Shown: positions 1 to 4,609 of the stretch, piece after piece | Layout: each line of letters begins with the position of its first letter | How positions within the stretch are numbered: the first letter of the stretch is position 1 | Origin: a virus | Lineage: Duplodnaviria; Heunggongvirae; Uroviricota; Caudoviricetes | Virus record (IMG/VR): IMGVR_UViG_2534681705_000011 | DNA: 4,609 nucleotides | Direction: 5' to 3' (one strand) | Translations under genes and position numbers: made by a program | The notes under the pieces: generated by a model | Database searches by the model: none | The model's input: the letters and a program-made list of their open reading frames with translations, nothing else | Told to the model about the DNA's origin: nothing

Positions 1-43
1 GACGGAGGTCGCTGTCTTCACAGCTTACGAACCTGAGGAGTAA
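1..43 (+). CDS. hokD: Hok/Gef-family type I toxin, 3' end only (HokD/RelF-like); gene starts upstream of the window
   Basis: Positions 2-43 translate to TEVAVFTAYEPEE followed by TAA at 41-43. This matches the C-terminus of HokD/RelF as I recall it (memory, not a database hit). A structured 3' region and intrinsic terminator follow. Confidence 0.6.
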   Translation, partial: TEVAVFTAYEPEE

Positions 44-50
44 GAGACCA

Positions 51-72
51 GGCGAGGGAGAAATCCCTCGCC
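51..72 (+). other. RNA stem-loop in the 3' region of the hok-like gene (9-bp perfect stem, GAAA tetraloop)
   Basis: GGCGAGGGA (51-59) pairs perfectly with TCCCTCGCC (64-72) around a GAAA loop (60-63). No U-tract follows, so it is a structural element rather than a terminator. Confidence 0.45.
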
Positions 73-111
73 ACCTCTGATGTGTCAGGCATCCTCAACG
101 CACCCGCACTT

Positions 112-138
112 AACCCGCTTCGGCGGGTTTTGTTTTTT
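112..138 (+). terminator. Rho-independent terminator ending the upstream hok-containing transcript
   Basis: Stem AACCCGC (112-118), loop TTCG, stem GCGGGTT (123-129), then the T-rich run TTTGTTTTTT through about 138. Confidence 0.7.
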
Positions 139-210
139 CTGAGCATCCTGGTTTACAATCCACATGCCAGCCTGAACAACTGGCACCTGCTGCGCCAGCA
201 GAGAAAACAG

Positions 211-483
211 ATGGCGCACAAGACCAAATTACACAATTCTGATACCGTTCGTGCCAGCAGGCACGGGCGGTGTTCGCACGCATTCAAATATGACTGGTAT
301 CAGCACGACCCCTGCACTGAAGAACAGGCCGAATGGCTGATTCATAACTACCGCAGACGTGGGTATGAGTTTAGGAAAGCCCTCAGCCTCGATTATCGTC
401 ACTGGATAATCTACGTCAGACTCCCTTATTCCGAACGCCCACCGCGTCCGTCCCGCACATTCCAGCAACGCATCTGGAGGTAA
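211..483 (+). CDS. Small hypothetical nin-region protein (Rem-like by position between hokD and the DUF968 gene)
   Basis: ATG at 211 to TAA at 481-483, 90 aa. The stop sits 1 nt before the GTG start of the next gene, suggesting translational coupling. The ORF track's longer version (GTG at 82) would read through the terminator at 112-138, so I prefer the ATG at 211. I do not recognise the protein sequence itself. Confidence 0.5.
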   Translation: MAHKTKLHNSDTVRASRHGRCSHAFKYDWYQHDPCTEEQAEWLIHNYRRRGYEFRKALSLDYRHWIIYVRLPYSERPPRPSRTFQQRIWR

Positions 484-484
484 C

Positions 485-1534
485 GTGCGGGTATTACTTC
501 GACCTGTTCTGGTGCCGGAACTTGGGGTGGTTATCGTTAAGCCTGGTCGTGAATCCATGCAGGTATTCCATAACGGCAGAGTGCTGGTTGAACCGGAGCC
601 AAAAAGCATGCGCGGTCTGCCGTCCGGGGTCGTTCCTGCCGTTCGCCAGCCGCTGGCGGAAGACAAATCTCTGCTGCCATTTTTCAGCGATGAGCGGGTG
701 ATTCGTGCTGCCGGCGGCGCTGGTGCACTGTCTGACTGGCTCCTGCGTCATGTTAAATCCTGCCAGTGGCCTCATGGTGACTACCATCACAGTGAAACCG
801 TCATACATCGTTACGGTACCGGCGCGATGGTGCTGTGCTGGCACTGCGACAACCAGCTGCGTGACCAGACATCCGAATCACTCGGGCAACTTGCTCATCA
901 AAACCTGTCAGCATGGATGATTGACGTCATACGCCATGCAGTGAATGGCACGCAGGAGCGGGAATTATCGCTGGCTGAATTATCCTGGTGGGCGGTCCGC
1001 AATCAGGTGGCGGACGCGCTTCCGGAGGCAGTATTACGTCGTTCTCTGGGGTTACGTGCGGAAAAAATCCGCTCTGTGTACCGTGAAAGCGACATCATAC
1101 CGGGAGAGCAGACAGCCACCAGCATACTGAAGCAGCGCACAAAAAATATTGTGCTACCGCCTCACGCCCACCAGCAACAGAACCCACCACAGGAAAAGAC
1201 GGTGGTCAGCATTGCCGTAGATCCGGAGTCTCCGGAATCTTTCATGAAACGACCTAAACGTCGCCGTTGGATAAATGAGAAATACACACGCTGGGTAAAG
1301 ACACAGCCGTGTGCATGTTGTGGTAAGCCAGCCGACGATCCCCATCACCTGATTGGTCACGGTCAGGGAGGGATAGGAACAAAAGCCCACGATATTTTCA
1401 CGCTACCGCTGTGTCGGGAGCATCACAACGAGCTTCATGCGGATCCGCTGGCGTTTGAAGAAAAATATGGTTCCCAGATTGATTTAATTTTTCGTTTTCT
1501 TGATCACGCCTTTGCAACCGGCGTGCTCGGGTAA
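485..1534 (+). CDS. ydfU: DUF968-family protein (YdfU-like) with C-terminal HNH-like Cys/His motif; putative structure-specific nuclease in the NinG position
   Basis: 349-aa ORF with GTG start at 485 preceded by GGAGG (475-479). The C-terminus carries CACCGK...DDPHHL...CREHHNELH, a CxxC...HH...C-x2-HH-N-x2-H pattern. Its length and position directly upstream of rusA/Q match YdfU of the Qin prophage as I recall it. Confidence 0.8.
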   Translation: MRVLLRPVLVPELGVVIVKPGRESMQVFHNGRVLVEPEPKSMRGLPSGVVPAVRQPLAEDKSLLPFFSDERVIRAAGGAGALSDWLLRHVKSCQWPHGDYHHSETVIHRYGTGAMVLCWHCDNQLRDQTSESLGQLAHQNLSAWMIDVIRHAVNGTQERELSLAELSWWAVRNQVADALPEAVLRRSLGLRAEKIRSVYRESDIIPGEQTATSILKQRTKNIVLPPHAHQQQNPPQEKTVVSIAVDPESPESFMKRPKRRRWINEKYTRWVKTQPCACCGKPADDPHHLIGHGQGGIGTKAHDIFTLPLCREHHNELHADPLAFEEKYGSQIDLIFRFLDHAFATGVLG

Positions 1535-1546
1535 AAGAGGTTACTG

Positions 1547-1918
1547 ATGCGTATAGAGTTTGTTTTGCCTTACCCGCCGACGGTGAACACCTACTGGCGA
1601 CGCCGTGGCAGCACATATTTTATCTCAGAGGAGGGAAAGCGTTATCGCCGGGATGTGGCGCTCATTGTTCGCCAGCAGCGACTGAAATTAAATCTGTCCG
1701 GAAGGCTGGCGATCAGGATTATTGTGGAGCCACCGGATAAGCGCCGTCGTGACCTGGACAATATCCTGAAAGCGCCACTGGATGCACTGACACATGCGGG
1801 ACTGCTTATCGACGACGAGCAGTTTGATGAAATTAATATTGTGCGCAGTCAGCTTGTACCTGGTGGTCGGCTGGGCGTGAAGATTTACGAAATTACAGGT
1901 GGTAACGATGGCACGTGA
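1547..1918 (+). CDS. rusA: Crossover junction endodeoxyribonuclease RusA (Holliday junction resolvase)
   Basis: 123 aa with ATG at 1547 preceded by AAGAGG (1535-1540). The RRRDLDN and LIDDEQ motifs (catalytic acidic residues) and GGRL are clearly RusA-like. It lies in the canonical position upstream of Q. Confidence 0.93.
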
Positions 1919-2273
1919 TATTCAGATGGTTCTTGAGCGTTGGGGAGCGTGGGTGGCAAATAATCATGAGGATGTCACATGGCCATCGATTGCTGCTGGC
2001 TTTAAAGGATTAATACCGTCGAAAGTTAAATCGCGTCCGCAATGTTCCGACGATGACGCAATGATCATTTGTGGCTGTATGGCCCGGTTGAATAAGAACA
2101 ACAAAGAATTACACGATTTGCTGGTAGATTATTACGTGGCGGGCATGACGTTTATGGCGCTAGCACGAAAGCATGGTCGTTCGGATTGCTGGGTTGGCCG
2201 TTTGTTGCAAAAGGCTGAAGGGATAGTTGACGGCATGTTGATGATGCTTGATATCAAGCTGGACATGGACTGA
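1908..2273 (+). CDS. quuD: Late-gene antitermination protein Q (short QuuD / phage-82-like family)
   Basis: ATG at 1908 preceded by AGGTGG (1897-1902), overlapping the rusA stop (TGA 1916-1918). The 121-aa product matches the short Q family by length and position, and the sequence ([23 protein letters not shown]..., [16 protein letters not shown]) agrees with QuuD as I recall it. The ORF track's GTG at 1899 is an alternative start. Confidence 0.85.
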
Positions 2274-2290
2274 TAAAACTTAACTCACAT

Positions 2291-2312
2291 ACCCTCTCCA
2301 TGCGGAGAGGGT
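2291..2312. terminator. Inverted repeat between convergent genes (Q on + and lipoprotein on -); likely bidirectional terminator or 3' stabilising hairpin
   Basis: ACCCTCTCC (2291-2299) pairs perfectly with GGAGAGGGT (2304-2312) around an ATGC loop. T-runs on either strand are displaced by about 10 nt from the stem, so the terminator call is tentative. Confidence 0.45.
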
Positions 2313-2317
2313 ATGAA

Positions 2318-2797
2318 TTAAATGTTTTTATAATAACTCGCTTTTTCGTTAAAATTATTTTTGTTTTCTCTGGATGGAGAACTTACGTAGTTTTCCCATG
2401 CGCTATACGTTTTGATTAATGCTTCTCGCTCTGTAGGTGATTTTGTGTTTGCCTTGAGTTTTTCAAATGGTTCTTTTGCTGCATTTAAAACGATCATCAT
2501 TTGCTCGATGTCGCAGTCAGCGATTGCTTTTGATATATCGGGATCCCAGCCAACTCTCACTAACATATCTTGCTTGCTGGAAGTAATAAATTGTGTAGTG
2601 TTGATTATCATTTCTCCCTTATATAGAAGCTTTAAAAAATTATTTTTGTTAACTTGCTGGGGCGTGTTGTCCAAGGTGATATTTTCGCATTTCTTTAAAT
2701 ACGCATAATGATCACTATTTCTGTTTTCTGCGGAAGATTGAGCCGTACACCCTGTAATGATCAATGTACTTAATAATGTCAATGCTATTTTTTTCAT
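2318..2797 (-). CDS. Lipoprotein of unknown function, encoded by an AT-rich insertion (moron)
   Basis: 159 aa. The N-terminus MKKIALTLLSTLIITGC is a signal peptide with a lipobox (ITGC), and the residue after Cys is Thr, not Asp. The gene and its upstream region are visibly AT-rich (2341-2400 is about one-third G+C by hand count) against GC-richer flanks. It converges on Q. Confidence 0.8.
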   Translation of the reverse strand: MKKIALTLLSTLIITGCTAQSSAENRNSDHYAYLKKCENITLDNTPQQVNKNNFLKLLYKGEMIINTTQFITSSKQDMLVRVGWDPDISKAIADCDIEQMMIVLNAAKEPFEKLKANTKSPTEREALIKTYSAWENYVSSPSRENKNNFNEKASYYKNI

Positions 2798-2873
2798 ATG
2801 GGCCTGCTTGTGAATTATCGTACAAGAAAAGTTCGACTAAATTTTATCGTAAAAAGACATCGCCGAACAGATG

Positions 2874-2901
2874 TTTACAATCGTAAAAAATCAAATATGC
2901 T
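2874..2901 (+). promoter_or_regulatory. Candidate sigma-70 promoter, possible late (PR'-like) promoter relocated downstream of the insertion
   Basis: TTTACA (2874-2879), 16-nt spacer, TATGCT (2896-2901). The hairpin plus T-run at 2933-2955 lies about 30-50 nt downstream of the predicted start, the promoter-then-terminator arrangement used by Q antiterminators. By eye only. Confidence 0.3.
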
Positions 2902-2932
2902 GTTAAGAGTGGTTACTTCGCCACACAGCTTA

Positions 2933-2955
2933 AACCCGCCGCCAGGCGGTTTTTT
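2933..2955 (+). terminator. Intrinsic terminator-like hairpin with T6 run (candidate tR'-like terminator)
   Basis: CCGCC (2936-2940) pairs with GGCGG (2945-2949) around a GCCA loop; flanking A:T pairs are possible; TTTTTT follows at 2950-2955. No + strand gene ends just upstream. Confidence 0.5.
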
Positions 2956-3078
2956 GTGTCCGAAAAACGGCGCAGTACGTTAAACGTGCTGGTGGTTGCG
3001 AATACCGGTCTTTCAGCTTGCTGGCTTTTTCGACAAGAGTTATTGGTATGTCACGTTAACCAGAAAAGGGAAAAAGAC

Positions 3079-3273
3079 ATGCTAAAACAGCAGGATATGA
3101 CCGAAACTGCCAGAGTGGTATTTAATGAATTAAGCGTCACCGAACCGGCGACCGTCGGGGAGATTGCGCAGAATACTTACCTTTCACGCGAACGCTGCCA
3201 GTTAATACTGACCCAGCTTGTTATGGCGGGTCTGGCAGATTATCAGTTCGGTTGTTACAGACGTCTTCCGTAG
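3079..3273 (+). CDS. Small winged-helix DNA-binding protein (PapI/FaeA-like)
   Basis: 64 aa from ATG at 3079, preceded by AAGGG (3066-3070). The segment VVFNELSVTEPATVGEIAQNTYLSRERCQLILTQLVMAGLA follows the PapI/FaeA winged-helix pattern (T-x-E-I-A ... S-x-x-x-x-R ... L-x-x-x-G). The longer ORF-track version (GTG at 2956) has an implausible N-terminal extension crossing the terminator. Confidence 0.6.
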   Translation: MLKQQDMTETARVVFNELSVTEPATVGEIAQNTYLSRERCQLILTQLVMAGLADYQFGCYRRLP

Positions 3274-3426
3274 TGAAGGCTTTTTAATTTGTGGTAATGG
3301 GCGGCTGGTGGGTGTTAGCGGCACCTGCCAGCCATCTGCTCATGCGTTGTGGTCACAAGCAAACCTCAGGCCCATCTGCTTTGCGCAAAAGCGGTATGAG
3401 CCTATCAGAGAAGTGCTTATTGATCT

Positions 3427-4038
3427 ATGGCTAATACTGTAAAAATATCCAGTTGTGAGTTAATCAACGCTGATTGCCTGGAATTTATCCAGACCTTACC
3501 GGAAAATTCTGTCGATCTGATAGTCACAGACCCGCCATACTTTAAAGTGAAGCCCGAGGGCTGGGATAACCAGTGGAAGGGCGACGATGATTACCTGAAA
3601 TGGCTGGACCGGTGTCTGGCGCAGTTCTGGCGGGTACTGAAGCCCGCAGGAAGTCTTTACCTGTTCTGTGGTCATCGCCTGGCATCTGATATCGAAATCA
3701 TGATGCGTGAACGCTTTAATGTGCTGAACCACATTATCTGGGCGAAGCCGTCCGGACGCTGGAACGGATGCAATAAGGAAAGCCTGCGGGCGTATTTCCC
3801 GGCAACAGAACGCATTCTGTTTGCAGAACATTATCAGGGGCCATACCAGCCCAAAAATGACGGCTATGCGGCAAAGGGGTGCGAGCTAAAACAGCACGTC
3901 ATGGCCCCGCTGATTTCTTACTTTCGTGATGCGCGTGAATCACTGGGAATAACGTCAAAACAGATAGCGGAAGCCACCGGAAAGAAAAACATGGCTTCTG
4001 GTTTGGACCAGTCAGTGGCAATTACCGAACGAGGGTGA
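3427..4038 (+). CDS. N6-adenine DNA methyltransferase (beta class), N-terminal part carrying motif IV DPPY; reading frame interrupted
   Basis: DPPY at residues 35-38 (nt 3529-3540) within DLIVTDPPYF, followed by an HTH-like segment LGITSKQIAEATG. The frame ends at TGA 4036-4038 while the rest of the enzyme continues in the +1 frame. Confidence 0.8.
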   Translation: MANTVKISSCELINADCLEFIQTLPENSVDLIVTDPPYFKVKPEGWDNQWKGDDDYLKWLDRCLAQFWRVLKPAGSLYLFCGHRLASDIEIMMRERFNVLNHIIWAKPSGRWNGCNKESLRAYFPATERILFAEHYQGPYQPKNDGYAAKGCELKQHVMAPLISYFRDARESLGITSKQIAEATGKKNMASGLDQSVAITERG

Positions 4039-4048
4039 TTACAACAAA

Positions 4049-4471
4049 TTGCAGGCGTTGTTTGCGCGTGTTGCGGCAGAAAAGCATCAGCGAGGGGAAC
4101 TGGAAAAGCCACACCACCAGCTGGTCAGCACATACAGTGAACTGAACCGGCAATATGCCAGCCTGCTGGAAGAGTACAAATCCCTGCGGCGTTATTTTTC
4201 CGTATCGGCTGCCGTTCCGTATACGGATGTCTGGACGCATAAATCCGTGCAGTTTTATCCGGGCAAACATCCCTGTGAAAAACCGGCAGATATGTTGCGG
4301 CAGATAATTGAGGCCAGCAGTCACCCTGGTGATTTGGTTGCGGATTTTTTTATGGGTTCAGGTTCAACGGTAAAAGCGGCGATGGCACTGGGGCGTTGTG
4401 CGATTGGTGTTGAGCTGGAGACCGGACGTTTTGAACAGACAGTCAGGGAAGTTCAGGATTTAATCGTTTGA
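4049..4471 (+). CDS. N6-adenine DNA methyltransferase, C-terminal part (AdoMet-binding motif I); continuation of the preceding ORF in the +1 frame
   Basis: Contains HPCEKP and DFFMGSGST (FxGxG-type motif I), as in beta-class MTases such as YhdJ (recalled). This frame is open from 3968 (after TAG 3965-3967). The ORF-track start at 4049 is TTG; the first in-frame ATG is far downstream. Confidence 0.75.
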   Translation: MQALFARVAAEKHQRGELEKPHHQLVSTYSELNRQYASLLEEYKSLRRYFSVSAAVPYTDVWTHKSVQFYPGKHPCEKPADMLRQIIEASSHPGDLVADFFMGSGSTVKAAMALGRCAIGVELETGRFEQTVREVQDLIV

Positions 4472-4482
4472 AACGGATGAGA

Positions 4483-4511
4483 TTGCAGAATTAATTACGC
4501 ACCATTATTAT
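4483..4511 (+). promoter_or_regulatory. Candidate sigma-70 promoter for the tRNA gene
   Basis: TTGCAG (4483-4488), 17-nt spacer, TATTAT (4506-4511), then the GC-rich discriminator CTGCTCCC immediately before the tRNA 5' end at 4521, typical of stable-RNA promoters. Confidence 0.4.
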
Positions 4512-4520
4512 TCTGCTCCC

Positions 4521-4596
4521 GGCCCTTTAGCTCAGTGGTGAGAGCGAGCGACTCATAATCGCCAGGTCGCTGGTTCAAATCCAGCAAGGGCCACCA
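4521..4596 (+). tRNA. ileZ: tRNA-Ile2 (anticodon CAU, lysidine-modified type; ileX/ileZ-like), CCA encoded
   Basis: Cloverleaf built by hand: acceptor GGCCCTT/AAGGGCC, D-arm GCTC...GAGC, anticodon loop CTCATAA (CAT at 4554-4556), T-arm GCTGG-TTCAAAT-CCAGC, discriminator A then CCA. Very close to E. coli ileX as recalled. tRNAscan would probably report it as Met/Ile(CAT). Confidence 0.88.
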
Positions 4597-4609
4597 TCAC
4601 ATACCGCCA

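Follow-up and report, generated by a model that had tools for sequence, protein, structure and literature searches.

The window, that is the whole stretch of 4,609 nucleotides analysed here, carries an AT-rich block between a Q antiterminator gene and a late-promoter region, and within this block a gene for a predicted lipoprotein runs convergently to Q. The features of the locus, with positions counted from the first letter of the window, are the following:

1899..2273, plus strand: Q antiterminator gene of the PF06530 type (Pfam PF06530, E 6e-51; PHROG 79)
2274..2868, no strand: moron cassette, a 595-bp AT-rich replaceable block from Q to the late promoter
2279..2322 (core arms 2290-2315), both strands: bidirectional intrinsic-terminator hairpin, within the variable block
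2318..2797, minus strand: lipoprotein gene, ATG start, 159-aa precursor, MKKIALTLLSTLIITGC/TAQ... (PHROG 8179, E 1e-99)
2798..2868, minus strand: region 5′ of the lipoprotein gene, in the cassette, with a short AGG ribosome-binding site at 2803-2805
2874..2901, plus strand: putative late promoter of the pR′ type, TTTACA, 16-nt spacer, TATGCT (promoter scan)
2902..2958, plus strand: conserved initial transcribed region and tR′-type terminator, with the core GTTAAGAGTGGTTACT at 2902-2917, a stem at 2936-2949 and a T-run at 2950-2955
3079..3273, plus strand: first conserved gene after the tR′-type terminator, 64 aa (PHROG 331, E 2e-37), outside the cassette

The first-pass annotation had described an AT-rich insertion at 2313-2930 with a lipoprotein gene convergent with Q. 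The open reading frame at 2318..2797 on the minus strand, the PF06530-type Q and the drop in GC content confirmed the presence and the arrangement of the block, but its limits proved to be slightly different. By blastn against prophages that have both this Q and this downstream block (L004, L005 and L006), the borders were placed at about 2274 and about 2868: on the left, homology to other prophages stops at 2272-2275, at the Q stop codon, and on the right the border falls just before the −35 of the conserved late-promoter block, to which, in the alignment of prophages, the bases 2869-2930 belong. On the other side, the approximately 40 bases omitted by a left limit at 2313 hold one arm of the cassette terminator hairpin. 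The GC content is 0.355 in the cassette, and its two 1-kb flanks have 0.496 and 0.487; along the window it is 0.32-0.40 over positions 2200-2900 and 0.46-0.60 in the remainder. Other strains have different cargo at this site, and the same cassette with the same Q is present in prophages whose replication modules differ. The sharp borders, the deviant GC content and the alternative cargo agree with the earlier proposal of a horizontally acquired block. As extra DNA between otherwise adjacent genes, with a deviant base composition and a terminator of its own, it shares these properties with morons in the sense of Juhala and Hendrix, as summarised in PMC3594210. The block 2274-2868 is a moron, a self-contained and horizontally exchanged cargo in a known hotspot of a lambdoid E. 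coli prophage. The cassette is rare, being found in 1 of 5,426 complete E. coli genomes, so any benefit that it confers is not general.

The cassette terminator is well defined by RNA folding (−26.3 kcal/mol, z = −7.9, with 0 of 200 shuffled sequences equally stable). Read on the minus strand, the hairpin stem is followed by GUUUUAU and closes the lipoprotein transcript, while on the plus strand the hairpin lies 3′ of the Q stop codon. At the other end of the gene, a permissive hexamer scan gave a modest candidate sigma-70 promoter, TTTAGT (2841-2836) and GATAAT (2819-2814) separated by a 16-nt spacer, with 8 of 12 consensus matches and a −10 element ending 17 nt before the ATG; a stricter promoter scan found no convincing site 5′ of this ATG.

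As for the flanking genes, the RefSeq start of Q is the ATG at 1908 (121 aa), and the RM11911 annotation reports an antiterminator Q family protein. Past the cassette, conservation resumes exactly at a TTTAC(A/G) hexamer in five prophages with differing cargo, these being the first conserved bases, and from this position we assign 2874..2901 as the probable late promoter; no experimental report on the promoter sequence was found in the literature. The core GTTAAGAGTGGTTACT falls in invariant alignment columns and is identical in at least 80 viral contigs, and also between nmpC and essD of the DLP12 prophage of E. coli K-12. Together with the terminator, which was detected by a terminator scan, it makes 2902..2958 the likely target of Q antitermination. 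The product of the gene at 3079..3273 gives weak winged-helix signals of the TrmB/MarR type, and the gene is found downstream of every cargo variant.

The first-pass annotation started from the premise that in lambdoid phages the late promoter normally comes immediately after Q. This is not true of the present Q/pR′ lineage: among 64 related viral loci, the slot is filled in 53 (about 83%) and empty in 11, where Q abuts the promoter. The Q allele of these empty sites is more distant, however, and an isogenic empty site was not encountered. Of the 53 filled slots, 48 (about 90%) have a largest ORF that is convergent with Q. The cargo includes Porin_1 porins, which are the commonest occupant (22 of 53 filled loci), a second, unrelated lipoprotein, a secreted protein and defence-like genes of the ATPase/methylase or NYN type; a lipoprotein like the one studied here occupies 1 of the 53. 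The same layout is present in K-12 DLP12, in which quuD is followed by the convergent porin gene nmpC and by an identical promoter core. With most slots filled, and with nmpC in the same slot and orientation, the arrangement is to be regarded as classical and not as unusual. The Q-to-late-promoter interval of this lineage is, therefore, a heavily used hotspot, rich in outer-membrane and defence-like cargo, and its knowledge can be of use for mining prophage accessory genes and for the correct annotation of the region.

The lipoprotein call was made by a rule of the PROSITE PS51257 type, which considers a K/R-containing n-region, an uncharged h-region, a lipobox [LVI][ASTVI][GAS]C and a cysteine at 15-35. 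The precursor conforms to it (MKK-IALTLLSTLI-ITG-C17), as the first-pass annotation had also noted from the lipobox ITGC and the Thr at +2, with a signal peptide of residues 1-16 (2750-2797) and a mature protein of 143 aa and 16 kDa. The Pfam model LPAM_1 scores just 13.3 bits against it, as is usual for so short a model. On these sequence features, signal peptidase II would cut the precursor at Cys17, and the lipidated product, given Thr at +2, would be sorted by the Lol system to the outer membrane. AlphaFold2 returned an all-helical bundle of five helices (pLDDT 90.6, pTM 0.81), with no specific structural relative among the fold matches; the comparison of the family profile with the PDB also gave no relative. 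If the model is correct, the mature product would be a helical-bundle domain held in the periplasm by a short tether, and a disulfide between Cys37 and Cys95 probably staples the bundle.

The lipoprotein had been presented as uncharacterised. It is true that no characterised family was matched, but the protein is not an orphan, as it aligns over residues 1-159 with PHROG 8179, which includes the "MorF lipoprotein precursor" of phi80 (CBH95072.1; 36% identity over 91% of the length, tblastn E 1e-17; PHROG 8179, E 2e-74). In phi80, the annotation gives the gene a promoter and a terminator of its own, together with an SPII site. A word-indexed homologue search returned almost nothing, and the family was recovered by an exhaustive HMMER search of 1.84 billion representatives: approximately 21 real clusters, all of lipoproteins of about 160 aa (14 clusters by phmmer at E ≤ 1e-10). 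Two long PEGA-repeat proteins (P0022 and P0024) had multiple matches to a low-complexity stretch and were discarded as spurious. The lipobox rule is satisfied by 19 of the 21 members; at +2 the family has A, S, T or V and in no case Asp. The two further cysteines (Cys37 and Cys95), the motif ALIxAYSAWExY and the C-terminal YYKN[IM] are invariant or nearly so in the family, and all are found in this protein. The median dN/dS of 0.07 indicates strong purifying selection.

A survey of the homologues, which the first-pass annotation had proposed for conserved prophage context, revealed that every copy examined sits in a lambdoid prophage or phage, distributed over at least seven moron slots: the Q/pR′ slot, the lambda-type Q slot, the early-left region, I/J, K/I, H/M and upstream of the tape measure. 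Most of them are in tail modules, within a few kb of the tail gene J and co-oriented in the late tail operon; in a Proteus homologue the gene lies between the tail chaperone and tape-measure genes, and at one other locus (P0004) it is, as here, convergent with Q and 5′ of the late promoter. Family members were found in E. coli of gut and animal origin, in Proteus and in Providencia, besides many metagenomic viral contigs. A pattern scan of genome contigs gave matches in four Enterobacteriaceae species, and a scan with a narrow pattern gave none. The reference phi80 MorF lacks the last 13 residues (...SKVSYYKNM), which all the other members retain. In the literature on MorF and on the phi80 morons nothing was found on the family, and no paper on MorF. 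We conclude that the lipoprotein is a member of PHROG 8179, a small family that includes phi80 MorF and is restricted to phages of Enterobacterales.

The first-pass annotation did not recognise the mature protein as Bor, Cor, Llp, Lom or a spanin, and the family searches support this view. Neither Pfam nor NCBIfam gave a family hit for the lipoprotein; the Bor family, in particular, was matched neither in Pfam, at E ≤ 1, nor in NCBIfam. The match to Cor (PHROG 1119, E 0.14) covers residues 1-35 only, that is the signal peptide, and the same applies to that with Rz1-like o-spanins (PHROG 6073, E 0.18); moreover, the gene lies outside the lysis cassette, on the 5′ side of the late promoter. In PADLOC-DB 2.0, no defence-protein family was matched at E ≤ 0.1.

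Taken together, these data make us highly confident of the identity and architecture of the element, a moron with a predicted outer-membrane lipoprotein of the MorF family. The reading that best explains the locus as a whole, which we consider reasonably probable, is a Q-slot moron encoding an envelope lipoprotein for lysogenic conversion. The gene is 5′ of the late promoter and faces away from it, and it is antisense to early-right read-through, which suggests that it would be expressed in the lysogen from a weak promoter of its own; lytic transcription would be uncoupled from the lipoprotein gene, or might even shut it off. The most likely role of the product would then be that of an envelope protein guarding the lysogen. 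A function specifically in superinfection exclusion is possible, and we propose it tentatively; our leading guess is that exclusion would act at a receptor-independent step, for instance by interfering with the passage of the tail tip or of the tape measure through the periplasm.

A different mode of exclusion, receptor masking, had been suggested at the outset: in the manner of Cor (phi80, N15, HK022) or of T5 Llp, the lipoprotein would inactivate the phage's own outer-membrane receptor (FhuA, LamB, OmpC, BtuB or others). The predicted outer-membrane location, the vicinity of most homologues to J in the tail modules and the precedent of prophage lipoproteins of this kind (PMC3594210) are all in its favour. 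A blocker of the phage's own receptor should, however, vary with the receptor-binding domain of J, yet across 15 phi80-type phages identity is 24-73% over the last 250 aa of J and 94-100% for the lipoprotein; in one pair (L030 and L031) the lipoproteins are 100% identical and the J C-termini 34%. Across the phi80-type loci, lipoprotein identity correlates with that of the J C-terminus with a Spearman rho of 0.26, and with that of the J N-terminus with a rho of 0.66. This constancy argues against masking and weakens the original suggestion. In addition, phi80 is already equipped with Cor for FhuA, the similarity to Cor is confined to the signal peptide, and over 10 kb separate the gene studied here from the tail genes, so that masking appears to us improbable.

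We attribute a similarly low likelihood to a virulence or host-interaction factor, providing for example serum resistance like lambda Bor, or an envelope change of benefit in an animal host. The gene is prophage-borne, its layout implies expression independent of the lytic genes, the product has a predicted envelope location, porins and a secreted protein occupy the same slot, and the family is carried by E. coli from the gut and from animals, by Proteus and by Providencia. Against it, the protein has no similarity to Bor or to any virulence family, and the family is confined to phage genomes, mostly in tail operons, which implies late co-expression; furthermore, with a short tether and no signal of surface exposure, the protein probably faces the periplasm.

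That the lipoprotein helps the phage's own late cycle, for example by stopping the progeny from re-adsorbing to debris or by modulating lysis, is very unlikely. In most phages the gene is co-oriented in the late tail operon, and would hence be produced late, in addition to any expression from its own promoter. At the locus described here and at that of P0004, on the contrary, the gene is convergent with Q and 5′ of the late promoter, a position in which it cannot be expressed by late transcription; the gene is outside the lysis cassette, its product is not spanin-like, and phi80 grows well though its reference MorF copy is C-terminally truncated.

Another possibility, to which we give hardly any credit, is a periplasmic inhibitor of peptidoglycan hydrolases, which as a lysozyme or muramidase inhibitor like LprI/DUF1311, Pim or T4 Spackle would act against host lysozyme, bacteriocins or the degradation of the wall by incoming tails. 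T4 Spackle is a helical, periplasmic protein with a disulfide, as our lipoprotein is by prediction. Sub-threshold matches to LprI (PF07007) were observed in 4 of the 21 family members, three of which could be mapped to the same register, with 12.6-13.7 bits against a cutoff of 22, and one member matches Pim at 15 bits. The lipoprotein studied here, instead, has no match to PF07007, and the LprI/DUF1311 and Pim lead was rejected by hhalign, in which the probability was 0.3% against YecT, verified as a DUF1311 protein by 64.8 bits to PF07007, and 0.8% against a YecT-family profile representing DUF1311 by close YecT relatives only. No PDB relative was found with the family profile, and no lysozyme inhibitor is among the fold matches.

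Finally, a spurious or non-functional ORF in decaying AT-rich junk DNA, to which the rarity of the cassette in E. coli, the lack of an annotated function and the weak promoter might point, is effectively refuted, since a 159-codon open frame at this composition has a chance of P ~5e-6 per frame, full-length homologues keep the conserved motifs under purifying selection, the structure model is confident and the mature coding sequence is identical across independent isolates.

Returning to the lysogenic-conversion lipoprotein and its possible part in exclusion, the family might represent an unrecognised exclusion class, namely a helical lipoprotein on the inner face of the outer membrane, which would block receptor-independent penetration by lambda-like tail tips, for example at the exit of the tape measure or at the assembly of a periplasmic channel. 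We advance this as a speculation that is rather unlikely to be correct; it would explain why the family is confined to phages with H-M-L-K-I-J tail tips, why it tracks the tail backbone and not the receptor-binding domain, and why purifying selection on it is strong. Should the family indeed protect lysogens, a new, periplasm-facing outer-membrane exclusion mechanism would join those of Cor, Llp, gp15, SieA and Spackle, and phi80 would be a ready genetic system for its study. As it stands, the gene encodes a conserved hypothetical lipoprotein in an ordinary context, and the element is real, maintained and ordinary in kind.

The link of most members to tail genes could merely mirror where morons are tolerated.

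Among known systems, the closest in layout are nmpC of DLP12 and the lc-type porins, which share the slot, the convergent orientation, the Q type and the core GTTAAGAGTGGTTACT, and which are outer-membrane cargo, as the lipoprotein is by prediction; NmpC, however, is a 360-aa Porin_1 beta-barrel, unrelated to the 16-kDa helical lipoprotein. In E. coli PCP06235 and in phage PhiR40_1 the same slot holds, again convergently, a lipoprotein of 147-148 aa with the lipobox ISGC, which belongs to PHROG 3152 and is unrelated to the MorF family in sequence and in PHROG; the slot has thus recruited lipoproteins repeatedly, and a shared function is not implied. Lambda Bor and BorD of DLP12 are likewise outer-membrane lipoproteins of prophage morons whose transcription runs counter to the late operon (in DLP12, borD follows the lysis genes and lies on the minus strand), but their slot is after Rz rather than after Q and there is no sequence similarity, hence the serum-resistance role of Bor is not transferable. 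Cor (phi80, N15, HK022) and T5 Llp are also small phage-encoded outer-membrane lipoproteins that protect the cell; the mature domain described here is larger and helical, and variation in the receptor-binding domain of J is not matched in the MorF family. HK97 gp15, the archetype of such elements, is a proven exclusion moron, with its own signals, deviant GC content and expression from the prophage, whose envelope protein blocks DNA entry and leaves the receptors free (PMC3594210). Its slot between the tail chaperone and the tape measure is used also by the Proteus member of the MorF family, whereas gp15 itself is a small, YebO-like protein of the inner membrane, not a lipoprotein and with no sequence kinship, and its function is experimental, while that proposed here is inferred. 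The nearest relative remains phi80 MorF, of the same family, with the lipobox, the two extra cysteines and ALIxAYSAWExY, and both genes are in moron cassettes with a terminator; the phi80 gene reads in the direction of the late operon and separates the tail genes I and J, whereas the one described here runs towards Q in the Q-to-late-promoter slot.

The window covers the late-regulatory region of a lambdoid prophage. An exchangeable cassette with a terminator occupies a cargo hotspot there and carries a lipoprotein gene that points to Q and has the late promoter behind it. The features are as follows:

485-1534, DUF968 gene
1547-1918, rusA
1899/1908-2273, Q antiterminator gene, PF06530-type
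2279-2322, hairpin just 3' of the Q stop (-26.3 kcal/mol, z = -7.9)
2318-2797, minus strand, lipoprotein ORF of 159 aa, convergent with Q
upstream of the lipoprotein gene, 71 bp within the cassette, with a short AGG ribosome-binding site
2874-2879, TTTAC(A/G) hexamer
2896-2901, conserved candidate -10, TATGCT, followed by an invariant transcribed stretch
2936-2955, GC hairpin and T-run, end of the conserved block
3079-3273, small conserved gene after the inferred late terminator
3427-4471, DNA methyltransferase gene
4521-4596, tRNA gene (ARAGORN, Rfam)

By blastn, homology to three E. coli prophages having the same Q and downstream block, but a different middle, stopped at 2272-2275, corresponding to the Q stop codon, and resumed at 2869-2874; on the basis of this break, and of the onset of the conserved promoter block, we placed the cassette at about 2274-2868. 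The first-pass annotation had set it at 2313-2930, which is close, but overruns 60 bases into the promoter block and misses part of the terminator. Its description of an AT-rich block with a genuine ORF convergent with Q was borne out: GC is 0.355 in the cassette (0.32-0.40 across the ORF region) compared with 0.496 and 0.487 on the two sides, and the chance probability of an ORF of this length in DNA of such GC is ~5e-6 per frame. The hairpin 3' of Q is predicted to act as a terminator in either direction, and a sigma-70 candidate of modest match (TTTAGT, 16-nt spacer, GATAAT) lies 5' of the lipoprotein gene. With the exception of a demonstrated promoter, the cassette has the moron characters that we looked for.

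In an alignment of five loci, conservation began precisely at the TTTAC(A/G) hexamer. Position and conservation suggest that the 2874-2955 block is a Q-dependent late promoter with a nearby terminator; a literature search on the promoter sequence found no experimental report. A short terminated RNA of ~50 nt is predicted from this putative promoter (2902-2958; 4724-4739 in the K-12 DLP12 locus, L185), and its sequence is near-invariant across prophages differing in Q allele and cargo. In Stx phages, a short pR'-derived RNA is reported to serve as a regulatory sRNA (PMC7547250).

Other elements of the window were also observed. The first gene past the putative late terminator, 3079-3273, encodes a conserved product of 64-65 aa (PHROG 331, weak winged-helix signals of TrmB/MarR type) and recurs 3' of all the cargo variants. 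A break near 3998-4010 leaves the methyltransferase gene as two ORFs of 203 and 140 aa: 4 bases and then 1 base are missing relative to the intact 348-aa copies of the E. coli genome RM11911 and of ETEC1732, through either a frameshift that made it a pseudogene or a mistake in assembly. The tRNA just past it has the anticodon CAT (tRNA-Met by ARAGORN; Rfam tRNA, 72.5 bits) and, since its phiP27 equivalent is annotated ileZ (tRNA-Ile), may, as in Stx phages, be an Ile tRNA modified with lysidine; in other prophages the position is taken by Gly or Thr tRNAs. At 52-133, upstream of the DUF968 operon, Rfam gave a sub-threshold match to isrK, an sRNA that binds Hfq, at 27.8 bits (gathering score 50; E 0.004), with a terminator-like hairpin at its end.

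To place the arrangement in context, the invariant 16-nt promoter core was looked up across IMG/VR, where it matched at least 80 loci. Among the matches listed, a PF06530-type Q lies upstream in 64 of 80; its stop abuts the promoter in 11 of these, while 53 contain cargo of 0.6-3 kb, whose largest ORF is convergent with Q in 48, and a Gram-negative porin (Porin_1, 505 bits) is the commonest cargo. The K-12 prophage DLP12 has the same order, quuD, convergent nmpC, an identical core (0 mismatches) and essD. Thus the arrangement, thought unusual at first pass since Q was expected to be followed directly by the late promoter, is the classical nmpC-type lysogenic-conversion slot, and what is unusual is its occupant. 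The other cargo found in the slot was:

ETEC1732, forward gene for a signal-peptide protein
C311, ORF6N gene
PCP06235 and phage PhiR40_1, convergent lipoprotein of 148 aa, PHROG 3152, unrelated to the window protein
phiP27, gene of 409 aa
SfII, two convergent genes
further loci, NYN-domain protein; AAA_15/AAA_21 ATPase with C5 methylase; unknown two-gene cassettes

The window's cassette was found in 1 of 5,426 complete E. coli genomes (RM11911), and in a few draft genomes, metagenome contigs and 4 IMG/VR contigs; the same Q gene accompanies it in prophages with different replication modules. The IMG/VR loci L055-L134 have many uncharacterised convergent two-gene cassettes in the slot, such as a 271-317-aa protein with a 173-217-aa membrane protein, 313 with 153 aa, and 404 with 391 aa, none of them with a Pfam match, and the Q/pR' slot looks like an unexplored defence hotspot. 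The PHROG 3152 lipoprotein has the lipobox ISGC (2948-3394 in PCP06235, L006; 1290-1736 in PhiR40_1, L053; also L094). In porcine ETEC (ETEC1732, L004 2868-3368, and many others) the slot protein is small, basic and Cys-containing, with a signal peptide, the sequence MFKKSLLLTLVMCLLFSSFADA... and an annotated start overlapping the Q end; it had no match in PHROG or PADLOC.

The window lipoprotein gave at most signal-peptide noise against Pfam, NCBIfam and PADLOC, but belongs to PHROG 8179 (E 1e-99), a family with no function assigned in PHROGs, and is 36% identical to the phi80 'MorF lipoprotein precursor' (tblastn, E 1e-17). When 1.84 billion representatives were searched exhaustively with HMMER, 23 clusters were recovered, ~21 of them real, all lipoproteins of 140-172 aa. 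Their alignment revealed the lipobox cysteine with two near-invariant cysteines (C37 and C95), an ALIxAYSAWExY motif and a C-terminal YYKN[IM]. Of 21 members, 19 conform to the PROSITE-type lipoprotein rule. At +2 the family has A, S, T or V and never Asp, so that the enterobacterial +2 rule predicts outer-membrane sorting, and a C37-C95 disulfide is probable from conservation and periplasmic location. The median dN/dS of 0.07 (range 0.005-0.20; codon-level, 48 pairs) argues for a functional lipoprotein under constraint, and a spurious ORF can be dismissed as extremely improbable.

The first pass had not recognised the mature protein as Bor, Lom or a spanin, and profile searches likewise found no similarity to them; it falls within the phi80 MorF / PHROG 8179 family, and is not Cor, Llp, Bor, a spanin or LprI. 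An LprI/DUF1311 identity was rejected: after YecT had been checked as a true PF07007 member (64.8 bits), hhalign gave the family a probability of 0.3% against YecT and 0.8% against the YecT-family profile, the DUF1311 profile being narrow. AlphaFold2 with the family alignment gave a confident model of the mature protein (pLDDT 90.6, pTM 0.81), with five helices, two of 32 residues, after a tether of ~5 residues. Reference phi80 MorF (L002, FN582354, 3950-4408) ends in ...QDFD and a stop, and is 13 residues short at the C-terminus (SKVSYYKNM and neighbours), a stretch kept in every wild phi80-type prophage copy (L021-L035, L176) and in all other family members; tblastn homology runs beyond the annotated stop, and the laboratory allele may be truncated and possibly inactive.

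In the homologue survey proposed at first pass, all copies that could be placed came from lambdoid phages and prophages of Enterobacterales (E. coli, Enterobacter, Pseudocitrobacter, Atlantibacter, Pseudescherichia, Proteus, Providencia), but in widely differing slots:

Q/pR', convergent, the window
downstream of lambda-type Q (PF03589), convergent, by HigBA, protein cluster P0004
next to the Gam/Kil/Ant early-left region, protein cluster P0002
between I and J, phi80 group
between K and I, locus L036
between tape measure and M, loci L037-L049, L178 and L179
just upstream of tape measure, Proteus

In the RM11911 prophage the lambda-type tail is complete, and I lies next to J. The P0004 relative (40% identical; L182, contig DBDXSC010000024.1, 6001-8306) is convergent to its PF03589 Q; a HigB/HigA toxin-antitoxin pair separates the two, and a type I R-M system lies further on. 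From this arrangement, the slot downstream of Q gathers cargo in a second, unrelated Q lineage too.

As for function, established rules imply that the precursor would be cleaved and lipidated at Cys17, transported by Lol to the outer membrane and oriented to the periplasm. In the lysogen it would be expressed from its own weak promoter, separately from Q-dependent late transcription, and upon induction the gene would be exposed to antisense read-through from the early-right operon; the convergent bias among the listed loci fits insulation of slot cargo from late transcription. Speculatively, the lysogen could be protected at the envelope by exclusion of superinfecting lambda-like phages at a receptor-independent step. 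We tentatively prefer this reading, the most plausible to us, while a new mechanism of receptor-independent exclusion working from the outer membrane appears unlikely.

Masking of the phage's own receptor in the manner of Cor or Llp, favoured at first pass, is improbable. Such a blocker should track the receptor-binding domain of J, but in 15 phi80-type loci with complete J the mature lipoprotein is 94-100% identical against 24-73% for the last 250 J residues; 30 pairs combine a lipoprotein at least 95% identical with a J C-terminus less than 50% identical, and the Spearman correlation is weaker with the J C-terminus (rho 0.26) than with the J N-terminus (0.66). Masking of some fixed receptor unrelated to the phage's own would be compatible with these data. 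A part in virulence or in the envelope, and one as a helper late in the cycle, are each about as improbable as own-receptor masking. Hydrolase inhibition is still less probable, in spite of sub-threshold PF07007 (LprI/DUF1311) matches in 4 relatives, the 3 mapped ones in one register, and of a Pim match in 1 relative, which had suggested a lysozyme inhibitor.

Without a phenotype, these findings hold nothing surprising to a phage specialist, and the verdict is a known kind of element in a known slot; since phi80 carries a copy, the family offers a clean and tractable target. The window gene shares with DLP12 nmpC the slot, the convergent orientation and the promoter core, and with the PHROG 3152 lipoprotein the slot and the orientation, but not the sequence. 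The phi80 record lists MorF as a moron lying between the tail genes I and J and equipped with a -35/-10, a signal peptidase II site and a terminator of its own. The Proteus member, finally, occupies the same slot just upstream of the tape measure as HK97 gp15, the founding moron and a superinfection-exclusion protein (PMC3594210).

Follow-up and report, generated by a model that had tools for sequence, protein, structure and literature searches.

Positions 2874–2955 of the window, the 4,609-nt stretch of DNA analysed here, are very probably the late module (promoter pR′, Q-binding element and terminator tR′) of the antiterminator gene Q at 1908–2273, with an antisense 'moron' inserted between the gene and its target. 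The window comes from a lambdoid prophage and covers its nin/Q/late boundary. The original prediction placed a Q-dependent late promoter and its proximal terminator downstream of Q, displaced by an insertion. It is now backed by comparative evidence and by a transcription start mapped in a homologous copy in Escherichia coli K-12. The predicted displacement of ~0.6 kb also holds, running from the Q stop codon at 2273 to the start of the −35 hexamer at 2874. The genes and hairpins around the module are as follows.

485–1534: DUF968 gene.
1547–1918: rusA.
1908–2273, plus strand: Q antiterminator gene, 121 aa, phage-21 family, QuuD-like short subfamily.
2288–2315: perfect 12-bp hairpin with a 4-nt loop, lying between two convergent stop codons, that of Q (2273) and that of the antisense ORF (2318).
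2318–2797, minus strand: inserted ORF, 159 aa, convergent with Q; PHROG 8179, function unknown.
3079–3273, plus strand: small winged-HTH (wHTH) gene, TrmB-like, with a weak Pfam TrmB match; PHROG 331.
3263–3280, plus strand: second terminator-like hairpin with a T-rich tail, overlapping the wHTH stop codon.
3427–4471, plus strand: N6/N4 DNA methyltransferase gene, frameshifted, with PF01555 in two ORFs (3427–4038 and 4049–4471).
4521–4596, plus strand: tRNA with anticodon CAT, annotated as ileZ in phiP27.

The Q protein matches PF06530 in Pfam (E = 6.4e-51), which was the only family found in a Pfam scan; no 82/QuuQ-type family was matched. In the PDB, it matches the Q21 chains 6p18 and 6jnx (E = 1.9e-9), and it is assigned to PHROG 79. 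Phage 82 had been suggested earlier as the system for comparison. Because Q belongs to the phage-21 family rather than to the 82 type, pR′21 is the right comparator. The closest relative, RM11911, is 98.7% identical in DNA over 1899–3426 and carries a RefSeq Q gene call of equal length. The predicted recognition helix, the second helix of a predicted helix-turn-helix (HTH), begins at about residue 93, and the long loop that separates the two HTH helices in Q21 is absent from the 121-residue window protein. A single-sequence AlphaFold model has a pLDDT of 47, too low for a search with its fold; the helices that it places at residues 66–88 and 93–113 are no more than compatible with the HTH assignment.

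The elements of the module itself, with positions relative to the predicted start where these apply, are listed below.

2874–2879, plus strand: −35 hexamer TTTACA (−34 to −29).
2876–2885: imperfect 10-bp palindrome TACAATCGTA (−32 to −23), overlapping the −35 hexamer; proposed Q-binding element, from its co-variation with the Q recognition helix.
2886–2890: A-tract, directly after the palindrome.
2896–2901, plus strand: −10 hexamer TATGCT, separated from TTTACA by a 16-nt spacer.
2904–2909, plus strand: TAAGAG, an alternative register of the candidate pause element.
2905–2910, plus strand: −10-like AAGAGT, candidate sigma-dependent pause element, straddling the start (−3 to +3).
2908, plus strand: predicted transcription start, an A 7 nt after the −10 hexamer; the equivalent A is mapped in the K-12 prophage DLP12.
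2909–2924, plus strand: predicted 5′-terminal RNA hairpin, GUGGU/GCCAC with a 6-nt loop.
2936–2955, plus strand: intrinsic terminator tR′, CCGCC/GCCA/GGCGG followed by T6, with a 5-bp all-GC stem and a GCCA loop.

The promoter-like pair TTTACA-16-TATGCT (2874–2901), the GC hairpin (2936–2949) and the T6 run (2950–2955) are present where the original prediction had put them. Its description of the pair as the first plus-strand promoter-like site after the insertion is not strictly correct: an overlapping site, AAGACA-16-TACAAT, begins earlier (2854–2881), but that site is absent from relatives. Across the window, promoter-like sites number 5 against 5.7 ± 2.1 expected from shuffles and terminator-like sites 12 against 4.5 ± 2.4, and the motif statistics for promoter plus terminator, taken alone, are not above chance. 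Since the bare motifs are unremarkable, the case rests on comparison with other sequences.

We recovered the same module from 265 further loci in phages, prophages and genomes. Of 267 pattern-matched loci, the window included, 233 have a Q gene of the phage-21 family (PF06530) 5′ of the module and on its strand; the other 34 comprise 31 with less than 1.9 kb of upstream DNA, two chance pattern matches and one true exception. Q and module are separated by less than 100 nt in 98 loci, the canonical layout, and by 0.5–3.7 kb in 135, where the intervening DNA is variable and mostly antisense, as in the window. When we started from Q alone, its homologues in Xenorhabdus, Buttiauxella, Trabulsiella, Pantoea, Citrobacter and Rosenbergiella each proved to be followed, in the same orientation, by a divergent form of the module, and a profile search made without the module search pattern yielded 23 divergent homologues. 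More than 120 IMG/VR contigs contain a 25-mer of the leader, and more than 120 others contain a degenerate form of it. In megablast searches of phage genomes, homology to many phages begins abruptly at 2873–2901. It begins at the −35 hexamer (2874) for phages of the window's Q class, and it spans only 2901–2954 for SfII and SfIV.

The leader is also present in at least 843 E. coli genomes, K-12 included; among the matches listed, no annotation covers any of the 923 places matched in RefSeq genomes of E. coli. In K-12, prophage DLP12 contains an intact module between nmpC and essD (positions 4194–4280 of our locus L179, corresponding to NC_000913.3 ~577,193–577,279) that is unannotated in RefSeq.

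Several features of the promoter are conserved across these sequences. The −10 hexamer fits TAnnnT, with T in 98%, A in 100% and the final T in 100% of 139 distinct sequences at positions 1, 2 and 6, all of which lay outside the search pattern. Depending on the class, −35-like hexamers (TTTACA, TTTACG, TTGTGT, TTGCGT or TTGCGG) are found 16–17 bp from the −10, and two large classes have weaker −35-like hexamers at 18 bp. The start site is anchored by K-12. The offset from U00096.2 to NC_000913.3 coordinates at DLP12, which we take to be +777, agrees with the total length difference between the two K-12 sequence versions. With this offset, a start site in DLP12 falls on the A that stands exactly 7 nt 3′ of TATGCT and corresponds to A2908 in the window. 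That start is the plus-strand entry at U00096.2 576,452 in the Cappable-seq table of Ettwiller et al. 2016 (PMC4782308), and a second start in the same table, used as a check on the conversion, likewise falls 7 nt after a −10-like hexamer. The DLP12 promoter is thus active in uninduced K-12. Its signal is weak (Cappable-seq score 1.7), which would not be surprising if the RNA is very short. Other −10 assignments were considered and rejected: TACAAT at 2876–2881, the A-tract, and TGnTAAGAG as an extended −10 are either not conserved or at odds with the mapped start and the covarying 5′ hairpin.

Every sequence has a palindrome between −35 and −10 followed by an A/T tract, and its form differs from group to group, changing symmetrically. 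The forms found are GCGTACGC, GCGGTCCGC, TACGATCGTA, TACGTACGTA, TACAATCGTA (the window's form), TGTTATAACA, TGTCATGACA, GTAATTAC, GGAATTCC, GCGCTACGC and TCGTTACGA. Across at least 11 classes, the form goes together with the sequence of the recognition helix in Q. Helices of the type CSDT.IGKR are paired with TACGATCGTA in 14 of 14 distinct cases and those of the type CSDG.IGK[KR] with TACGTACGTA in 10 of 11, so that, for example, Thr versus Gly after the 'SD' motif of the helix corresponds to GATC versus GTAC at the palindrome centre; TACAATCGTA is found at all 16 loci that have the window's helix. Among 121 alignment columns of Q, residues 95 and 94 have the highest mutual information with the palindrome class. 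The window Q and the 89%-identical Q of locus L074 differ at 4 positions in residues 1–90 and at 6 in residues 91–103.

Because the palindrome changes in step with the Q recognition helix, 2876–2885 is likely the Q-binding element, probably bound by a symmetric Q dimer. In lambda and phage 21, too, the Q-binding element is located between −35 and −10. Q and palindrome are linked, and we found no insert common to different palindrome classes by which linkage could be separated from selection; co-inheritance therefore contributes to the correlation. The symmetry of the palindrome's changes and the concentration of the signal in the recognition helix nevertheless speak for a functional role. At canonical, insert-free loci (for example L182, L009 and L034), Q ends 16–40 nt ahead of the leader, with its stop codon within or beside the palindrome. 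The Q frame there runs into its own promoter, so the C-terminal Q codons overlap the proposed binding site.

Transcription from A2908 to the end of the T run would give a terminated RNA of ~48 nt (2908–2955). Its 5′ hairpin is supported by co-variation of the pair 2912–2921, which is G–C in 25, A–U in 20, G–U in 16 and unpaired in 18 of 79 distinct sequences. A single-stranded stretch with a conserved CUUA (2929–2932) separates this hairpin from the terminator, whose own hairpin (2936–2949) has a predicted stability of −9.4 kcal/mol and a short stem, with one G fewer than that of phiP27. A terminator-like hairpin with a T run was detected by a strict test in at least 124 of 156 distinct sequences, as 54 different stems at the same place; most of the others fail the test on thresholds only. 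The predicted terminated RNAs are 46–110 nt long across loci (median 57).

Searches for a described counterpart of this RNA returned nothing. An Rfam 15 covariance-model scan at E ≤ 1 gave no match at 2874–2956; a full-text search with the leader sequence and the literature on quuD and essD yielded nothing relevant; the leader sequence is absent from the Tree 2014 supplements; and the accessible part of the Adams 2021 Term-seq supplement lists no 3′ end near K-12 577,27x. We rejected HnrS (PMC13502914) as the identity of the short RNA: it is 66 nt long and restricted to EHEC/EPEC, whereas the element described here is also found in K-12.

The tetranucleotide TAAG at 2904–2907 is complementary to the conserved CTTA that follows 22 nt later (2929–2932), and next to it the pair 2903/2933 shows partial co-variation (T–A in 18 of 18 and A–T in 34 of 55 distinct sequences). 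An outer stem 2902–2907/2929–2934 was considered and set aside: it was backed in 19 sequences, its key pair was kept in 52 of 73 of a larger set, and its 5′ arm precedes the start. As the TAAG arm lies before the mapped start, TAAG/CUUA pairing cannot form in the pR′ RNA.

AAGAGT at 2905–2910 is the only pause candidate, and no conserved TAnnnT or AAnnnT was found downstream of +3 in the module sequences. All except one of the 23 divergent homologues retain A2906 and T2910. The hexamer sits 6–7 nt nearer to the −10 than its phage 21 counterpart and straddles the start site, which makes a pause role speculative.

The DNA between Q and the module differs even among relatives, in which unrelated inserts occupy the same gap. 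The window's ORF at 2318–2797, the 'moron' that separates Q from its promoter, encodes a protein with an N-terminal lipoprotein-like signal (LIITGC) and no match in a Pfam scan. phiP27 has a plus-strand GIY-YIG gene at this place, SfII has two antisense genes and PhiR40_1 has a different antisense ORF. Across the module loci, we counted 110 distinct inserts, and the largest ORF is antisense in 95 of them, as in the window. In these comparisons, the stretch between Q and pR′ looks like a general site at which antisense cargo genes have repeatedly settled, so a Q-dependent promoter is not to be expected beside the Q stop codon. The promoter of the ORF at 2318–2797 must itself lie in the 75 nt (2798–2873) directly upstream of pR′, back to back with it. 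No such promoter was identified in 2798–2873, and the lone minus-strand promoter-like match (2814–2787) overlies the start of the ORF. The hairpin at 2288–2315 is probably a bidirectional terminator that would also halt early transcripts exiting Q.

Near the start of the window, plus-strand positions 52–133 show a weak, sub-threshold Rfam match to IsrK, an sRNA of Salmonella Gifsy-1 (27.8 bits against a gathering score of 50, E = 0.0037). The match ends in a strong terminator-like hairpin (112–129) with a T run and lies just 5′ of an ORF at 223–483 (PHROG 1212) and the DUF968, rusA and Q genes; it may be an early-region terminator or an sRNA analogous to IsrK.

Downstream of the module, a scan of the window found no further plus-strand promoter-like site after 2901. 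phiP27 has the same order of wHTH gene, methyltransferase gene and tRNAs, followed by stx2e, and RM11911 has the same order followed by holin, lysozyme and terminase genes. In other relatives, late genes lie 3′ of the module without these intermediates: the holin gene directly in SfII and essD in K-12. The window itself ends at the tRNA. The absence of another plus-strand promoter after 2901 and the order of genes running into stx2e or lysis genes in relatives make it plausible that the wHTH gene, the methyltransferase gene and the tRNA are Q-dependent and induced only on prophage induction, as had been proposed. The terminator-like hairpin at 3263–3280 would fit an operon dependent on processive antitermination. 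Compared with RM11911 and phiP27, the methyltransferase gene lacks 4 nt after 3997 and 1 nt some 9 nt further on. This split reflects either a frameshift or a sequencing error; if the gene is frameshifted, the prophage may be decaying.

Among known systems, phage 21 is similar in several respects. Its Q21 belongs to the same family (PF06530), its Q-binding element lies between −35 and −10 of pR′21, as does the proposed one here, an intrinsic terminator follows ~45–50 nt from the start (the leader is 45 nt in phage 21 and ~48 nt here), and tRNA genes and then lysis genes lie downstream. There are also differences. The phage 21 Q-binding element is a direct repeat, ATTGAGCA/AATGAGCA, at −27 to −12, whereas the window has a palindrome at −32 to −23 followed by an A-tract; the two directly repeated TGAGCA subsites at −26 to −13 that mark the phage 21 type are absent from the window module, which has an inverted repeat instead. 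Phage 21 has a pause element, TAAGCT, at +2 to +7, of which none is evident in the window. Its leader is itself the terminator hairpin, and the two leader sequences are unrelated. Finally, Q directly adjoins pR′ in phage 21, whereas the two are 0.6 kb apart here.

The K-12 prophage DLP12 is another close counterpart of the window. It has the same Q subfamily, a near-identical leader, the same TATGCT, a palindrome (TACGTACGTA) at the same place and antisense spacer DNA, and its palindrome and Q helix form a class neighbouring that of the window. Its layout is quuD, nmpC::IS5 (antisense), then essD/rrrD/rzpD, which places the module 2.9 kb downstream of quuD, beyond a porin gene and IS5, in contrast to the 0.6-kb insert of the window. 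From the module, essD is 170 nt away and the lysis genes follow directly, with no wHTH, methyltransferase or tRNA gene.

The lambda pR′/6S and Stx pR′/StxS systems share a constitutive late promoter, a short terminated RNA in lysogens and antitermination by Q, and short terminated pR′ RNAs have been described for lambda, 21, 82, P22 and Stx phages (PMC7547250). The lambda and Stx Q proteins belong to families unrelated to the window Q, and their leaders are longer: 194 nt for lambda 6S and ~250 nt, processed to 74 nt, for StxS, against 48 nt in the window. With phage 82, the general Q logic is held in common. The Q/pR′/tR′ logic of the window is thus that of a textbook cassette, and the separation of Q from pR′ by an insert is ordinary. 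The class-specific palindromic Q site, judged from the sequences compared, is likely a family-level variant that is undescribed in the literature we found; a literature search returned no paper on this leader or on the binding site of QuuD-like Q proteins.

Three other explanations of the module deserve consideration. It could be an ordinary constitutive promoter and terminator, that is, a free-standing sRNA gene or an attenuator at the 5′ end of the wHTH operon, acting independently of Q. We consider this improbable. A usable −35 and −10, activity in uninduced K-12 and the sRNA-like layout of the predicted 48-nt RNA (5′ hairpin, single-stranded stretch, terminator) would all fit, and short pR′-derived RNAs can indeed be sRNAs, as exemplified by StxS (PMC7547250). 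However, an sRNA function is compatible with Q control and does not compete with it, and Q independence leaves unexplained why a same-strand Q gene lies upstream at essentially every locus with enough DNA, why the palindrome co-varies with the Q recognition helix and why lysis genes lie directly 3′ in SfII and K-12. The co-variation bears in the same way on the suggestion, which we regard as similarly improbable, that the palindrome is the operator of another regulator, for instance a repressor or the wHTH protein encoded 3′ of the module, with Q acting elsewhere or not at all. In that case, many loci would carry the operator in the absence of a wHTH gene (SfII and K-12 DLP12 among them), the palindrome class would track helix residues of the wrong protein, and its place between −35 and −10, shared with the lambda and phage 21 Q-binding elements, would have to be fortuitous. 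The appeal of an operator is that palindromes are typical for dimeric repressors whereas Q21 uses a direct repeat, and that a wHTH gene does lie 3′ of the module in the window.

The remaining explanation concerns the promoter itself, and its prospects seem to us slighter again. TATGCT would be a sigma-dependent pause element, and the promoter would be AAGACA-16-TACAAT (2854–2881) with a start at ~2888, a phage-82-like geometry. TACAAT is the better −10 match, and a start at ~2888 would bring 2902–2907 into the RNA and permit the partly covarying TAAG/CTTA pairing. Yet neither AAGACA nor TACAAT is conserved in other classes, or even in PhiR40_1, which belongs to the same Q class. The K-12 start lies 7 nt after TATGCT with none listed upstream of it, and an A-rich stretch at about −41/−42 fits an UP element of the TATGCT promoter.

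We therefore return to the late module of Q, for which the following sequence of events can be proposed. Sigma-70 RNA polymerase would initiate at TTTACA-16-TATGCT, starting at A2908 by analogy with the start mapped in K-12. In the absence of Q, transcription would be expected from the sequence to end at the hairpin and T6 run (2936–2955), releasing the ~48-nt RNA. After induction, Q made from the early transcript would bind the palindrome TACAATCGTA, probably as a symmetric dimer, as the co-variation suggests. By homology with Q21, for which this has been shown structurally, Q would load onto the polymerase soon after initiation and render it terminator-resistant. The wHTH gene, the methyltransferase gene and the tRNA would then be transcribed and, if the gene order of relatives applies, so would the lysis and structural genes beyond the window.

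At the level of the family, we see an even chance that the QuuD-like Q branch as a whole loads onto RNA polymerase via a symmetric palindrome overlapping the −35 element and has diversified into at least 11 Q/site pairs. This branch may use a palindrome and not the tandem repeat of the Q21 structures, and its specificity may be readable from the first two or three residues of the recognition helix. If this reading is true, the invariant 46–60-nt leader is a widespread unannotated prophage RNA. For the prophage studied here and for the phiP27-like Stx2e phages that share its layout, the module would fix the start of late transcription and identify the genes that lie behind a Q-controlled terminator: wHTH, methyltransferase, tRNA, then toxin or lysis genes. 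The table of Q helices and palindromes amounts to testable predictions of DNA recognition by the QuuD-like Q subfamily, and the Q/palindrome classes form a set of possibly orthogonal antiterminator/site pairs.

Follow-up and report, generated by a model that had tools for sequence, protein, structure and literature searches.

The window, a stretch of 4,609 nucleotides from the Caudoviricetes record IMGVR_UViG_2534681705_000011, covers the start of the late operon, under Q control, in a lambdoid prophage of the Stx-phage type and contains a conserved three-part module: a gene for a small protein with a predicted winged-helix fold, a structured leader RNA supported by covariation, and a gene for an adenine methyltransferase (MTase) assigned to the M.EcoGII clade (Table 1). 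The explanation that best accounts for the whole locus, to which we give a probability of roughly 0.6, is that terminators and the leader RNA restrict a toxic, anti-restriction MTase to late, Q-dependent expression, the winged-helix protein being a probable local regulator.

Table 1. Features of the window; positions are counted from its first nucleotide.
Feature	Position	Strand	Remarks
Q antiterminator	1899-2273		PF06530, E 6e-51
Putative pR'-like late promoter, downstream of Q	2874..2901	+	TTTACA-16-TATGCT; consensus scan, inferred function
Predicted tR'-like intrinsic terminator	2936..2955	+	CCGCC-GCCA-GGCGG plus T-run
Conserved promoter-like block, upstream of the small ORF	3018..3054	+	TTGCTG-17 nt-TATTGG-TATGTCAC
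64-aa stand-alone winged-helix protein (small ORF)	3079..3273	+	phrog_331; remote homolog of N15 gp51; ATG 3079, TAG 3271-3273
Terminator-like hairpin	3263..3290	+	GTCTTC-CGTAGT-GAAGGC plus T-run; spans the small-ORF stop and immediately precedes the leader RNA
Structured leader RNA, ~135 nt, helices P1-P5, sense strand	3298..3426	+	Model match 3284-3440
P1	3298-3302/3370-3374
P2	3303-3314/3322-3333
P3	3337-3344/3354-3361
P4	3376-3382/3388-3394
P5	3396-3401/3415-3420
Beta-class N6-adenine DNA methyltransferase, M.EcoGII clade	3427..4471	+	PF01555; pseudogene in this copy
tRNA, anticodon CAT	4521..4596	+	Next late-transcript element after the MTase; annotated ileZ/tRNA-Ile in Stx phages

The arrangement recurs widely among related elements. 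The gene order in phiP27, E94 and 1720a-02 is Q, a variable moron, the small ORF, the MTase, tRNAs, and then stx or lysis genes, and matches to the region occur in 3490 of the 5426 complete E. coli genomes as well as in 296 phage records. The putative pR'-like promoter is placed relative to Q and to the next terminator as in related phages, and related loci carry an equivalent GC hairpin and T-run at the site matching the predicted tR'-like terminator. With Q, this promoter and this terminator upstream, the placement of the small ORF and the MTase in one orientation within the Q-dependent late region, as proposed in an initial annotation of the sequence, is borne out.

That annotation had named the co-occurrence of the two genes as a decisive test of its proposal, and they are found together in all 18 species loci and all 74 viral loci. 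The pairing is real and old: it persists in relatives at identities down to 38% for the small protein and 57% for the MTase, and distant relatives lie between antiterminators of three different families and a PF01555 MTase. Exceptions exist, with six loci that carry the leader and the MTase without the small ORF and three that carry the small ORF without the MTase, so the small protein is not required in cis. The small protein is also present, and the leader absent, in clades L022-24.

Matches to PF01555 on two consecutive ORFs (3427-4038, E 1.4e-17; 4049-4471, E 1.2e-24) and the order of the motifs, with DPPY (motif IV, 3529-3540) ahead of FxGxG (motif I, 4349-4363), uphold the earlier call of a beta-class N6-adenine MTase. 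Its frame is not intact: alignment to phiP27 and E. coli E94 places a 4-nt deletion after position 3995 and a 1-nt deletion after 4004, and the ORF stops at 4038. Relatives of the enzyme are 349-352 aa long, and truncated alleles are rare, amounting to 3 of the 136 distinct alleles in the loci examined. The two halves are 97% and 92% identical to the phiP27 MTase, which in turn shares 87% identity with the MTase of phage 1720a-02, an enzyme that Murray et al. 2018 (PMC5778455) describe as a very close match to M.EcoGII; judged by sequence, the window's MTase thus belongs to the M.EcoGII clade through a link that runs from phiP27 to 1720a-02 and not via the M.EcoGII sequence itself. This clade resides chiefly in enterobacterial prophages (PMC11551740). 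M.EcoGII is reported to be non-specific, toxic under constitutive expression and silent in the lysogen, and the purified enzyme is active without a partner (Murray et al., PMC5778455); by extrapolation, the lineage of the window's MTase may be non-specific as well. The texts of PMC5778455 and PMC11551740 contain no passage on a small upstream ORF or a leader RNA.

For the 64-aa protein, AlphaFold2 returned a model with the topology H1-H2-H3-wing and a mean pLDDT of 85.5, which favors the winged-helix fold first proposed for it, and hhalign related it to N15 gp51 with a probability of 94.5% (E 8e-8). Its suggested identity as a PapI/FaeA protein was contradicted by every sequence test: PF04703 was absent among the seven families matched by the protein at E<=1 and did not rank among the 25 families with the most frequent matches across 22 members of its own family, and PapI/PefI was not returned when the family profiles were searched against all PDB chain sequences at E<=10. 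There was likewise no match to PF10122 (Com) and no specific similarity to DpnI-type m6A readers, all fold matches being generic. The protein contains two Cys residues, stops one codon earlier than its relatives (CAG to TAG), and has a net charge of about -1 by a hand count from the sequence; a net charge near -1 is unusual among DNA-binding factors. The small protein is probably a local, trans-acting nucleic-acid-binding regulator encoded beside its own target. We found no literature on this protein, on the leader, or on an sRNA at the site; AgvB and AsxR, the anti-sRNAs described by Tree et al., map downstream of the moron genes, not at the leader site.

Conserved elements flank the small ORF on both sides. 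The promoter-like block upstream of it occurs in ~80 distinct loci at fixed spacing, including the most distant ones (L022, L025, L028 and L031), and is missing wherever the small ORF is missing. Its internal spacer has a fixed length and a freely varying sequence; an RNA hairpin was rejected because this variation occurs without compensation and without change in length, and the block has more the character of a promoter or other DNA site. A promoter role is putative. The -10-like hexamer does not end in the canonical T, a by-eye comparison gave no fit to the sigma-54, -32, -28 or -E consensus sequences, and no C-box-like palindrome pair was recognized in the block by reading. The terminator-like hairpin at the end of the small ORF is retained with different sequences in other genera, and most lineages have a predicted intrinsic terminator (hairpin plus U-tract) directly 5' of the leader RNA.

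The spacer between the two genes is, on the evidence of covariation, a conserved structured cis-leader RNA next to the start codon. Its mean pairwise identity is 0.84, against 0.52-0.54 at the third codon positions of both flanking ORFs, and coding potential was rejected, as none of the frames stays open across all loci and some loci differ by 1-nt indels. An unfitted MAFFT alignment has 91% of its cells paired and nine compensatory pairs, values reached by none of 500 shuffles. A 44-sequence alignment fitted to the model, a procedure that inflates pairing counts, contains compensatory changes in 28 of 35 pairs, with a covariation score of 0.319; shuffles score 0.103, and slid controls do not exceed 0.073. 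G-U pairs are frequent in the helices as read on the sense strand and would be A-C mismatches on the other strand, which argues for a sense-strand RNA. The sequences of P2 and P3 are completely different in N15, phiKO2, PY54, Vibrio and Aeromonas, and a model search located the leader upstream of MTase homologs in N15, phiKO2, PY54, YDC107_1, 48ST307, and phages of Morganella, Serratia, Vibrio and Aeromonas. A pattern scan of viral contigs also gave some 20 chance matches, which were set aside because the remainder of the element was missing. No family in Rfam 15 (4227 families) matched positions 3274-3440 or the distant members at E<=1; besides sub-threshold chance matches, the Rfam scan recovered the tRNA only.

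Between P5 and the MTase AUG lies a 6-nt tail, UGAUCU, and the start codon has no Shine-Dalgarno sequence; in lineages with inspected alignments, the first start codon and the P5 3' end are no more than a few nucleotides apart. Simple sequestration of the start codon is unsupported, since the AUG region is unpaired in the conserved structure. Sequestration through pairing of AGGUCA (3350-3355) with UGAUCU (3421-3426), which is compensatory in loci L025 and L199 and mismatched in L132, L191, L198 and L139, was not adopted. No covariation links the P3 loop to codons 2-3. A switch in which GCUCAU would instead pair with AUGAGC is compatible with the data, which do not discriminate it.

The initial annotation had drawn attention to a direct repeat, a palindrome and a GATC in this spacer as possible binding sites for the small protein. 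All three lie where it placed them: there are exactly two copies of the 9-bp repeat CCATCTGCT, starting at 3332 and 3372 (0.04 occurrences expected; none of 200 shuffles reached two), the palindrome TTTGCGCAAA occurs once, at 3380, and a GATC stands at 3422-3425, in a window whose total of 12 GATC against 16 expected gives no enrichment. Their reading as binding sites is not supported, however, as the motifs map onto helices of the conserved sense-strand RNA; it is further opposed by the six loci that have leader and MTase without the small ORF, and by the N15-type phages, where an annotated late promoter and terminator separate the small-protein homolog from the RNA. The palindrome forms the apex of hairpin P4, the stem of which carries compensatory changes, and the GATC, the only one in the spacer, belongs to the tail of the RNA and is missing from other lineages. 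As a conserved element the repeat was rejected, not being kept as a repeat outside the Escherichia clade.

N15 (gp51), phiKO2 (Gp51) and PY54 (ORF59) encode remote homologs of the small protein, with the genes lying just 5' of the same leader RNA and MTase; in contrast to the window, the annotated late promoter and terminator of N15-type phages lie between gp51 and the RNA, and gp51 and the MTase are thus not co-transcribed from the late promoter. Vibrio and Aeromonas phages have a Mu Com-like Zn-ribbon ORF (PF10122, E 1.6e-6) between the leader RNA and the MTase, and a hairpin after this ORF at the MTase start, which fits a broader pattern of control at the post-transcriptional level. The Com-type feature, a Cys4 Zn ribbon encoded just upstream of a modification gene or overlapping it, was seen in ORFs of phiARM81ld, Valp1, ST2-1pr and PCAh2. 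Weak evidence points to a likely winged-helix relative alongside Com in the Vibrio phage Valp1, and their coexistence would suggest that the two proteins are not simple substitutes. Other Vibrio and Aeromonas loci gave no confident upstream winged-helix homolog, the gp51-like signal in Valp1 and ST2-1pr being weak.

The most likely mechanism is as follows. The tR'-like terminator and the hairpin after the small ORF would block RNA polymerase unmodified by Q, with termination and readthrough inferred in each case, and two such terminators may be needed because the MTase is toxic. The leader RNA would set the translation of the first downstream ORF and probably controls the amount of toxic MTase made, and the winged-helix protein would serve as a trans-acting regulator, not as a PapI-type partner of a Dam-methylation switch. 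The MTase, as published M.EcoGII biochemistry suggests, would hypermethylate replicating phage DNA late in infection and thereby confer broad protection against restriction. We tentatively raise the possibility that the leader represents a new class of regulatory RNA dedicated to phage MTases of the M.EcoGII family, either a riboswitch, with SAM or SAH as candidate ligands, or an operator through which the MTase or the winged-helix protein gates translation of a toxic adenine methylase that acts genome-wide, and that it could also affect downstream late genes. Such an influence on genes on the tRNA/stx side is conceivable since the leader is directly upstream in the same late transcript in many Shiga-toxin phages.

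Other explanations would assign the small protein or the spacer a different role. A controller unit, also offered as an option in the initial annotation, in which the small protein would behave like a C protein and govern transcription of the MTase by binding to the repeats and palindrome within 3274-3426, would be consistent with the tight co-occurrence of both genes, the small DNA-binding-type fold and the conservation of the palindrome. We nevertheless consider it distinctly unlikely, given that the repeat is not kept as such, that the palindrome is the apex of a P4 stem with compensatory changes, and that the G-U pairs and the overall covariation indicate RNA and not sites in duplex DNA. 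The occurrence of leader and MTase without the small ORF, and of the small protein without the leader in clades L022-24, also speaks against it, as do the lack of an REase partner, a fold that is not an Xre-type HTH, and the lack of a promoter within the spacer by a sigma-70 consensus scan and by reading of the sequence. A looser reading of the pair as a regulator plus MTase is possible. The switch that the initial annotation offered as one option, with a PapI/FaeA-type protein at an adenine-methylation-sensitive (Dam/GATC, Lrp-like) epigenetic site involving the MTase, is disfavored and extremely improbable: the MTase falls in a clade whose M.EcoGII is reported to be non-specific, and the spacer contains one GATC, not a Pap-like pair.

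The conservation of the spacer might instead reflect a function at the DNA level, such as protein-binding sites or a signal for recombination or packaging, or it might stem from a recent horizontal spread. Long invariant blocks, present even in helices able to tolerate compensatory change, and one symmetric change that retains the P4 palindrome (L012) would be consistent with a DNA-level function. This account is very improbable in view of the 28 of 35 covarying pairs in the model-fitted alignment, the wholly different P2 and P3 sequences across N15, phiKO2, PY54, Vibrio and Aeromonas, and the abundant G-U pairs, which the opposite strand would hold as A-C mismatches; nor does the conservation stem from recent spread, because the flanking coding DNA of the same loci is saturated at synonymous sites. 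It is unlikely that the small protein is not an MTase regulator at all and handles the consequences of hypermethylation or some other phage need, for example as a Z-alpha/DprA-WH-like binder of modified or unusual DNA or RNA, as a counter to m6A-dependent type IV restriction, or by modulating the MTase through protein contact. Its fold matches are all generic, with no specific resemblance to DpnI-type m6A readers, and purified M.EcoGII is active in the absence of a partner (PMC5778455).

Control of the MTase by leader RNA and winged-helix protein would bear on M.EcoGII, which is widely used as a reagent, as in MadID and engineered RNA methylation, and for whose natural control we found no description in the literature searched. 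The new elements are the deeply conserved, covariation-supported leader RNA and the constant small winged-helix companion of the MTase, which offer handles on how phages restrain a toxic, non-specific methylase and on the processing or translation of the first segment of the late, toxin-carrying transcript; in many Stx1 and Stx2 phages, the region sits between Q/pR' and the toxin genes. The leader is in addition a candidate RNA family new to Rfam, and the analysis suggests corrections to the annotated start of N15 gene 52 and to two phage records in which Com-like ORFs are unannotated.

Among known systems, the window's MTase resembles M.EcoGII and M.EcoGI of E. coli O104:H4 prophages in being a prophage-borne, beta-class PF01555 enzyme of ~350 aa, although the copy in the window, unlike M.EcoGII, is frameshifted. 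The small protein has no sequence-level relationship to PapI, PefI or FaeA (PF04703), and the window is a phage late operon without an Lrp/GATC-pair switch, not a fimbrial operon. As with the controller (C) proteins of restriction-modification systems, a small regulator-type gene precedes the enzyme gene, possibly with an autoregulated promoter block; however, C proteins are dimers of the Xre-type HTH class that recognize C-boxes and control the timing of REase expression, whereas the protein here is a predicted winged helix, neither the window nor related loci revealed an REase, and the two genes stand apart, with a terminator-like hairpin and a structured RNA in between. The leader, made up of a three-way junction and two hairpins, with junction nucleotides that are invariant, is built like Rfam leaders and riboswitches, and like Rfam cis-regulatory leaders it is linked to one gene family and adjoins the start codon, but it lies outside all Rfam 15 families. 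Although Mom of Mu is not a methyltransferase, Com is a Zn ribbon and not a winged helix, and the small-protein gene of the window lies upstream of the RNA instead of between RNA and enzyme as com does, the locus parallels Mu com-mom in combining a toxic DNA-modification gene on a late transcript with a preceding gene for a small nucleic-acid-binding protein and an RNA structure at the start codon.

The 4.6-kb window covers the junction between the nin and late regions of a lambdoid prophage. At the head of the late operon stands a conserved module, in which a winged-helix gene and a terminator-like hairpin are followed by a structured leader RNA and a methyltransferase (MTase) of the M.EcoGII clade. 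This gene order is common to the Stx2e phage phiP27 (L23, L24, ileZ, argO, stx2e), E. coli E94 and phage 1720a-02, and a 1.8-kb region has matches in 296 phage records, for the most part Stx-converting phages, as well as in 3490 of 5426 complete E. coli genomes. The moron in the slot between Q and pR' differs among relatives: E94 has an OmpC porin there, phiP27 a GIY-YIG nuclease, and the homologous locus L021 a DUF2971 protein. The short transcript region from pR' to tR' (2902-2955, + strand; TAAGAGTGGTTACTT...) is the positional equivalent of lambda 6S RNA, and its sequence is common to three collected loci (L006, L021, L148). A sub-threshold match to isrK of Rfam (52-133, + strand; 27.8 bits against a gathering score of 50) ends in a terminator hairpin, probably representing a nin-region element with a terminator.

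Features of the window and of homologous loci (window positions unless a locus is named)
Feature	Coordinates	Strand	Remarks
DUF968 protein	485-1534
RusA	1547-1918
Q antiterminator	1899-2273		PF06530, E 6e-51
Lipoprotein moron	2318-2797	-	phrog_8179; weak Exc2-like entry-exclusion match; between Q and pR'
pR'-like promoter	2874-2901
tR'-like terminator	2936-2955
Conserved block 5' of small ORF	3018-3054		TTGCTG, 17 nt, TAYNNG, TRTGTCAC; fixed spacing, freely varying spacer
Small ORF	3079-3273		64 aa
Spacer, small ORF to MTase			153 nt
Leader RNA	3284-3440	+
P1	3298-3302 / 3370-3374		5' strand / 3' strand
P2	3303-3314 / 3322-3333		5' strand / 3' strand
P3	3337-3344 / 3354-3361		5' strand / 3' strand
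P4	3376-3382 / 3388-3394		5' strand / 3' strand
P5	3396-3401 / 3415-3420		5' strand / 3' strand
Repeat copy 1	3332-3340		P2 end, junction, P3 5' strand
Repeat copy 2	3372-3380		P1 3' strand, P4 5' strand
Palindrome	3380-3389		P4 top
GATC			in the 6-nt tail, P5 to AUG
MTase start codon	3427
MTase	3427-4471		PF01555
tRNA	4521-4596		anticodon CAT
Leader RNA, L233 (phage N15)	1864-2014
Leader RNA, L235	1810-1961
Leader RNA, L237	1059-1214
Leader RNA, L241	906-1061
Leader RNA, L243	893-1046
Com-like ORF, L240	1001-1138		between leader and MTase
Com-like ORF, L243	about 1028-1217		between leader and MTase
Com-like ORF, L241	1040-1165		between leader and MTase
Com-like ORF, L232	1829-2044		between leader and MTase

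The pairing of the small ORF with the MTase, which the initial annotation had noted, is real and ancient. A search with the small protein found the MTase 150-160 nt downstream in 18 of 18 loci, each from a different species (genera including Escherichia, Salmonella, Kluyvera, Citrobacter, Klebsiella, Buttiauxella, Enterobacter and Phytobacter), and in the converse search, with the MTase, all 74 viral loci whose sequence extended far enough 5' had the small ORF upstream. Where the small protein is represented by a remote relative (38-49% identity), this still adjoins a downstream PF01555 MTase (57-70% identity), and the pair is placed after one of three unrelated antiterminator families (PF06530, PF03589, PF06323) and before lysis genes. 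A further remote homolog is the N15 gp51 family (hhalign probability 94.5%, E 8e-8), which in N15, phiKO2, PY54 and YDC107_1 lies just upstream of the MTase locus, with an annotated late promoter and terminator intervening in N15 and phiKO2. The leader and MTase occur without the small ORF at six loci, two of which have tR' directly 5' of the leader; at three others, on E. coli prophage contigs (L216, from 6578; L135; L180), the small ORF is kept and an AraC-family regulator gene takes the place of the MTase, the breakpoint lying within the leader, after helix P2. In locus L028 (337-1848), a Dam-type (PF02086) MTase and a 76-aa ORF precede a distant relative of the small protein (P0189); an IS element interrupts the sequence downstream, where a beta-class MTase may once have followed.

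Across genera, conservation of the spacer far exceeds that of neutral sites: its mean pairwise identity is 0.84, whereas the two flanking ORFs give 0.52-0.54 at their third codon positions. The spacer holds 1-nt indels, and none of its reading frames is open in all loci. RNAalifold and manual inspection yielded a three-way junction, in which P1 closes P2 and P3, followed by the hairpins P4 and P5, with the AUG region unpaired. In an unfitted MAFFT alignment of 33 leader sequences below 96% identity, 91% of cells were paired and nine pairs were altered on both sides; the 500 shuffles never reached the leader values, and slid controls gave 1-6 both-side-changed pairs. A second alignment, of 44 sequences, gave compensatory changes in 28 of 35 pairs and a covariation score of 0.319 (0.103 in shuffles, 0/500; ≤0.073 in slid controls), figures that lean towards structure because the alignment was fitted to the model, the margin still being large and the unfitted result in agreement. 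G-U pairs are frequent, occurring in 29 sequences at one pair of P5 and in 10 at one of P2; read on the opposite strand they would be A-C mismatches, which assigns the structure to the mRNA sense strand. Neither the leader of the window nor its distant members matched an Rfam 15 family at E≤1. All features named in the initial annotation were found at the positions it gave; its direct repeat, palindrome and GATC, suggested there as binding sites for the small protein, are present but form parts of the leader's helices, junction and tail.

A covariance model of the leader (R1) found one leader per locus, 5' of the MTase, and, with filters off, also 5' of MTase homologs with 51-67% identity, including those of N15, phiKO2, PY54, YDC107_1, Klebsiella 48ST307, Morganella IME1369_02, Serratia OS31, the Vibrio phages VHML, MAR, Valp1 and ST2-1pr, and the Aeromonas phages phiARM81ld and PCAh2. 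P2 and P3 of distant leaders are wholly different in sequence with pairing kept, and P1 has two compensatory pairs in Aeromonas. The refined model (R2) did not find the leader in a Proteus-like clade (L022-24), L031, phiO18P, an archaeal-virus MTase locus, or phage ep3. In most lineages an intrinsic terminator stands immediately 5' of the leader, being either tR' itself or, in lambdoid phages, a hairpin overlapping the small-ORF stop (3263-3290). Only a few nucleotides separate P5 from the first start codon in the lineages inspected, and no Shine-Dalgarno sequence is visible 5' of this codon in the enterobacterial sequences. The N15 leader ends at an ATG at 2001, where homology also begins; RefSeq starts gene 52, the MTase gene, only at 2235 and so appears to omit about 78 codons. 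In the Vibrio and Aeromonas phages the leader is followed first by an ORF for a zinc-ribbon protein resembling Mu Com (PF10122, E 1.6e-6 in phiARM81ld), and a hairpin after each such ORF abuts the MTase start. These ORFs are unannotated in the ST2-1pr and PCAh2 records.

The small protein is confidently predicted to be a minimal winged helix, comprising H1, a short strand, H2, H3, and a beta-hairpin wing (AlphaFold2 with a 19-sequence alignment, pLDDT 85.5). Its family is tiny (334 matches in a 5.8-billion-protein set; 85 representatives at E≤1e-3 among 1.84 billion) and corresponds to phrog_331, listed in PHROGs as of unknown function. Against Pfam it gave only sub-threshold, generic winged-helix matches (TrmB 0.0025, MarR_2, DprA_WH), DprA_WH being the commonest match in 22 diverse members (16/22, best E 1.3e-8); the proposed PapI/FaeA identity is without support at the sequence level. 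The window protein has 64 residues instead of the usual 65 because TAG (3271-3273) replaces the CAG (Gln) that precedes TGA in relatives. The conserved block upstream of the small ORF is kept even in the most distant relatives (~40% identity) and is missing wherever the ORF is missing; as its -10-like hexamer lacks the canonical final T, its candidate promoter role is unproven. This block and the terminator-like hairpin together make the small gene look like a moron, with promoter, ORF and terminator.

The MTase has the beta-class motif order, DPPY (3529-3540) preceding FxGxG (4349-4363). Deletions of 4 nt after 3995 and 1 nt after 4004, relative to phiP27 and E94, make the window copy a pseudogene, which is an exception given that 133 of 136 distinct alleles at the collected loci are intact. 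Against the phiP27 enzyme the two halves show 97% and 92% identity; that enzyme in turn is 87% identical to the one of phage 1720a-02, listed by Murray et al. as very similar to M.EcoGII (PMC5778455). By this indirect but close link, sequence comparison places the window MTase with M.EcoGII, a 349-aa non-specific adenine MTase whose very large family populates E. coli prophages; M.EcoGII is silent in the lysogen and deleterious when expressed constitutively (Murray et al., PMC5778455). A later paper gives Enterobacteria prophages as the main source of the clade (PMC11551740). We infer non-specific methylation for the lineage of the window enzyme.

The system is a putative control module consisting of a cis-regulatory leader and a phage MTase. 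Under the proposed mechanism, the MTase would be made only once Q-modified polymerase passes tR' and the second terminator, the leader RNA would tune translation of the first ORF, the winged-helix protein may act in trans as a local regulator, and hypermethylation of progeny DNA would confer broad anti-restriction. We assign this account as a whole, module and mechanism together, a probability of roughly 0.6; the identity and architecture of the module, including a functional RNA, are highly probable, and a regulatory role for the small protein is tentative. A simple version of the mechanism is opposed by the unpaired AUG region, the slightly acidic character of the small protein, and the occurrence of the leader with MTase, and likewise of the small ORF, each alone. 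It is also opposed by Valp1, where a likely, weakly evidenced winged-helix relative coexists with Com, suggesting that the two proteins are not interchangeable. The epigenetic switch originally proposed was not borne out, and a looser reading as regulator plus MTase is possible. The stretch separating the two genes yields the most valuable outcome, a widespread leader RNA that is supported by covariation and dedicated to a non-specific, toxic methylase. In many Stx phages this RNA shares a late transcript with the toxin genes and lies 5' of them.

The small protein, the function of N15 gp51, and the leader are undescribed in the papers found, a literature coverage that is incomplete and leaves an earlier description possible. 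Among known systems, PapI/FaeA membership of the small protein is unsupported by sequence, and the protein is not a C protein. The logic of the window module resembles that of Mu com-mom, and the Vibrio and Aeromonas loci are also alike in arrangement, the relatives there using a Com-like protein.

Follow-up and report, generated by a model that had tools for sequence, protein, structure and literature searches.

The stretch of DNA analysed here (the window, 4609 bp) was matched by its exact proteins to a single record, and is the whole of contig APXP01000122.1 in the draft assembly GCA_000356425.2 of E. coli MP021561.3. In that record the two methyltransferase ORFs have the accessions ENB40778.1 and ENB40779.1 and the name 'DNA methylase family protein'. 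A sister isolate, MP021561_2, is listed in a Bangladeshi ETEC collection which was sequenced with Illumina HiSeq 100-bp reads and assembled with the Celera Assembler (PMC5469772), and isolate MP021561.3 was probably sequenced and assembled in the same way. We found that the contig holds the late-regulatory module of a lambdoid prophage (Table 1). An Rfam scan of the window returned nothing besides the tRNA, which is identical to the tRNA annotated ileZ (tRNA-Ile) in records of Stx2a phages.

Table 1. Features of the window, in the order in which they lie on the contig
Feature	Position	Strand	Remarks
hok-type gene, 3' end			first element on the contig
90-aa ORF			between the hok-type gene and DUF968/HNH
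DUF968/HNH	485-1534		
RusA	1547-1918		
antiterminator Q gene	1908-2273	+	PF06530; upstream of the methyltransferase
lipobox protein	2318-2797	-	159 aa
sigma-70-like promoter (predicted)	2874-2901	+	TTTACA-16-TATGCT; consensus scan only
terminator (predicted)	2936-2959	+	GC hairpin 2936-2949 followed by TTTTTT, element to 2959; about 35 nt downstream of the promoter
conserved small ORF	3079-3273	+	64 aa here, 65 aa in relatives; phrog_331; always precedes the methyltransferase
methyltransferase, N-terminal piece	3427-4038	+	ATG 3427, 203 codons, TGA 4036-4038; frame 1
methyltransferase, C-terminal part	3968-4471	+	frame 2 open stretch, after TAG 3965-3967; stop 4469-4471
lesion	3997-4007	+	net -5 nt against intact alleles
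tRNA, CAT anticodon	4521-4596	+	after the methyltransferase, as in relatives; contig ends 13 nt further

The antiterminator Q is expected to be the regulator that would turn on the late operon containing the methyltransferase. The candidate promoter and terminator may represent the pR'/tR' late pair on which Q would act, and if they do the methyltransferase would belong to the late operon and would probably be expressed from it. Homology that is shared with Stx phages bearing other Q genes begins at about 2869-2952. The order of small ORF, methyltransferase, tRNAs and stx or lysis genes is also found in Stx2a, Stx2e and LT-II phages as well as in many E. coli prophages, and in relatives holin and lysis genes lie in the flank of the methyltransferase module.

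An earlier note on this DNA had proposed that the two ORFs are one adenine methyltransferase with a +1 frame change between motifs IV and I, and the positions it gave for the frame 1 stop, the opening of frame 2 at 3968 and the AAAAA run, as well as the frames it gave for the motifs, were all correct. The N-terminal ORF carries motif IV (DPPY, 3529-3540) and is authentic over residues 1-191. When the N-terminal fragment was compared with 1.8 billion representatives it matched homologues only up to query residue ~191, and residues 192-203 (GLDQSVAITERG) are an out-of-frame tail. The authentic reading restarts in frame 2 at ACC 4007 (Thr196), and the first canonical start in that frame is TTG 4049, the codon of conserved Leu210, which opens an ORF at 4049-4471. 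This frame contains HPCEKP (4268-4285) and motif I, DFFMGSGST (4343-4369, with FMGSG at 4349-4363). The two ORFs overlap by 71 nt and are in different frames. Against the profile PF01555 (N6_N4_Mtase) the N-terminal ORF matched positions 1-105 of 221 with 64.8 bits and the C-terminal ORF positions 132-219 with 87.8 bits, both above the gathering cut-off of 26.7. Since these are non-overlapping, complementary parts of the profile, the two ORFs together make up one beta-class N6_N4 DNA methyltransferase. The motif order of IV (DPPY), TRD and I (FxGxG) is kept, with a helical insert between. As written the two halves are not on one polypeptide, and they come to be so only after 5 nt are restored.

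In the intact homologues the gene is a single ORF, 348-352 codons long. The best 120 representatives of 90%-identity clusters, from Enterobacterales, are 310-386 aa long, nearly all of them 348-352 aa, and the whole repaired query is covered. In phages the homologue is in one piece in 99 of 101 records, the only split one being that of Vibrio phage VP585 (gp53/gp54). At 35-50% identity, distant homologues are for the most part 320-400 aa long and extend ~150 aa past the N-terminal match, and the shorter entries inspected in the N-fragment search were fragments or fusion chimeras. An apparent clustering of fusion breakpoints at residues 185-216 in the entries P0151-P0154 was put down to a ranking bias of the N-terminal query. 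Homologues do not naturally end near residue 203, as according to the earlier note they might if there were two genuine genes, and the reading as a single enzyme is upheld. [quoted passage not shown] Four nucleotides (CGCA, equivalently GCAC) are absent between T3997/C3998 and T3999, in codons 191-192, and one T is absent between G4006 and A4007, in codon 195, where it is the lone T in GGTACC. At this junction intact alleles read GCTTCGCACTGGTTTGGTACCAG and the window reads GCTTCTGGTTTGGACCAG. Five diverse intact alleles, which are 80-99% identical per 100-nt block, have ATGGC(T/G)TC(G/A)CACTGGTT(T/C)(G/A)GT(A/G)C(C/A)AGTCAGTGG where the window has ATGGCTTCTGGTTTGGACCAGTCAGTGG. The loss of 5 nt moves the reading from frame 1 to frame 2.

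Four relatives that were found via their identical lipoprotein (L008-L011) carry a 349-codon gene and are 98.5-98.8% identical to the window over all 4609 nt, with exactly 2 gaps and 5 nt missing in total. The five-way alignment contains 49 window-private differences, and from 3612 to 4609 the only ones are the five missing bases. Six complete genomes are identical to the window over 3960-4060 except for the 5 nt, and global alignment with RM11911 (92.5% identity over 4.3 kb) revealed no further indel. Because the relatives are otherwise identical around the junction, the ancestral sequence is known exactly, and since no other change private to the window occurs within the 1 kb that surrounds and follows the lesion, the lesion appears to be recent. 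We also considered long-term decay of the gene and rejected it. Further private non-synonymous changes would have pointed to a real but older pseudogene; the candidates R152C, P275S and R301H are not private to the window, since the intact relatives L008-L011 have them in common with it.

The earlier note had pointed to short homopolymers near the break. The AAAAA run (3985-3989) is indeed there, but the missing bases lie outside AAAAA, TTT (4002-4004) and GGG, all of which are unchanged in intact alleles. Around codons 191-198 there is an inverted repeat of 6 bp, ACTGGT-N5-ACCAGT, with a CAGTCAGT duplication behind it. We considered a hairpin at the lesion as a mechanism and discarded it, since its predicted fold is no more stable than those of shuffled sequence (z = -1.0).

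Searches for the broken allele pointed to a single contig. The exact 36-nt junction had no match in GTDB representative genomes, and in the 364 complete-genome records matched by the junction probe every match shows the 5-nt gap. By exact-protein look-up the 203-aa and 140-aa products were found on this one contig only, and the repaired methyltransferase protein was absent from the collection. Apart from the methyltransferase pieces, four gene products of the contig are singleton alleles as well, and the same look-ups found this for DUF968, RusA and orf93.

The repaired protein of 349 aa is identical to M.EcoGII at 306 of 350 positions (87%); the M.EcoGII sequence comes from a supplement that was read by machine (PMC11551740) and contains a few misread letters, so that the true identity is probably slightly higher. 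It is also 98% identical to an intact allele (P0301) that was seen on 176 contigs. M.EcoGII, a beta-class enzyme encoded by a prophage, methylates adenine whatever the surrounding sequence; it is silent in lysogens, and its over-expression is harmful (PMC5778455; PMC7544214). The identity to M.EcoGII strongly suggests that the intact form of the gene in the window would be a non-specific m6A methyltransferase.

Residues S191, H192, W193, F194, Q198, W199, D206 and Y207 do not vary among 114 aligned representatives. With the 4-nt loss His192 is gone and W193-G195 are out of frame, so the invariant SHWF block is destroyed by the lesion and nothing from H192 onward is present in the N-terminal product. 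An AF2 model of a close intact homologue has its N-terminal strands at 4-107, its C-terminal strands at 305-330 and a central helical insert between the two (helices 147-255); residue 192 lies in a short helix of this insert. This model is of moderate confidence (mean pLDDT 66.7, with a good core and poor loops) and was used only to place the break. The N-terminal product has the catalytic DPPY half without the AdoMet-binding FxGxG half, and the reverse is true of the product that would restart at TTG 4049. Neither of these products would hold the invariant block.

We therefore have one gene whose frame is broken by the loss of 4 + 1 nt and not by homopolymer slippage, and either an ordinary private lesion or an assembly error would leave it in this state. 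In both cases the feature is not programmed. The reading that we prefer, to which we give about an even chance, is that the loss is real in the DNA of the strain and is a very recent, strain-private, non-programmed inactivating mutation. The loss of the 5 bases, probably in one complex deletion event that took 4 nt from codons 191-192 and 1 nt from codon 195, would have broken the frame in the central helical (target-recognition) region. Translation from ATG 3427 would then yield the 203-aa product, with the remaining 140-167 codons stranded in frame 2. The methyltransferase would be dead, and phage released from this prophage would be without the promiscuous methylation of adenines by which its DNA is protected from restriction. 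We infer that the strain's DNA itself carries the lesion and that it is not confined to the assembly, and in favor of this 4-nt deletions in non-repetitive sequence are rare with Illumina and the contig is otherwise free of indels. Against a real event, two deletions 8 nt apart in a perfect 1-kb match suit a local consensus glitch at least equally well, and the allele is a singleton on a short contig within a multi-copy module. The further proposal that the lesion is real and non-neutral is improbable; here loss of the methyltransferase, which is toxic when expressed, would have been selected in the lysogen, or codons 191-198 would be a recurrent mutational weak point, or both.

The main competitor, which we rate a little below an even chance, is that the strain has an intact 349-codon gene and that the 5 bases were lost when reads from at least two paralogous prophages were collapsed into one short contig by the overlap-consensus assembler. 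Genomes may contain up to 5 copies of the methyltransferase gene and up to 8 of the DUF968-RusA segment, and the contig is 4.6 kb long and bounded by repeated elements (the hok region and the tRNA). The occurrence of neither the broken nor the repaired protein elsewhere in the collection, the singleton alleles of DUF968, RusA and orf93, and two indels 8 nt apart with nothing else private for 1 kb all fit such a collapse. Moreover, five other draft contigs stop at nt 569 of the gene, 2 nt before the lesion; a long conserved stretch gives way there to its first polymorphic site, which makes the position a branch point between paralogous copies. The window-private substitutions are patchy and partly match the allele of another prophage. 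However, natural lambdoid recombination also yields patchy mosaicism, and the patch at 1205-1665 has a pattern compatible with natural mosaicism or a mixed consensus alike. A mixed consensus should also leave chimeric substitutions beside the lesion, and none were seen from 3612 to 4609. The rarity of 4-nt deletions in Illumina data counts against an artefact too, as does the lack of any other indel in the contig against relatives of 92-99% identity.

The earlier note had listed four causes, of which the true pseudogene and the sequencing or assembly indel survive; the other two, a split enzyme and a phase switch, are not supported. In a functional split enzyme the 203-aa product and a product restarting at TTG 4049, coupled to TGA 4036-4038, would associate into an active methyltransferase. 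TTG 4049 has a GAGGG 13 nt ahead of it and is 10 nt from the stop codon, beta-class enzymes work as dimers (PMC7544214), the Vibrio phage VP585 homologue is annotated as two genes, and half-length PHROGs families exist (phrog_6025 and phrog_6952). However, GAGGG and TTG are ordinary coding sequence (NEGDY and Leu210), and since the 160 nt after the lesion contain no window-private change against intact alleles, nothing appears to have evolved for a restart. Both products would also be without the invariant SHWF..SQW..LPNE.DY block (H192-W193-F194, Q198-W199 and D206-Y207), the seven-stranded core would be cut between its halves, and the close relatives are all single ORFs, the split being private to one contig. 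We regard a split enzyme as very unlikely. A phase-variable ON/OFF switch of the Mod phasevarion type, acting by reversible change of tract length, is even harder to credit. The short homopolymers A5 and TTT are nearby, and other alleles have lost 1 nt in an A4 run at codon 228. Yet Tandem Repeats Finder detected no tandem repeat in 3400-4500, the deleted CGCA and lone T are not in a repeat, and restoration of the frame would require two independent precise insertions. The variation in tract length across isolates that the earlier note had suggested comparing did not appear, as the A5 run does not differ in length among the six diverse alleles that were aligned; nor did any of the complete-genome records matched by the junction probe turn out to be a length variant like the window. 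Least credible of all, to the point of being nearly negligible, is a programmed ribosomal frameshift or a pair of truly separate genes conserved as such. The overlap of the ORFs in different frames would suit it, but the homologues are in one frame and need no frameshift, and neither the two-frame layout nor a slippery site was found in them. To make the authentic protein a ribosome would have to shift twice in the space of 10 nt, from frame 1 to 3 and on to 2, with His192 physically absent, and separate genes are at odds with the length of the distant homologues and their continuation past the N-terminal match.

We then looked at how the gene fares in other genomes, using 60 records evenly spaced from the 1915 complete-genome records that carry it. 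An intact-length match was present in 55 of the 60. Three are flagged 'frameshifted' by RefSeq: F3398 and NCCP 14541 share a change of A4 to A3 at codon 228, and in OkiPb01681 codon 198 has gained a T (+T). The other two are truncated fusion remnants. The RefSeq flags in the sampled genomes indicate that disrupted copies of this gene are a known and routinely flagged occurrence, and they offer a precedent for a real lesion in the window. The independent +T allele of OkiPb01681 falls within the same stretch of codons 191-198 as the lesion in the window.

The gene family is already known and characterised, and neither outcome alters what is known of it. What changes is mainly the annotation, as ENB40778.1 and ENB40779.1 are two pieces of one disrupted M.EcoGII-type gene and not two enzymes. 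If the lesion is real, as we prefer, the released phage would lose the blanket adenine methylation that is thought to shield its DNA from restriction, a small and strain-specific effect. If it is an artefact, the contig would be an example of the false pseudogenes that arise from collapsed prophage paralogues in short-read drafts.

Several known systems can be set beside the window. The resemblance to Mod phasevarions and to natural two-subunit methyltransferases is superficial, consisting of an interrupted or divided methyltransferase ORF; unlike those, the window has no simple-sequence tract and no res partner, and its split is not conserved. The solved beta-class enzymes M.RsrI (1eg2), M.MboIIA (1g60), CcrM (6pbd) and M.HpyAVI/DpnA (5hfj) match the protein of the window by sequence in both halves, with E-values of 1e-14 to 1e-24. 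In contrast to the repaired protein's presumed activity these enzymes are sequence-specific, and their central region is not alignable with the window protein. The RefSeq 'frameshifted' pseudogenes of F3398, NCCP 14541 and OkiPb01681 are the same gene, also located before an ileZ-type tRNA and also with small central indels; theirs are single 1-nt indels at codons 228 and 198, whereas in the window codons 191-195 have lost 4 nt and 1 nt in two deletions. Closest is the intact allele P0301 (UPI0002C9B648, for example in E. coli MP020940.1 and in L008-L011), which belongs to the same prophage module, has the 5 nt and is a single 349-aa ORF seen on 176 contigs, while the broken allele of the window was seen on one only. 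The characterised counterpart is M.EcoGII, together with M.EcoGI, of E. coli O104:H4 C227-11, a non-specific N6-adenine DNA/RNA methyltransferase with a prophage location (Murray et al. 2018, PMC5778455). Unlike M.EcoGII, the allele in the window is out of frame after residue 191 and has no complete catalytic core as written. Once repaired, its protein is like M.EcoGII a prophage-borne, beta-class enzyme of 349 aa, and both have an N-terminal DPPY, a central TRD and a C-terminal FxGxG.

The intact methyltransferase sequence at the lesion (window 3998-4012) contains a 6-bp inverted repeat, ACTGGT-TTGGT-ACCAGT, with the window's two deletions lying on its two sides. In intact homologues this repeat is followed by a duplication of CAGTCAGT. 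When the folding of the DNA was predicted, we found that a hairpin at the inverted repeat was no more stable than shuffled sequence.

Five draft contigs (that of L021 and four similar contigs) stop at nt 569 of the methyltransferase gene (...AAAAACATGGC); the lesion of the window lies two bases further on. Since nt 569 is the first polymorphic site past a long conserved stretch, this position is likely an assembly-graph branch point.

Further frame-disrupted alleles of the same methyltransferase were found in complete E. coli genomes (loci L018, L019 and L020). In both F3398 and NCCP 14541, GGAAAGCC replaces GGAAAAGCC at codon 228. The OkiPb01681 allele carries an extra T within CCAGTCAGTGG at codon 198, which places this insertion a few codons away from the lesion of the window.

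Private substitutions, those found only in the window in alignment to its relatives, are grouped in patches at 1219-1651, 3477 and 3607-3611. We found that 1219-1612 mostly carries the allele of the ESC818 strain and that 1622-1637 had no match among the loci compared. The top complete-genome match to 1205-1665 was just 96.5%. The DUF968, RusA and orf93 proteins of the window are singletons; Q, orf90 and the lipoprotein are each present on 200 or more contigs. The patches stem from lambdoid mosaicism of natural origin or else from a mixed consensus. Private substitutions also affect a conserved small ORF before the methyltransferase gene, where changes at 3264, 3271 and 3272 create a TAG at 3271-3273, so that the ORF encodes 64 aa in the window rather than the 65 aa of its relatives. 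One more lies at 3280, just past the stop of this ORF.

At the left end, the 5' boundary of the window falls within a hok-family toxin gene, and relatives have a HOK_GEF gene at the same place. The coordinates of this and other features are collected in the table.

Features at the left end of the window and downstream of Q
Feature	Position	Strand	Description
hok-family toxin gene, 3' part	1-43		last codons ..TEVAVFTAYEPEE and stop, ending at 43
Hairpin and T-run terminator	~113-140		downstream of the hok-family gene end, within 1-146
159-aa ORF	2318-2797	minus	signal peptide and lipobox-like LIITGC; phrog_8179
Promoter-like site and hairpin	2874-2959		TTTACA-16-TATGCT, then GC hairpin and TTTTTT ~35 nt downstream

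The 159-aa ORF has Q on one side and the late promoter-like site on the other, which is a moron-like position. A Pfam search with this ORF returned no match, and the index of the collection lists the identical protein in 380 blocks. Judged by its sequence, the promoter-like site with its hairpin and T-run looks like a pR'/tR' pair that would yield a short leader transcript. Homology common to the window and phages with other Q genes begins near this site.

In the representative library, four proteins (P0151-P0154) join the methyltransferase N-terminus to unrelated phage sequences, with tails that include Rz-like and NlpC/P60-like ones. These are probably the products of prophage deletions with an endpoint inside the methyltransferase gene. 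PHROGs keeps N-half and C-half "DNA methyltransferase" families apart (phrog_6025 and phrog_6952, meeting near residues 170-204), and one phage record, that of Vibrio phage VP585, annotates the homologue as gp53 and gp54. Thus split annotations of this methyltransferase family exist, but they are rare.

Follow-up and report, generated by a model that had tools for sequence, protein, structure and literature searches.

Clusters of tRNA genes of the ileZ-argN-argO type are a known component of lambdoid prophages. Such a cluster was reportedly first described in phage 933W, and it is shown in the deposited annotations AP012536, AP012534 and NC_002695. A published layout places the tRNA genes after rusA, Q and a methylase gene and before stxAB and the lysis genes (Fig. 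5, PMC3491183). In lambdoid prophages of E. coli the cluster comes after Q, and often after a DNA methylase gene, and is followed by accessory cargo, either stx or different genes, and by the lysis genes.

Here we analyse a contig that ends within a cluster of this kind. The window, by which we mean the whole stretch of DNA analysed, is the entire 4609-bp contig APXP01000122.1 of the draft assembly GCA_000356425.2. We consider it very probable that positions 4521-4596 are ileZ, the first gene of an ileZ-argN-argO type cluster of a lambdoid prophage, and that the gene follows a scheme of transcription from its own promoter and decoding of AUA codons.

Gene content of the window

The following features precede the tRNA and its immediate upstream region:

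485-1534 (+): DUF968 gene
1547-1918 (+): RusA gene
1908-2273 (+): Q-family antiterminator gene (PF06530, Phage_antitermQ)
2318-2797 (-): lipoprotein-like gene
2874-2901 (+): candidate late promoter, TTTACA-16 nt-TATGCT (consensus scan only)
2936-2958 (+): terminator-like hairpin with T-run, in a pR'-tR' type layout (consensus scan only)
3427-4471 (+): N6/N4 DNA methyltransferase gene in two frames, 3427-4038 and 4049-4471 (PF01555 on both pieces)

Compared with a close relative (L007), whose methylase gene is intact and encodes 349 aa, the methylase gene of the window has lost 4 nt at about 3999 and 1 nt at about 4007 and is frameshifted. From position 2869 on, the segment is common to the window and a Stx2e prophage (L001) with the same Q family. 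Beyond the methylase gene, no ORF of at least 40 aa overlaps the interval 4472-4609 on either strand, and a consensus scan of the minus strand over the same interval was empty.

The left end of the contig is the 3' end of hokD and the right end is the tRNA cluster. The right end is most likely an assembly break, because the tRNA cluster is repeated in several prophages of one genome; a single complete E. coli genome can hold the final 230 nt at as many as 12 sites.

A tRNA gene at the right end of the contig

Run on the whole window, ARAGORN found a single tRNA, at 4521-4596 on the plus strand, 76 nt long and with anticodon CAT. The features of the gene are:

4521-4596 (+): tRNA gene, assigned to tRNA-Ile2 of the ileZ type (ARAGORN and Rfam)
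4554-4556 (+): anticodon CAU, starting at tRNA position 34 (ARAGORN)
4594-4596 (+): encoded 3' CCA (from the sequence)

The Rfam tRNA model RF00005 matched 4521-4593 with 72.5 bits, compared with a gathering score of 29 (E = 4.5e-15), which is far above chance level, and no other Rfam family reached its gathering score in the window. In a pair-by-pair check of the cloverleaf, all four stems were paired except for A27.C43 at the top of the anticodon stem, and both A73 and the CCA end are encoded. The minimum free energy fold is a non-cloverleaf structure (-33.5 kcal/mol versus -29.0 kcal/mol for the cloverleaf). The fold of host ileX is likewise a non-cloverleaf, and in view of this and of the high covariance score we rejected the fold as evidence against a tRNA.

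This end of the window is widespread. Of 5426 complete E. coli genomes, 3057 have a match to its last 230 nt, which is over half of them; at least 301 complete genomes match with no less than 99% identity, and the 20 matches listed were all 100% identical. Over the full 76 nt, the tRNA is the same in 124 of the 132 copies that were fetched through its 5' 43 nt, and the few variants differ by single changes.

Isotype of the CAU tRNA

A CAU anticodon may belong to methionine or to isoleucine tRNAs, and the available labels disagree. ARAGORN reported the window gene as 'tRNA-Met (cat)', and the same gene is called tRNA-Met in several deposited phage records. If these labels were right, the gene would encode an elongator methionine tRNA reading AUG, a reading that we find extremely improbable. 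The labels read the anticodon only, and ARAGORN calls every CAU tRNA 'Met'; a dedicated Ile2 model exists in tRNAscan-SE 2.0 (PMC8450103). The window tRNA is identical at 76 of 76 positions both to the annotated ileZ of phage Stx2a_1447 (AP012536) and to the gene annotated as ileZ2 in Sakai prophage Sp5. Its identity to the K-12 genes is 92.1% for ileY and 89.5% for ileX, against 67.5% for metT and metU (elongator tRNA-Met) and 59.7% for metV (initiator tRNA-Met).

The acceptor stem points the same way. It contains the pairs C4:G69 and C5:G68, as do ileX and ileY, whereas metT has U4:A69 and A5:U68 at these positions; C:G pairs at 4:69 and 5:68 are major identity elements with which EcTilS discriminates tRNA-Ile2 from tRNA-Met (PMC11947777, citing earlier work). 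Neither initiator hallmark is present: position 1 is paired (G1:C72) instead of forming the C1xA72 mismatch, and the anticodon stem, which reads A.C, G:C, C:G, G:C, A:U, has no run of three G:C pairs at its bottom. In RefSeq, the copies in E. coli genomes that equal the window over its last 230 nt are labelled tRNA-Ile, in the order DNA-methyltransferase, tRNA-Ile, tRNA-Arg. Because of the complete match to ileZ, the likeness to ileY and the TilS identity pairs, we assign the gene, on sequence grounds, to tRNA-Ile2 (ileZ) and not to Met. The sequence-only reading had proposed tRNA-Ile(CAU), which these comparisons uphold. It had also suggested running ARAGORN on the window, which recovers the CAU tRNA with a 'Met' label that reflects the anticodon alone, and had pointed to a Met identity lacking the TilS determinants as the contrary outcome; both identity pairs are there.

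A probable promoter upstream of the tRNA

A potential sigma-70 promoter lies between the methylase gene and the tRNA:

4483-4488 (+): -35 element TTGCAG (from the sequence, 3/6 consensus; conservation in variants)
4506-4511 (+): -10 element TATTAT, after a 17-nt spacer (5/6 consensus; conservation in variants)
4512-4520 (+): discriminator or very short leader, TCTGCTCCC, 9 nt (length conserved; transcription start inferred)

Taken in the window alone, TTGCAG-17-TATTAT is no better than chance: the hexamers have 8 of 12 consensus matches overall, and the consensus scan, with its cut-off of 9/12, did not list them. We rejected this miss as a disproof of the promoter in view of the clear pattern that emerges when 35 distinct upstream variants are aligned on the -10 element. 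Conservation begins exactly at the -35, where TTG is 90-100% conserved, and the sequence upstream of it is unconserved. Five of the six positions of TATTAT are invariant and the sixth is conserved at 90% or more, a few variants having TATCAT; the block can be extended by one T to TTATTAT with the same single exception. Those variants that align in ungapped register all keep the 17-nt spacing. The spacer and discriminator are variable in sequence, while in 32 of the 35 variants the tRNA begins 9 nt after the -10. The discriminators are mostly G+C-rich (CCTGCGCCC, TCTGCTCCC), with TATGTTATC and TTTTTGGCTC also found; the G+C-rich discriminator that would fit the proposed stable-RNA-type promoter is thus not shared by every variant. 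Phage 1717, in which the upstream gene is Q and not a methylase, becomes similar to the window precisely at the -35.

Expression data from a related locus agree with this pattern. In Sakai, Sy et al. called by dRNA-seq a primary start driving these tRNAs, in cultures said to be lysogenic but with part of the cells in the lytic cycle (PMC7547250). Nothing lies between the tR' hairpin and ileZ in Sakai but some 120 nt left over from the methylase 3' end and the same promoter spacer. Because of the comparative conservation and the Sakai start, and despite the 8/12 match, we regard it as likely that ileZ has its own promoter; a promoter at the window edge, as had been proposed from the sequence, thus gains support. 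With the -10 kept at a constant distance of 9 nt from the start of the tRNA, the precursor would be leaderless or carry a leader of at most 4 nt. We infer that transcription starts within 4512-4520 or at tRNA position 1.

The cluster and its cargo in related prophages

Past the tRNA the window has only 13 nt left, the number given in the sequence-only reading, and these comprise two features:

4597-4603 (+): spacer TCACATA, 7 nt, separating ileZ from the tRNA gene that follows (L002 and L007 have the identical spacer)
4604-4609 (+): CCGCCA, the first 6 nt of an argN-type gene cut by the contig end (alignment with L002, L007 and Sakai)

The Sakai spacer has the same seven bases with two more in front, and in L002 the annotated tRNA-Arg(UCG) starts 8 nt after ileZ. 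As the window is the whole contig, what follows ileZ was sought in relatives, where the search that had been suggested for argN/argO, stx or other cargo and lysis genes found examples of each. The closest relatives over the whole 4609 nt are four NCBI assemblies (L004-L007), 98.5-98.8% identical to the window. Downstream of ileZ they contain a decayed argN, argO (a tRNA-Arg(UCU) gene) followed directly by an intrinsic-terminator-like hairpin, a 141-aa gene with a faint TerB match, a 50-aa gene (DUF3927) and lysis genes consisting of two holins and a GH108 endolysin. The argN copy in these assemblies has lost the 3' strand of its acceptor stem and the CCA, and neither ARAGORN nor Rfam calls it.

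Other prophages continue differently. ETEC prophages identical to the window over its last 230 nt carry Ile, Arg(UCG) and Arg(UCU) tRNA genes followed directly by holins. The Stx2e prophage, about 83-93% identical to the window in pieces, has the order DUF968, RusA, Q, methylase, tRNA-Ile, tRNA-OTHER, tRNA-Arg, stx2e, holins. The Stx2a phages and Sakai Sp5 have stx2AB after the tRNA cluster.

We surveyed loci in which the first 43 nt of the tRNA occur unchanged, drawn from at least 80 IMG/VR loci together with related prophage loci. In 124 loci the sequence after the tRNA reached 400 nt or more, and the tRNA genes within 600 nt were scored for these as follows:

Ile, Arg(UCG), Arg(UCU): 63 of 124 loci
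Ile, Arg(UCU): 32 of 124 loci
Ile, Lys(UUU), Thr(UGU), Gly(UCC): 14 of 124 loci
Ile alone: 5 of 124 loci
Other tRNA combinations: 10 of 124 loci, in one of which ARAGORN did not call the Ile gene

With the count restricted to loci where ARAGORN called the Ile gene, 118 of the 124 have one or more additional tRNAs. The argN gene is decayed in 32 of the 124 loci (about a quarter) and scrambled in the Stx2e prophage; given this decay, the cluster is not uniformly maintained. The first recognisable content after the cluster was tallied for the 102 surveyed loci with at least 1.5 kb downstream:

Stx: 12 of 102 loci
TerB-like gene: 24 of 102 loci
Holin directly, or DUF3927 and then holin: 9 of 102 loci
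Other genes, for example a 658-aa YjhS/SASA-type esterase or a 118-aa protein: 57 of 102 loci

The proposal that the tRNA marks the entry into a tRNA island is thus sound as a general statement; beyond ileZ, this contig shows only the 7-nt spacer and 6 nt of argN. Its placement between Q and the lysis genes is borne out by Q and the methylase gene upstream in the window and by the lysis genes downstream in the relatives, and the expectation of variable cargo beyond the cluster by the Stx, TerB-like, esterase and other genes of the related loci. We also considered the window as part of a Stx prophage and set this aside, the Stx2e prophage matching at only about 83-93% in pieces and the closest relatives having no stx. 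For this genome, stx downstream would be possible though not the likeliest outcome; a non-toxin continuation appears likeliest, because the relatives at 98.5-98.8% identity lack stx.

Codon content of candidate client genes

Rare codons were counted in genes that the tRNA cluster might serve:

stx2A: ATA 15 (47 per 1000 codons); AGA+AGG 8
stx2eA: ATA 16 (50 per 1000 codons); AGA+AGG 10
Lipoprotein-like gene (window, 160 codons): ATA 3 (19 per 1000 codons); AGA+AGG 3
DUF968 gene (window): ATA 6 (17 per 1000 codons); AGA+AGG 1
Methylase gene (L007, intact): ATA 5 (14 per 1000 codons); AGA+AGG 1
TerB-like and DUF3927 cargo (L007): ATA 0; AGA+AGG 0

The lipoprotein-like gene had been put forward as an AT-rich acquired gene that would profit from the tRNA. 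This suggestion is weak: the gene has 3 ATA codons in 160, a rate similar to those of its neighbours, and we rejected it as a distinctive client because the DUF968 and methylase genes use ATA at a like rate. Three of its four arginine codons are AGA. For stx-type cargo, a rare-codon rationale seems reasonable from these counts. In the closest relatives, ATA and AGR codons are absent from the cargo adjoining the cluster, and codon supply to adjacent cargo is therefore no general rule.

Alternative explanations

The principal doubt concerns transcription. The gene could lack a promoter of its own and be processed only from the Q-dependent late transcript, the hexamer match being fortuitous or conserved for another reason. 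The match of 8/12, under the scan threshold, speaks for this reading, and the tRNA has the same orientation as the Q and methylase genes upstream, with no strong terminator between them. TEX-resistant 5' ends of mature tRNAs can, moreover, pass for primary starts in dRNA-seq, so that starts called at tRNA 5' ends may be artefacts. We nevertheless judge this explanation unlikely. Among the 35 variants, invariance or near-invariance is confined to the -35 TTG and the (T)TATTAT block while their flanks vary, the 9-nt distance to the tRNA is fixed in 32 of them, the homology with phage 1717 begins at the -35 behind a different upstream gene, and the start called by Sy et al. is a primary one for these very tRNAs (PMC7547250).

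Doubts about function are of two kinds. The tRNA might be a decaying relic without function, its cluster being retained as an anchor for homologous recombination between phage modules. Signs of decay and exchange do exist: the adjoining argN is decayed or scrambled in the loci noted above, the methylase gene of this contig is frameshifted, the anticodon stem has its A27.C43 mismatch, and related prophages cease to be similar at the cluster edges, the 92% relatives L008-L011 having a tRNA-Gly(UCC) instead. Against them stand the 124 of 132 copies identical over 76 nt, a cloverleaf scoring 72.5 bits with its CCA encoded, and the conserved promoter hexamers, and a relic is accordingly given very little credence. 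Equally little is given to the idea that phage tRNAs act mainly as replacements that escape host defences or competitor toxins directed at tRNAs, and not as suppliers of rare-codon tRNAs. Such a role of tRNAs is known from some virulent phages, and points in its favour here are six differences from host ileY that are fixed in nearly all copies, cargo next to the cluster with zero ATA or AGR codons in the closest relatives, and a variable cluster composition, including the Lys-Thr-Gly version in 14 loci. On the other side, we know of no nuclease that targets tRNA-Ile2, and the CAU (Ile2), UCG and UCU anticodons each decode codons that E. coli uses rarely and stx2A often, a match that fits codon supply. 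Scarcely more probable is a composite in which the cluster, with its conserved promoter and the terminator directly behind argO, is a self-contained, lysogen-active unit inside a Q-dependent late operon and its tRNAs, with fixed differences such as A27.C43, would be nuclease-resistant or defence-evading replacements in addition to supplying rare-codon capacity.

Proposed expression and function

In the explanation we prefer, that of an ileZ gene with its own promoter and a tRNA that decodes AUA, sigma-70 RNA polymerase would transcribe from TTGCAG/TATTAT a precursor whose leader would not exceed about 4 nt, and this promoter would probably be active already in the lysogen. After induction, further transcripts may come from Q-modified RNA polymerase that starts at the late promoter and reads on into the gene. 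The Q product would carry late transcription across the methylase gene and the tRNAs, and the candidate pR'/tR' pair at 2874-2901 and 2936-2958 may be the source of this late transcript. Host RNases would trim the precursor, host TilS would convert C34 to lysidine, and IleRS would then charge the tRNA with isoleucine, so that the rare AUA codon could be read. The expected benefit is a greater decoding capacity for ATA-rich horizontally acquired genes, of which stx2A, with 15 ATA codons, would be the extreme case.

Relation to known systems

This locus does not add new biology, the cluster, its position and the start site that drives it having already been described for Stx phages. Its practical value lies in annotation and screening. 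A CAU tRNA in this position should be annotated as tRNA-Ile2 (ileZ), whereas anticodon-only tools and many phage records give tRNA-Met. A contig that ends at ileZ may serve as a flag that the next contig could carry stx or other accessory cargo, and in pathogen screening gap closure is justified at such contig ends.

By sequence comparison, the feature is an already known one and the window copy does not depart from its family. The ileZ genes of the Shiga-toxin phages 933W, Sakai Sp5 (ileZ2), Stx2a_1447 and Stx2a_F765 have the same 76 nt as the window. In these phages, too, the tRNA lies downstream of Q (and a methylase gene); their spacer to argN agrees with that of the window, and in the upstream promoter spacer they reach about 90% identity to it. 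Phages of the 933W/Sp5 type have only a methylase remnant of about 120 nt after tR', unlike the window, and the closest full-length relatives differ from the Stx phages in carrying the 141-aa TerB-like and 50-aa DUF3927 genes instead of stx, with a decayed argN. The slot from the methylase gene to the lysis genes can also hold alternative clusters (Ile-Lys-Thr-Gly, or Gly alone), some of which begin with an identical ileZ and differ in the later tRNAs; the relatives L008-L011 have no ileZ, their resemblance to the window ending at about 4450. With the host genes ileX and ileY of K-12, the window tRNA shares the anticodon, acceptor pairs 1-5, pairs 28-31:39-42 and A73 with CCA. It differs from ileY by six substitutions (one in the D-loop, those at 26, 27, 43 and 44, and one in the T-loop), has A27.C43 where ileX and ileY have G27.U43, and, unlike either of them, is borne by a prophage and clustered with arginine tRNAs.

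The tRNA cluster as a possible transcription unit

Among the 35 distinct sequences found upstream of ileZ, the gene for tRNA-Ile2 (CAU), 32 place 9 nt between the -10 hexamer and tRNA position 1 (window 4512-4520). Judged from this distance, the leader of the precursor would be no longer than about 4 nt and may be absent. At the other end of the cluster, a G+C-rich hairpin of 8 bp followed by a T-run stands directly 3' of argO, ahead of stx2A or other cargo:

2030-2049, Sakai prophage Sp5 locus (L020): post-argO hairpin and T-run
8009-7990, minus strand, close relative L007: post-argO hairpin and T-run

Bounded by this hairpin and a probable promoter of its own, the cluster thus has the appearance of a self-contained transcription unit within the late operon.

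Variation in tRNA content and cargo

The composition of the cluster varies. In 32 of the 124 loci surveyed, ileZ and argO occur without a callable argN, and in 14 IMG/VR loci the same slot holds ileZ followed by tRNA-Lys(UUU), tRNA-Thr(UGU) and tRNA-Gly(UCC). The argN sequences of L004-L007, the four closest relatives of the window, are decayed (about 8100-8190, minus strand): they lack CCA and the 3' half of the acceptor stem. In the Stx2e prophage L001 (11907-11987) the anticodon arm of argN is scrambled, and the RefSeq label reads tRNA-OTHER. Four relatives of 92% identity (L008-L011), which part from the window sequence at about 4450, carry tRNA-Gly(UCC) alone in this slot (about 8034-8107).

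In the closest relatives, two cargo genes follow the tRNA cluster ahead of the holins:

7422-7847, L007, minus strand: cargo gene, protein of 141 aa
7273-7425, L007, minus strand: cargo gene, DUF3927 membrane peptide of 50 aa

The 141-aa protein gave a faint match to TerB and nothing else. Neither gene contains a single ATA or AGR codon.

Genes upstream of the cluster

An AT-rich (34% GC), minus-strand, lipoprotein-like gene, within window 2318-2958, is flanked by the Q gene and by a candidate late promoter and terminator:

2874-2901: candidate late promoter (TTTACA, 16 nt, TATGCT)
from 2936, within 2318-2958: candidate terminator, hairpin and T-run

Relatives with the same Q family hold another gene in this slot, similarity returning at 2869, and the lipoprotein-like gene looks like a moron inserted between Q and pR'.

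The left contig end (window 1-136) falls inside hokD, in the 43 nt at the 3' end of that gene; both contig ends thus lie in sequences repeated among lambdoid prophages. A terminator-like hairpin is found there:

112-129: terminator-like hairpin

Compared with L007 (98.8% identity), whose gene is intact and encodes 349 aa, the DNA methyltransferase gene (window 3427-4471) has deletions of 4 nt and 1 nt, near 3999 and 4007, and is therefore split into two ORFs of 203 and 140 aa in different frames; this may reflect either a true pseudogene or an error of the draft assembly.

Comparison with Stx2a prophages

Stx2a prophages of the 933W/Sp5 type retain a 3' remnant, about 120 nt long, of this same methylase gene, in the order tR' hairpin, methylase remnant, then the spacer as in the window and ileZ. 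In Sakai Sp5 (L020, 1606-1726), about 120 nt of the methylase 3' end are kept directly past the tR' hairpin. The position of the remnant after tR' suggests that the Q-pR'-tR' module of the 933W/Sp5 type was fused within the methylase gene of a window-like ancestor.
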